A stretch of 64,000 nucleotides of DNA from an uncultured Verrucomicrobiae bacterium (GCA_963788655.1 CAWBHS010000076.1:154729-218728); one strand, 5' to 3'. Shown: positions 1-64,000, counted from the stretch's first letter. The notes: generated by a model from the letters alone, not told the origin. Numbers and translations: made by a program.

Positions 1-1918
1 GGCTCACCGCCGTTTGAATGTGCGTGGTGCCCTGGTTTTGTTCCTTCGAGGCCAGCGCAATTTGGGCCATCACCTTCTCGAGCGTATTGATCCGGCTGAC
101 GATGTCCTGGAACCCGCTCTCCACTTTGTGCGCCGTGGCTTCAACGGCGGTCAGGCTTTGGGCCACTTTCTCGCTCACGCCGACACTCCGGCGGCTGCGT
201 TGCAGAGAGGTCTGAATTTTTTGGGCGGTGTCCTGGGCCGCGGCGGCGCAGCGCTGGGCCAGGTGGCGCACTTCATCAGCCACGACGGCAAAGCCCATGC
301 CGGCCTCGCCCGCGCGCGCCGCTTCCACCGCGGCATTCAAGGCGAGCAAATTAGTTTGAAAAGCAATCTCGTCGATGGTCTTCAAGATCTTCCCGACTTC
401 CTGGCTGGAGCCGTGCATTTCTTGCACGACCGTAGCCATCTCCGCCACGGCCCCCTTGATGCCCTCGACGGTTTGGCCCAGTTCGCGCAAGCGCTCCAGG
501 CCGGTGGCGGCGGCCAGGTGCGATTGCTGACTGAGGTCCTGGCCCTGGGTAGTATGTTCGGAGTTGCGTTGCGTCCTGGTCGCCATTTCCTCGAGGGAGG
601 CACTGGTTTCTTCGAGAGACGCCGCCTGTTCACTGGCCGCTTCCGCCAGTTTTTGACTGGCCGCCGAAAGCTGGCCGGCTGAGCCGGCGACCTGATCGGA
701 GGAATTCCCCAGTCGTTTGACAATGGCTTGGATCGGACCTGCCAGGGATAATGACACCCGATAACTGACCAGCAACACCACGAGGGCTACGCCGATGGCG
801 CCCGCCAAAATCCACCACATCATGTGCGCCATGGCCGCGGAGACCTTGTCCACCACCGCGGATGTTTCGTCCTCATAGGCGCTCACGCCAACCACCCAGT
901 CCCACGGCGCGTAATACGTCACGGCGGCCAGCTTGCGGCGCCCGGTGTCTTCCCCGGGATTTTTCCACGGATACGATTCCAACAGCACCGAACCGTCCGT
1001 CCGCCGCACCGCTTGCTCCACGATGGATTGGATGACGTAGCGGCCATCGGCGTCTTTGGCCTGCCAGATGTCTTCGCCATCGCGCTTCCCGTCCTTCGAA
1101 ATCAGGTAATGGCCGCGCTGCTCGCCGTGGCCGCCGAGCACAAAAACATACCCCGTCTTGCCGACCACCAGCTTGAGCATGGTGCGGCGCACCGTGCGGG
1201 TGAGATCGCTCTGCTTGACGCCGACGTACAGCATGCCCATGACGTTGCGGTGTGCCGCGTCCCAGACCGGTTCATAGACGGTCTCGTGCCATTCGTTCAC
1301 GACGAAGGCACGTCCGCGATACGTTTCCCCGCGCAATACGGCGCTCACCACCGGGTTGGGGTTGCCGTCCGGATTCTTGGCCGGGATGTAAGTGCCGATG
1401 GCGCGCCGGCCGTCGGTTTCGAGCACGGTCGTCGCCACGCGCAGCATGTCGCCGCCGGCGTTCATCCGCTGAAAGACGGTGCAGTGATCGCGCGTCAGGC
1501 GTTGGACGTCATCGACCAGCAGCGAGGATTGGTTGGTGGTCAGGTTCTGCCCGAACCATTGATTGCCCAACTGGAATCGGGGCAACTTGACGGAAGTGCT
1601 TTGTTTGGTGAACTGGTTGACAGCCTGCCAGGTGGCGGTTTCGGTCGCCAAGGTGAGGAACCCCTTGGCGTCAAACAATTCGCGAGCCACGGCCGCACTG
1701 TGGACAATGCGGTTTTGGTTCCGTTCATCTGTCGCGGAGCAAAGTTGGTAAAGCGTCTGCGCGGTCTGCTTGACGGTTGCCACACTTTCCTGCTGCACGA
1801 GCGCGCGCAGTTGGGGTTCGGTGGTGTGCTTTTGATACCAGGTGACCACCGTCAAAGTGGCGGCACTGATTAAGGCCAGGCCGCTTCCCAACAGACTAAT
1901 TTTGGTGCTGATTTTCAT
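1..1918 (-). CDS. Methyl-accepting chemotaxis protein with Cache-type (Cache_3/Cache_2-like) sensor; 3' end runs off the window
   Basis: Manual translation from ATG at 1918: [27 protein letters not shown] (TM1), WQAVNQFTK (Cache-like). MCP tip [37 protein letters not shown] near 260-380. Not in the ORF track because there is no stop inside the window. Confidence 0.9.
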
Positions 1919-2037
1919 GGTTAAAGCATGGTCAGGGTTGTCTCCGTCGCGGGAAAGCGCTGAACGATTGCACCCCGTCGCGACGGGTGGGAGCGTGGGA
2001 CGGCCACGATCATTGCGCCGACCGCGCGCCATCACGC

Positions 2038-3858
2038 TCAGAAATCCTTAAAATCGTTTTCCAGTGGAAGGCCTTGTCCAGCAGCGGCACCAATGACGGC
2101 CAATTTTCCGCGCGATGCCGGGCCCCGGCCGTTCCCCTGGCCGTTCCCGTTGGTGGCAGGTTTCCCGCGGGCGAGGTTGACCATTGGTTGGGGCGGCAAA
2201 ATCAGCGGCTCCGCCACGGCAGGAGGTGCCGGCGGGAGGACCTCAGTCGCCGCCGCGTGCTCCCCTTGCACCATCTGCCTCAAGGAGAACGACACCTGCC
2301 GGACCATTTCGGCCTGGCTGACCAATTCATGGGCGGCGCTCGAGGTTTCTTCGGAGATGGCGGCGTTGCTTTGACTGACATGGTCCAGTTGGCTCACTGC
2401 CGTTTGGATGTGCGCGATGCCCTGGCTTTGTTCCTTGGAAGCCAACGCAATCTGCCCCAGCATGGTGTCCAGTGAATTGATGCGGGTTACAATATCCTGG
2501 AAACCGCTTTCCACCTTGTGCGCGGTGGCTTCCACGTCGCCCAGGCTTTGCACGACCTTCTCGCTGAACGCCACCCCCTGATCGCTACGCTGAAGGGAAA
2601 CCTGGATTTTGTCCGCGGTATCCTTGGCCGCGGCAGCGCTGCGTTGGGCCAGGTTGCGGACTTCGTCGGCGACAACGGCAAAGCCCATGCCGGCCTCGCC
2701 CGCCCGCGCGGCTTCGACCGCCGCGTTCAACGCGAGCAAATTGGTCTGGAAGGCGATCTCGTCAATGGTCTTGAGAATCTTGCTGACTTCCTGGCTGGAC
2801 CCGTGCATTTCGCGCACGACGGTGGTCATTTCGGCGACGGCCATTTTGATGCCGTCGAGGGTGTGGCGCATTTCCTCGAGCCGCTCCAGTCCGGCATCGG
2901 CAGCCTGACGGGAAAGTTGGCTGAGGTCCTTGCTTTGGGCGGCGTGCTCGGCGTTGCGCTGGGTCATGGTGGCCATTTCCTCAAGCGAAGCGCTGCTTTC
3001 CTCGAGGGACGCCGCCTGGGCGCCGGCGCCTTCGGCCAAAGACTGACTGGCGGAGGCAATCTCGCGCGCGGCGACCGTGGTTTGATCGCTGGTGCTTTGA
3101 ATTTCGTCGATGGCTTGGGAGAGCGGCCCCAGGATCATGCGGCGGTTCAGCAGGAAGAACCCTCCGGCAATCAACATGACGCCGGGCAACACCCAAAAGA
3201 TGGCCTTGAACATCCCGGCCCACACGACGGCGTCCACCGCGTTGAATTTGGCTTTCAACACAAACGCGCCGTGAGTTTCGCCGGTTTTCCAACCTTCCAT
3301 GGGGCCGCCCACGAGATCCTTGCCGTCGCCCGTGGGACTGCTTTTCGGGTCGCCATGGCAGGCCAGACAATCGGCGGTCAGCACGATGGGCCGCGCATAC
3401 ACCAACTCTTTGTTCTTGGTGTCCACCTGGAAATATTCCTCATGCGATCCGTCCGCCAGGTACTTCAGGATTTCCGCTTCGGCCGGCGTGGGAGTGTTGC
3501 GGGGATTGCGCGGTTGGTGCTTGGGAATGCGAAAATCGAAACCTTCTTTTTCGGCGGCCCGTTGGATGGCGGTCCAGGTGGCCACAATGGGGATGGTGCT
3601 GTAGAGCGTGGAGGCTTGGAGTTCGCCGCCCTGTTGGAATTCGGCCAGCAACTTCGGCCGGTCATAAGCGCCGCGGGCAAAAAGCTCCGACGCATGCTGG
3701 CGCATTTGCTCGGCTTCGGTGATGACCAAACGCATGGTTTGGTGGGTGAGCTCAATCTCGCGACGCCGCAGGACACTGCGGTGGACGACTTGGGTGATGA
3801 TGACTGCCAGGAGCACCGCCCCCACCGCGGCAAAGATGATTTTCGTGCCCAGTTTCAT
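2038..3858 (-). CDS. Methyl-accepting chemotaxis protein with DUF3365 (Tll0287-like) heme-c sensor domain
   Basis: 606-aa ORF with two TM segments, periplasmic PRNPRNTP...YARPI...CLACHG heme-c motif and an MCP signalling tip; ends in DFKDF. Confidence 0.93.
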
Positions 3859-4036
3859 GCCATCAAGACAAGCGACGGCTCATCGCTCCAGCCAGCTTCC
3901 GCATTCATACCACGCATATATCAAAACCACGCTGAGCAAAAGGACTGCCAAAGCAACTCCGCAGCAGGAGGTTTCTCCAGGCGATTAGAGGCACTCCGGA
4001 GAGCCGAAGCCGTTGGGCGGTTTCCGTAGCGCGCGC

Positions 4037-4478
4037 TCAGGCGGCCACGTTGAAAAGAAAGTCCTCGTCGAGAATCAGAAGGGTTTGCTGGTTCTTTAAT
4101 CGCTGCCCGACCCGCCACGCCATTCCGGGTACTCGCCTGGGCCAACCCCACCGGCAATGCTTCAATGTTCTCTTCCGGAATCGGCTCCACCGCCTCCGCC
4201 AAGTCAGCACTGAAAGCCAGTGAACCATTACCGCGGGACAAAACAATGGCCAACTCCCGATGCCCTTCCGTCAATATGCGCCGCGATTCCTCGAACCGCC
4301 GGATCAACGCTGCCAACTCGCGGTTGCGGCGGGAGGCGATTAATTCGAGCGCCCCATCGGTATCGCCACAATCGGCCCGGCGCAGCGCCTCGTCCGCCGT
4401 GGCATGAATTTGTTGATGGGGTGCCTCCATGCTGGGCAGCGTCATGCGCAGCAGCCGGTCTTCATCAGCAAGGGCGCG
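4037..4478 (-). pseudogene. 5'-truncated, frameshifted CZB/CheW-like chemotaxis protein remnant
   Basis: DRLLRMTLPSMEAPHQQIHA resembles the C-terminal half of a CZB domain. A CheW-like segment follows (ELAIVL...AFSADLAEAVE) and ends in another frame as RVGQRLKNQQTLLILDEDFLF. In-frame stop just upstream. Confidence 0.55.
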
Positions 4479-4601
4479 TTAATGAAGCCTCGACTTTCGA
4501 GGGCGAGTGCTTACGTGCAATAACTGCGAGCGAAAAGCGGCTGTGATCCACGGTTCGCGGTTGGAGCTTTGACTTCAGCACGGTGCAGGCGGGGCTCGAT
4601 T

Positions 4602-6597
4602 CTAGGAATGCTTGAAATCCCCTTCCATCTGTAGTTCCACCCCGTTGACCACTCCACGAGTTTCAGACTGAGGCAGGATGCGGCGCCCGTTGCCGGCGCC
4701 GTAAGGTTTCACAATCATGGGGCCGATCAGATTGGAGGACTCCGCGCCGGTTGCCGCCACGTTGGGGGCGCTTGGGGGAGAACCGGTGGCCGGCCCGCGA
4801 TGCCCGTCCACCATCTGTCGCAATTCGAGCACCACCTGTTTGACCGCCTCGGCCTGGCCGACCAGTTCCTGCGCGGCGCTCGCGCTTTCTTCGGCGACTG
4901 CGGCGTTGTTTTGACTCACCTGGTCCAATTGGCTGACAGCAGTTTGAATGTGGGTGATGCCCTGGCTTTGTTCTTTCGACGCCAACGTGATCTGCCCCAT
5001 CATCGTGTCCAGGGAATTGATCGCTTGTACAATGTCATTAAAGCCGGCCCGGACCTTTTGGGCGGTGGCATCAATTTCCGCCAGCCGCTGGACGACTTTC
5101 TCGCTCTCGTTCACGCTCTGGTCACTGCGCTGGAGGGAAACCTGGATTTTGGAAGCCGTGTCTTTGGCGGCGGCGGCGCTGCGCTGGGCGAGGTTGCGCA
5201 CTTCGTCGGCCACCACGGCGAAGCCCATGCCGGCCTCGCCCGCCCGGGCCGCCTCCACCGCGGCGTTCAAGGCCAGCAGATTCGTCTGAAACGCGATCTC
5301 GTCAATGGTCTTGAGAATCTTGGCCACCTCCTGGCTGGAGCCGTGCATCTCCCGCACCACCCGGTCCATTTCGGCCACGGCGGTTTTGATGCCTTCCACC
5401 GTACCCTGCATTTCCTGCAATCGTTCGCGACCACGATCAGCCGCCGCGCGGGACTCGTGACTGAGGCGCTGGCTTTGGGCGGCGTGTTCGGCATTCCGCT
5501 GGGTCATCGTCGTCATTTCCTCGAGCGAGGCGCTGGTTTCCTGCAGCGACGCCGCCTGTTCGCTGGCGCCCTCGGCCAGTTTCTGGCTGGCGATGGACAC
5601 CTGGCCGGACGCCTCGGCGCTTTGCTCCGCGCCCTCGGCCAATCGGCCGGCGAGGCCTTGAATGTTGAGGAACACCGAGCGCGTCCCCCACCAGACCGTG
5701 CCGGTGATGACCCCCAGCGCGGCCAGGATCATCCAGATCGAGGCGTGTTTCATCGGCGCCAGTCCCGCCAGGAACTCCGCGCGGGGCGCGATGGCCATGA
5801 CGAGCCAGTGCTTGCGATCATACGTCGCGAACTGGGCCACTTTGGCTTCGCCTTTGAACACGTATTCACTGCGCCCATTGCGTTGGGCCAGGATCGTTTT
5901 GCCAAAGTCGGTACTTGGAAATGTTGACCTTGAGAATGAAGTCCAGGTCCTTGTGCGCGAGCGTCAAACCGGAGCGGTCGGTGATCGCCACATAGCCGGA
6001 TTTCCCGATGGTAATATCGCGGAGAAACGCCGTGGAAAAGGCGTTCAATTCGACGGGGGTGCCGACCATGCCCACCACCCGGTGCTGTTCATCGGTAATG
6101 GGCGCGGTGATCAGCACCACGGGACGACCGGTGGCCGGCGATTGCTGGGCGTCACCCACCCAAGCCTCTCCCGCCAGCGCCTTCTGCACGTTGATGGCGT
6201 AGGCGGGGAGCTTGCCGACTTCAATGCCTACGGATTTTCCCGCAATTGAATCCAGGAAGATGGTGCCGTTGGTGTCGGCGAGGAAGACGTTTTCATACAC
6301 GGGATGAAGCTGGTGAAACGTCGCCAACCGCGCTTTGGCGTCATCCAATTGCCGCCCGGCGCAAGCCGTCTCGAACCCGGGATCGCCACTCAAGAACTCC
6401 GCTTGGCTTTCTCGATCTGCCACCCATTGCTCCAACTCGCGCAACGCCTGTTGCACGGTGGCGGCGAGATGTTGGTCCTGCTCATGGAGGATTGAGCGCG
6501 AGGCAATGCGATACGCGTTGAACACGATTCCCATCATGATGAGGAGCATCAGCGGGGTGAGGGTGAAAATCAGTTTGGTACGAAAGTTAAACTTCAT
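4602..6597 (-). CDS. Methyl-accepting chemotaxis protein with dCache_1 sensor; one frameshift near 5910
   Basis: ORFs 5866-6597 (TM1 + dCache: [26 protein letters not shown]) and 4602-5861 (TM2 + MCP) join if one extra C is removed (TAC-C-GAC TTT GGC gives YDFG). Confidence 0.88.
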
Positions 6598-6701
6598 ATT
6601 TCGCTAAACAGGAAAGATGGGCGCGGTACCGATGCTCTGCGGCGGGAAACGTCGTTGCCCATACGCGGAAAAAGGTACCATCACCGGATGTTGGAGTGCG
6701 T

Positions 6702-8432
6702 CTAAAAGTCTTTGAAATCACCGTCCATGGGAATGTCGCCGCCGGTGACGACCCCGGCGACCTTGGGTTGCGTTCGGCGGCCGTGGCCGTGGCCGTTGGC
6801 GGAGCGCTTGACATACATTGGCTTCAACGGTTTCGGAGCGGTCATGGCGGTAGCGGGGCGGCTGATCGTCGGGGCATGGCGGGCTTCATGAGCCGTGGCT
6901 TGCTTGCCTTCCACCGTTTGGGTCAATTCGACGGAAACCTGGTTGACCGTGGCTGCCTGCGCCGCCAATTCCTGCGCGGCGCTCGAACTTTCCTCGGCCA
7001 CCGCGGCGTTGCTCTGACTCACCTGGTCCAATTGGCTGACGGCAGTTTGGATGTGCGCGATGCCCTGGGTTTGTTCCTTCGACGCCATGGCCACCTGGCT
7101 GATCATCGTGTCCAACGAAGTAATGCGGCTCACGATGTCCTGGAAACCGCTTTCCACCTTTTGGGCGGTGCCTTCCACTTCGGCCAGGCTCTTGACCACC
7201 TTTTCACTGACGCCCACACTTTGGGTGCTGCGCGCCAACGACACCTGGATTTTTTCGGCAGTGTCTTTGGCGGCGGCGGCGCTGCGTTGGGCCAGGCTGC
7301 GCACTTCATCGGCGACAACCGCGAAGCCCATGCCCGCTTCGCCGGCGCGGGCGGCCTCGACGGCGGCGTTCAATGCCAGCAAATTGGTTTGAAACGCGAT
7401 CTCGTCAATCGTCTTGAGAATCTTGCTGACTTCCTGACTGGACCCGTGCATTTCGCCGACCACGGTCGTCATTTCGGCCACGGCCGCTTTGATGCCTTCC
7501 AGGGTGTGGCGCATTTCCTGCAGCCGTTCCAATCCAGCATCGGCGGCCTGGCGGGATTGCTGGCTGAGGTCTTTGCCCTGCGTGGAATGCTCGGAATTGC
7601 GTTGGGTCATGGTAGCCATTTCCTCGAGCGAAGCGCTGGTCTCCTCCAGCGAGGCCGCTTGCTCGCTGGCGCCTTCGGCCAGTTTCTGGCTCGCGGCCGA
7701 TACCTGCGAGGCGGCGGATACCGTCTGGTCCGACGAAGCCGCCAGTTTCTGGATGCTCTCCTTGATCGCCGTCATCAGTCGCGTCGTGGAACGGGTCGTC
7801 CAGAGGGCGGCGCCCAGTCCGCAGAGACCGCCGAAGCCCAGCAGTAGCAGGCACCAAAGGCGCAAACGCTGGTAACGCGCCGCCGCCGCGTCGTACTCTT
7901 TGCCGGCCACCCGCAATTGCAAATCGACCAACTGCCCGATCTTGGCCGTGACCGGATCGATGTCCGTGTAGAGCGGGCCGTCGAATTGGGCAAGTTGGTC
8001 CTTGAGGCTGCCAGTGTGGGTGGACAGGAACTTGTCCAACTCAGCCACCGCTTTATCCGCGGAGACAAACAACGTTTTCAATTCCTCGGCCAACCGGCTT
8101 TCCTCGGGAGTCAATACGGTGGCCATGTAGGCGTTCCAGTTGGTTTGGATTTGCTGACCCGCCTCGCGCATGCTGCCCAGCGCCTGTTGGGCGGTGAACA
8201 CGCCGGCGTTGGCCTTGTTGATCGCATCGATGATCAGCACCGCGTAGGCGTCGGAAATACTCTTGAGTTGCTCCAAGGGCACCACCCGATCGTTATAGAC
8301 CGTTTCCAGGCCTTGCTGCGTTTGCCGCAGGCCCTTGAGCCCCAACAAGCCGGACGCCAGGGCGATGGCCGCCAGCAACAAGCTGGGACCGATGAATTTG
8401 ACAGACATTTTGCTGAACAGGGCGATTTTCAT
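6702..8432 (-). CDS. Methyl-accepting chemotaxis protein with four-helix-bundle (4HB_MCP_1) sensor
   Basis: 576-aa ORF; TM1, [15 protein letters not shown] 4HB signature, TM2 and MCP tip; ends in DFKDF. Confidence 0.93.
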
Positions 8433-8488
8433 GAGGAAGGGGGAAGGGCAGGTTTTGTGGGGATGTTCATTATGGGGAAGGGAGGAGA

Positions 8489-8672
8489 AATCCGAAGGCC
8501 GAAAGCCGACATCCGAATGAAATCCGAAGGACCGAAATGGAAAGGCGCGTCGGTTGCTGTCGCTGTTTCTTCACTGGGCTGGCTGGCCAACGGGATCCGT
8601 GGGCACCGTTTGGAACTGGTGACATTGCGGCTTGGAAATGCTTTCGGATTTCGGCCTTCGGATTTCGGGTTT
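8489..8672. repeat. Inverted pair of degenerate heptamer tandem tracts (ATCCGAA/GGCCGAA ... TTCGGAT/TTCGGCC)
   Basis: aatccgaaggccgaaagccgacatccgaatgaaatccgaagg at about 8489-8530 and tttcggatttcggccttcggatttcggg at about 8642-8669. A similar tract lies at 33309-33355. Confidence 0.7.
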
Positions 8673-8677
8673 TCAGC

Positions 8678-9187
8678 TTAGGCAGCCGTCAACATACTTG
8701 CTGCGGCGATGTTGGCGACGCCCACCGCTTGGTCGATGTCCAGCAGGGCCACCACGCGGGCCTTGATCTTGGCCATGCCCAGGAGATAGGCCGTATCCAA
8801 TTGGGTGCCAAAATCCGGGGTGTCCTCAATGTCGGCGGCGCCAATGTTGAGGACTTCTTCCACGTCGTCAACGACCAGGCCCATGAGAATGCGGTTCGTG
8901 GAGGCGCTTTGCACCTGCACCACGACAATGCACGTGCGTTCGGTGGTGGCCGCCTGGGGCAAACCAAACTTCAGCCGCAGGTCAATCACCGGGATGATTT
9001 TGCCGCGCAAATTGATCACGCCGCGGATGTATTCGGGCATTTGCGGCACCACCGTGATGTCGCTCTGGCGAATGATCTCGCGAATCTTGAGCACGTCGAT
9101 TCCATAGGATTCGTGGCCCAGGACAAAGGTCAGATATTTGCCGGCCAGATTGGTTTTGGCCGGCGCTTCGGTTGTCACATTGCTCAT
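8678..9187 (-). CDS. cheW: Chemotaxis coupling protein CheW
   Basis: MSNVTTEAP...GKYLTFVLGHESYGIDVLKIREII...PQMPEYIRGVINLRGKIIPVIDLRLKFG. Start taken at Met50 of ORF 8678-9334. Confidence 0.95.
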   Translation of the reverse strand: MSNVTTEAPAKTNLAGKYLTFVLGHESYGIDVLKIREIIRQSDITVVPQMPEYIRGVINLRGKIIPVIDLRLKFGLPQAATTERTCIVVVQVQSASTNRILMGLVVDDVEEVLNIGAADIEDTPDFGTQLDTAYLLGMAKIKARVVALLDIDQAVGVANIAAASMLTAA

Positions 9188-9491
9188 CCCTGCCCGACTC
9201 AGCAGGAGGATTGCCAAGTTACATGGAGGGCGGAGTGGCTGTGGCAAGCAGGGGAGGGAGAATGGCCAATGGACAATGCTCAAATCCCACCGAAGGATCA
9301 ATGAGCAGTGAACCAGCGGAGTGGGAGGAGCCAAAAGCCGTAGGCCGAAAGCCGAGGTCGAAAAACTGTTTACAGTTCGAACGGTTTCCGGGCTGACCTT
9401 ACAGCAACACTTTCAAACTCAACAGGACCAACGGTCGCACTAAGATCATGCGTGGTTTTCATCCGAAGAGCGGCCCCGGGGCTGTTCGAAA

Positions 9492-9539
9492 GTGGTTGGC
9501 GAGGCGCCAACCGCGGCGCCCGGGGCGGGCGCGCTCCCC
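9492..9539 (+). repeat. REP-like double-hairpin element, family B, copy 1
   Basis: gtggttggcg-AGG-cgccaaccgc, then cgcccggggcgggcg and a cgctcccc tail. Same architecture at 31228 and 41599. Confidence 0.75.
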
Positions 9540-9653
9540 AACTGAATGGTTACTGCCAACGCAAGCTGGAGATGTTGCAGGAATCGGATTTCGGATTTCC
9601 CCAACTCCCTGCGTTCGTCGCAATTCGCCCTTTGACAAACTCAAAATCTTCGC

Positions 9654-9682
9654 TTGACCTGCGGGCGGCGGCTGCATAAATT
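9654..9682 (+). promoter_or_regulatory. Putative sigma70 promoter of the ilvB leader
   Basis: TTGACC-N17-TAAATT, 8 nt upstream of the leader ATG at 9691. Confidence 0.6.
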
Positions 9683-9690
9683 TCCCGCCG

Positions 9691-9769
9691 ATGTTAAGAA
9701 ATATTCGACTGGTGACTGGGTCTGGTAGTCGTCGTAGCCGACGGCGCCGTTGGTGCTTGTCGAAATTGA
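9691..9769 (+). CDS. Putative branched-chain amino acid attenuator leader peptide (one extra G near 9718-9720)
   Basis: Removing one G from ACT GGG TCT gives [25 protein letters not shown], which is I/L/V-rich with a VVVV run and lies directly upstream of ilvB. Confidence 0.7.
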
Positions 9770-9786
9770 ATTGCAATTTCAACAAG

Positions 9787-9821
9787 AACCCACGGCTGCC
9801 AAAACGGTCGTGGGTTTTTTT
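9787..9821 (+). terminator. Attenuator terminator of the ilvB leader
   Basis: aacccacggctg-ccaaaa-cggtcgtgggtt stem followed by a T run. Its 5' arm can instead pair with gccgttggtgcttgtcgaaattg (about 9746-9768), forming an antiterminator. Confidence 0.85.
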
Positions 9822-9860
9822 ATTTTGCCTGCGGCCTTCAGCCCCAACCATAGAAAGAAC

Positions 9861-11752
9861 ATGAGCAAAAGCATTGCCGAAAAGAAAACCAAAACTGCCC
9901 GCCGTTCCCGCGCCGAGGTGGGCCGGACCATGTCGGGCAGCGACATCCTCGTCGAAGCGCTCGAGCGCGAGGGCGTGGACACCATCTTCGCCTATCCCGG
10001 CGGCGCGAGCATGGAAATCCACCAGGCGCTGACGCGGTCCAAGAAGATTCGCACCGTCCTGCCGCGCCACGAGCAAGGGGGCGCGTTCGCGGCCGAAGGC
10101 TACGCGCGGGTCACCGGCAAGGCGGGGGTGTGCATGGCCACCAGCGGCCCCGGGCGCGACGAACCTGGTCACCGCCATCGCGGACGCTTACATGGATTCG
10201 GTGCCCATGGTGGCCATCACCGGCCAGGTGCCGCAGCACATGATCGGCAAGGGCGCGTTCCAGGAAACGGACATCTTCGGCATGACCCTGCCGGTGGTGA
10301 AGCACAGCTATCTGGTCACCGACATCAACGACATCCCGCGCATCGTGAAGGAGGCGTTTTACATTGCCCAGACCGGGCGGCCCGGACCGGTGCTGATTGA
10401 CTTGCCGAAGAACGTCCAGCAATCCCGCACCCAGCCGGTGTGGCCCAAGGAAGTCGAGTTGCGCGGCTATTCCCCGCGTCCCAAAGCCGAGCGACGCTGG
10501 CGCTGAACGAATCATCGGCCTGATCGAGAAATCCGAGCGGCCCGTGCTCTACTGCGGCGGCGGCATCATCAGCGGCAACGCCAGCAAGGAATTGCGCGAG
10601 TTCGTCGAAGCCACCCAGATTCCCGTGACCACCACGCTCATGGGCTGTGGCGCGTTTCCCGAGACGCACGACTTGTCGCTGCGCTGGCTCGGCATGCATG
10701 GCGCGGCGTTTGCCAACTGGGCGGTGAACGGCGAATACGAACCGCGGCAAAAGACCGTCCGATCCGATGGGTGAAGGTCAAACACGGCGCGGATTTGCTG
10801 CTGGCGTTCGGGGTGCGTTTCGACGACCGCGTGACCGGCAAGGTCGAGGAGTTCTGCGAGCACGGGCACGATCGTTCACATTGACATTGACCCTTCGGAG
10901 ATCAACAAGAACACGCAAGGTCGCAACTGCCCGATCATCAGCGACATCAAGTATGCGCTCGCGCGCTTGAACCGAGATGATCCGCGAACGTCCGATTCGA
11001 GAAGAAGTTCAACGGCTGGCATCGAGCAGATTGCCGAGTGGAAGGAGAAGGCGCCCTTCGGCTATCGGGTCACCGAGGAAGTGGTCGCAGTCGCAGCACA
11101 TGCAGGATCATCTCAGGGGCCGCGAAAACGAAGTCATCCTGCCGCAGATGGCCATCGAGATGCTGTACGAATTGACCAAGGGCGAAGCCATCATCACGAC
11201 CGGCGTGGGCCAGCACCAGATGTGGAGCGGCGCAGTGCTACAAGTTCAAACACCCGCGCCAGTTCGTCACCAGCGCCGGTCTGGGGTCGATGGGCTTCGG
11301 CTATCCGGCCGCGCTCGGCGCCAAAGTGGCGCGTCCGCGACAAGCAGGTGGTTGACATTGACGGCGACGGTTCGTTCCTGATGAACGTCCAGGAACTGGC
11401 CACCGCCCACATCGAGAAGATTGCCGCCAAGGCGATGATTCTGAACAACCAGCACCTCGGCATGGTGATGCAATGGGAAGACCGCTTTTACGCGGGCAAC
11501 CGCGGCCACACCTACCTCGGCGACCCGGACAAACGGAAGCTGATCTATCCGGATTACGTCGCAGTCGTGCAACAGCTTCAACGTGAAGTGCGAGCGGGTG
11601 ATGTTCCGGCAGCGACCTGCGAGCCGCCATGCAGCGAATGCTCGACGCGAAGGAGCCGTATCGTGCTGGACGTCATCGTGCCGTACACCGAACACGTGCT
11701 GCCGTTCATCCCGGCCGGCAAGACGGTGGCGGACATGATCTGGAAGGTGTAG
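9861..11752 (+). CDS. ilvB: Acetolactate synthase large subunit, broken by many frameshifts (likely sequencing errors)
   Basis: [82 protein letters not shown]...NNQHLGMV, spread over all three frames. Roughly a dozen frame switches. Confidence 0.92.
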
Positions 11753-11780
11753 GCACCGGATCGATTTCGCTTCGGTTTCG

Positions 11781-11814
11781 GCAGGGCGGCGCGGCGGCGC
11801 CGCCCTGCGTTCTT
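11781..11814 (+). terminator. GC-rich hairpin downstream of ilvB (terminator or REP-like)
   Basis: gcagggcggcgc-ggcg-gcgccgccctgc, a perfect 12-bp stem followed by only a weak T tail (gttctt). Confidence 0.5.
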
Positions 11815-11909
11815 CCAGAGGTCGGTGGTTTGCGAATGGGTCGTGCCAGCGCGGCCAATGTCCAATGCTCCCTTCGAAAAGGGCTCCGCGGCCGGCGCGT
11901 CAAACATGG

Positions 11910-12040
11910 GGAGTGCGCCTGGCTTGCCGACGCTTTCGGACGAAGGCGAGGTCGGGTTGCGCGCCCGTTGCGCTGGTATTGTTCAGGCGGGCTCCGAGCA
12001 ACAGCGGGAGCAAGTTCCGCGCATTCCAAACGCGGGCGCG
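11910..12040. repeat. REPIN-like inverted pair, family A, copy 1
   Basis: ggagtgcgcctggcttgccgacgcttt ... cagcgggagcaagttccgcgcattccaaacgc. Confidence 0.7.
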
Positions 12041-12207
12041 ACCTTCGCCGACCGGTGGTCTGGTGAACTCGAATCTCCTATAATCCATCTTTTCGCCCGG
12101 CGCGGCAAAAGAGGCACAAAATCTGGTTCGTATCCTGGATACAAGCGGTTCGCGAGGGCGGCTGCGCATACGGAAATGGAATTGAAACTGGATAAGAATT
12201 GCGAGCA

Positions 12208-14769
12208 ATGGACCGCGGCGTGTTGAAGCGGGCGAACGCCGGCGCCAAGACAACGCACCAGGAAGCACCGGCCCCTCGCCGTCTGCTGTTTGTCATCTTC
12301 GGCCTGTCGGGCGCGGCGGGGTTGATGTACGAAGTGTTGTGGGTCCGTCAGTTCACACTGGTTTTGGGCGCTTCTTCCTGCGCGGTCACCACCATTCTGG
12401 CGAGTTTCATGGCCGGGCTGGCTCTCGGTGCCTATTGGCTGGGACGCCATGCCGATGGCACCAACGAGGAAACACTCGCCCGTTGGTATGTGGGCCTGGA
12501 AGCTGGCATCGGCGGGTATGCGTTGCTCATCCCCGGCCTGCTGGCCGGAGCGAAAGGATTGTTGCTCCCGCTTTGTTTGCGCTTCGACCCGGGCCCAATG
12601 ACCTTCAACGTGGTTCGCATCGGACTGTCGTTCTGTCTGCTGCTCCTGCCGACCATGCTCATGGGCGGCACGCTGCCGGTCCTGGCCCGCTACGCCATCC
12701 GGACCCAACCAGCCATCGCACCGACCATTTCCAAGTTGTATGGAGTCAATACCCTGGGAGCCCTGGTGGGCGTGGCCGTCAGCGGGTATTTCCTGCTGCC
12801 TTGGCTGGGCACGCGCTGGACGAACGCTCTCGGTGCGGGCACGAACTTCCTGGTGGCCGCGCTCTTCTGGCGATGGCACCGGCAGGCGCGCGGCGATGGA
12901 GTCGAGCCGTTCCGCCGGTCCACGGCGTTGCCACCTCGTCCGTCGGGATTGCATCCGAAGCTCACACTGCTGCAAACCGGGGCGCTGCTGGTGTTCGGCC
13001 TGTCGGGCGCGGCAGCCATGATTTACCAGGTGGCCTGGACCCGCACGCTGTCGTTGATGCTCGGCACAACCACCTACGCCTTCACCACGATCGTGGCCAT
13101 GTATTTGTTGGGCATCGCGTCCGGCAGTTTGATCTATGGCCAACTGCGACGCCGGGCGGAACCGGTCGCACTGATAACCGTCCTGCAATTCACGGTGGCG
13201 TTCACTGGTTTGCTCACCCTGCCGCTCTTCGAGAAGCTGCCTTTTCTCCTTCTTTCCGCCCAGCGGTGGATCAACGACTGGAGCGAACTGCAATTGGTTC
13301 GTTCGGTCCTCGCGGGGCTGCTCCTGCTGTTGCCCACCCTGGCCATGGGCGCCATGCTGCCGGCGGTGGCCGAGTTGCTGGCGGACGGCGTGGATGTGCT
13401 GGGGCGGCGGTTGGGCCGGGCTTACGCTGTCAATACCTTCGGCGCGGTGGCCGGCACGGTCGGCGCGGGATTGGTGCTGATTCCCGCCGTCGGCCTGCAG
13501 GGCACCATTCTCCTGGCGGTACTGATCAATCTGCTGGCCGGATCGGGATTGAACCTGTTGCGCGCAGAAGGCAACGTTGGCAAACGGCTGGGGCAGGCGG
13601 CGGCAGCCATCGCCGTCGTGGTCGTGCTGATTCTGCGATTGCACCCGTGGAATCCGCAAATCCTGAGCAGTGGCGTCTATGCGTACGCTGACCGTTACCT
13701 GCAAGTGGTGGAACGCGCGGAGCAAGCGGCGCCGGCCAATCCGCAGGGAAGTGACCCCGACCCGTGGACGCTGTGGGGCCAGGCGATGCGGCAATATCAG
13801 GTATTGTTCCATCGCTCGGGCCCGGCGGCCACGGTTACCGTGATGCAAAACCCGGAAGGCATTCGCTTTCTCTCCGTGGATGGGAAAACCGACGCGAGCA
13901 CCAGCCTGGCGCACGATATGAAAACGCAGGTGATGCTGGCCCAGTTGCCGCTGTTGGTGCGGCCGCAAGCGCGTTCGGTATTCATGGTGGGGCTGGGCAG
14001 TGGGGTGACGGCCGGCTCAGCATTGTCGCATCCGCTGGACCAACTCCTGTGCGCGGAGTTTTCGCCGGCGGTGATTCAAGCGGCTGGTTTGTTCACCGAA
14101 GCCAATCGGGACGTCCTGAATGATCCGCGGTTGCGGCTGTTGCGCCGCGACGCCCGCAACGCCTTGCTCACCACGGCGGCGCTATTTGACGTAATCATCG
14201 CCCAACCCTCGAATCCCTGGATCAGTGGCCAATCCGCGTTGTTCTCCCGCGAATGGTATGAAACGGTGAAGGCTCACTTGAATCCGGGCGGGCTGTTTGC
14301 CCAATGGCTGCCGGCCTATGCGATTGATCCAGCCAGCTTGCGGGTGCTCATTCACACGCTGCGCACGGTCTTTCCCGGCATCACCGTCTGGACCAGTGGG
14401 GCGGCCGGTGACGTGATCTTCCTGGCGCCGGGGCGCGGGAGGCTGGAAATCGACATGGCGGCAGCGGCCCAATGTTTGCAATCGCCGGCGATCCGAGCCG
14501 ACCTGGCCCGGCTGGGATTCGCCCCGAAGGATTTTCCGGAGCAGTTCTTTCTGATGGGGCCGCCGGGGGTGCGGGATTATCTGGGGCACGGGCAACAACC
14601 CATTGCGCTCAACACGGATGACCGGCTGATCACCGAGTTTTCCAGTCCGCGCGCGATGTTTTATCAACGCACGGCCCCGCGGTTCGCGGAGGAGGACCAG
14701 TTGCGGCATCAGCGATTGGGAGATCTGGCGGCGTTGTTGGCGGGGAACGGCCGAAGCTCTGCCAACTGA
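12208..14769 (+). CDS. Multi-TM membrane protein fused to a spermidine-synthase-like SAM-binding domain
   Basis: Two repeats of FGLSGAAxxxYxVxWxR TM blocks; C-terminal LSVDGKTDAS, VGLGSGVT, FDVIIAQPSNPW, LNPGGLFAQW and NTDDR. Start uncertain (12199 or 12208). Confidence 0.88.
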   Translation: MDRGVLKRANAGAKTTHQEAPAPRRLLFVIFGLSGAAGLMYEVLWVRQFTLVLGASSCAVTTILASFMAGLALGAYWLGRHADGTNEETLARWYVGLEAGIGGYALLIPGLLAGAKGLLLPLCLRFDPGPMTFNVVRIGLSFCLLLLPTMLMGGTLPVLARYAIRTQPAIAPTISKLYGVNTLGALVGVAVSGYFLLPWLGTRWTNALGAGTNFLVAALFWRWHRQARGDGVEPFRRSTALPPRPSGLHPKLTLLQTGALLVFGLSGAAAMIYQVAWTRTLSLMLGTTTYAFTTIVAMYLLGIASGSLIYGQLRRRAEPVALITVLQFTVAFTGLLTLPLFEKLPFLLLSAQRWINDWSELQLVRSVLAGLLLLLPTLAMGAMLPAVAELLADGVDVLGRRLGRAYAVNTFGAVAGTVGAGLVLIPAVGLQGTILLAVLINLLAGSGLNLLRAEGNVGKRLGQAAAAIAVVVVLILRLHPWNPQILSSGVYAYADRYLQVVERAEQAAPANPQGSDPDPWTLWGQAMRQYQVLFHRSGPAATVTVMQNPEGIRFLSVDGKTDASTSLAHDMKTQVMLAQLPLLVRPQARSVFMVGLGSGVTAGSALSHPLDQLLCAEFSPAVIQAAGLFTEANRDVLNDPRLRLLRRDARNALLTTAALFDVIIAQPSNPWISGQSALFSREWYETVKAHLNPGGLFAQWLPAYAIDPASLRVLIHTLRTVFPGITVWTSGAAGDVIFLAPGRGRLEIDMAAAAQCLQSPAIRADLARLGFAPKDFPEQFFLMGPPGVRDYLGHGQQPIALNTDDRLITEFSSPRAMFYQRTAPRFAEEDQLRHQRLGDLAALLAGNGRSSAN

Positions 14770-14831
14770 CTGTCGGCGCCCAGGAGAGTTTTAAAGGTGC
14801 CCGAAAAGAACGGTAGGTCGTCAGTCGCGCC

Positions 14832-14970
14832 CGCGTTGGGAGTGCGTCCGGCTTGCCGGCGCCATGTGTGCAAGCTGACGTGGCAAAGCCAGCGAACGCA
14901 ACTGTTGACAACGAAACGTACACGTCATGCGAGAGCGGCGGAGGACCGCACGCATTTCAAAACCTGGCGG
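14832..14970. repeat. REPIN-like inverted pair, family A, copy 2
   Basis: cgcgttgggagtgcgtccggcttgccggcgcc ... gagagcggcggaggaccgcacgcatttcaaaacctggcgg, between two convergent genes. Confidence 0.65.
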
Positions 14971-15056
14971 GAATTCGAAAGGGCCTGCGTCGAACACCCC
15001 CGCACGGTTGTCACGCATCCGGCATCCGGGATCGCGCATCCGGCATCTCCAGTTCC

Positions 15057-17014
<1,958 letters not shown>

Positions 17015-17024
17015 CAGGCCGATT

Positions 17025-17435
17025 TCAATCTCCCGACGGCGGGAGGGAGCGCTGTTCCATCTGCGAACCCCAGTTCAAGTCCAGCACCGCCTCGACCGCC
17101 TGAACCAGCCGTTCGCGCGGAAACGGTTTTTGCAGGGCCAGACGCGCGCCCAGCGCCCGGGCCGGAATGAACCGGTTCTGGGGCGAAGGGCGCGCACTGA
17201 TCGCGATGAACGGCACGGTGCGGCCCATCTCCCGCGCCCGCCGCATGACTTCGATTCCGTCCGGGTCCGGCATGTAGATGTCCGTGATGACGAGTTCCAC
17301 CGGTTCTTGTTGCAGGATTTCCAACGCCCGCGTCCCGGAAGCCGCGGTAAAGACCGTGTGGCCTTCCTCGCGCAGAATTTGCGCGAGCAGGGCGAGCGTC
17401 GATTCCGAATCGTCCACGACCAAAATTCTTGCCAT
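17025..17435 (-). CDS. Single-domain response regulator
   Basis: MARILVVDDS...VITDIYMPDPDG...IAISA...LQKPF. This is the C-terminal part of ORF 17025-17987, which the cheW frameshift fuses to cheW. Confidence 0.88.
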   Translation of the reverse strand: MARILVVDDSESTLALLAQILREEGHTVFTAASGTRALEILQQEPVELVITDIYMPDPDGIEVMRRAREMGRTVPFIAISARPSPQNRFIPARALGARLALQKPFPRERLVQAVEAVLDLNWGSQMEQRSLPPSGD

Positions 17436-17469
17436 CGGATGGTACTGGGTTGCGGGTGGGCACGCCGAC

Positions 17470-17978
17470 TCAGGCGGCCACCGGCGTCGTTTCGGTGGTG
17501 GCGGCCGCCTCCTGCAGCGCCAGGTCCGCCGAGGTGAACACGCGGTTGATGTCGAGGATGATGATGAACTGGTCCCCTTGTTTGCCCATGCCCTGGATGA
17601 GCTCGGTCCGCCAGCGCATGGCAATGCGCGGGGGCTCGTTGATTTGGCGGGCTCCAGTTCGATTACGTCGTGGACGCTGTCCGCGAGTCCGCCGATGACG
17701 GTGGTTTCGCCGTCCAGCTCGAGTTCCATGACTACGATGCGGGTGCTCACGGTGTCCGCCGCGGCAGGCAGACCGAACTTCGACCGGAGGTCCACCACGG
17801 GGATGGCGTTGCCGCGCACGTTCACGACGCCGCGCATGTATTCCGGCGCCGTGGGCACCTTGGTGATCTGGGTCAGGTCCAGGACTTCACGCACCTGGCT
17901 GACGTTGATGGCAAACAGTTCATCGCCCAGCTTGAAGGTGATGTATTGGGCGGTTTGAGAAATGGTGGAAACGCTCAT
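17470..17978 (-). CDS. cheW: Chemotaxis coupling protein CheW (1-nt deletion near 17645)
   Basis: QYITFKLGDELFAINVSQVREVL...RGVVNVRGNAIPVVDLRSKFG. Continues in another frame as PPRIAMRWRTELIQGMGKQGDQFIIILDI to TGA at 17470. Confidence 0.9.
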
Positions 17979-18047
17979 GTGATTCAAATTGAATTGTGGT
18001 TGGAGAGGGCCGCCTCAACCGCGGGCCGGGGCGGCGCGGGCGGGACT

Positions 18048-20174
18048 TCAATAGCGCTCGAACAACTCGTCCTTGGCATCCGGGTGGGCCGGGCTTTCGG
18101 CCAATTCGAGGTTGATTCCTTGGTTCCGGTCGCCGTGACCATTGCCCGCGACCTTGGCCGGGGTGGAACCCTGTCCGGGCGCTTGCGGCTTGACGGTCGG
18201 CGCTTTGCCGTTGCCCTGGCCGTTGCTCCTGGGCGCGTGCGCCATGGCCGCCGGTTTGGCCGCGGCCAGGTGTTTGGTGATGTAGGAACCTTCGGCCACC
18301 TTGAAGAAGCTCATGGTCGCCTGCAATTGCTGCGCTTGCGTCGCCAATTCCTCGGAGGTGGAGGCCATTTCCTCGGACGCCGACGCGTTTTGTTGGATGA
18401 CCTGATCCAACTCCTGGAGTGCCTTGTTGATCTGGCCCACCCCGCTGCTTTGTTCGCCGCTGGCCGCATTGATCTCGCGCACCAATTCGGCAGTCTTGCG
18501 GATGTCCGGCACCAGCTTGGTCAACATGTCGCCGGCGCCTTCGGCGGTCGAGACGCCGTTCTTGGACAACTGGCTGATTTCGGCGGCGGCCGTGGCGCTG
18601 CGTTCGGCCAGTTTGCGCACTTCGCTGGCCACCACGGCAAAGCCTTTGCCGTGTTCGCCAGCGCGCGCGGCTTCGACGGCGGCGTTGAGCGCGAGCAAAT
18701 CCGTCTTCCGGGCAATCTCCTCGATGATGTTGATCTTCTCGGCGATTTCCTTCATCGATGCCACCGTCTTGATGACCGCGTCACCACTGGCTTGGGCGTC
18801 TTCGGCGGCTTTGCCGGCAATCTTGTCGGTCTGCTTGGCGTTGTCGGCGTTTTGTTGGATGCTCGAAGTCATTTGCTCCATCGAACTGGTGCTCTCTTCG
18901 GCGGCGGCGCTTTGTTCCGTGGCGCCCTGCGAAAGCTGCTGGGCCGTGGCGCTCATTTCCTCGGAACCGGAGGCGACGTTGTCCGAGGCGGTGGACACAT
19001 CCCGCACGACCTTGCGCAGGTTCTCCACCATGCCGTTGAGCGCGGCGAGCGTTTGCCCGATTTCGTCCTGGTTCTTCAACTCCGCCGTGCGGGTCAGGTC
19101 GCCCTCGGCCACGGCCTTGGCCAACTGCGAGGCTTGATGCAGCGACTTGATGATGTAGCTCAACAACCAGAATGCGGTGAGAATGCCCACCAGCACCGCG
19201 GCCACGAGCACGCCGAGGAGGAGGTTGCGCGCCGAGCTGTACAACTGGTCGGAGTTGACCTTGGCCACATCCATCTCCTGGTTGTTTTTATCGACAATGG
19301 CGTTGAGCGCTGTTTCGCAGGCATCCGCGAGTTGGCGGCCCTGATTGAGCGAAAGTTTGACGGCTTCCGAGTTGCCATTTTCGAGCGTGGCCTGGCAAAC
19401 CTTGGCTTGCACGTCGAGGAAGTTGGACCACAGCTTGCGGAATTGGACCAGCTGGGTTTGTTCGTTCGGCGTGGCGGCTTTGTCCAGCTCGACCAGGTGC
19501 GCGGTCAATTGGGCCTTGCGATCTTCGATCACCTTGGTCTGCTTCTCCATCACCGTTTTGTCGGTTTCCAGGATCATGTTCTTTTCCGCCCGATGAATGG
19601 CCAACAAGTCCTGGCCGGCGCGCGCGGCGCTCACGGCAGCCAACGCGGCGTCGGGGGGATCCTTGGCCCGCTTGAGGAACTCGGCTTCGATTTCAGAGAG
19701 CGCGGCCACTGCGGCGTCCATGGCCTGGCGGCCTTCAGTCTTCGAGAGGGTGCGGGCCCGCACGTTCGAGTTGAGCCGCGCGCACCGCGGCACCTTCTCG
19801 TTGGTGTCGGTGAACTGCCGCCATTGGTCGGCGAAGTCCTTGAGCTTGGCCTGCCCCTCGGCGTCGGTCAGCCGTTCCAGCTTTTGCCGGCTCTCGTCCA
19901 ACGCGTTCAGGTATTTGTCAATTTGCGCCGCGTAGGTGTCCATGGCTTCGGTGGTGTCCACCAGAATCATGTTCTTCTCCGCCCGATGCACCCGCAGGAG
20001 GTTTTGCTCGAGTTCGTCGGCCAACTGCACTTTGGCGGCGTTGGAATCGACGATGTTGTTGAGTTGATCGTTCAGGGTTCCCAGCTTTTTAATGCCGAGG
20101 ATTGCCGAGACAGCCAGCATGGCCAGCACGACGGTGAAGCCGAGGATCATTTTGGCTTTGATGGTGAGTTTCAT
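18048..20174 (-). CDS. Methyl-accepting chemotaxis protein with duplicated 4HB sensor, HAMP and short (34H-like) signalling domain
   Basis: Two [10 protein letters not shown] repeats, HAMP (AVAEGDLT...[13 protein letters not shown]), tip [29 protein letters not shown]; ends in LFERY. Confidence 0.94.
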
Positions 20175-20209
20175 GTCAGAGGTAGTGTTGGTGTTGTTGA
20201 TTTTGTTGT

Positions 20210-22322
20210 TCAGTTAAAGCAGGTGGCTGGAAAAACCGTCCGGATAGTTTTCTCCGCGTGGCGGAGCAGGCCGGCAACATCGAGAATGAGGGCCACGCGA
20301 CCATCGCCCATGATGGTCGAGCCGGAGAACAGCCCGAGGTCCCGATAGAAACGGCCGAGCGATTGAATGACCGTTTGGTGGCTGCCCAATACGCGATCGA
20401 CCACCAAGCCGACGCGGCCCTCGCCCTGACGGGCGATGACGATCTTCTCGAGGTCGGGCTCGGCGCCGCCCACCGCAAACGTGTCGCGCAAACGGAGGTA
20501 CGACCAGTTCCCCGCGCACCGGAATGGCGTTGCGGCCGTTATGACGGCTGCGTTCGGCGCGGGGCAGTTCGACGTTCTCCGCCACGTCGGACATGGGCAC
20601 AATGAATTGGTCGTGGCCGATTTCCACCAGCAGACCCTCGATGATCGCCAGGGTGAGTGGCAGCGTCAGCGTCAACGTCGTGCCGCGGCCAATTTCGCTC
20701 GCAATCCTGACCTGGCCGCGCAAGGCGTCGAACTGGCGCTTCACCACGTCCATTCCGACCCCGCGGCCGGAGACGCTGGTCACTTGTTGGGCCGTCGAGA
20801 AGCCGGGCCGGAAGATCAGGTCGTAAAGCTCACGTTCGGTCAGCGTCGTCGGGCGCAATGAGCCGTTGCCGACCGCTTGGCGCGCACCGCGCGGATCGAT
20901 GCCCCGTCCATCGTCGCGAATGGTGATGACAACGTTGGACCCGACGTGTGTCGCGCTGAGCGCGATGGTGCCGCAGCGCGGTTTGCCGCGACGCAGGCGT
21001 TCGGCGGGCAGTTCGATGCCGTGGTCCAGGCTGTTGCGGATCAGATGCGCCAGCGGATCGCCCAGTTGATCGAGCACCGTCTTGTCCAACTCGGTTTCCG
21101 CGCCTTCGGTCACCAGATCAATTTCCTTGCCCAATTCCTGGGAGAGGTCGTGGACGAGGCGTTTGAACCGGCTGAAGGTGGTGCCAATGGGCATCATCCG
21201 GATGCCGAGCACGTTGTCGCGCAACTCGGCCACGAGGCGTTCCAGTTCCTCGACCGGCGCGGCCAGGTTCGGCACGCTGGCCCGGGCCGCCACTTGCGTG
21301 AGCCGGGATTGGTTCATGACCAGTTCGCCCACCAACCGCACGAGCCGATCCAGGCGCTCGGAGGGGACCCGCACGGTGGATGCTTTGGCCGCGGCGCCCG
21401 CCCGCGTGCCCGAGGAACCGCCGCCCCGTTGTTGCGGCAGAGGGCTTGGAGCGGTGGGTGGAAGTCGGCAACTCACGCCGGCAGGTTCCGCCGAACTCGG
21501 GTCAGCGTGTCCGGGGGGCGGTGCGGCCGGCGGTTCCGTGGGCGAACCTGCTTGGTTTTCCAATTCCACGGCCACGCTCGGCGCTTCGGCAGCGGCCAAG
21601 GCAATGGTCAACTCACTGCCGTCCTCGACGAACACGAACACGTCTTAATGGCGTCGGGCCCGGCCGCCGGCCAGGGTGATTGCCCATGCCAGGTAACAAC
21701 AATCGGGTGAAGCGCGGCCAGCGTGGGAATGGCTTCCAGGTTCGCGGCGACCCGGCATTCGCCCAGCGCGCGCAGCTCGTTGAGCAGGGCGAGGGGATCG
21801 GTGCCGGAAGCCAGGAAGCCGGGACGGGCGGAACCCAGTTCGATACGTCGGCAACGGGCCATCGTTCGCCGTCGCTTCGGCGGCCATTGCCGCGGCCGGC
21901 TCTGCCGGGGAGTAAGGGATTTCCGTGGCCGCCGTGGTGGTCGCCGGCAAGAGTGCTTTCAACGCCGTGACGATAGTCTCCCCGTTGGCCGTGGGCCGTT
22001 CCCGGCCGGCCGGCGTCGCGTCGAGCAAAGCCTTGAGGTGGTCTTTGGCGCGGAGCAAGAGATTGATCAACTCCTCGGAAAGGGACAGGGCGCCGTTGCG
22101 GACCTGATCCATGACCGTTTCCACGTGATGGGTAAACGCGGCCACGGCGTCGAAGCCGAACATGGCGCCGCTGCCTTTGATGGTGTGAAAGGCGCGGAAG
22201 AGCTGGTTGATCGCTTCGCCGGATTCCTGCGCGGGATCGAATTCGAGCGCGATTTCCTCGATGCGGGTCAACAGCTCGTCCGCTTCGTCCAGAAACGTTT
22301 GGGTGGGTTGACGCGGGTTCAC
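20210..22322 (-). CDS. cheA: Chemotaxis histidine kinase CheA, several frameshifts
   Basis: HPt ([12 protein letters not shown]), dimerisation ([19 protein letters not shown]), HATPase ([28 protein letters not shown]) and CheW domain ([11 protein letters not shown]), split over ORFs 21645-22382, 21608-21862, 20214-21641 and 20210-20602. Confidence 0.93.
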
Positions 22323-22684
22323 GGCAAAAGCTTTTTCACGACCAGCACCAGTTGTTCGCTGCGGAAGGGTTTCACGATCCAACCACTGGCGCCCGCAGCG
22401 CGGCCTTCCTGCTTCTTGGCGTCCTGGGATTCGGTGGTCAGCATGAGAATGGGCAGGTATTTGAATGGCGGCAACGCCCGGACTTGCCGGATGAGCTCGA
22501 GCCCGTCCATGTTGGGCATGTTCAAGTCGGTGATCAGCATCTGCGGATTGCTGGCGGCGATTTGGGTCAGCGCTTCGCGGCCGTCGGCCGCTTCCACGAC
22601 GCCGTAGCCGGCGTTGCGCAGGGTGAAGCTGATCATCTCGCGCATGCTCGCAGAGTCGTCGGCAGTGAGAATGGTTTTGGTCAC
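22319..22684 (-). CDS. cheY: Chemotaxis response regulator CheY
   Basis: VTKTILTADDSASMR...ITDLNMPNMDG...MLTTES...GWIVKPF, directly upstream of cheA. Confidence 0.93.
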   Translation of the reverse strand: MTKTILTADDSASMREMISFTLRNAGYGVVEAADGREALTQIAASNPQMLITDLNMPNMDGLELIRQVRALPPFKYLPILMLTTESQDAKKQEGRAAGASGWIVKPFRSEQLVLVVKKLLP

Positions 22685-22688
22685 GGTA

Positions 22689-22997
22689 TCAAACGATGGG
22701 CGACAGCCAGGCTGCCGGAGCCACGCCGAGTTGGCGGGCGCATTCCTCGACGGCGGGCGCCGTCGCGCGAATGGCGAACGGTTTGCCGGTGCGAAGGGCG
22801 CTCTGGCGCGTGGCGAGCAGCAATTGCAGGCCGGCGGCGTCGCAGGCATCAAGGCCCGCCAAATCCAGCACCAGCGGACGCCCATGGGCAAGCCGGTCCA
22901 GCAAGGCCTCCCGCGCGGCTTCGGCCCGGTAAATGTCCAGGGTGCCCACCAGGCGGATGGCTTCGGTGTCCGGGGAATCGAGGATTTCGAGTTTCAT
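22689..22997 (-). CDS. STAS domain protein
   Basis: IRLVGTLDIY...LVLDLAGLDACDAAGLQLL, in the typical position upstream of cheY-cheA. Confidence 0.88.
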   Translation of the reverse strand: MKLEILDSPDTEAIRLVGTLDIYRAEAAREALLDRLAHGRPLVLDLAGLDACDAAGLQLLLATRQSALRTGKPFAIRATAPAVEECARQLGVAPAAWLSPIV

Positions 22998-23004
22998 TGC
23001 GGAG

Positions 23005-25000
23005 TCAAAAGAGTTCCACGTTGTCGCCCCAAGCATCGTCCGGGGCTTTCAGGCGCGCGGTCGCAGCGGGCGAGGGGGCCTCATCAACGGGGACAGGCCC
23101 GGCAACGGCAGCGGCAGGGTTGGGCGGTGGGACAGCGGCAACGCATGCCGGCGGTTCCGCGGACGGAAGGTCCGGCATGGGGATGGCGGCGTTTACGGTG
23201 GCTTGTCGAGCGCGTTCGTGAATCTCGCGCTCGCTCTGCATCGTGTAACGGTGGGTGGGCGTCGCGGCTGACTGATCGGAGCCAACTGGATTTACGCGCA
23301 TCCGCGGAGCCAGCATTTGGCGGAACGCAGTCAATTCCTGGATTTGGCCTTCAATCGCCGCGCCGTGTTGCCCGAGGAAAGCCAGCAACGCCTGGCTCCG
23401 TCCCAGCGCGGTTTGTTGTTCGTCCACCAGCGCGCCGGCGGACGCGGACGTTTCGCGACAGGCCTGATACGCGGAATCGATCCGCGGCATCCCCGCCTGC
23501 AACCGCGCGCCCGAGGCCGATTCGGCAACATCAGCTTGCTGACTGACGGCGCCGGCTTGCCGGAGGATCGACTCGAGGATGGCAACGACCTCATTCACGA
23601 CTTCGTTGGATTGGCGGTAGAGGCCGTCGAGTTGCATGGACAGGACGGACAAGGTCGCGCCCTGACTGTCCAGCGTCGCGGTCTTCACGATGGCATTCAA
23701 CGCCCGCAGATGAATGTCGGCATTGATGGCCTTGACTTCGTCCACATGGGCGCCCAATTGCGTGGCGGCTTCGACGGCCGTGTGAGCGATGTGCCGCGCC
23801 TGGCGCCGCAATTCCTGGCCTTGATCGTGCAGGGTTTCGAGTTGGCGCAGGTCGGTCCGAAACGACTCCAACGGATCGGGGCCGGCCGCGCGACCGGCCA
23901 GCGATGGTTGCCAGGGCTGAAGGGTTTCCTTCAATTGCAGGGTTTCCTGGGCGAAGCGGTGAAAGGATTCGCCGAGTTGACGTTGCGCCGTGCCAACTTC
24001 GGTGCGGATCGCTTCCAATTGGCTGATCTGGATGCGCAGCAGTTCATCCACCGCTCGGGCCTGCCGGCCCGTGTCGCGCTGGGCGGCCGCGGTGGCGAGC
24101 AAGTCCGCGGCGTCGTTCAACGCGGCGGCGATGTGTTCGGTTTTTTGCCGCACGATGTCACCGAACTGGAGGTAATAAACGGCTTCGTTGGCTTGCCGGC
24201 TGATTTGGCGGGTGCGGCCTTCGGCTTGTTCGAGCGCCGCCACCGCGGCATCCAACAACGCCTGGGCTTCGGCGGCAGTTACGCTGGCAGTGGTTTCCAC
24301 CTGCTGAACCAACCGGCACAGCCGGGCGTGGTTTTCCGACAAGGCGCGCCATTCGCGTTCCTGGGCGTGCTCGGTGGCGGTAACGTGGGTGCCGAGTTCC
24401 TGGGAAACGTGGGCAATCTGGTCGCCCACCCCTCGCAACTCCTCAACGAAGGAACCGAAGCTGAGCTGGCCCGCGGCCGTCCGCGCGCTTTCGATCGCGA
24501 AGCCCAAACCGAAGGCGCGAAAAAACACCCCGATCCGCTGGATGCTCGCCAGCGGACTGTGCAAGCGGTGCAGTTCGGCGGCCATCGTGTGCAGCGTGTT
24601 GAGTTCTTCCGAGGCCTCTGCCAACGCGCTTTGCACGTCGCGCAAGAACTGCGGAGTCATCCCCTCGGCGCCGCTGAGGCGGCTGTCCGTCAGCGCGTCG
24701 CGTACAGGCGCCCACGCGTTGGTTGGCCAATTCGGTTAACGTCTGGGCGCTGGTGTAAAGATGGCGCAGAGCGCGGGCCAGTTCGACAAATTGCCCATCC
24801 GCTTGGGCGGAATCCGCGGTGAAGCCGTGGTTGAACGCGCGCAAGCGGGCGGCGAGTTGCTGGTTGGCGGCGTGGCAGCGCGGCGCGCTCAGATAGGCCA
24901 GGAGCGCCTGGGCATGCCCGCGGCTCCCTCGCCACATGGCCGGCACCGCCGCAGCCAGCTTGGACTTGAGGGGGCTTGTCAAATGTCCCATTGCCATCAT
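23005..25000 (-). CDS. Soluble atypical MCP-like coiled-coil protein (frameshift near 24700)
   Basis: ORFs 24443-25000 and 23005-24660. Two degenerate MCP hairpin tips (GFAIESART..SFGSFVEELR and LNAIVKTATL..GATLSVLS), LQFGDIVRQKTEH, RYTMQSEREIH; ends in GDNVELF. Confidence 0.8.
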
Positions 25001-25172
25001 TGTGTTTATCCGAACAACTCAATCGCGCCGGCCAGCGCCCGTCAGTGGGAGTCCCATCACCAGTTCGGTCATTTGCCCGGCGGCCGCACGTCGCGCCGGG
25101 CAGATCCGATCTGGTGTTCCGCTGGACCACGGCTTCTCGCAACCGGCATCCATACCCGCCGCTTACTAAGGT

Positions 25173-25199
25173 TCATCGGCACCGTCGCGCGTCCGTGGA
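25173..25199 (-). promoter_or_regulatory. Putative sigma28 (FliA) promoter of the che operon
   Basis: Minus strand reads TCCA-N15-GCCGATGA, compared with the consensus TAAA-N15-GCCGATAA, about 170 nt upstream of the first che gene. Confidence 0.55.
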
Positions 25200-25294
25200 C
25201 CCAGGGAAAACCTGAAGGGCGGAAGACGAAATTCCTGAACGCCTGACGGGAGGGGGTGACTTCCGGTTCCGCGGGAAACGAACGTCGCGATTCG

Positions 25295-25963
25295 CTACAA
25301 GCTGGTGAGCCCTTCGCGTAGCGCGTACTTGGTCAGTTCGGCCACGCTATGCAACCTCAGCTTGGCCATGAGGCGCAACCGGTGAGTTTCAATGGTCTTG
25401 ACGCTCAGGTTCAGCTCGCCGGCGATTTCCTTGGTGTTGCGGCCTGCGGCAATGAAGCGGACCACCTCGCGTTCGCGGTCGGAGAGTTGGGTTTCGGGGC
25501 GAGCCGTCTCGGCGACCAGCAGCCGCTTGTAACGGGGAACCAGCAAGGCGGCCAGTTCGGGAGACAGATAGGTTCCGCCCACCGCGACCGTGCGCAGGGC
25601 TTCCAGCAATTCATCAGCGGAATCGGCTTTGGGCACGTAGGCGCTGGCGCCCGCGGCCAGGGCCCGGTCCAACAAGTGCGGATCCACCTCGGCGGATAAT
25701 ACAACCAGCCGAAGGGCGGGCGCTTGCTGGAGTGCCTGCCGGGCCAAATCAAGTCCGTTCATATCCGGCAATCCCACGTCCAGCACGACAACATCCGGCA
25801 GAAGCCGTGTCACTTGTTCCAGCGCGGTGCGGCCATCGCCCGCTTCACCGACGACGGTCAAGCCGGGCTCGCGTTGCAGCAACAATCGGAGACCATCGCG
25901 CATCACTTGATGGTCGTCCACCAGCAGGACGCGGCAGGGAGGGGTAACTTCAGCGTTGGCCAT
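25295..25963 (-). CDS. NarL/LuxR-family response regulator
   Basis: VLLVDDHQVMRDG, LDVGLPDMNG and HTH LSDREREVVRFIAAGRNTKEIAGELNLSVKTIETHR. Start could be 26017. Confidence 0.95.
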   Translation of the reverse strand: MANAEVTPPCRVLLVDDHQVMRDGLRLLLQREPGLTVVGEAGDGRTALEQVTRLLPDVVVLDVGLPDMNGLDLARQALQQAPALRLVVLSAEVDPHLLDRALAAGASAYVPKADSADELLEALRTVAVGGTYLSPELAALLVPRYKRLLVAETARPETQLSDREREVVRFIAAGRNTKEIAGELNLSVKTIETHRLRLMAKLRLHSVAELTKYALREGLTSL

Positions 25964-26003
25964 GGCTCGGCAATCGGGGGGATCGTTCCAGCCGAGCGCG
26001 GGA

Positions 26004-29000
26004 TCAAGTGACCTCATGGGTGATCGTGTTCGGGGCCGCCGGACCGCCTAAGACCGAGTGCAAGGCCTCCAGCAGTTGGCCGGCAGTGAAAGGTTTCAAT
26101 AGAAAGGCATGGGCGTTGGCCGGCGGCAGCAAGGCTTCATCTTGTTGGGTGGGCAGGCCGCTCATGGCCACGACAGGCAGCCTGGGCGCCTGCCGCCGTA
26201 ATGCGCGAATCATCGTTCCACCGTCCATGATGGGCATGACCATATCGGTGACCACCGCTTGAATCGCGTTCTCCTCCTGCATGTAAGTCATTAAGCCGTC
26301 GGCGCCGTCCGTGGCGGCCAGGACTTGGTAGCCAAAGGTTTCAAGCGTGCGCCGCGCGACTTCGCGGACGGCTTCTTCGTCGTCCACCAGCAGGATCGTT
26401 TCCCCGTGGCAGGGCGGGAGGGTTCGCCGCTGGACTTCCGTGTCGCTCAGGTGCTGGCCGGCGACCGCGCGCCAATAGACGCGGAGTTGGGTGCCGTAAC
26501 CCAGGCGACTTTGCACCTGCACGAAACCGCCGTGGTTCTTGACAATCCCCATCACGGTCGAGAGCCCCAGCCCGGTGCCCTGGCCGGGTTTCTTGGTCGT
26601 GAAGAACGGATCAAACACCTGCTCCTGAAGTTCCGGCGGGATACCCGTGCCGGTGTCGCCGACTTGCATGACCACATACGGGCCGGGTTGGGCTTCCGGG
26701 TTCAAGCGCGTGTAAGCCTCGTCCAACATCAGGTTCTCCGCGGCCAACGTGAGCGTGCCCCCGTGGGGCATGGCCTCGCGCGCGTTGAGGCACAGGTTCA
26801 ACAGCACCTGCTGCACCTGGGTGGGATCGGCGCGAATCGTCCACAAGTCCTCCGGGAAGTGCGGCTGCAGCGTGAGGTTCTTGGGGAAGGTTTCGCGAAT
26901 CACCTTGGCCATCTCTTTGAGCAGGGTGCGCGGCTGCAGTTCGCGCCGCTCGCCATCGATGCCCCGGCCAAAGGTGAGCAATTGCCTGATGATGCCGGCG
27001 CCGCGCCGGGCGCTGCTGGAGAGCATGCCCAGCAACGTTTCGTCGTCGGGGCCCTTCAGCCGCTCGCGCAGCAAGTCCACGGCAATCATGATCGGCAGGA
27101 GAATATTGTTGAGGTCGTGCGCCACGCCACTGGCCAGGGTGCCAATGCTCTCCATGCGTTGCGCGCGCAGCAACTGGGCTTCCAGACGCTTCTTCTCGGT
27201 GAGGTCCGTGTTGACAATCAAGATGGATTCCGGCTGGCCGTCGGCATCGCGGACCAACGTCCAGCGGCTTTCCAGGACTTGGGCGGGACGCGCGCCGGCG
27301 GCCTGGCGAATTTCGCCGGACCACCGGTCCTGTTGCAGGGTGCGCTCGAAGGCTTCGTGGGCGCGGGCGGGTTCGTCACGAAACAGCAGTTCTTGAATCG
27401 GCGTGCCGGCCAATTGCGCGGCCGACCGGCCGTGCAGCCGCTCCGCGCTGCGATTGGCATAGCGCAGGCGCTGCGCCAAATCCAAAGCCAACACCGCATC
27501 CTGGGTCTGGTCCAGCAATGCCGCCTGTCGGCGCACGTGGTCTTCCGCAGTTTCAGACTGCTGACATCCTCGAGGCAGACCAACAGATGCGGGCGTCCTT
27601 CCACGTCGATCCGCGCCGTGGATACCAGCAGCGTGGGCCGGCAACGCTCTTCCTCGCCGGCCACTTCGGGATGCATGGCCAACCGCTGAACCGGTTCGCC
27701 GGTCTGGAGCGTCTGCCGGGCGGCCTTCCGCAACGGGACACTGCGGACAACCGGGGCCAAAACCGCAGCCACGGATATCATCGTGCGCATGAACGCAGCC
27801 GAACAAATCGCCGGTGGCTGTTCCCGCACAACTCCGCCTCGCTGCGTCCGGCAAAGCGGGCCGCCGCCTGGTTGACCCGCACGATGCGGGCCTGGTCGTC
27901 GAGCAGGCAGATTATGAGCGGGGCATGATCAAGGGTTGCGCGCAGTTCCGCCTCGCGATTTTGCAGGGAGGTCTGAACGGCCTTGAGGGCGGTGATGTCG
28001 CGGGCGATGCCGCACAAGCCGGTGATTTCACCCTGGGCATCGCGCAGGGGCACCTTCACGGTTTGAAACGTGCATGCCTGCCCGTTGACCAACACCGTGT
28101 GTTCGTCCCGAACCACGCGCCCCTGCCATATTTCCGCATCCACGGCACGGAGGTGTTCGGCGACATCCGCCGGCCATAACTCGGCATCGTTCGCGCCCAC
28201 CAGGCTGGCTGCCGGCCGGTTGAACAACTGTTCGACGGGCGGATTCAGGTGCGTGTACCGACCTTCGATGTTCTTGATGAAGATACAGTCGGGCGTTGCT
28301 TCGAAAATGGCCCGCAACAGTTCTTCGCTCTGGCGCCGGGCCTGTTCGGCTTGGAAGCGTTCGGTGATGTCTCGAAAGCTCCACACCCGGCCGACCACGC
28401 GCTCGTCGAGCCATTGGGGCCGGGAATAACGTTCCAACACCCGGCCATCCTTGAATTCGAGCACCGACGAGCTTTCCGCTTCGGGTTGTGCCTGTAATTC
28501 CTGCATCTTCGTCAGAAAGGCGAAGGGATCCTTGAGCTGTTTCAAAATCTGCTCGATGGGGGTGGTGCCAGACTCAGGCCGCAGAGCATCATCAGGCAAC
28601 TGCCACAACTCGAGGAACCGCCGGTTGTAGCGGACCACTTGGCCGTCCATATCCACCACCAGAATGCCGTCGGCGGTGGATTCAAGCGTGGAGGCCAGCA
28701 GCGAATTGGCACGGCGCAATTCGTCCTCCGCCTGCTTGCGCTCGGTGATGTCCACCACGATGCCTCGAATCCCCACCACCGCGCCGTCCTGGTGAATGGC
28801 CCGCACATGAATGAGTACCGGCAGACCGGTCCCATCCTGTCGGCGGCCTGAGTATTCCTCGGCGGGGAACACTTCGCCGGCAGCCACCCGGGCGATGTTG
28901 TTGCGGGTGCGTTCGTGCTCCTCGGGATTCAACATATCGAACGCGCTCAAGCCGTGCGCGAGGTCTGCCGGCGTGCAGCGGAAGGTTTCAAATCCTTGCT

Positions 29001-30220
29001 GGTTGACGAAGGTCAGCCGCCCCGTGAGGTCCATCTCGAAAATCGTTTGTGGTAACGACTCGGCCAACTCGCGGAACCGTTGTTCATTACGCCGGGCGTC
29101 GGTTACGTTGTGCAGCACGCAATGCGTGCACTGGAACCGTCCCTGATCGTCATACCCAATCCGGCCATCTGCCACAATTTTGACCACGGTGCCGTCCTGG
29201 CGTTGCAGGTCGAACTCGACCCCATGAACGGCGCCGGCCATTTTGAACTGGGCAAAGCGTTCGCGGAACAATTCGACTTGTTCCGGGACCAGTAAATCCC
29301 CAAACCACCGGCCCAGCACTTCGGCGCGCGTGCAGCCCAGCATGTCCAGCCAGGCGGCATTCACTTCCCGGAGGCGACCCTCCGCGTCGAGCGATTGGTA
29401 GGCGACAGGTGCCCGCTCGAAGAGCTGTCGAGCCCGCTTCTCGCTGGCTCGCAGGCTGGCCGCGGTGCGCTCCTGCTGCTGGATGCGTTGGTGCAAGTGC
29501 CGACCGCCGCCAAGCAAACCAACCAGGCCCAGCACCCACAAGGCCCCATGCCCGAAGAGCAACGGAGGCAGATGGGACCGGGCCGCGGCATAGTACGGCT
29601 CGAGTGGCACCGCCACACTGATTCCGCCCCACAGCGTTCCTGCCGGTTGGTTGCGCGTGACGTGGCATTGCCGGCAGCTTGCTTCGCCGACCATGGGCCG
29701 CATCAAACGCAGCACCGGATGGCGCTCCCGAAATTCGACGGAACTCACCTCGGTCGCTCCGGCCCCCAGGGCGTGAAGAGCATTTGTTTCCCATGGGTCG
29801 GCAGCATTTTCCGTAAGGGATGCCTTCAAGCTCGCGAGGTGCTCGTGTACGGCGAAGGGCGAGCGGGGCCGCTGAGGCATCCCGTTAATCGCGTCGTGCG
29901 GATCCATCAGCGTGAGCACTCGCCCGGACGGCGTCGTGATGTCGCGCTCCGGTAGATGCGCCAAATGGGGATTGGGCGGAGTGTTCGGGAGTAACAGGCA
30001 CATAATCGCCGCCATGCCGGCCCGCCCAGCGGCGATAATCCAGGTTTCTTTGGCAGTTGAAACGGGCTTGTTCCCGCGCCAGTTCCTGCCCCTGGCGTAC
30101 CAGTCCTTGCCAGTTCAACCAGGTGAGCACGGCGACCAGTACCGTCCAACCGACCGCCAAAATTCCGATCAACCACTTGAGCCGTTGAACGGTCGAAAGC
30201 GCTTTTAAAAATTGATGCAT
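26004..30220 (-). CDS. Hybrid sensor histidine kinase: DUF3365 heme-c sensor, multiple PAS domains, HisKA, HATPase and REC; several frameshifts
   Basis: ORFs 29885-30220, 27778-30015, 27218-27829 and 26004-27854 join. CRQCH in the periplasmic region, about six PAS/PAC units, H-box GVAHDLNNIL, DPFFTTK..GTGLGL and a C-terminal receiver. Confidence 0.9.
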
Positions 30221-30389
30221 CCGTAAATGTACTCATGACTTCCGTGAGATCACACAAACGCCTTCCTAACAATTTTGTGCCGTGCCACCGGCGGGGGATT
30301 GTTTGGTTCCTTGGCGGGCACCCCGGTGGGGATTGCGTTCCCGAGATTGTTTCCCCGCGTTGGCTGCCGCGGGAATCGACCCCACTGGA

Positions 30390-31142
30390 CTACTTGGTGG
30401 TCGTGCCGGCTCCGATCAATGCCGCCGGTTCGCCATACAGTCTGCGGTTACTTTGATTGAACTCAAACTTCAGGTCCACTTCCAGGTCCTGCAACGTGAT
30501 CAGTTTCCACTGCACCGGCAAAAACACCGGACGTCCGTCGCGTTGTTCCTTCGTCAATTCGTAGGCCAGCAACAGGTGCAGCGCGTCGTGCGTCACCTTG
30601 GGAACGGCCGAAGGTGAATAATAGAAGGACCGTTGGGTCGTGTTCGCGGTGGTGGCGCTGTACGTTTTCAATTCGAGGTAACACGGCACCGGTTCGGTGA
30701 TCTCAATATCCGGATAGCCCACCGCTTGCGCCCGCCCTTCGGAGTTCACCGGCACTCGGGCACTGACGTTCACATCGGCCAACGCGGTCCGGACAAATTT
30801 CTCGATGCGATTACCCGCCTCGTTCGCGCGCGCCGTGGCAATACCTTCCGCGCTTGCCCGCGAACCGGCGAGGGCGGCGGCTTGTTGCAATCGCCGGATC
30901 AATTGGACGTGCGCGGGATTGTTGGTGTCCAAATCGAGCAAACGAAAGCCGGTGGTCGCCCGGAGCACCGTCTTGAACGGCACCGCCCGGAGTGGCCGCT
31001 TCAAGCCGCGCAACGTCGCCTCCAAGGCGGCTGAATCTTCGGGGACCGGACGGTTCGATACCGCGGAGCTTGGTACCGATTCGGCCGCCCATCCCAGGCT
31101 GCTGATCACGCCGACCAACGCCAGACATCCAATGGTTTTCAT
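30390..31142 (-). CDS. PD-(D/E)xK nuclease-like (type II restriction endonuclease-like) protein with apparent N-terminal signal peptide
   Basis: MKTIGCLALVGVISSLGWA|AE signal-like start; NEAGNRIE...GYPDIEI...YLELKTY catalytic-like motif; adjacent to a DNA methyltransferase. Confidence 0.65.
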   Translation of the reverse strand: MKTIGCLALVGVISSLGWAAESVPSSAVSNRPVPEDSAALEATLRGLKRPLRAVPFKTVLRATTGFRLLDLDTNNPAHVQLIRRLQQAAALAGSRASAEGIATARANEAGNRIEKFVRTALADVNVSARVPVNSEGRAQAVGYPDIEITEPVPCYLELKTYSATTANTTQRSFYYSPSAVPKVTHDALHLLLAYELTKEQRDGRPVFLPVQWKLITLQDLEVDLKFEFNQSNRRLYGEPAALIGAGTTTK

Positions 31143-31227
31143 AAAGTCGATTCCGGCGGGGGAGCACGGGCGCGCCGACCACGAATGGAGCGGGGCTCCC
31201 CAATTCGTGGCCGCCGTCCGCGTCCGA

Positions 31228-31275
31228 GTCAACGGCGAGGCGCCGTTGACAGCGCCCGAGGCGGGCGCGCTCCCC
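31228..31275 (+). repeat. REP-like double-hairpin element, family B, copy 2
   Basis: gtcaacggcg-AGG-cgccgttgac, then cgcccgaggcgggcg and cgctcccc. Abuts the methyltransferase stop codon. Confidence 0.75.
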
Positions 31276-32561
31276 TACGATTTGCGAAACACCGTGATCC
31301 GGTTGGTGTTCGTGCCTTTGGCCATGTTATCGACGCCCCAACAATTCGCCGTCTTGGTAAACTCCTGATCGTTGATCACGATCAGCCGCGCTTCCAGTCC
31401 GGCGGCGAGGCCGCACGGGACGACCGCTTCCTCGAGCTTGGTTTCGCCGCCATGGACTTCACCGACCTCGAAGGCGACGTGTCCGCCGGGCTTCAAGACC
31501 CGGTGCAACTCGCGGAAGACTTTGGTCATTTCCGCCTGCCAATCTTCCAGCTTGCGCGGCACGGTCAGTTGCACGCTTTCCGCGTCGATGCCAATGAACC
31601 AGGAACGCAACCAGTTGTCCGTGGCGTACTGCACCACGTTCAGAAACGGCGGTGATGTGACCACCAGATCGACCGACGCGGACGGAATCTGCGGCGTTCG
31701 GTGCGCCGGCGCGGTCAGTAATTGCGCTTCATTCGCTACGCTCTGCACGTTGCGCCGCGCGGCGGGCGTGCAATCGCCCAACAACTGTTTGGACTTTTTC
31801 AGAATCAACTTCGGCACATCGCGCGGCGGCGGCGTTTGTTGGCGGCGTTCATTGATCTTGCGTTGCGACTTGATGGAAACCGCCTGGTTGGGCGGCATGG
31901 TATAGACTGAAAAGAATCCGTTCGAATGACCGGTCAGCCGGTTGATCGCCACCAGGCAAATCCATTCGTCCAGCGCATCCAGTGTTCCCGCCTGCCGGCG
32001 TTGCAGCAGGTAGTTCTTGAGCGCCGTGATCTGGGTGAGCGTCTCACGGTGATAAAACACCAGCAGGTCTTCCCACAGATCGGCGGTGGTGGTGAAATCG
32101 ATTTGCTTGAGCCGCCCCGCCACCTCGTCGAGCGTTGGGGGATGCAGCCGCCCCCGCACAAACACCTGGCTTAACGGATTGATGTCACAACCCAACGGCA
32201 CTCGTCCCAGCAACGCGGCCTCGATCGGCGTGGTTCCGCGGCCCATAAACGGATCATAGACCCGGTCGCCGGGTTGGGTAAGGCGCGCGATGAAAAAGCG
32301 CGGCAACTGCGGCTTGAAACAAGCGCGGTAGGACACTTCGTGCAGGCTGCTGGCCTGCCGCTGCCTGGCGGTCCAGAATTCGTTGACATACGTCTCCACC
32401 CGGACCGATTCGCCGGCAAAGGAATACGCCGGCGTCACCAACCGGCGCGTGGCCTTCCCGAATTCGTGAAAACTCTCCAGGTCCTTGGCCAGCGAACGGG
32501 AGGGGCGTTTCGTGACCGGACGTTCAGCGTCCAAGCGCAGATCCAATAGTTCTTGTGTCAT
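31275..32561 (-). CDS. DNA amino-methyltransferase (probably N4-cytosine, alpha-type motif order)
   Basis: Motif X/I (YRACFKPQLP...VYDPFMGRGTT) near the N-terminus, motif IV (VVTSPPF) and LHRVLKPGG near the C-terminus. Confidence 0.9.
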   Translation of the reverse strand: MTQELLDLRLDAERPVTKRPSRSLAKDLESFHEFGKATRRLVTPAYSFAGESVRVETYVNEFWTARQRQASSLHEVSYRACFKPQLPRFFIARLTQPGDRVYDPFMGRGTTPIEAALLGRVPLGCDINPLSQVFVRGRLHPPTLDEVAGRLKQIDFTTTADLWEDLLVFYHRETLTQITALKNYLLQRRQAGTLDALDEWICLVAINRLTGHSNGFFSVYTMPPNQAVSIKSQRKINERRQQTPPPRDVPKLILKKSKQLLGDCTPAARRNVQSVANEAQLLTAPAHRTPQIPSASVDLVVTSPPFLNVVQYATDNWLRSWFIGIDAESVQLTVPRKLEDWQAEMTKVFRELHRVLKPGGHVAFEVGEVHGGETKLEEAVVPCGLAAGLEARLIVINDQEFTKTANCWGVDNMAKGTNTNRITVFRKS

Positions 32562-32613
32562 ACAACTTCAATCGGTTACTGCCATGCTCTGGTCCTTGGT
32601 TCGTGGCCATGGG

Positions 32614-33240
32614 TCATTCCCCATGATGGTGGTGTTCGAGGCGGGTGTGTTCATCGCCCAGCACGCGCGTCAAGTGCTCGCGCAATTGGAGCCGGGCCCG
32701 CAGCAGGCGCACTTTCACATTGGCTTCGCTGAGCCCCAGGGCTTCGGCGGTTTCCTTCACCGAAAGCCCCTCGAGGTCGCGCAATAAAAATACCAGCCGA
32801 TGCTTTTCGTCCAGTTGCTCAAAGGCCTCCTCGAGCAGCCGTTGAATTTCGTTCTGATGGACCAATTCCTCCGGCGATTGCCGCCAGTCCGCGATGTATT
32901 CAGGATGAGGGATCGTGTCGAAATTCTCCTGGGGTTCGGTGGCTGCCTCCAACGACACCGTCGGCAGCCCGCGGCGTTTGCGCAGGATCTTCAGCGCGGC
33001 ATGCGTGGCAATCCGCAGCAGCCAGGTGGAAAAACTCGCTTCCCCGCGAAAGCCGTGGAGGTGCTCCAGGAGGCTGATGAACGTTTGCTGGGTGACATCC
33101 TCCGCATCCTGTTCCTGACGCAAAATCCGCATGGCCAGCGAATAGACCTTGCGCTCGTATCGCGTCGTCAGGGCTTCAAACGCCTCCAAGTCACCGGCCT
33201 TGGCCTGTTGGACCAATTCGGCGTCGCTCGGAGCATCCAT
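32614..33240 (-). CDS. ECF sigma-70 factor
   Basis: DAELVQQAKAGDLEAFEAL, DAEDVTQQTF, FRGEASFSTWLLRIA, LRDLEGLSVKETAEALGLSEANVKVRLLRAR. Confidence 0.95.
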   Translation of the reverse strand: MDAPSDAELVQQAKAGDLEAFEALTTRYERKVYSLAMRILRQEQDAEDVTQQTFISLLEHLHGFRGEASFSTWLLRIATHAALKILRKRRGLPTVSLEAATEPQENFDTIPHPEYIADWRQSPEELVHQNEIQRLLEEAFEQLDEKHRLVFLLRDLEGLSVKETAEALGLSEANVKVRLLRARLQLREHLTRVLGDEHTRLEHHHHGE

Positions 33241-33414
33241 TGCGGAATCGTTCACGGGCGGATGTTTAGCAGAGGTTGCGGCGCGGGTAAAACGAAACCG
33301 GAAGTTAAAATCCGAAGGCCGAAGGCCGGAGTTTGGATTTCGGGCTTCGACTTCTGCACGCCGGACCCCCGGCTTGACCTGCCGCGGTGTCCTCTCCAAA
33401 GTCCTCACCGGCTC

Positions 33415-35262
33415 ATGGACAACGTTCCGGCAGCAATCAGTTTAGTGCTCGTGCTCGGCATGGCCGCCCAATGGTTGGCATGGCGGGCCAAGCTGCCGTC
33501 CATTCTGTTGCTCCTGACCTTCGGCTTCCTGGCGGGCCGCGTGTTCCATCCTGACAAATTGATCGGGCAGGATTTGTTGTTTCCTTTGGTTTCACTCGCC
33601 GTGGCCACCATCCTCTTGGAAGGTGGACTCAGCCTCAGCTTCCGGGAAATCCGCGAGACGCGCCGGGCTGTCCTGCGATTGTGTACGGTGGGCGTGGCCA
33701 TTGCCTGGGGCTTGACCATGGTGGCGGCTCGTTTCCTGGTGGACATGACGTGGTCCATCGCCGCGTTGTTGGGCGCCATTCTGGTCGTCACCGGGCCGAC
33801 GGTTATCGGGCCGTTGTTGCGCCAGATCAAACCCATACGCAGCGTGGGCGCGGTGGCCAAGTGGGAAGGCATTGTCGTGGATCCCCTCGGCGCCGTGCTC
33901 GCGGTGCTGGTGTTTCAAGCCGTCATGGCGCAAAGCCGAACGCACGCCTTCACCGGACTGGGGTGGTCGTTGCTCAAACTCATTCTGGTGGGGGGTCTGG
34001 GTGGATTCCTGGTGGCCAAAGGTTTGGAAGTCATTTTCAAACGGCACCTCATTCCGGACTTCCTTCACAGCCCCACGTTGCTGGCCGTGAGTCTGGCGGC
34101 GTACACCGTTTCGAACGAGGTGCAATCGGAAATGGGTTTGTTTACCGTGACGATCCTGGGGATTGCCCTGGCCAACCAGAACAACGTATCGCTCGAACAC
34201 ATCGTCGAGTTCAAAGAAACCCTGCGCGTGCTGCTGATCTCGTGTTTGTTCATCATCCTGGCGGCACGGATTGAACTCGGTGAAGTCACGCGCCTCGGCC
34301 TGCGCAGTCTCTGGTTTTTGCTGGCGTTGATATTCGTAGTGCGGCCCGCCAGTGTGTGGCTTAGCACGTATGGCTCGGGCTTGGGGTGGAAACAGCGACT
34401 GTATCTCTGCTTTCTGGCGCCACGCGGCATCGTGGCGGCGGCGGTGACCTCGGTGTTTGCAATTGAACTGATCGAGGCCGCAGAACGCTACTCGTTGCCC
34501 GCCGCCCTGGTGGCCGACGCGGCCAAACTGGTGCCGCTGACGTTTGTGGTGATCATTGGCACGGTGGCCTTCTACGGTTTGCTGGCGGGGCCGCTGGCGC
34601 GACGTTTGAAGCTGGCGGCGGCCAATCCGCAAGGTATCCTGTTCGTTGGCGCCCGGCCGTGGGTAATCGAAGTGGCCAAATGCCTGCGTGAGGCCGGGAT
34701 TGAAGTGCTGCTGGTGGACACGAGTCCGGAAATCGTGGCCCGCGCCCGCATGGCCAATTTGCCGGCCTTGCACGCCAATATCTTGAGCCGCTTTGTCAGC
34801 GAGGAATTGGAACTGTTCGGCATTGGGCGATTGCTGGCCGTGACCTCCAATTTCGAAGTCAACACGCTGGCGTGCGGCGAATTCATCAGCCAGTTTGGCC
34901 GGCAGAACGTCTATCAACTCCAATTCAAGGACACCGCCAGCCAACGGCGGGATCTGTCGCATCGGATGCGGGGCCGGCCCTTGTTTGCCGAAAAATTTAC
35001 GCACGATGTCATTGCCGAATGGATCGCCGGCGGCGCCGTGGTGAAGAAGACCCAGATCACCGACAAATACTCGTATGCTGATTTTCGTGCCCGCTATGGC
35101 GAAGTGTTGCCTTTGTTCGCCATTAGCGGTCCCGGGAAAGTCACCGTGTTCACCAGCGACTCGCCGGAGCCTGGAGCCGGCACCACGCTCATCAGCCTGA
35201 TTCGCCAAATGCCGGAAGAAGCTCCGGTGTCCGAATCGGACGAGCGGAGCGCACGAGCCTGA
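33415..35262 (+). CDS. Cation:proton antiporter (CPA1/NhaP-like) with C-terminal TrkA-N-like domain
   Basis: Many TM segments; ILLEGGL, LVVTGPTVIGPLL, WEGIVVDPLG and APRGIVAAAV motifs. Start taken at MDNVPAA. Confidence 0.92.
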   Translation: MDNVPAAISLVLVLGMAAQWLAWRAKLPSILLLLTFGFLAGRVFHPDKLIGQDLLFPLVSLAVATILLEGGLSLSFREIRETRRAVLRLCTVGVAIAWGLTMVAARFLVDMTWSIAALLGAILVVTGPTVIGPLLRQIKPIRSVGAVAKWEGIVVDPLGAVLAVLVFQAVMAQSRTHAFTGLGWSLLKLILVGGLGGFLVAKGLEVIFKRHLIPDFLHSPTLLAVSLAAYTVSNEVQSEMGLFTVTILGIALANQNNVSLEHIVEFKETLRVLLISCLFIILAARIELGEVTRLGLRSLWFLLALIFVVRPASVWLSTYGSGLGWKQRLYLCFLAPRGIVAAAVTSVFAIELIEAAERYSLPAALVADAAKLVPLTFVVIIGTVAFYGLLAGPLARRLKLAAANPQGILFVGARPWVIEVAKCLREAGIEVLLVDTSPEIVARARMANLPALHANILSRFVSEELELFGIGRLLAVTSNFEVNTLACGEFISQFGRQNVYQLQFKDTASQRRDLSHRMRGRPLFAEKFTHDVIAEWIAGGAVVKKTQITDKYSYADFRARYGEVLPLFAISGPGKVTVFTSDSPEPGAGTTLISLIRQMPEEAPVSESDERSARA

Positions 35263-35276
35263 TGGACGTGCCTTTC

Positions 35277-35573
35277 CCCCTAACCCCAGCCCTCTCCCTC
35301 GGGGAGAAAATTCCCCGGAAATTTTCGCGCGTTAAACCTGTGAACCATTGTAATAGCGGACGTAAGTCCGCTCTGACTTTTTTTCGAATTCAGATAGAGC
35401 GGACTCACGTCCGCTGCTACGCGGTTCGTGGGGAGGGAGCACCATTCGTTGCGTTCGTCGGACAGCGAAGCCCCAGAAAACACGACACGAGGCTCCTGCC
35501 AATTGAGCATCGCATCAAAAAATCGCCCCCTCGGCTGTTCCCTCTCCTTGGGGAGAGGGTTAGGGTGAGGGGG
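35277..35573. repeat. Composite repeat: CCCTCTCCC/GGGAGAGGG REP pair (family D) enclosing a ~130-bp element (family C, 35309-35437)
   Basis: cccctaaccccagccctctccc ... gggagagggttagggtgagggg. The inner element matches the reverse complement of 45115-45246. Confidence 0.8.
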
Positions 35574-35714
35574 AACAGGCCGCCCATTTAACGGAAGGCA
35601 CAGCGCATGGAATGACCAATCCACAACCACCAAATCCCAGAAAGCGCTTCAGAACCAATGCTCAACGAGCAAGGAGTGCGGCGCGTAATGGGAGGTTGGG
35701 TTTGCGGGAGGCGC

Positions 35715-37217
35715 CTACGCGAACAGACTCATGATCGGTTTGCCCAAGCCGTCTTTCGTCACGAAGAAGGGGCGTTTCTCCACCTCGTAGGCGAGTTTGG
35801 GCGAGATGCCCAGGGCCTGGTATAACGTTGCGTGCAAGTCCTCGATCACCACGCGGTCGGCCAGCGTTTTGCACGGACGCTCGTCCGCCGTGACCCCGTG
35901 GAGATGACCCCGCTTGAGACCGCCGCCAAACAACAGCACGGAGCCGGCGTCCGTGAAATGCCGGTGCATTCCGTAATTCTTGGGATCCTCGATGGTATCC
36001 GGCACCGGCACCTGATCTTTCACCTTCTTGTTCGGTTTGCCTTCCACCAGCGCGTCGCGACTGAATTCGCTGGCCAGGACAATGAGCGTGCGGTCCAGCA
36101 AGCCGCGTGCTTCCAGGTCCAACACCAGTTGGGCGATCGGCGCGTCGATCTGCTTCTTCATCGCCGTCGCGCGCCGGTGGCCGTTCTCGTGCGTGTCCCA
36201 ATTGAGGAAGGGAATGTATTCCGTTGTCACTTCGATGTAGCGGGCACCGACTTCCGCCAAGCGCCGCGCCAGCAAACAGCCCAAGCCGAAACGCCCCACC
36301 ATTTGCTCTTCGTACTGCGCGCCGAACCGGTCCTGGGTGGCATCGAATCGCTGGCCCGCCTGATACCCTGGCACGTACCGGCGGACGCTTTCCAGCGGTT
36401 CCAAGGATAAATCAAACGCTTTCGCCGCCGGCGAGCTGAGCAATCGATGCGCGTTGTCGAGCGAACGCAACAAGGATTCCTTCTGGTAATCGCTGCCGTG
36501 CGATCCAATCGGGCTGGCGGCCAGCAGCTTTTTGAAAAACGAGTTCCGCCGCTCGAACCGTCCCGGCGTCATCCCCCCTGGCGGCCGCACCGTGTCCGCC
36601 GCGCGATCCGGAAACGGGATATTGAACGGTCCAAATTCGCTGCCCAGAAAACCAGCCGTGGTGAAGGCCTTGAGTTCCTCGCCCTCGCCCACGTCGAAAC
36701 GCTGGCCAACATTGATGAACGCCGGCACCGCCGGATTGTTCGGCCCCAGCGTGCGCGCAATGACTGCCCCGAGGTGCGGCGCGGCCACGGTTTGCGGCGG
36801 GGCATAACCAGTGTGCCATTGATACTGATGGCGCGAGTGCAGAATGAACCCTAGGTCGCCCGCGGTGTAGGAGCGGATCAAAGTGCCGCGATCCATTACT
36901 GCGCCGATCTTTTCCAGTCCCTGGGACAATTTGATGTGGTCCACGGCGGTGTCGATGGCCGGGAAGGTGCTCAGCACTTCGGACGGTTTGATCCCTTTGG
37001 CAAACGGCGTGTAACGTTTGGGATCGAATGTTTCCGTGCTCGCCATGCCGCCGCCCATCCACAAGACAATCAGGGTGTCCGCGCGCGGTTTGATTTTTGT
37101 CGCCTCGACCTCGGCACCCAACAGCGCGCGTGGGTAGCCGGCGGCCAACGCCGAAAGCGTGGCCGTGCTGGCGGTTTTCAGGAAGTCGCGGCGGGTAAAT
37201 TGATGAGAGTGTTTCAT
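35715..37217 (-). CDS. DUF1501 domain protein with Tat signal
   Basis: TRRDFLK Tat motif; LWMGGG..ETFDPK, GCLLARRLAEVG, WDTH, SEFSR, GGGLKRG and DLHAT motifs. Confidence 0.92.
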   Translation of the reverse strand: MKHSHQFTRRDFLKTASTATLSALAAGYPRALLGAEVEATKIKPRADTLIVLWMGGGMASTETFDPKRYTPFAKGIKPSEVLSTFPAIDTAVDHIKLSQGLEKIGAVMDRGTLIRSYTAGDLGFILHSRHQYQWHTGYAPPQTVAAPHLGAVIARTLGPNNPAVPAFINVGQRFDVGEGEELKAFTTAGFLGSEFGPFNIPFPDRAADTVRPPGGMTPGRFERRNSFFKKLLAASPIGSHGSDYQKESLLRSLDNAHRLLSSPAAKAFDLSLEPLESVRRYVPGYQAGQRFDATQDRFGAQYEEQMVGRFGLGCLLARRLAEVGARYIEVTTEYIPFLNWDTHENGHRRATAMKKQIDAPIAQLVLDLEARGLLDRTLIVLASEFSRDALVEGKPNKKVKDQVPVPDTIEDPKNYGMHRHFTDAGSVLLFGGGLKRGHLHGVTADERPCKTLADRVVIEDLHATLYQALGISPKLAYEVEKRPFFVTKDGLGKPIMSLFA

Positions 37218-37223
37218 GAGCGG

Positions 37224-39188
37224 TTAGTAGATCAATTGGAACTCGGGCAACATCGCCATCGCCCACAGGAAATCCTCGACAGGTTCGGGCCGGGCCGGTT
37301 CGCCGATCAACTCGCGGGCGTCGTCCAATTCGGCGTCCCCAGGTAGTCGGCCGAGACCCGACAGGTAGAGCTGCCGCACCAGATCCTCGGTGGAATCCGG
37401 GGGCTTGGCGAGTAACTTGCGGGCGCCTTCTTCGAGAATGCGAGTCAGCGTTTTGCCGTTGGTTAATTCCAGCGCCTGGAGCGTGGTAGCGGTGGCTTGC
37501 CGGCAGGTCATCATTTGCTCGCGCGGCGGACGGCCCAGCGCGGTGGTAAGCGGATCGGCCGGCACCAGGCTGGTGCGAACTTGGCCGGGATTAGCGGCCG
37601 ATGCCTGGTCACCTTTTCGCGGTGGCAAATGGGTGTCATCCATTTTGAAAGCAGCTTTGGCGTACCAGACCCCCGTCAACTGCCCCAGTGCGTCGCGAAA
37701 TTCCTCCGCCGTCATCCGGCGCACTGCCGGCCCGGTGAACACGTAGTCAGGGCGCTTTTGATCGTCGTGGTTTACGGCCGGCATTTGGTAGGCGTGCGAG
37801 GTGAGAATCAGTTGCATGGTGCGCTTCAGATCGTAGCCGTGCGCCACGAGATCTTCGGCCAGCCAATCCAAAAGGTCGGGATGCCAGGCGGGTTGTTCCA
37901 TGTCGTCCAGCGGTTCCACCAAGCCGACGCCGAGGAACTTTTGCCAGAGCCGATTGACGATGGTGCGGCTCAAGCGTCCGTTCTGCCGCGACGTCAGGAT
38001 TTCCGCCAGGCGCCTCTCCTTTTCGGCTTTGGGTGCGTCGGTGGGGATGGTGCCGAGCTCCGGATAAAGAAATTTGGCCAGCGCCTGGTGCCCCGTGGGT
38101 TTGTCGCAACGGAACATGGGCAGCGGGCCGTCCGCGTACACCGCCGCCATGCCGTAGGCGTCCGCCAAAGTCCAGTCGTTGATGAAGCTGTCGTGGCAGG
38201 AAGCGCACTTGAGATTCACGCCCATGAACAGTTGCGAAATGTTTTGCGCGGTCTGCATCTCCGGTGCCTGACTGGCATTGACCACCCCGCGCCAGACAAT
38301 GCCTTTGACAAAACCTTCCGAAGCCGGCGTGGGATTGACCAACTGGGCGACCAACTGATCGTACGGCAGGTTGTTGGCCAGCGCGGTGTAGAGCCACGAA
38401 GTAATCTGCTTCCGGCCGCCATCGATGTAACCTGTGCCCCGGTAGTCGTTGCGCAGGGCATCGTTCCAAAACGTCAGCCAATGGTCGGCATAACGGCGCT
38501 TGTCCGCCAGCAAGCGGTCCACCAGCCGTTCGCGTTTGTCCGCGCGCGCATCATCGAGGAAGGCTTTAAGTTCGTCCGGGGAAGGCAACAGGCCGATCAC
38601 ATCGAGATAAACCCGGCGGGCAAAAACTCGGTCGCCGACGGTTTGCATCGCGTCCACGTGCTGCGCCGCCAGGTAGGCTGCGAGCAACCGGTCAATCGGA
38701 TGCGTTCGGCCCGCGACGGCGGGGGGCAGTTCCGGTTGGCGAGGTTGGAGGTTTCGAGGAGGGCGTTTGGCAAAAGTCACTCCCGCATCCCAAACCAGAC
38801 CCTGATCAATCCACGCGCGCAACAGGCCGACTTGGACGGGGGTAAGCCGGGAGCCTTTCATCGGCATCACGGTGTCCGGATTCAGGCCGGAAACCAGTTC
38901 GATCAAATAACTGTCGGCGCTTTTGCCGACCACGACCGCCGGACCGGAATCACCGCCTTTGAGCAGCGAATCGCGCGTCTCCAGGCTGAAGCCGCTTTTG
39001 GTCCGACCGCGGCCATGGCACCGGATGCAACTGGCCTCGAAAATGGGCTGCACGTCTTTGGCAAAGTGAACGGTTCGACTTGCGGGCGGCGGCAATTGGG
39101 CGACTTGCTCCGGTGTGAGTTCGGCGAGCGCGAGCCTGCCCCCTCCCACCAGCATGGACAACATGAGAAACCACAGAACAGCCTTCAT
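37224..39188 (-). CDS. Planctomycete cytochrome C + DUF1549 + DUF1553 (PSD1) protein
   Basis: Signal peptide; FAKDVQPIFEASCIRCHG, RRVYLDVIGLLP, CASCHD, IVNRLWQKFLG, HPDLLDWLA and LQALEL motifs. Confidence 0.92.
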   Translation of the reverse strand: MKAVLWFLMLSMLVGGGRLALAELTPEQVAQLPPPASRTVHFAKDVQPIFEASCIRCHGRGRTKSGFSLETRDSLLKGGDSGPAVVVGKSADSYLIELVSGLNPDTVMPMKGSRLTPVQVGLLRAWIDQGLVWDAGVTFAKRPPRNLQPRQPELPPAVAGRTHPIDRLLAAYLAAQHVDAMQTVGDRVFARRVYLDVIGLLPSPDELKAFLDDARADKRERLVDRLLADKRRYADHWLTFWNDALRNDYRGTGYIDGGRKQITSWLYTALANNLPYDQLVAQLVNPTPASEGFVKGIVWRGVVNASQAPEMQTAQNISQLFMGVNLKCASCHDSFINDWTLADAYGMAAVYADGPLPMFRCDKPTGHQALAKFLYPELGTIPTDAPKAEKERRLAEILTSRQNGRLSRTIVNRLWQKFLGVGLVEPLDDMEQPAWHPDLLDWLAEDLVAHGYDLKRTMQLILTSHAYQMPAVNHDDQKRPDYVFTGPAVRRMTAEEFRDALGQLTGVWYAKAAFKMDDTHLPPRKGDQASAANPGQVRTSLVPADPLTTALGRPPREQMMTCRQATATTLQALELTNGKTLTRILEEGARKLLAKPPDSTEDLVRQLYLSGLGRLPGDAELDDARELIGEPARPEPVEDFLWAMAMLPEFQLIY

Positions 39189-39249
39189 TATGGCAAGTTT
39201 AAGCACATCCCATTGCGATTGCCAAGCAAAAGGTTGGGTCGAGGTTTCT

Positions 39250-39380
39250 TCTCGCACACTCTCGCGCCATACGAAATCTTTACGGCGTTTGAATTCGGAG
39301 GGTCCAATCTTGGGAACGGCGACTTGCTGCGTGAGGTTGAGGAACGGTTCGAAGTTTCTCTTACGACGGATCAAAACCCG
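39250..39380 (+). pseudogene. Remnant of a DUF5615 (VapC45-like PIN) toxin gene
   Basis: HTLAPYEIFTAFEFGGSNLGNGDLLREVEERFEVSLTTDQN fits the family pattern HEVxTAxExGWxxLxNGxLL...FDVxxTTDxN. No start codon or C-terminus. Confidence 0.55.
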
Positions 39381-39445
39381 CCCGCCAAGCTTGACCGAAT
39401 GGACTTGGTTTCCACCAATGCCGAATGTAGTTTTAGGTTCCACCT

Positions 39446-41275
39446 ATGATACCGAAAGAGATTTACCGGAATTTGCTCAAACAACTTCAACAACGCCGAG
39501 GCTCATCCTTGGCACCGGAGCCGTATCGAAGGTCACTCCATGTTTTCAAGATACCGACTTCCGTGTTTTCGTGCGTTTGTTGGGCTGGCACCTTGTTTTG
39601 TTTCGCCGCCGTTGGTTTCGCGGGGGTTGCAGCGGCCCAGCAAACCGGTCAGCCACGCATCGTTAACATCTACAATTTTATCCGGAACTCGGATTTTCGA
39701 CTGCGGGATTCCGAGGAGATTTTATTTGATTGCACGCGCCGACAAATCGAATTGCTCAAGAACGCCAATCTGCCGGCGACCTGGGCCTTGCAATACGATG
39801 CGTTGATCAATCCGCGCTACCCAAAGCTGCTAAAGGAACGATTGGGGACAAAGGATGAGATCGCCGCCTGGTGGGAAATTCCGCAGCCACTGGCCGAAAA
39901 AGCGGGCTTGAAGTGGCGGGGCCGCCATGAGTGGGATCCCGAGGCGCAGGTTGGATTTTCGCCGGGTTACACACCGGAGGAGCGTCGCCGGCTGGTGGAT
40001 GTTTACATGGCAGATTTCAAGGCCATCTTTGGTTGCTACCCGCGAACGGTCGGCTCCTGGTTTATCGACGAAGTCACTTTGGAATACCTGGCTAAAAAAT
40101 ACGGGGTCGTGGCGTCGTGCAATTGCAAGGATCAAATCGGCACGGACTTTTACACTCTATGGGGTGGCTATTGGAATCAGGCTTATTATCCCAGCCGGGT
40201 GAACGCCTACATGCCCGCGCAAACCCGCAAAGGTCAGATCGATATTCCCGTCTTCCGCATGTTGGGCAGCGACCCCATCTATCAACATGGCACCACCCGG
40301 GGTCTGATCTCGTTGGAACCCGTTTACCAGAAGGGCGGTGGCGGTATGCCCAAGTGGGTTGATTGGTTCATGAATAGTCTGATGCACCAGCCGGCCCTGG
40401 CTTTTGCCTACACCCAGGCCGGGCAGGAGAATTCATTTGGATGGGACGCGATGAAGGATGGTTTGACCTATCAGGTGAAGCTTCTTGCCACGTTGGCCCA
40501 GGAGAGGCAGATCCGGGTCGAGACGCTGGAACAGACCGGCAAATGGTTTCGTAAGAACTTTCCGGTAACCCCGGCAACGTGCGTCGTCGCCCTGGATGAT
40601 TGGAAGGAGCAAGGCAGCAAGACAGTGTGGTATGACAGCCGGTTCTATCGCCTGAACATTCTGTGGGAAAGAGACTCCTTCTTCATCCGCGACATCCATT
40701 GCTTCGATGAAAAAATAGTTTCGCCCACCCATGAGTCACCGCTCACGCACACCTCCCTGGTCTATGAAACGTTGCCCCTGGTTGATTGGGCTTATTGGTC
40801 ACATTCAGGCCGGAAATCGGCCGGTCTGTTGCCAGTAGTCATTTCGACTGACGGCACGAGCTCGCCCATGCAACCGGAAGGCGTGCCGGTAATGAAGGAA
40901 CTGAACTCAACCGAGCTGAGTGTGGTTCAGCCGATCAAGGGCGGTGGAACCCTTTCCATCGTATGCGCCGAAGAGAAAGTCACGTTCATCGGCAAGGACG
41001 CGCAGGGCAAACGCTTGAACTGGGCTTGGATCATTGTCGGTGGTGATGACCTTAAATCACTCGTGAACGAGGTCAGTGCCAAGCGCGTAGCATACCGTCA
41101 CTCGGGGGTGGACTATCAGTTGAAGCTCGGCTCGCGGGCAGGCTCCTGTCGTAAACTTGGCGACGGGAGTATCCAACTGATGCCGAACAATAGGGGAAAA
41201 CTTGTCTTGGAACTGGATACCACCAGGGTTGCGGCTATGGCCGATAAGCACGATTCCGAACCTGGCAATAAATAG
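39446..41275 (+). CDS. Conserved secreted protein, possibly carbohydrate-active
   Basis: 609-aa ORF; signal-like segment before QPRIVNIYNFIR, then TWALQYDAL, NCKDQIGTDFYTLWGGYWNQAYYPS and GQENSFGW. True start probably downstream of 39446. Confidence 0.7.
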   Translation: MIPKEIYRNLLKQLQQRRGSSLAPEPYRRSLHVFKIPTSVFSCVCWAGTLFCFAAVGFAGVAAAQQTGQPRIVNIYNFIRNSDFRLRDSEEILFDCTRRQIELLKNANLPATWALQYDALINPRYPKLLKERLGTKDEIAAWWEIPQPLAEKAGLKWRGRHEWDPEAQVGFSPGYTPEERRRLVDVYMADFKAIFGCYPRTVGSWFIDEVTLEYLAKKYGVVASCNCKDQIGTDFYTLWGGYWNQAYYPSRVNAYMPAQTRKGQIDIPVFRMLGSDPIYQHGTTRGLISLEPVYQKGGGGMPKWVDWFMNSLMHQPALAFAYTQAGQENSFGWDAMKDGLTYQVKLLATLAQERQIRVETLEQTGKWFRKNFPVTPATCVVALDDWKEQGSKTVWYDSRFYRLNILWERDSFFIRDIHCFDEKIVSPTHESPLTHTSLVYETLPLVDWAYWSHSGRKSAGLLPVVISTDGTSSPMQPEGVPVMKELNSTELSVVQPIKGGGTLSIVCAEEKVTFIGKDAQGKRLNWAWIIVGGDDLKSLVNEVSAKRVAYRHSGVDYQLKLGSRAGSCRKLGDGSIQLMPNNRGKLVLELDTTRVAAMADKHDSEPGNK

Positions 41276-41309
41276 AAAATCGTGAACGTGGCAGCATCGC
41301 CGCGGCGCA

Positions 41310-41480
41310 ATTTGACGCATGGCCGCGATGAGGAGGACCGCCGGGGCATTCTGGTTAGACTGGGCGAAGCTCTGACCTGGGGCAAAATTGGTTGGCAGGT
41401 GCAGGGGCTCGGGCCAATGCCCGATCGCTTTCACTTGGTGGTCGAGACCCTGCGCGGCCGTTGGATGGCGGGACAAGTTT
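41310..41480 (+). pseudogene. Degenerate fragment of a REP-associated tyrosine transposase (RAYT/Y1_Tnp, IS200-like)
   Basis: DEEDRRGILVRLGEAL..KIGWQVQGLGPMPDRFHLVVETLRG..MAG parallels the DDxDR..FL..LGEAC.KTGWQVHAYCLMxNHFHLVVETP pattern; the HuH motif has decayed to RFH. Confidence 0.65.
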
Positions 41481-41598
41481 CGGAACACGAAGTGGTCCGG
41501 AGCGCGCGCCCGCCTCAGGCGCTGTTTTCCGCGCCTTGGGGAAAACGCCGAAGCGTGGCCCGAGTGGCGCGGCGGCGAGGTGGCCGCCGCACCATTGC

Positions 41599-41645
41599 GC
41601 CGGACGCGAGGCGCGTCCGGCAACCCCGGGACGGGCGTGCTCCCC
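41599..41645 (+). repeat. REP-like double-hairpin element, family B, copy 3
   Basis: gccggacgcg-AGG-cgcgtccggc followed by aaccccgggacgggcgtgctcccc. Confidence 0.7.
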
Positions 41646-41774
41646 AATCCACCGGACCGGGCGCCACCCCTGCAATGTCAATGCCGGATTGTCGCAAAGC
41701 TCGCGTTTGCAATCGGCATGACAATCTGCCGGCAAGCCGGTAAGCTCGCCGCGAACACCGAACGGACACTAACT

Positions 41775-44367
41775 ATGAGTTCTAATTGCTTGCTCGTTTC
41801 AACGGAATCCAGACCCCGCCTGGCTGCCGGATGCCCCCTCGTCAGTCAAGTGTTGTTGATGGTGGCGGCCAGTTGGCTGGGTGCTGGTTGGCTGCCCGCC
41901 CAGGGGACGCGCGCGGATTACGAACGCGCCGGCCATTTGCGCGAACTGACCCAGGGCAAAGTCTATCGCGACCGGGTCCAACCGCATTGGCTCGAAGGCG
42001 ACACGCAGTTCTGGTATCAAGTCAAGACCGGAGCCGACACCAGTGAGTTCGTTTTGGTCGATGCCGAAAAGGGCACGCGAAAGGCGGCCTTCGATCACGC
42101 CCGCTTGGCGCAGGCGCTGACCGCGGCCGGGGTTGCTGATGCGCGCGCGGATCGCTTGCCGCTCGACAAATTGGAATGGATGCTGGCGGACAACGCCATC
42201 ACGTTTCGCACGGGCGGCCAAGGTTGGCGCTGCGACCTGAAGACCTACGAGTTACAGTCACGACCGACTCCGAACGACCAACCCTTGCCGGCGTTTCGAA
42301 TGCAGGACGCCCCTCGCGCCAGCCGGCGAACCGGACCGGAAACGGCGCTGACCTTCGTGAATCACACTTCCGGCGACGTGGAATTGTTTTGGTTGGATAC
42401 TGAAGGCGAACGGCGCAGTTACGGCAAATTGCGCGCCGGCCAGGAACGCGAACAGCACACCTTCGCCGGCCATGTCTGGCTGGTCGTGGACAGCCAGGGA
42501 AAACCGATCGCCACTTTTGAAGCGGAAGAGGATCCGGGCACCGCTGAAATTCCTCCGCGGACCACACAGCGTTCGCCGGCCCGCGGCGGCGCGCGGCGGG
42601 GGCGTCCCAACCGTGGCGTAACTCCGCGCGACACTTCGCCGGACGGCCATTGGCGCGCGTATCTTCCAGGACCACAACGTCATGGTTCGCGACCTGACCA
42701 ACGGAAAAGAAATGGCGCTCAGCCGCGATGGCAACGAGGAGGATGCTTATTCCGGCCGCATTTATTGGTCGCCGGATTCGAAGAAGCTCGTGGCCATCCG
42801 CACCCAGAAAGGCGAAGAGCATAAGGTCTATCTTATCGAGTCGTCGCCCAAAGACCAGGTGCAGCCCAAGCTTCAATCCATTGATTATCCCAAGCCCGGC
42901 GACCGTATCCCGATGGCCAAGCCCCAATTGTTCGACGTGGTTGCGCAGCAGCACGTCCCGGTGAGCGACGAGTTGTTCCCCAATCCGTGGAGCATCAGTG
43001 ACGTGCGCTGGGAGCCCGATTCGAGCCGGTTCACGTTCCTTTACAATCAGCGCGGGCACCAGGTGCTGCGCATTGTGGCGGTCAATGCGACGACCGGCGC
43101 GGCCTGTCCCATCGTGGATGAGCAAAGCAAAACGTTCATCGATTACTCCGGCAAGTTGTTCGTCGAATATCTCGAGGACACCGGGGAAATCATCTGGATG
43201 TCCGAACGCGATGGCTGGAATCATCTGTACCTTTATGACGCGAAGACCGGCCAGGTGAAGAATCAGATTACCCAAGGTGAATGGGTGGTCCGCGGCGTCG
43301 AGCGGGTGGACCGCGAGCAACGCCAAATCTGGTTTCGTGCCGGCGGCATCCGGCCGGGACAGGATCCTTACTACGTCCACTATGGCCGGGTAAATTTCGA
43401 CGGGTCCGATCTGACGATTCTCACCGCCGGCGACGGCACCCATTCGATTCGATACTCGCCCGACCGCCGGTTCTTCATCGACACCTACTCCCGGGTGGAT
43501 ATGCCGCCGGTCAACGAACTGCGGCGCACCGAGGACGGCAAGCTCGTTTGCGAATTGGAGCAGGCCGACTGGAGGGCCTTGCGGAAGACCGGTTGGCGCG
43601 CCCCGGAACGTTTCGTGGCCAAAGGCCGGGACGGCGAAACGGATATTTACGGCGTGATCATCCGCCCGACAAATTTCGATCCCCAGAAGAAATACCCGAT
43701 CATTGAAAACATTTATGCGGGGCCACAAGGCTCGTTTGTGCCGAAACGGTTCAGCCCGTTCACCCGCATGCAGGAACTGGCCGAATTGGGTTTCATCGTC
43801 GTGCAAATGGACGGCATGGGCACCTCGGATCGCTCGAAGAAATTCCATGACATGTGCTGGAGGAACCTGGGCGATGCCGGATTTCCGGACCGCATTCCAT
43901 GGATCAAAGCGGCCGCTGCCAAGTATCCGTGGATGGACCTGACGCGCGTCGGCATTTACGGCACTTCGGCGGGCGGGCAAAGCGCGCTCGGAGGTTTATT
44001 GACGCACGGCGATTTCTATCGGGCCGGGGTGGCGGACAGCGGTTGTCACGACAATCGGATGGATAAAATCTGGTGGAACGAACAGTGGATGGGTTGGCCG
44101 CTCGGCCCCTGGTACGCCGAGCAGTCCAACGTGACGCTGGCGCCCAAGCTCCGCGGCAAATTGCTGCTCATGGTCGGCGAATTGGACAAGAACGTCGATC
44201 CGGCGAGCACGATGCAAGTCGTCAATGCCTTGATCAAAGCGGACAAGGATTTCGACCTGCTCGTCGTGCCGGGCGCCGGTCACGGAGTGGCGGGATCGCG
44301 CTACGGCTGGCGGCGGTTGGAAGACTTTTTCGTGCGGAATTTGCTTGGCGTCGAGCCGCGAAGCTAA
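41775..44367 (+). CDS. S9 family (DPP IV-like) peptidase with inserted VHL-beta-like domain; frameshift near 42665
   Basis: ORFs 41388-42824 and 42682-44367 join. DPPIV_N propeller, YAGPQG, nucleophile motif GTSAGG, D in DKNVD and H in GAGHG. Confidence 0.9.
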
Positions 44368-44385
44368 CACCATTTAACGCATACT

Positions 44386-45081
44386 ATGAAAAATATCATT
44401 TCATCCATGCTGTTCCTCGCCGGAGCGCTTGCACTCGGCGCGGCCAACCACGATTTGGCGCTGCCGCCTCACGGACATCCCGATTCCCAAAACTGGCCGA
44501 ATCTGTTCAAGCCGGATCTCTCGGATGCCAAGTTTCCCAAGGGCGTCTGGACAGTCGAGAACGGCGTGATGACGGCATCGGAGGACCAGGCGATTTGGTC
44601 GGACAAGGACCACCGGAACTTCATGCTCGACCTGGAATTCAAGACCGCCAAGGAATCCAACAGCGGCGTGATTGTCTATTGCAGCGACATGAACAACTGG
44701 ATTCCCAACTCGGTGGAGATTCAGATTGCCGATGATCACGCCGAGAAATGGGCCAAGTCACCGGCCACATGGCACTGCGCGGCGTTCTTCGGGCACAAGG
44801 CGCCGACCAAGAGTCTGGTGAAGCAACCGGGCGAATGGAACCGCATGACCGTGGCCTGCCAGGGCAAACACATTTATGTGGTGCTCAACGGGCAACTGGT
44901 TAACCAGATTGATTTGAGCCGCTTCACCAGCGCCAAAACCAATCCTGACGGCACCCCGATACCGGAATGGCTGAGCAAGCCATGGGCCGAACTGCCCACG
45001 CATGGCCGCATTGGGCTCCAAGGCAAGCATGCCGGCGCGCCGATCTATTTTCGGAACGTCAAGATTCACCGCCTCGACTGA
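44386..45081 (+). CDS. DUF1080 (3-keto-disaccharide hydrolase-like) protein
   Basis: Signal peptide; NFMLDLEFK, NSGV, EIQIADD, GEWNRM and GRIGLQGKH...IYFRNVKI motifs. Confidence 0.92.
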   Translation: MKNIISSMLFLAGALALGAANHDLALPPHGHPDSQNWPNLFKPDLSDAKFPKGVWTVENGVMTASEDQAIWSDKDHRNFMLDLEFKTAKESNSGVIVYCSDMNNWIPNSVEIQIADDHAEKWAKSPATWHCAAFFGHKAPTKSLVKQPGEWNRMTVACQGKHIYVVLNGQLVNQIDLSRFTSAKTNPDGTPIPEWLSKPWAELPTHGRIGLQGKHAGAPIYFRNVKIHRLD

Positions 45082-45114
45082 AGCGGGGGCTCGCCTGGGG
45101 TGAAGAGTTGTTCA

Positions 45115-45246
45115 CCCTCCCCACGAACCATTGTCGCAGCGGACGTGAGTCCGCTCGATCTGAATTCGAAAGGAGTCCGCGCGGCGGACTCACGTCCGCT
45201 GCGACAATGGTTCAGAAGTTCAACGCGCGACAATTTTCGGGGAATT
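45115..45246 (-). repeat. ~130-bp dispersed element (family C), second copy
   Basis: Contains the inverted pair gcagcggacgtgagtccgc / gcggactcacgtccgctgc. The reverse complement aligns with 35309-35437, including the ttcgaattcaga spacer. Confidence 0.85.
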
Positions 45247-45343
45247 GAACTACGCTCTGGACTTCGTGGACTTCCTGCCACCAGTTCGCCGCGGTTAGAC
45301 CCAACTCCCAGCAACAAGCAAAATAGTTTCATTGTGGACCAGC

Positions 45344-47137
45344 CTATCTCAGTGGCCACAGCAAGGGAATTAAAAGCGTGGCGGCGGCCCAGAGGATCAC
45401 ATTGAGCGGGAGCCCGATCCGGGGGAAGTCGGTGAATTTGTAGCCGCCCGCACCATAAACGTAGGTGTTGGTCTGATAGCCAATGGGCGTCGCAAAACTG
45501 GCGCTGGCGCCGAACATGATGGCCACCACAAAGGGACGCGGATCGACCCCCATCTCGAGGGCGACGCGGATGGCAATGGGGGTCAGCAGAATCGCCACGG
45601 CATTGTTGGTGACGAACTCGGTCAGCACCGACGCCAACAAGTAGGTTACCGACAACACCGCCACCGGGCCGAGCGGTTTGAACAGCGACGTCAGGTGTTG
45701 CGCCAGCGCCAGCGCCGTGCCGGAATTCTCCATGGCCTTGCCCAGTCCCAGCATGCCGAAGATGAGGAAGACAATTTTCCACTCGACGGCCCGATAGGCT
45801 TCCGCAGGATCGACGCAGCGCGACAGAACAACGGTCACGGCGGCGATGATCGCCAGCGATACAATCGGCAGCACATTGAACGCCGCCAGCATCATGACCG
45901 CCAGAATGGCGCCGATGGCAATGGGGGCTTTACCGCGGCGAAAGGCTTTTTGGCGGGGCTCAGTCAGGCTCAGAAAATCCCGTTCTTCCGAGAGGCGATT
46001 GATGCTTTCCGGCGGGCCTTCCACCAGCAGGGTATCGCCGAATTCGAGCCGGATGCCCTCGAAGTTTTCCTGCAAGTTTACCCCCTGGCGGTGGACGGCC
46101 AGGATGATTACGCCGTAGCGCTGCCGAAAGTTCATTTCGCGCAACGTGTGTCCCACGAACAACGATTGCGGACCGATGATTCCTTCCATGAGAATCGCCG
46201 AACTGGTTTGGACGTTCTTTAGCCCAAGCTCGGCGTCGGGACCGGTCAATTCGATGCCGGCGGTTTCCTTGATTTCGGCGACGCCGGCGGTGTGCGTTTT
46301 CAGCAGTAACTGGTCGCCGGCGGCGAAGACCAGTTGGTCGAGCGGTTGGGACAGCGGCTCACCCTGTCGGCGCACTTCAATGATGCGGGTGGCCTTATTT
46401 CGGGCGAGCGGGGTTTCGGTCAAGCGTTTGCCCACCAGCGGGGAGGCCCCGCTGATCATGGCTTGCGTCAGGAATTGGCGGCGATCGTTGGGGGCGAGGA
46501 GGGTGGAAAGAGTTTCGCGTTCGGGCAACAGTTTGTGGCCGAAGGCCAGCAGATAGACCACGCCGATTACGGAGTAGCACAAGCCCATTTTGGTGATCTC
46601 GAAGATGCCGAACGGCGCCAGCCCGTGCTGCCGCGCGACGCCGTCCACCAGCAGGTTCGTGGACGTGCCGATGAGCGTCATCGTGCCGCCCAATATGGCC
46701 GCAAAGGAAAGCGGGATGAGCAGGCGTGAAGCCTTAAGGTTGGTGCTCCGAGAGAGACTGATCACAATCGGCAGAAAGACCACCACCACCGGAGTATTGT
46801 TCACGCAGGCGGAGAGTGGCAGGACGAGGGCAATTAACACGGCCAACACCCGGAATTCGCTCTGGCCGGCAATATGCGTGAACAGCCGCCCCATGACATC
46901 CAGTGCGCCGGTACGTTCCAGCGCGGCACTGAGAATGAACATGCAGCCAATGGTGATCGGGGCGTTGTTGCTAAAGATTTTCAGGACCTCGTCGGTCTTC
47001 AGAATCCCCGTAACAATCAATACGGCCAGGGCGCCCATGGCCACCAGGTCAGGCGGAAACCATTCACGGATGAAGGCGACAAACACCGCCACCACCAGCA
47101 GGCTGACCACTACCATTTGAAACGTATCCCATGTCAT
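45344..47137 (-). CDS. SLC13-family permease with two TrkA-C domains
   Basis: [21 protein letters not shown], two RCK_C segments, EFVTNNA and [11 protein letters not shown] motifs. Confidence 0.93.
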
Positions 47138-47250
47138 GCGCCGGATGTGTTCTTTAAACGCCGGATAGGAGACAGGTTTCGGGCGGATTCGTAAAGTACG
47201 GAACGAGGGACAGGATGCGCGCTGCTGGTTACCGGAAGCCCCTTCGGGAC

Positions 47251-47317
47251 GAATGACCAATGCCCAATGACGCAAAGACCAAAGAATGTCCAAGGTCCAA
47301 AGGCCAAGGCCCAAGCC
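47251..47317. repeat. Degenerate heptamer tandem tract
   Basis: aatgacc aatgccc aatgacg caaagac caaagaa tgtccaa ggtccaa aggccaa ggcccaa. Confidence 0.65.
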
Positions 47318-47575
47318 ATTCAGAGCAGCATGAGTTTCAGTGTGCCATCCCCGCGTATGGCGGGCAGTTTGCCGGTGGTTTCCACCGTGATCCCCGGCGT
47401 GCGCAAGCTGCGGAATGCCGCAGCCAGTTGCCCCGGGTCGGATAGCCAGTTGTTCGCGCATGCCCCCCGCCAAGCCCTCGCCAACGTGCCATCGTCCATG
47501 GCTGGAAGTGTCCCTGGAGTCGAGCTGCTGCTTTGTGCTTGTGTCAAGACGCAGCCGGCGCGGATAACTACCCCC

Positions 47576-49303
47576 ATGAAACCACGTCATTACCGCAGCA
47601 TACCCCTGGTTCTCCTGGCTTCCTGTTCCTGGCTCCTGGCCCAACCGGCGCCGTCGGAGGTTCCTTTCACTTTCCAGAAAAACCTCATGGCGCCGATGCG
47701 GGACGGCACCCAACTCGCGGCGAACATTTTCCTCCCCAAGGAAGGCGGACCCTTTCCCGTCATCTTGATGCGCACTCCCTACGGCAAAGGCGACGCGCGG
47801 TTCGGCGAAGCGCGACGTTATTGTCCGGCGGGCTATGCGATGGTCATCCAGGACTGCCGCGGGCGCGGCGATTCGCAAGGCACCTGGGATCCGTTTCGTT
47901 ACGATGTCGCGGATGGTTTCGACACTCAGGAATGGGTTGGGCATCAGCCATGGTGCAACGGCCGGATTGGCACCGCGGGCGGCTCTTACGTGGGTTGGAC
48001 TCAATGGGCGGCCGCGTCGGGTGGCAGCCGGTTCCTCACGTGCATGGCGCCAGTAGTGCCCTTCAGCGATGTGTATCGGGAAATCCTATATCCGGGCGGC
48101 GCCTTTCAACTTTCGCTCGCCTTCGGCTGGGGCGCCGGGGTGGGCGGACTCAACATTGACCGGACCAAATTAAACGATGCTTTCAAATACCTGCCTTTGC
48201 GTTCGTGGGACGAACAGGGGGACCGCCGAGTCTTCTTCCTGCGCGACTGGGTGGCGCATCCTACTTACGATGATTATTGGCGGGCGCGCAGTATCGACGA
48301 CCGTTTTTCGCAAATCACCGTTCCCGTGCTCAACATCGGAGGCTGGTATGACATTTTTTCCAAGCCCGTCCTTGATGACGTCGAGCGGGTGCGGCACCGC
48401 TCGACGAATCGTCTGGCCCGCCGCAACGTCTTGGTGGTGGTAGGCCCGTGGGGCCATGGGGCGGGAGGCAGGAAGCTCGGGGAAATGGATTTTGGCCCGG
48501 ATGCCCGGCTTGACCTGGGACAGCTCCAGTTCCAGTGGTTTGAATACTGGCTTAAGGAGAAAGAAACCGGCGTGGAGAATTGGCCGGCCATCCGCCTCTT
48601 TGTGATGGGCGAGAATTTGTGGCGCAACGAGCACGAGTGGCCCCTGGCCCGCACGCGGTACACGCGTTGGTATTTGCACAGCGGCGGCCAAGCCAACCGG
48701 CGCACGGGCGATGGCCGCCTCAGTGTCGCGATGCCGGAAACCGAAACGCCGGACCGGTTCGAATATGATCCGGCAAATCCCGTTCCCACCAAAGGCGGCA
48801 ACAACCTCATCGGCCCGCCGGCAGGACCATTTGACCAAAGCACCACCGAGGATCGGCCCGATGTGTTGGTTTACACGTCGGCGCCGTTGGGACAGGCGCT
48901 GGAAGTAACCGGCCCGGTTAAAGCCATTCTATACGCCGCCTCGAGTGCGTCGGATACGGATTTCACGGCCAAGCTGGTGGACGTGCATCCGGATGGTCGG
49001 GCGTTCAACTTGTGCGACGGCATCATTCGCGCGCGCTACCGCGAGTCCTTCACCCAACCAACGCTCATCAAGCCGGGGAAAACGTATCGCTACGAAATCG
49101 ATCTCTGGGTGACGAGCAACCTGTTCCCCGCCGGGCACCGCATTCGGGTGGAAATCTCGAGCAGCAACTTCCCGAGGTTTGACCGCAATCCGAACACCGG
49201 ACACGACTTCGGCGGCGATGCCGAACTGGCGAAGGCTGAGCAAACTATCTTTCACGATGCCCAACAGGCGTCGCACCTTTTGTTGCCAATAATTCCGCGG
49301 TGA
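47576..49303 (+). CDS. CocE/NonD (peptidase S15) family hydrolase
   Basis: [27 protein letters not shown], nucleophile motif GGSYVG, GGWYD, GPWGH and [11 protein letters not shown]. Confidence 0.94.
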
Positions 49304-49430
49304 ATAGAAAAGATAAGGCGAGGGGTTCAGCGTTTTCGATCTCGCCGCCGGGCAAAGGGGGGAGTAATTGCGGTGGACCCGCAGTTGCCAGATTCAGCAT
49401 ATCACCCCGGTCGGCGGTGTAGCCTTGGGG

Positions 49431-51125
49431 TCAGAATGGACGGGAACCAACGACTTGGGAAAGCACTACCTCGCCGCCTGTCGTGACGATCCGGCCGGCT
49501 TTGAGTTCAAGCACGTGAGTGATGCACTGCGGCATTTCATCGGGGTGATGCGTCACAAAAATGAGGCTGGCCCCGGCCCGTTGCACGAGATGATCGACGG
49601 CGGATAAAACGGCCTGGCGATGCCCCCGGTCCAATCCTTGGCAGAGTTCATCGAGGATGAGCAAGCGCGGCTGCTTGACCACCGCCCGCGCCAGCAACAC
49701 CAGCCGTTGCTGTCCCGCGGATAGCTCGCCAAAACTTTCATCGGCCAAATTCGCCACTCCCAGTTCATCCAGCCAATGCCGGGCGATGGCTTGCTGGTGG
49801 CGAGAACAACGTTGAAAGAGCCCCAACGTATTGAAGAAACCGGAGCACACCACTTCGAGGTTTTGCCACTCGACGGGATAGTGCAGGTGCAGTTCGGGAG
49901 AAACCCAGCCCATTTGCTGCCGCCATTGCCAGACGGTTTGGGTCGAATCCGATTTGCCGCCGAACAGCCGGATGTCCTGGGCGTAGGCCTGCGGATGGTC
50001 ACCCTGGAGCAGGTTGAGCAACGTGGTTTTACCGGCGCCGTTCGCACCAAGCAATGCCCAGTGTTCGCCGCGCCGCATCCGCCATGTTACATCGTCCAGA
50101 ATCCGCTTGCGCCCGGCTTCGATGGTCACGTGGTTCAATTCCACGACCGGCGCCGAACGAGTGACAGTCTTCCGGCCAGTCAAGCGTGGCGATGGTCGCG
50201 CTGCCGACGGACTTGCCTTGATTGGTGCCGCGGCACGAAGTAGCACCGGATGAGTGTGGACTGTGCCCCGAGGACCTTGCGCGATGATCCGATAGCGGTC
50301 CGCCACTAACAGATGCGTCGTTGCCGGTGGCAGTTCGTCGATCCGGTTGGTGATAATCAACACGGGCAGGCCTTGTTGCATGAGCCGCCGAATCACCTTC
50401 CGCAATTCATCGCGAGAGGCGCGATCCAATCCGGCGTACGGATCGTCTAAAATCAATAAACGCGGAAATCGCAACAGCGCCTCCACCAGCAGCACCTTGC
50501 GCAGTTCGCCATTTGACAAATGGATGATCTTCCGGCGCCACAAGTGCGCAATGTCCAGCTCGCGCAAGAATAGACGGCGCTGCGTCTGGAAACGGCGCGC
50601 GTTCGCCGGCCGTTGCCGAACTTCAAAAGGATTGATCCGCTCGACACTCGCTTGCGCCAAAAACTGCGCCACGGTTCGCTGGCCTTCGTCAATGCCGCTG
50701 TGCCACCGAGATTGGTAAAAGGAGCTTTCCTGGATCATTAACTCGCGTTGCGCGTGCGGCGAAACCAACGCAATCCTTTCAACGGACGACTCGCTGATCG
50801 GTTCCCCTGCCTCCCCATCGTCCAAGCAGTATCGAATTTCTCCGCGCACCACCGGCACCTGTTCGATCAGCGCGAGTGCCAGCAACGATTTACCGGAGCC
50901 GTTGGGTCCCACCAGCGCCCATTGCTCTCCGCGTCGCCAGCGCCAGGAGGTATGCGGAAATACCAACCGCTCGCTCCAGCGGAGGGTCACGTGATCGAAG
51001 ACCAGCCAATCGTGCGCGGGCTGTTCCCGCGGGGCAGCTAAATCGCTTTTTCGGCGAGAACTACTTGGAGTGCGGATGGCTTCATTCGCGAGTTCGACGC
51101 AGGCCGATCGCGCGGATGAGGGCAT
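49431..51125 (-). CDS. Dual-domain ABC ATP-binding protein, ModF-like
   Basis: Two Walker A motifs (GPNGSGKS, GANGAGKT), signatures LSNGE and LSAGQ, and GWVSPELH. Start uncertain. Confidence 0.88.
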   Translation of the reverse strand: MPSSARSACVELANEAIRTPSSSRRKSDLAAPREQPAHDWLVFDHVTLRWSERLVFPHTSWRWRRGEQWALVGPNGSGKSLLALALIEQVPVVRGEIRYCLDDGEAGEPISESSVERIALVSPHAQRELMIQESSFYQSRWHSGIDEGQRTVAQFLAQASVERINPFEVRQRPANARRFQTQRRLFLRELDIAHLWRRKIIHLSNGELRKVLLVEALLRFPRLLILDDPYAGLDRASRDELRKVIRRLMQQGLPVLIITNRIDELPPATTHLLVADRYRIIAQGPRGTVHTHPVLLRAAAPIKASPSAARPSPRLTGRKTVTRSAPVVELNHVTIEAGRKRILDDVTWRMRRGEHWALLGANGAGKTTLLNLLQGDHPQAYAQDIRLFGGKSDSTQTVWQWRQQMGWVSPELHLHYPVEWQNLEVVCSGFFNTLGLFQRCSRHQQAIARHWLDELGVANLADESFGELSAGQQRLVLLARAVVKQPRLLILDELCQGLDRGHRQAVLSAVDHLVQRAGASLIFVTHHPDEMPQCITHVLELKAGRIVTTGGEVVLSQVVGSRPF

Positions 51126-51222
51126 CCGCGCTCCGGCCCGTTGGACATAGCCATTCGCGAGGTGATAAGCCGGCGACCGTTTCCTGCGGGATTGCTTCAC
51201 GAAGCTGTCCTGGCACCGCTCT

Positions 51223-52159
51223 TCAAAAAACCACCGGCACCCCTTCGTCCAGAATGCGGAGGTGATGACTGAGCCCTTCGCGATCCGCAATATTCGTCAG
51301 CCAGCGTGGCGGTTCGTCCATATCTTCAAAGGCCAGCCGGAAATGGCCGAAGTGCATCGGCACAAACCACTGCGCGGCGAGATCGCGGAACGCGCGCATG
51401 GCTTCATCCGGTCCCATGTGCATGCGGCGAAAGGTTTCGGGGTGATAAGCGCCAATGGGGAGCAACGCGATTTCCGGCGCGCAACGTTGGCCAATCTCGG
51501 CGAAGCCGTCAAAATAGGCGCTGTCTCCCGCGTGGTAAATCCGGCGGCCCTGGTATTCCAACACAAAGCCGCCATAGCCGCGGTGCTGATCACGCAATGT
51601 GCGCGCGCCCCAGTGCTTGCCGGGGGTGAGCGTAACCTTCCATTCGCCGTGCGCGAAGCTTTCCCAAGTCTGCAATTCAATGATGCGCGTGAAGCCCAGA
51701 TTCTTGGCCAGATCGCCCACGCCCCAGGGCATCACGCCAATTTTAGGCGCCGGCAGTTTGCGCAACGTGGGTTTGTGGAAGTGGTCAAAGTGCGCGTGCG
51801 TCAACAACACGACGTTCGATGGGTGGCAAATCACGCAACCGCAGCCCCGTGCGTTTGATGCGCTTGAGCAAGAAGAGCCAGTTGGCAAAGTTTGGATCCA
51901 CCAGCACGTTCAGATCATCGAATTGAATCAGAAACGACGCGTGGCCAATCCACGTCAGCGCCACGTGCCCGTGCTTGAGCGCGGGGAACATCGGGCGCTT
52001 GTGTTTGCCGATGCGGCGGGTGAGCAGGGCTTTCCAGACGAGTTCGTAAAAAAATTTGCGCGGCTTGAAGTGATGGCTCGGCGTCAGTTCCTTGAAGGAA
52101 CGCGGCAGGCGGCGGCGCGCGGGGCCGCGTTGGTTTGGATTGTCGTTGTTACGTCTCAT
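51223..52159 (-). CDS. MBL-fold metallo-hydrolase (Lactamase_B_2); frameshift near 51817
   Basis: TWIGHASFLI..VDP joined to VLLTHAHFDH, HWG, YHAGDS, LPIGAY, HMGP and PMHFG; one extra A in ATC GAA CGT. Confidence 0.88.
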
Positions 52160-52256
52160 TTGCAATCGCAGACTCGTGGCAGATTGATAACGCAGCCGTG
52201 AATAAAACACAACTCCCTCGGGTCGAATTGCCAGAGTCTCAAACGAAAGGCTTGTT

Positions 52257-52676
52257 ATGAAAAAAACAATTGCAGCAATCGCAGTTCTGACTCTGGCCGC
52301 CACTGGTGCGACCACTACGCTGGCGGGCGTCGCCGTATCCGTGGGCGTTTCTGTTGGCGGCATTTCGGCCGCCGTTGTTACCGCGCCTCATGGCCGCGTG
52401 GCGTCTGCCGTGTCATTCGGTGTGCCCATCTATGTAAATCCGGCGCCGGTTTATGTGCCGCCCGCGCCTGTGGTGGTGCAGGCCGCTCCGGTCTATGTGG
52501 CGCAACCGGTCTATGTGGCGCCGGCCCGCGTCTTCGTGGCGCCGCGGCCTGTGATTGTGGCACCGAGGCCCGTTTGCGTGCCAGTTCGCCCGGTGGTTCG
52601 CGCCCCGTTGATTCATGTGGGATTCGGCATCGGATTGGGCCACGGTCGCGGTCATCATGTGCGGCATTGGCGGTAG
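52257..52676 (+). CDS. Small secreted Pro/Val-rich protein
   Basis: Signal peptide MKKTIAAIAVLTLA, repeated APVYV/APRPV units and a His/Gly-rich tail. Confidence 0.75.
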   Translation: MKKTIAAIAVLTLAATGATTTLAGVAVSVGVSVGGISAAVVTAPHGRVASAVSFGVPIYVNPAPVYVPPAPVVVQAAPVYVAQPVYVAPARVFVAPRPVIVAPRPVCVPVRPVVRAPLIHVGFGIGLGHGRGHHVRHWR

Positions 52677-52943
52677 GCGCATAACGTGGTTTGTATGGTT
52701 CCGCACCAGAACGCCGGAGCTTGACCATCACTTCTAATCCGCGGCTTGGTTTTCAGCCAGGCCGCTTTTTTCCAAACTGGTGACACCGTGGCCTTTGACA
52801 TGAGGCTCTGGTTTCCCGGCAATAGGACGCCACCAGATCCGCATGGTACGAACCTCGGGTTACGAGAATACCCGCTCACTCTTCTCCTTGTTTCCCCTCG
52901 GAACATCCGTGATTGGGGCCAGTCTTAAATCGGTGTGCGCATT

Positions 52944-53088
52944 CGCGTCAGCGTTTGGAGTGCGCCCGGCTTGCCGGCGCTTTCGTGAGGAAAACGAGAG
53001 CCAAAGATCTTCGTGCGATTCATTCTTTTGTGGACAGCCTGCTTCAAACGCAAGCGGGAGCAAGCTCCACGCACCAAACGCTTCGCGA
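52944..53088. repeat. REPIN-like inverted pair, family A, copy 3
   Basis: gcgtttggagtgcgcccggcttgccggcgcttt ... aagcgggagcaagctccacgcaccaaacgcttcgcg. Confidence 0.75.
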
Positions 53089-53132
53089 TCTTCAAAGGTC
53101 ATTCACAAAACCCGCTCCCCCCAACTCGGCCA

Positions 53133-54026
53133 TCAACAAAGTTGTCCCTCGCATCGGAGCCGTTTGATTTCCGCCGCATAGCCTTCGCGGAAGGTCGGAT
53201 ACTTGAACTGGTAACCCAATTCGGTTTTCAGCTTTTGGTTGGAAATCCGTTTGTTCGTGAGCGCGCGTTTGCGTTGGGACGTTGCCGGTGCGGTGGTCAA
53301 TTGCGGCATCGGACGTCCCAATTTATTGGAGAGCCATTGGAAGAAATCGCGGTGAGTTACGGGCTCGTCATCCACGGCATTATAGACTTCGCCGATCCGG
53401 CCACGCTCCAGAGCGGCAATGAGGCAGCCAACCAGGTCATCGCGATGAATCATATTGCTGAGACGCTGCCCCCCATCCGTTAAGGTGGCCTCGTTGTTCA
53501 AATACTGTTTGAACAAGTGGCCGCGTCCCGCTCCGTAAATACCCGCCACGCGCAAAATGACGGACGGAAAATGTTCCTCGCGGGCTGCTTCCAAAGCGAC
53601 GCGCTCGGTTTCCAGCAACACCTGACTGGTGGCGGATTGCGGCTCGGTGGGACTGTTCTCAGTCACCATCGTTCCATCCTCCTGCCCATACACACTGGTG
53701 CTACTGGTGTACACAAACTTCTGCGGCATCGCGCGGCATAGCCACGCGACGAGCACGCCCATGCCGCCCAAATAAACGGCGCGGTAGTCCTCCACTCCTC
53801 CACGGGACGAGGACACCGTGTTGACGACCCAGTCAAACGGGTTCGGCAGTTTGTCCAAATCGGTGGACCGGGTGATGTCGCCAATTTGCGGGTGCAGTCC
53901 GGCTGCTCGCATCGTGGCCGCGCCTTCGGCAGTGCGCCGCAAGCCATAGACCTCATGGCCCCGACGCGCCAACTCGGTTCCGAGGGACAGTCCGACATAG
54001 CCGCACCCAACGATCAGCGTCTTCAT
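53133..54026 (-). CDS. NAD-dependent epimerase/dehydratase (atypical SDR)
   Basis: MKTLIVGCGYVG, YTSSTSVYG, LRVAGIYG, IHRDDL and YPTFREG motifs. Confidence 0.92.
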   Translation of the reverse strand: MKTLIVGCGYVGLSLGTELARRGHEVYGLRRTAEGAATMRAAGLHPQIGDITRSTDLDKLPNPFDWVVNTVSSSRGGVEDYRAVYLGGMGVLVAWLCRAMPQKFVYTSSTSVYGQEDGTMVTENSPTEPQSATSQVLLETERVALEAAREEHFPSVILRVAGIYGAGRGHLFKQYLNNEATLTDGGQRLSNMIHRDDLVGCLIAALERGRIGEVYNAVDDEPVTHRDFFQWLSNKLGRPMPQLTTAPATSQRKRALTNKRISNQKLKTELGYQFKYPTFREGYAAEIKRLRCEGQLC

Positions 54027-54276
54027 GCGCTCAAGGTAGCTATCGTTCGCCAGTCCCGCCATTGTTTACCATGGTAAAAGGCCTTGGCTTTGTGCCAGGT
54101 TGAGCATGCACCCCGAAGTACCCAGCAACGTGCTGCCGGCGTCTCGCCGGCAGAACCAAATACAGATGCAACGTGTTGCTTCGGCAAGCATGCGGGGGCC
54201 GTAAAAACCTCCCGGCGAGCCCTCAGCGCGGCATCCGGCCGCCGGGCGGCCCTATCGCGATCTCACGCAGGCTGCC

Positions 54277-55872
54277 TCAGCCGGTATCGGGGGGAGACAG
54301 CGCCTGCTCGTAATTCCAGGGGAGCCACCGGGTCGGATGCTCCAGCGCTTCTTTGGCGTGGCGTTGGAGGGCGTTGAGATAATCCAGTGGATTGGCGGCG
54401 CATAGTCGGCAGGTGTGGATCAAGCTCATGAACCTATCGCCCAATCGGGCGCCGTTCTGAGTCTTGTAGCCCATCGAGTTTTTCCGGTGGAGAATGGCCA
54501 TTTTGAGCGCGCGTTCGCAGATATTGTTATCCAGGGGCGCCCCGGCTTGGCGCAGGAATAGGGTCAAAGGCTCCCAGTGTCTGAGCATGTAGCCGAACGC
54601 CTGACCCAGTCCGGAGTTAGGTTCCACCAATTTCTGCTCCAACCGTTGGCGCATCCACTGATGGAGTTCGTCCATGATTTTCTGACTGTGCTCCTGGTGG
54701 AACCGAAGCCGGGCCTCGGGCGAGAGCCCGGCTTTCTTGGCCTGCGCCTCGTGTTGGTAAACCTCGCCCAGACGTTCCAACACGTGCTGGCATTCCTGCG
54801 GGAAGTTTTGGGCGAGGTCGACAAACTGCCGTCGGCCATGGCTCAAACAGTGGGCGAGGAGGCTCTGGAACTCCTTGGAGGGGTTGCGCGAGAGCGCGTC
54901 GCACATCTGGATGGGGGGTGAGGAGTGGGCGGCGCGGCGAGCGAGCAACTGGTCCAGGTTTTCGCCGGCGTGACGATGTCCGGTCACAAACAGCGCGATC
55001 GTGTGGTCCGCGACCTGGGAGATGAGGCCGGTGGTGAAGATCCCGGTGCGCTCTGGCCTCTCAGCGGCCGGGTCAGCATCCCGGGTCAGGCTTTGCACCC
55101 GCAGGGTGGTGTCGTCGTTGTGGATCACCTTGCCTTGAGCGGCCAGCGTGATCAAAGCCTCATGCACCGGTTCGAGCGCTTGGCCGGCTTGGGCCATGAG
55201 TTCCCATTGCGTCGAGGCCGGCAGACGCACGCCCAGGTCGGCCTGCATTCGGTCCAACCGGTAGTGGGGCACGCCCGTGCCAAAGCGCAAATACCCCAGC
55301 ATGGAGCCGACCTGCGGATCATATTTGCTCAGCCCCGCTTCCTTGGGGGCCGGGGCGGTGAAGAGCTGGCCGCAGAGGCTGCAGCGTAGCTTCTCCAGTT
55401 CGAACCGGGTCGCGGCAAACAACGGTTGGGCGGTAATGCGCACCAGTTGTCCGAGCTGTTTGAGCGCGGAGAGTTTGCCTTTTTTGCAGCCGGGACAAGC
55501 ATCGCCCGGGCGGAGTTGCGGAGGGGGCACCCGCACCCGTTTAGCTCCGGGGTAGCCTGCCGCGGCCGTGCGGCCGTGGCCGTGGCGCTTGGGCCGAGGT
55601 GCGGCTGCCGTTGCGGGGGGTTGGGAACTGGCAGGCGGCGGCGGAAAGAGTTGCTGGGTCTTTTCGGTTTCCGCACCGAAGATCAGTCGCTGGAGCCGGC
55701 TCAGGCTGGTCTGCTTGGCCTCGATGACTCCCATGACCCAGTGGAGGGTGCGCAAGGACTTCGCGACCAACTGGTACATCTCCGCCGGCAACAGCCCCGC
55801 CAACTTGGCCAGCAACTCTTCCAGTTGCGTGGGGCTCAGCGTGATGATCTCCGGAGCACGGTTCTTAGCCAC
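54277..55872 (-). CDS. tnpC: IS66-family DDE transposase TnpC
   Basis: Leucine-zipper region with RLIFGAETEK, zinc finger CPGC..CSLC, HNDDT, MCDA, CLSHGRRQF, PLDNNICERALK...RKNS and SLIHTC...NPLDYL. Confidence 0.92.
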   Translation of the reverse strand: MAKNRAPEIITLSPTQLEELLAKLAGLLPAEMYQLVAKSLRTLHWVMGVIEAKQTSLSRLQRLIFGAETEKTQQLFPPPPASSQPPATAAAPRPKRHGHGRTAAAGYPGAKRVRVPPPQLRPGDACPGCKKGKLSALKQLGQLVRITAQPLFAATRFELEKLRCSLCGQLFTAPAPKEAGLSKYDPQVGSMLGYLRFGTGVPHYRLDRMQADLGVRLPASTQWELMAQAGQALEPVHEALITLAAQGKVIHNDDTTLRVQSLTRDADPAAERPERTGIFTTGLISQVADHTIALFVTGHRHAGENLDQLLARRAAHSSPPIQMCDALSRNPSKEFQSLLAHCLSHGRRQFVDLAQNFPQECQHVLERLGEVYQHEAQAKKAGLSPEARLRFHQEHSQKIMDELHQWMRQRLEQKLVEPNSGLGQAFGYMLRHWEPLTLFLRQAGAPLDNNICERALKMAILHRKNSMGYKTQNGARLGDRFMSLIHTCRLCAANPLDYLNALQRHAKEALEHPTRWLPWNYEQALSPPDTG

Positions 55873-56752
55873 AGCCCGCTCCGCAAAGTTGGCGGCGAAA
55901 GTCCGGCCGCAGCGGATAAGCCCACAACTGCTTGAGCGAGCGATTGGGCCGCTTGGTCTGATCGTCTTTGCCCCGCCCGGTGGTCAACCCCAGATAGAGC
56001 CAGTGGGCGGCCCGATAGCAGGTGCCGGCGAAGCGTTCCGGGTCGATAAACGTCTCCAGCAAGTAAACCGGATGCTCATAGAGCGCTTGCCAGTCGGCGG
56101 CAATCCGCCCCGCCAGCCGGGCCAATACATGGCTGGCCAAGCAGGGCACCTTCACCCAGGGCAGGATGAGAAAGCGGGTATTGTAGGCCAACAGGTGAAT
56201 CTGGGCTCGGCGTTGCGGGGCCGACCAACCGATGAAGCGGTCGCGCGCTCCCAGATGACGGGGAGCCGAAGACCAGGCCAAAGCAGCCACGGGTTGTCCC
56301 TGGGCGTAAATCAGGTATTTCAGATGCTCGCCGACCGGCCGGGTATAACCTAAGTAATGGTGGGCCTCCAGGAGGCTGCCGAAGAGTTTTTCGGCCGCCG
56401 TGCGTCGCACCTGGCGGATCTCCAACGCCCCCAACTGCGCCAAAGAACACGCCAACGGTGCGCTCACCCGCTCCGCTGGGCGCGTGGGGGCTCGGTGCTG
56501 CGTGGCATTGTTGGGTGGGCAAAACCGCTGCGCCGGCAGTCGAATGTGACCCGCTCGGTGCAACCCCAGCATCAGGCTCCGGGCGACCATGTCGCGCGGA
56601 CGGCCGTTGGGCTGCCTCCAGTTCCAGGCCGCACAGAGCTCGGCCGAGAGCCGCCGCCGACTTAAACCGGGATGAGCGGCGATCAACTGCCGGATAAATT
56701 CAATTTCCTGGGCGCTAACCTTGCGGCCCCGGTAAACAAACTCGTTCTGCAC
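55865..56752 (-). CDS. DUF4338 (Druantia DruA-like) protein inside the IS66 element
   Basis: HHYLGY..PVGEHLKY, RDRFIGW, NTRFLILPWVKVPCLASHVL, DW..LY..PVYLLETFID..RF.GTCYRAAHW..LG.T.GRG, plus an N-terminal SRRRLSAELC..WNW.QPNG segment. Confidence 0.85.
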   Translation of the reverse strand: MQNEFVYRGRKVSAQEIEFIRQLIAAHPGLSRRRLSAELCAAWNWRQPNGRPRDMVARSLMLGLHRAGHIRLPAQRFCPPNNATQHRAPTRPAERVSAPLACSLAQLGALEIRQVRRTAAEKLFGSLLEAHHYLGYTRPVGEHLKYLIYAQGQPVAALAWSSAPRHLGARDRFIGWSAPQRRAQIHLLAYNTRFLILPWVKVPCLASHVLARLAGRIAADWQALYEHPVYLLETFIDPERFAGTCYRAAHWLYLGLTTGRGKDDQTKRPNRSLKQLWAYPLRPDFRRQLCGAGCG

Positions 56753-56830
56753 GAGCGCCAGTTTAGGCGATCAAACATGGAACGCAAGCCCAAGGGTGAT
56801 GTTTTTTTCGCTCCAGCCCGGGGCGCTCAC

Positions 56831-57193
56831 TTAAGCTGCCGGGGCAATCGGCCGCCACCTCGGAGCGGCTTGGGCGTGGTTGGGGTGGCCGTTCCAGATC
56901 AGTAACTGGAGTTGATGCACCTCCAAACCCAAGGTGGGCTGCTGGCCCCCGCTGGGCCACCAGGCGAAGCGTCCCTGCGAAAGCCGTTTCTGGCAGAGCC
57001 AAAAACCTTGGCCGTCATACACGAGGATCTTCAGGGCGCGACGACGACGGTTGGAGAACACGAAGAGCGCGCCGGCCATCGGGTCCAGGTTAAGCCTCTG
57101 CCGGCAAACCTGCACCAGCCCGTCAATGCCTTTGCGAAAATCTACCGGCTCCACCGCCAGCAACAAGCGCATCTGCGGCGTGAGCTGAATCAT
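56831..57193 (-). CDS. tnpB: IS66 accessory protein TnpB
   Basis: PVDFRKGIDGL...GALFVFSNRRR..LKILVYDGQGFWLCQKRLSQGRFAW. Confidence 0.95.
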   Translation of the reverse strand: MIQLTPQMRLLLAVEPVDFRKGIDGLVQVCRQRLNLDPMAGALFVFSNRRRRALKILVYDGQGFWLCQKRLSQGRFAWWPSGGQQPTLGLEVHQLQLLIWNGHPNHAQAAPRWRPIAPAA

Positions 57194-57609
57194 GCACGCT
57201 GCCTCCAGAGCCCTTGGGCCAAGGCCAGAGCGGCGGCGCTGTCAGTTTGCGCCAGCCGCAGGGTCAGTTTCGCACCCTGGCGATCCTCCAGTTCCATGAC
57301 CCACTGCGAGTTAGGGCAGGCCGTCATCGGCACCTCGACAAACTCCGCAGCGATCGCGTCAGAACGAGGAGCTTGCGCAGCCGCAGTGGCCACCAGCCGG
57401 TGCTTGAGGGCGGTGTAATTGACCCTCAGAACCTGGGCGACCCGGCTCAGTCCATAACGTCGCGCCAACCTCACCATCGCTCGCCAGAGTGGTTCCGGGA
57501 TTGGTTCCCGATGTTTACGCCTCTGGCGCCAAGCGGTCAGGGCTGGTTGAACCCGCTCAATCGCGGCGGCAAATGTGGGATCCGATTTGGTGGTCGTCTT
57601 CGCTGTCAT
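57190..57609 (-). CDS. IS66 TnpA-like helix-turn-helix accessory protein
   Basis: WRQRRK..PIPEPLWRA.V.LARRYGLSRVAQVLRVNYTALK...FVEV; 4-nt overlap with tnpB. Confidence 0.75.
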   Translation of the reverse strand: MTAKTTTKSDPTFAAAIERVQPALTAWRQRRKHREPIPEPLWRAMVRLARRYGLSRVAQVLRVNYTALKHRLVATAAAQAPRSDAIAAEFVEVPMTACPNSQWVMELEDRQGAKLTLRLAQTDSAAALALAQGLWRQRA

Positions 57610-57672
57610 AATCTGGCGCGAAGACTACCGCGGCGGCCGAAACGCCGTCACACACACTTGCCGAAGCAACAC

Positions 57673-57921
57673 GATGTGCTGGCTACCGCTTACGTTAAAC
57701 CGGGAAAAATGTTGATTGCCCTCGCCAGTTGGGCGAAGGAGACAACAGCGGTTCATCTGCGTTATGATTGGTCGGCATTGGGATTGGATCCGAGTCGCGC
57801 CAGCCTGCGCGCTCCGGCTATCCCAGGTTTCCAGGAGGAACGCGAATTCAAATCCGATGCGGCAATCGCGGTGCCGCCCGGACGCGGTTGGTTGATCCTT
57901 CTCCAGGAACAATCGGAATAA
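57673..57921 (+). pseudogene. 3' remnant of a gene truncated at the IS end (resembles the C-terminus of DUF6067-type glycoside-hydrolase-like proteins)
   Basis: Starting right at the IR: DVLATAYVKPGKMLIALASWA...DWSALGLDP...APAIPGFQ...VPPGRGWLILL*. No start codon. Confidence 0.6.
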
Positions 57922-57940
57922 GACGTCAGGATTCCGCCGA

Positions 57941-59437
57941 TCAAGCCAGCACGTCCCGAATCACCATTCCGTGAACATCGGTCAGGCGGCGTTCGATGCC
58001 ATCGTGATAGTACGTCAGCCGTTCGTGGTTCAAACCCAGCAGGTGAAGAATGGTGGCGTGCAAATCGTAGATCGTGGTGACGTTTTCGACGGCTTGGTAG
58101 CCAAATTCATCGGTAGCTCCGTAACTGAAGCCGCGCTTCACACCCGCTCCGGCCAGCCAGACGGTAAATCCCTTCGGATTGTGGTCACGGCCACTGGCAC
58201 CTTTCTGGAAAGTAGGCATGCGGCCAAATTCGGTCACCCAGACCACCAGGGTCTGATCGAGCAGGCCGCGGGTCTTCAGATCCTTGAGCAACGCAGCGCA
58301 AGGCTGGTCGAGGATGGGGGCATGCACCGAGTATTGTTTCTTGAGCGTCTTGTGCCCATCCCAGTTGCCCACTCCTTCGCCCATGGCATAGGCGCCATTG
58401 AAGAGTTGCACGAAGCGGACCCCATGCTCGAGCAACCGCCGAGCAAAGAGACAGTTTCGCGCGAACCCGGCCTTGAGCAGATTGGCGTCGTTGATCCCGT
58501 AAAGCTCCTGCGTCGCCTGGCTCTCACGCGAAATATCTGCCACCTCCGGCGCGCTGAGTTGCATCCGGGCCGCCAGTTCGTAACTCGCAATGCGGGCACT
58601 CAGCTCGGTGTCACCCGGATGCCGCGCCAAGTGATGGTCATTGAGCAGTTTCAGAAAATCGCGCGTGGCCGTTTCAGTCGCGGGAGAAATCCCTTCGGGC
58701 CTCGCCAGGTTGGGAATCGGCTTGTCGGCACTGAACGCCGTGCCTTGAAAAACCGCGGGGAGGAACGCGCTGCTCCAATGGTTCGGTCCGACTTGCGGAA
58801 TGCCGCGCGGATCCGGGATGGCGACAAAAGCAGGTAGGTTTTCGTTTTCGGTTCCGAGCGCGTAGCTCACCCAGGATCCCATGCTGGGAAACCCATCGAA
58901 AATGAAGCCAGTGCTCATCTGGTTCTCCGCCGGCCCGTGGGTGTTGCTCTTGGCGGTCATCGAGTGGATGAAGCACATGTCGTCCGCCAGTTCGGCCAGG
59001 TTGGGCAGCATCTCGGAGATCATTTTCCCCGTCTGACCGCGGGGCTTGAATTCCCACAGCGGCTTGGTCAAGTTGCCGTTCTCACCCTGGAAAGTGATCA
59101 GCTTTTCCGCGCCCGGCATCGGTTGGCCGTCGCGTTTGAACAACTCCGGTTTGTAATCCCAAGTCTCCAGATGACTGCACGCACCCGAGCAAAAGATCAC
59201 GATTACTTGCCGGGCCTTGGGGGTGAAATGCGGCGGGCGCGCGGCATAGGGCCGTTCCGGCGACCACTGAGGGCGAATGGGCGAGGAGTCGGCCGCCAGG
59301 AGTTTCTGTTTCGCCAACAAGGCCGTGAGCGCAATGCCGCTCAAGCCGGTGCCGCCAAAGCGGAGAAAATCCCGGCGGTTCAGGAGCCAACGGCCAGCGT
59401 GGGAGAGGGAGGGAGGGGAATGGCGTTTGGAGTGCAT
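57941..59437 (-). CDS. DUF1501 domain protein with Tat-like signal
   Basis: [59 protein letters not shown] and [11 protein letters not shown] motifs. Confidence 0.93.
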
Positions 59438-59503
59438 GAGTGATGGAGGGTGAAAAGTGAAGCGTGAAGCGTGATTAGGGATTGGGGATGTGGTCGAGTG
59501 CTT

Positions 59504-62386
59504 TCAAAATAAATAGACCAATTCATTGGCATTAAAGAGGGCCCGGCAAAACGCCGGTAATCCATGTGCGCTGATCAACTTGGTTGCGGCCGAGAGTTCT
59601 TCCACATCGGGATGACGGTTGAACGCCAGACTGAAGGCCCGTTGCACCTCGCCGGAAGGATCCGGCCCGGCTTCCTTTCGAAGTCGTTCCGCCAGGAATC
59701 CCGCTTGTTGAGTGATGAAACGACTATTCATGAGGTTCAAGGCCTGCAACGGGGTAGTCGAGCGCGTGCGCTTGGGGGCGATCTGGCCGCCGTCCGGACA
59801 ATCAAACGCACCGAACACACCATCTGGACGCTGCCGGATGACCGTGGCATAAACCATTCGTCGCCATTCGGCGGGACCAAATTCCTGCTTCGGAACATAA
59901 ACTCGAACGTAATTGTCATTGGGCTCGAATACGCTAAAACCCGGCCCGTCCAGGCGGAGATCGAGCTTCCCGCTGACGGCCAAAATCAGATCACGAATCG
60001 GCTCGGCATCGAGGCGGCGCGGAGGAAACCGCCAGAGCAGTCGGGAGCCGGCGTCCACCGCCAGGCATTCCGGCCGGGAGGCGCTGGCCTGCCGATACGT
60101 TGCCGAATTGACGATCAACCGGTGCATGGCCTTGATGCTCCAGCCGCGCGCCATGAATTCGGCAGCCAGCCAATCGAGCAGTTCGGGATGTGTGGGCGCA
60201 GCGCCATTGGCGCCGAAGTCGCTCGGGGTGCTCACCAATCCCTGGCCAAAGTGGTATTGCCAAATCCGGTTCACCATAACCCGCGCCGTGAGGGGATTGG
60301 CCGGATCAATGATCCACCGCGCCAGCGCCAACCGGCGACGCTGGTCTTCGGTGAGCGAACCATTTTTCGCTTCCGGCTTGCCGACTTCGTATTTCACCGG
60401 AACCAAGCCCAGCGCACCGGGTTCTACCTCTTCGCGCTCCGCCATTGGATCGCCGCGATACAGGCGGTGCGTCGGCACCGGTTGCGCGTCGAACACGCCC
60501 GCATAAACCATCGGAGTCCGGCTCAATTCCGCAATGCGGGTCTCCTGCTTGGCTCGCGCCTCCAGCAGCTTGTTCGCCTGCCCGGCGGCTTCCGGAGCCA
60601 AGCCAGCAACGCCGACCGATGAATCCGGTTTGCGGTCCGCAACGTAAGGCTGCCGATCGGCCGAAGAAGCAACCAACCGCCAGTCGTTGGAGCCCTTGGC
60701 AACTTCAATGCGATATTCAATGGCCAGACGATCACGGTATTTCTGTTCCCGGTCGCGGCCCCAGACGACCCGGTCAATGGACACCAGCTTTGGAAACTCG
60801 AGTTCAACCCAACCCTGACCGCGCTCATTGGAAATCCAACTTCGGCTGTTGCCGTAGCGTCCGTCATTGAGGTGGTCAAGGCGGTGGAGATCTGAATTCG
60901 GAAACACGCTGGAAGCCCGTGCCTGGGTGCCGGCAGAGGCGAGCGCAATATTGCGCGGGGACGATTCAGTTGTGTACACCTCCAGTTCGTCGAGACACGG
61001 TTCGGCGCCGGTGGTCTTGCTGATGGTAAAGCGCAACCGCTTCGCCGAAGTCGCCGCAAATCGATCAATGTTCCTTCGCGGATCCACCGGTGCGCGCCTG
61101 GGTTCCTTCGCCGCCGGCATGGCCAGCGGTTCAAATTCAGCCAGCTTCGCGTCGATCACCGCCAATTGCCGGCGGCACTCGGCCAGTTCCTTGTCCTGGG
61201 CGGCGGCATCGGTCGTCTGCATTGGGCGATCACCATGTCGGACGCCTTCGAAAATCGCCTTCATCGTATAGTATTCGCGCTGCGGGATGGGATCGAATTT
61301 GTGATTGTGACAGCGGGCGCAGCCGACCGTCAGCCCGAGAAAGGTGCTGCTGGTAGTGCTGATGATGTCGTGCAGTTCGTTCGCGCGTTGGTTGGCGGTC
61401 AGAACCGGATCCGGACTTTTGACTTTATCATCCGGGCCGGCCACGAGGAATCCGGTGGCGGCGTCTTCACCCACAGCGTCGCCGGCCAGTTGTTCCAGGA
61501 CGAAACGATCGTAGGGTTTGTCGTCGTTGAAAGCGCGGATGACGTAGTCGCGATACGGCCAGGCATTGGGCCGTGGCAGGTTCATTTCGAAGCCGGTGGT
61601 TTCGGCGAAGCGCACGATATCCAGCCAATGCCGGGCCCAGCGCTCACCGTAATGAGGTGAGCTCAGCAACCGCTCGACAAGCTGCTCATAAGCATCGGGG
61701 CTGGCATCCGTTTGAAACGCCTCGACTTGCTCCGGCGTCGGCGGCAATCCCAGCAGATCAAAGTAAAGCCGCCGGATCAAGGTACGCCGGTCTGCTTCGG
61801 GAGACGGCGCCAGTTGCTTCCCGGCCAAAGTCGCTCCTATGAATCGATCAATCTCGTCGCGTCCCGGATAAACCGAATAAGGCACAGGACCCCGCGTTAC
61901 CGGTTGGAACGCCCAATGGCGTTTCTCGGGCAACCCGGCGGCTTCCGCCTCCGGCCAGGGCGCACCCTGGTCAATCCAAGCCCGGAGCAGTCCAATACTT
62001 TCCGCGCTCAAGGGCTGCCCTCTCGGCGGCATGCGCATGTCCTCCACGAGTCCCGCGACCAATTGAATGAGCGGACTCTCCGCACTGTGGCCTGGCTTGA
62101 TCGCCGGGTGGTAATTGTCGCCTCCTTTCAAGGCAATGTCCTTGCGATCCAAGCGAAAGCCACTGCGCTGCTTGTCCGGCCCGTGACATTTGTAGCAGTT
62201 CGCCGCGAAAATGGGTTGAATGTCCTTGGCGAAATCAACCGTGTGCGCCGCCGGGGCGGGTAGCGGGCTGAGCTCGCCCGCGGGACACAACGTCACCCCG
62301 GGAAGAAACGCGATCAATGGTAGCCAGCAAGTGCGGGCGAACAATCTCGTCGCAACCTGGACACAAGACCGCTTGTCTGCTGTCAT
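59504..62386 (-). CDS. Planctomycete cytochrome C + DUF1549 + F5/8-type-C-like + DUF1553 protein
   Basis: CYKCHG, YGERWARHWLD, CARCHNHKFDP, discoidin-like HLNDGRYGNSRSWIS, NPLTARVMVNRIW and PLQAL. Start 62386 or 62410. Confidence 0.92.
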   Translation of the reverse strand: MTADKRSCVQVATRLFARTCWLPLIAFLPGVTLCPAGELSPLPAPAAHTVDFAKDIQPIFAANCYKCHGPDKQRSGFRLDRKDIALKGGDNYHPAIKPGHSAESPLIQLVAGLVEDMRMPPRGQPLSAESIGLLRAWIDQGAPWPEAEAAGLPEKRHWAFQPVTRGPVPYSVYPGRDEIDRFIGATLAGKQLAPSPEADRRTLIRRLYFDLLGLPPTPEQVEAFQTDASPDAYEQLVERLLSSPHYGERWARHWLDIVRFAETTGFEMNLPRPNAWPYRDYVIRAFNDDKPYDRFVLEQLAGDAVGEDAATGFLVAGPDDKVKSPDPVLTANQRANELHDIISTTSSTFLGLTVGCARCHNHKFDPIPQREYYTMKAIFEGVRHGDRPMQTTDAAAQDKELAECRRQLAVIDAKLAEFEPLAMPAAKEPRRAPVDPRRNIDRFAATSAKRLRFTISKTTGAEPCLDELEVYTTESSPRNIALASAGTQARASSVFPNSDLHRLDHLNDGRYGNSRSWISNERGQGWVELEFPKLVSIDRVVWGRDREQKYRDRLAIEYRIEVAKGSNDWRLVASSADRQPYVADRKPDSSVGVAGLAPEAAGQANKLLEARAKQETRIAELSRTPMVYAGVFDAQPVPTHRLYRGDPMAEREEVEPGALGLVPVKYEVGKPEAKNGSLTEDQRRRLALARWIIDPANPLTARVMVNRIWQYHFGQGLVSTPSDFGANGAAPTHPELLDWLAAEFMARGWSIKAMHRLIVNSATYRQASASRPECLAVDAGSRLLWRFPPRRLDAEPIRDLILAVSGKLDLRLDGPGFSVFEPNDNYVRVYVPKQEFGPAEWRRMVYATVIRQRPDGVFGAFDCPDGGQIAPKRTRSTTPLQALNLMNSRFITQQAGFLAERLRKEAGPDPSGEVQRAFSLAFNRHPDVEELSAATKLISAHGLPAFCRALFNANELVYLF

Positions 62387-62648
62387 AAAGTAATTTTCTA
62401 TGTTATGCATGCTTATGTATTCTGCGGCGAAGTATCCCTTTTTGGCCGCAGGCCTTTATGGATTTTGGTCAACCGTCTCTAAAGGGCCGAATGATTACAC
62501 TGCTTTTCCCCTTCGCCGGGGATACGTAAAACGTGTGGCCACGTTCGCGTATCATAATACTGTATACACTTTGCGTAAGGGCTCCAGCCCTGACAAGCAT
62601 GAAGTTGGTTCTGGTTCCACCATGGTCCAAACGTGTCTCCTGCCCAGC

Positions 62649-64000
62649 CTACCAGGACGGTTCCATTTTGATGGCCGGCAGCGTTTTGGGCAGTCCTGGG
62701 TCCGGCGCATAAATTTCAAACTCATCCACGCCGGCAGCCGGCATATTCGGAGTCTTCGGTGCCACCGTCACTTTGACAAACATCGCTCTGACGGCGGGAA
62801 CCTCAATGTCCACGGTCGAGCTTGGGGCATAATTCTTGACCGACGAAAGGTGAGGATTGTCGAACACGTCTTGCCACTGCCGACCGTCGAGGGAGACTTC
62901 GATTTGCAAGTGTTCCACTGCCCGGTCGTGGTATTGCCCGGTGCGGTCGCGGCCGAACTTGAAGCATCCGATGGTGGCCGGTGCGGCCAATTCGATTTGA
63001 AACGAGGCCGGCGAGCGGTTCGCGATCCAGCAACTGGTGTTGCCGTAGCGACCATCGTTCACTCCGATGGCTTTGTGTTTGGGATCGGGATATTCCGACG
63101 AAGCGGTGGCCGGTTTGGCGCCGTTGCCGACATAAGCCAGATTGTCCGGGCCGTTCGGTTCTTCAGCGGAAACTTTCAGTGTCGGAAATGGAGTGCCCCG
63201 CCGAGCCAGCATTCGGCGCACACCCGCCAAGGGCATGGTCGCGCTGGCCAGGTAGTTCATGACCGCCAAGTGCGACCCAAAAATCCATTCACTGATGCCG
63301 CGTTCTCGAAAATCATTGACCATGTCGATCACGGTTTGATCCGCCAGTTTGGGATCGACCAAGTCCAGCGTATTGACAAACCAGCCGGTCGCCGTGGCCC
63401 AGTAGCCGCCGTTTTGGTAGGCATCCTTGGGACCAGCGGCTTCCCAATAAACGCCTCCCGGCAAATGGCGAATTTGCCCGCGTTGGACGATTTCGCCGTA
63501 GTGTTCCTTAAAATATTTCGCAATGGTCCGGGCTTGTTCCGGGGTGGCGACCGCAAGGTAAACCGCAAAAGCCGAACCCCAGACATCCGGTTGCCGGCAT
63601 TGAATCGTGGCCGCACGGAACAATCCAATCTGGCCGTCCCAGAAGGTTTCGCGAATCGCCGCTTCGAGCCGGCGACCCTCGCTCCGCCATTGGGCGGCCT
63701 CCGTGGGACGTTGGATTGCTTCCAGCAGGTCGGCCAATTGCCGGCACGCCTGCACATAGAGCAGTGAACAAAACAAGATGTCGCCTTGCTTGCGGACGGT
63801 ATCAGTGAATCCGTAAGGACATCGGTCCCAACCGCCGGGTTTGATGTGGACGAGGCCAGTCTGGGGATTGCGGGCACGGCCTTCATGGTCTGGACGAGCC
63901 GGTCAATGATTTCGCGGAGGAGGCCAATATCTTTGGTTTGCTGCCAGGTGTACCACGCCACTTCCACGGTGAATTGGGAACCGTCGGCCACCGGGTTGGC
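62649..64000 (-). CDS. Glycoside hydrolase-like (alpha/alpha barrel) protein with C-terminal F5/8-type-C-like domain; 5' end outside the window, frameshift near 63870
   Basis: ADGSQFTVEVAW joins YGFTDTVRKQGDILFCSLL...PDVWGSAFAVYL...YQNGGYW; C-terminal NDGRYGNTSCWI discoidin-like module. Confidence 0.7.

Follow-up and report, generated by a model that had tools for sequence, protein, structure and literature searches.

The element that occupies positions 54173-57672 of the window (the whole stretch of 64,000 nucleotides that was analysed) is almost certainly intact and recently active, and belongs to a widespread subgroup of IS66 elements with four genes in the order tnpA-like - tnpB - DUF4338 - tnpC, among which DUF4338 counts as core, being inherited along with the transposase and coupled to it in translation. 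According to its structural model, the protein encoded by this gene probably combines a DNA-binding domain with an enzyme fold resembling that of Mom of phage Mu. Insertion sequences have been taken as minimal, consisting of a transposase that is accompanied, in IS66, by two helpers of which little is understood; a conserved enzyme-like gene with a Mom-type active site, located beside or fused to several unrelated transposases, suggests that transposition involves a biochemical step or a control that has escaped recognition.

The initial annotation placed the tnpA-like, tnpB, DUF4338 and tnpC genes between intact 16-bp inverted repeats beginning GTGT, and all of these are present (Table 1): the repeat core is perfect over 16 bp, both ends of the element start GTGT, and an inverted-repeat search gave longer arms of 20 nt (54169-54188 and 57657-57676, 95%). 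The motif also lies at the termini of the related loci L005, L006, L012, L018, L033 and L038, and the relatives whose inverted repeats were found likewise end in GTGT. The right boundary is set by an uninterrupted allele on contig C96 of the same assembly, where an intact GH123-like gene runs unbroken across the junction, and the left one, to within 2 nt, by an uninterrupted type-2 element on contig C62, also of this assembly; the GC content is 0.637 in the element versus 0.596 and 0.594 in the flanks.

Table 1. Features of the element and of the gene in which it is inserted (positions in the window).
Feature	Position	Strand	Remarks
IS66-family element, whole	54173..57672	-	3,500 bp; bounded by the inverted-repeat pair; genes on minus strand
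Terminal inverted repeat, tnpC end, GTGTTGCTTCGGCAAG	54173..54188	.	perfect 16 bp; ~20/24 including imperfect extension
tnpC, IS66-family DDE transposase, 531 aa, GTG start	54277..55872	-	PF03050 1.9e-50; NF033517 6.5e-69
DUF4338 gene, 295 aa	55865..56752	-	PF14236 6.8e-30
tnpB, IS66 accessory protein, 120 aa	56831..57193	-	PF05717 9.4e-30; NF033819 1.8e-28
orf1, divergent IS66 tnpA-like, 139 aa	57190..57609	-	position and 4-nt overlap with tnpB fit a TnpA
Terminal inverted repeat, tnpA end	57657..57672	.	reverse complement of 54173-54188
GH123-like gene, 3′ remnant (last ~83 codons), insertion target of the element	57673..57921	+	PF19543 GH123_N profile positions 890-968 of 969

There are exactly two copies of the element in the assembly, and the second (G000, contig C89:2098-5601) is 100% identical to 54172-57675 of the window. 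This identical copy, together with the empty target sites that the assembly also contains, indicates recent movement. When five relatives were inspected by eye, 8-bp target duplications were seen abutting GTGT...ACAC in L006 (GGTGGTGC) and L018 (AATACATC), and none of 8 bp in L012, L033 and L038; a matching duplication is absent from both copies of the assembly, whose four junctions do not pair up.

Canonical IS66-family elements (IS66, IS679, ISRm14) carry three genes, tnpA-tnpB-tnpC, between terminal inverted repeats of ~15-30 bp whose consensus begins GTAA, and produce 8-bp target-site duplications, features reportedly set out by Han in 2001 and Gourbeyre in 2010, and in ISfinder/TnPedia. 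The present element shares with them a PF03050/NF033517 transposase, a PF05717/NF033819 TnpB, short terminal inverted repeats, a small gene in the tnpA position that overlaps tnpB by 4 nt, and, in two of the five relatives inspected, 8-bp target duplications; it differs in the conserved fourth gene between tnpB and tnpC, in its size (3.5 kb), in ends that read GTGT instead of GTAA, in a TnpC at most 28% identical to those of the sampled three-gene elements, and in a putative TnpA recognisable by profile comparison only. TnpC scores 232.9 bits against NF033517 (cut-off 180) and TnpB 98.3 bits against NF033819 (cut-off 50); in an alignment of 16 TnpC sequences the cysteine and acidic columns are invariant, and the N-termini of the relatives align from the GTG start used here. 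For orf1 there is no Pfam or NCBIfam match, and one of 19 homologues matches IS66_ISRel24_TnpA, weakly (E 0.025); a profile of 21 homologues compared with six tnpA-position proteins gave an hhalign E of 9.3e-5 (probability 59%, 97 columns).

The proposal of the initial annotation, a distinct IS66 subgroup with DUF4338 as a core, translationally coupled gene, is borne out by several properties of the related loci. The 8-nt overlap between the end of DUF4338 and the GTG start of tnpC is present as described (55865-55872), and the upstream gene starts 78 nt after tnpB. The order tnpB-DUF4338-tnpC recurs across several phyla, at 55-93% protein identity, in 31 of the 48 related loci, the remainder being either cut by a contig end with the visible half consistent (8 loci) or truncated, rearranged or in another context (9 loci). 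Among the 39 loci examined for the stop of DUF4338 and the start of tnpC, the overlap is of 8 nt in nine and of 4 nt in 17, the start comes 1-3 nt later in three, and in L006 the two genes are fused in frame. The TnpC proteins of four-gene elements form one clade (26 rows, SH-aLRT 100), separated from the sampled three-gene elements by a long branch (1.53); all TnpC relatives of at least 46% identity for which upstream sequence exists carry DUF4338, and those of at most 28% identity belong to tnpB-tnpC arrangements without it.

The two proteins have also diverged together, as the comparison of their distances makes clear (Mantel r 0.79, a value reached in none of 2000 permutations), DUF4338 being the better conserved in 98% of 253 pairs; its dN/dS of 0.09-0.23 (28 pairs) indicates that the gene is under purifying selection. 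That a passenger gene had happened to enter this one copy between tnpB and tnpC would agree with the three genes of canonical IS66 elements. However, a gene order shared by so many loci across phyla, the co-divergence and the purifying selection leave such a capture a negligible probability, and it was rejected on account of the recurring order, the presence of the gene in all close TnpC relatives with upstream sequence, the TnpC clade and the correlated distances.

The AF2 model of the DUF4338 protein (pLDDT 90.7) comprises an N-terminal winged-helix-like domain (~1-75) and a Mom-like GNAT domain (104-290), with a low-confidence linker (76-103) between them. Mom (8bv8) is the first match both in Foldseek (E 4.6e-7) and in VIA (Z 15.3, 170 residues aligned, rmsd 4.3; next GNAT 13.2). 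At the level of sequence the resemblance is weak: the protein scores 14.5 bits against Pfam Mom (PF25680), below the cut-off of 27.1, the hhalign probabilities are low (1.6% and 6.9%), and a search of PDB sequences with the family HMM found no match. In favour of the relationship, Pfam Mom matches 26 of 62 family members at E <=0.1 (best 1.7e-6), and hhalign to 28 Mom-family proteins gave E 0.0053. The winged-helix assignment is weak (best Z 6.1), Foldseek finding no match for the N-terminal domain at E <=1e-3.

Mom is described as a glycyl-tRNA-dependent DNA adenine-modifying GNAT, in which H58/Y59, S124, D149, R151 and Y159 are important for activity, S124 and R151 being essential, and in which an HTH-like insertion is required (PMC13219725). 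The hhalign alignment pairs H132/Y133, S207, D237, R240 and Y246 with these residues. Of seven active-site residues of Mom that were checked, six have a partner, and, R240 excepted (17/27), every partner is conserved in 26 or more of the 27 domains. In terms of motifs, H-Y, Ser, F-x-D-x-E-R, G and Y-x-A-x-N-W/F correspond to H58/Y59, S124, D149-R151, G156 and Y159-F164 of Mom, and H132, R170, R193, S207, E233 and Y246 are each present in 27/27 domains, which are linked to at least six transposase families. The essential R111 of Mom has no partner in the alignment, lying in a gap of two residues that follows P198; its counterpart may be the invariant R193 or R170, although neither aligns to it. 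Two further differences are that the HTH-like insertion of Mom (~175-209) has no counterpart in the hhalign alignment, DUF4338 having instead the N-terminal winged-helix-like domain, and that Mom is a phage late gene accompanied by com, whereas DUF4338 is found in an IS operon or in a transposase fusion.

DUF4338 is not confined to IS66. The domain was found fused to Tn5-type, IS66, DDE_Tnp_1, ISAs1-type and DDE_5 transposases, and in a phylum sample of 401 genomes a transposase lies next to the domain, or is fused with it, in 20 of 25 further loci, while Druantia genes accompany it in none of the 25. The lineages of the domain group by transposase family, with 7 changes (minimum 6, shuffled mean 18.9). 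One such protein, WP_216644545.1 (PGAP "ISAs1 family transposase", plasmid NZ_CP020371.1), contains the domain with the same invariant columns; in ISAs1-type fusions of this kind the domain forms the N-terminal part of the transposase, while the present element encodes it as a protein of its own, coupled in translation to the transposase. Of the ten aligned ISAs1-type fusions, the eight derived from loci are without the winged-helix-like N-terminal domain and keep the catalytic columns, and the two from the database (P0229, P0267) retain that domain. The fusions argue for a role in transposition, and no paper describing the association of DUF4338 with transposases was found.

Taken together, the four-gene core subgroup and a catalytically active accessory factor of transposition form the best explanation of these results, to which we give slightly better than even odds. 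Considered by itself, the putative part, in which the DUF4338 protein acts as this factor, has at best an even chance; its activity, substrate and effect on transposition are what we infer. Gene order, coupling geometry, co-divergence, selection, fold, conserved active-site columns and adjacency or fusion to transposases were observed in the analysis. The factor could have operated as follows: (i) the N-terminal winged-helix-like domain would bring the protein to DNA; (ii) the Mom-like GNAT domain would then attach an acyl or aminoacyl group to a nucleic acid located at the element or close to it, the donor being perhaps, by analogy with Mom, an aminoacyl-tRNA rather than acetyl-CoA; (iii) and finally, this transfer would license or regulate the transposase produced from the overlapping downstream reading frame.

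An alternative explanation for the likeness to Mom is that DUF4338 is a cargo gene which hypermodifies the DNA of the carrier replicon against restriction or other nucleases, in the way Mom guards phage Mu, helping the element or its host and taking no part in the chemistry of transposition. Phage Mu is itself a transposing element. Mom being the best structural match, with five of the six aligned active-site residues kept in at least 26/27 domains, is what such a cargo would lead one to expect, and the gene, set apart from tnpB by a spacer, could carry expression signals of its own. However, in-frame fusions to several transposase families and a conserved stop/start overlap are unexpected for a free-standing cargo, as is a gene better conserved than the transposase and co-diverging with it, and a chromosomal IS gains little from anti-restriction; we thus consider this explanation unlikely.

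The protein could also be a regulator or sensor, with a GNAT domain that either acetylates a protein target, be it the transposase or a host factor, or does no more than bind a metabolite or tRNA, and with an N-terminal domain that binds the IS ends, so that transposition is tuned or inhibited without any modification of nucleic acid. The GNATs that match at Z 12-13 are mostly protein or small-molecule N-acetyltransferases, the N-terminal domain resembles winged-helix repressors such as MecI, BlaI, LexA and MarR (Z 4.5-5.5), and the gene lies directly upstream of tnpC and is coupled to it, all of which would suit a regulator. Nevertheless, the conserved residues are those of the Mom set and not the usual acetyl-CoA signature of GNATs, Q/R-x-x-G-x-G/A, which was not seen by eye in the DUF4338 alignment, and most of the aligned ISAs1-type fusions dispense with the N-terminal domain and keep the catalytic columns, which makes a purely regulatory protein improbable.

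The initial annotation had also taken DUF4338 to be the DruA component of Druantia. An HMM scan of the 295-aa ORF does match PF14236, named "DruA" (104.7 bits, cut-off 27; profile positions 45-225 of 297); judged from samples, however, this Pfam family also covers many transposase-linked proteins, and the label will wrongly mark thousands of IS copies as defence genes. The PADLOC DruA models do not match the protein even at E <=10. As regards other dru genes, the annotation had reported none, and this agrees with what was found: housekeeping genes account for the 13 large ORFs found from 41.4 to 63.8 kb of the window, the DruA1 model matches nothing in the whole assembly (86% complete), the DruE1 model, which also matches in 10 of 14 control genomes, finds no more than a partial match of 105 positions, on a different contig, and no Druantia system was seen in the assembly at this completeness.

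A defence or addiction module carried by the IS, be it a stand-alone DruA-like anti-phage protein or a TacT/AtaT-type GNAT toxin that acetylates aminoacyl-tRNA and so stabilises the element, seems very unlikely. GNAT toxins acting on charged tRNA exist. The Pfam name and the homology to DruA1-model proteins would speak for such a module, as would the use of charged tRNA by Mom (PMC13219725). Against it stand the silence of PADLOC, the lack of Druantia genes nearby and of any found in the 86%-complete assembly, the linkage of the further loci to transposases and in no case to Druantia, and the fact that no conserved antitoxin-like small ORF was noticed beside DUF4338; moreover, the DruA-model proteins are without the invariant H-Y and Ser.

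The relationship to DruA is a distant one. Among 400 other genomes, six contain DruA-type proteins according to the PADLOC DruA1 model, and one of these proteins belongs to a confirmed Druantia I operon; four DruA1-model proteins, of 383-460 aa and with large inserts, align with the DUF4338 profile over 178 columns (hhalign 96.9%, E 1.5e-10), so that their GNAT domains are homologous, and the one whose neighbourhood was fully scanned lies in a DruA-...-DruD-DruE operon. In these proteins H132, Y133, N191 and S207 are replaced, whereas H-Y and Ser are invariant in the transposon group. The identification as the DruA component is accordingly not supported in that form, and, as far as analogy goes, the closer functional analogue of DUF4338 is Mu Mom rather than DruA.

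A link between the transposon gene and the origin of Druantia, in one direction or the other, is nevertheless possible, and DruA-model homologues without the conserved residues offer a testable idea for the unexplained DruA. In its widest and rather doubtful form, the idea would be that DUF4338 proteins are a general catalytic partner of at least five DDE transposase families (IS66, ISAs1, Tn5/IS4-type, DDE_5 and UPF0236-type), covalently modifying DNA at the ends or targets by a Mom-like, perhaps aminoacyl-tRNA-dependent chemistry, and that DruA would be an exapted descendant which has lost the catalytic residues. The R170/D171 motif (RD..GW) is common to DUF4338 and DruA.

The DUF4338 gene carried by the IS66-family element of the window is a core gene of an IS66 subgroup, in which the order of the genes is tnpA-like, tnpB, DUF4338 and tnpC. 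The initial annotation had described four genes, the overlap of DUF4338 with tnpC and 16-bp repeats starting with GTGT, and this description proved accurate when the ORFs, the repeats and the family matches were confirmed, including the profile scan that it had proposed for the 295-aa ORF.

Genes and terminal repeats of the element, in window coordinates
Feature	Position	Strand	Details
orf1	57609..57190	minus	139 aa; Pfam/NCBIfam match none
tnpB	57193..56831	minus	120 aa; PF05717 9.4e-30 and NF033819
DUF4338 gene	56752..55865	minus	295 aa; PF14236 'DruA' (formerly DUF4338) 6.8e-30, profile positions 45-225 of 297
tnpC	55872..54277	minus	531 aa, GTG start; PF03050 1.9e-50 and NF033517 6.5e-69
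inverted repeat	54173-54188 / 57657-57672		perfect 16 bp, starts GTGT; 20 nt at 95% counting four more bases

The overlap is 4 nt between orf1 and tnpB and 8 nt between the DUF4338 gene and tnpC, with a spacer of 78 nt from tnpB to the DUF4338 gene, and a scan of the element for sigma-70-type promoters and terminators gave none above the shuffled expectation. The product of orf1 had no match in the Pfam and NCBIfam scan, and one of its 19 homologues matches these libraries, weakly; a profile of 21 homologues, compared by hhalign with six proteins that occupy the tnpA position in other IS66 elements (E 9.3e-5, probability 59%), suggests that it is a divergent TnpA.

All 8000 of the 8000 candidates scored in the word-indexed search fell at E <= 1e-3, and among the 120 matches listed (the best 120 of at least 8000) all were at least 73% identical, many of them on contigs of ~3.4-3.8 kb, that is, the length of the element; when representatives at 50% identity were searched exhaustively, 9055 clusters reached E <= 1e-3 and 838 reached <= 1e-30. 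From contigs of one genome per species 48 loci were taken, of which 31 show tnpB, DUF4338 and tnpC in that order on one strand, eight show the matching half with the rest cut by a contig end, and nine depart from this through truncation, rearrangement or a different context (L017, L024, L032, L040, L046, L047, L049, L050, L051). Hosts on contigs above 20 kb are labelled Acidobacteriota, Verrucomicrobiota, Planctomycetota and 'delta proteobacteria'; short contigs are not reliably binned.

At the junction between the two last genes, the start of tnpC lies over the DUF4338 stop by 8 nt at 9 of 39 loci, which are the group at least 70% identical with the window included, and by 4 nt at 17, and follows it by 1-3 nt at 3, the geometry being broken or uncallable at the other 10. 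In the 401 genomes sampled from the phylum of the window, a TnpC match at E <= 1e-20 was found in 14; all the TnpC relatives of at least 46% identity that have upstream sequence (L054-L057) carry the DUF4338 gene, so that the case in which close relatives would lack it, foreseen in the initial annotation, was looked for and did not appear, and those of at most 28% identity (L061-L063, L065, L069, L070, L072) are tnpB-tnpC pairs without it. The four-gene TnpC proteins form one clade of 26 rows (SH-aLRT 100, branch 1.53) in a quick maximum-likelihood tree of 34 TnpC proteins. The comparison of divergence between the two proteins, which had also been proposed, gave pairwise distances that correlate across 23 loci (Mantel r 0.79; 0 of 2000 permutations as high), with DUF4338 more conserved than TnpC in 98% of 253 pairs (mean distance 0.39 vs 0.51). 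The NG86 dN/dS ratios are 0.09-0.23 for DUF4338 (28 pairs), 0.135-0.24 for tnpC (6 pairs) and 0.06-0.21 for tnpB (15 pairs). The DUF4338 gene is coupled to tnpC, diverges together with it and is strongly constrained, and the proposal of a distinct subgroup with this gene at its core is borne out by the gene order, the TnpC clade and the correlated distances.

The ends of the relatives carry the same motif as the window element, and in two of the five relatives inspected 8-bp direct repeats abut the GTGT...ACAC ends (L006, GGTGGTGC; L018, AATACATC), these repeats being absent from the other three (L012, L033, L038). At 13 of 22 loci the repeat-pair script, seeded with exact 12-nt matches no more than 400 bp from the genes, detected no pair; since contig ends truncate many of these loci, the result reflects what the script can detect and does not show that the repeats are missing.

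Other arrangements of the same two genes were also observed. At L006:6001-8472 the DUF4338 stop has been lost and the frame continues into tnpC as a single ORF of 823 aa, and in L008, a sister copy in the same genome, the two genes are separate and overlapping, the tnpC being itself interrupted. An IS66-type locus with the reversed order (L076:152-2097) has tnpC first and a DUF4338 gene that begins at the tnpC stop, and one database protein, P0207, is a fusion that matches this order, with the DUF4338 domain C-terminal.

The genome of the window has, in addition, two further DUF4338-IS66 designs. The second design (C62:~167-2860, C25, C102, C89:1-2097, C86) consists of two genes, without tnpA or tnpB, in which a DUF4338 gene (product 38% identical to that of the window) overlaps a coiled-coil-rich tnpC (22% identical); its copies, 98.9-100% identical, are spread over at least five contigs, where most of them lie at an end. 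The third (C113:14631-18025 and C111:10454-12984) has tnpA (119 aa, with a clear HTH), tnpB, DUF4338 and tnpC; identity to the window proteins is only 25% for its TnpC and 41% for its DUF4338, and in a quick tree this TnpC groups among three-gene IS66 elements. Forcing all the DUF4338-bearing TnpC proteins into one clade cost 22.9 log-likelihood units (p-AU 0.042), a borderline value for a group named after the tree had been seen.

The domain is joined to transposases in several families. Among the representatives, a transposase or a transposase-type DNA-binding domain stands beside the DruA domain in 12 of 17 longer proteins, the types being Tn5-type, IS66 DDE, DDE_Tnp_1, ISAs1-type (DDE_Tnp_1_assoc), DDE_5 and HTH_29. 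In the phylum sample PF14236 occurs in 34 of 401 genomes, from which 30 loci were returned; with four repeat four-gene IS66 loci and a 93-aa fragment (L092) set aside, 25 were left, where 42 of 51 ORFs were scanned and nine short ones dropped. A transposase is adjacent or fused at 20 of these 25 loci (13 ISAs1-type, two IS66, two DDE_5, two Tn5-type and one UPF0236), and no type was assigned at five (L079, L081, L085, L089, L091). Among the plasmids searched only two records contain a relative, neither of the four-gene type: one adjoins an integrase and an IS91 transposase, and the other is annotated 'ISAs1 family transposase'.

Each of H132, R170, R193, S207, E233, Y246, W251, G255 and G259 is kept in all 27 transposase-linked domains, as is D/E at position 171, with Y133 and D/E237 in 26 and R240 in 17. 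When 39 GNAT domains are placed on a tree, the transposase family changes 7 times along it, where 6 is the least possible and shuffled labels average 18.9 (none of 200 shuffles reached so low a number), and the DUF4338 proteins of four-gene IS66 elements form a clade (SH-aLRT 99). As a separate observation, one closed genome (G023:C1) has five identical PF14236 copies; at one of them, L079, the ORF filter found no recognisable transposase alongside, and these copies may represent another carrier element.

The AlphaFold2 model of the DUF4338 protein (pLDDT 90.7, pTM 0.82, from a 62-sequence alignment) comprises a beta-beta-alpha-alpha-beta-beta-alpha domain (1-75), a low-confidence linker and an alpha/beta domain (104-290). 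The latter is predicted to have a GNAT fold, and DUF4338 is already called a GNAT domain in one paper (PMC10853773). The top Foldseek match of the C-terminal domain in the PDB is Mom of phage Mu (8bv8, E 4.6e-7); VIA-align also places Mom first (Z 15.3, 170 residues aligned, rmsd 4.3; next GNAT Z 13.2), and Mom-like phage proteins are among the matches in predicted viral structures. For the N-terminal domain, modelled separately (pLDDT 82), the matches are only weak, the best at Z 6.1 and mostly winged-helix DNA binders at Z 4.5-5.5, and Foldseek returned none at E <= 1e-3.

At the level of sequence the link between DUF4338 and Mom is weak but consistent. The Pfam Mom model matches 26 of 62 family members at E <= 0.1 (best 1.7e-6; window protein 0.029), and hhalign aligns the family with Mu Mom by itself at E 0.031 (probability 1.6%) and with a profile built from 28 Mom-family proteins at E 0.0053 (153 columns, probability 6.9%); when PDB sequences were searched with the family HMM, just two rows came back, at chance level (E 1.3 and 1.5). 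Both hhalign alignments pair H132/Y133 with H58/Y59 of Mom, S207 with S124, D237 with D149, R240 with R151 and Y246 with Y159. According to PMC13219725, Mom modifies adenine in DNA using glycyl-tRNA, and in it R111, S124 and R151 are essential and H58, Y59, D149 and Y159 important. The active site of DUF4338 is of the Mom type; R111 of Mom falls in an alignment gap and the HTH-like insertion of Mom is without counterpart. The DUF4338 protein would be an active transferase, working with the transposase on nucleic acid; the readings that compete with this are a protective cargo of the Mom type, a regulator that acetylates proteins or acts as a sensor, and a module for defence or addiction.

The initial annotation had also labelled DUF4338 as the DruA component of Druantia, a label that the comparisons do not support. 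The PADLOC DruA models do not match the window protein even at E <= 10, and on relatives they cover only ~50 residues (1.6e-5 to 1.8e-4). The DruA1 model has matches in 6 of 400 genomes of another class, one of them in an operon (L112) with DruA1 (1e-196), DruD1 and DruE1. A profile of four DruA1-model proteins, one from this operon, aligns with the transposon-linked family over the full length of the GNAT domain (probability 96.9%, E 1.5e-10, 178 columns). The two groups are homologous; however, these four proteins have large inserts and, keeping R170 and D171, have H132, Y133, N191 and S207 replaced. The four DruA-model proteins compared have lost the Mom-like residues, and no orthology to DruA holds for the window protein. 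The suggested link between an IS family and the origin of Druantia is possible, and either group may have given rise to the other. In the phylum sample, Druantia genes adjoin DUF4338 at none of the 25 PF14236 loci. Full-text searches on DUF4338, DruA, GNAT and IS66 genes, with ISfinder outside their coverage, returned no description of a DUF4338 gene in IS66 or other IS families, and the words GNAT, IS66 and transposon are absent from the YprA/Druantia preprint.

The element is real and recently mobile. The assembly (115 contigs, 86% complete, 5.6% contamination) contains exactly two copies, the second, on contig C89, being 100% identical over window 54172-57675. From 57673 the right flank corresponds to the final ~83 codons of a GH123-like gene, and on another contig (C96:36259-37670, L003) this gene runs uninterrupted across the exact insertion point, so that C96 represents the unoccupied allele and sets the right end of the element. 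The assembly thus contains both the occupied and the empty allele. The C89 copy is inserted in another IS ('type 2'), and uninterrupted type 2 copies on C62, C25, C102 and C86 are the empty sites. The left flank of the window element belongs to another locus than the GH123-like gene; no matching target duplication flanks either copy in the assembly, and among the four junctions no two make a pair. The C89 copy (L002) is flanked, instead of by 8 bp, by a 199-bp direct duplication of the target (1899-2097 = 5602-5800, 99.5% identical), reflecting either two insertions merged into a chimera by the assembly or a junction that is genuine, if unusual. The odd flanks and unpaired junctions probably arose when the metagenome assembly joined unrelated sequences through a 3.5-kb repeat into chimeras, or from a mixture of strains; a new transposition mechanism was considered for the mismatched flanks and rejected, as either of these explains them more simply.

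The comparison with sequencing runs covered assembled contigs of public runs only. Metatranscriptome contigs from three studies (wetland, soil and sediment), 90-99% alike, span 54082-57747, the DUF4338 gene included, with the flanks almost uncovered; they hint, without being proof, that relatives of the element are expressed, and were not counted as evidence of expression because assembled contigs do not show transcription. In the left flank, a GC-rich palindrome of ~30 nt (window 54125-54155) lies 17 bp from the IS end, and a dispersed repeat of ~43 nt lies at 52943-52985; both are REP-like, each occurring on about 20 or more other contigs at 92-100% identity.
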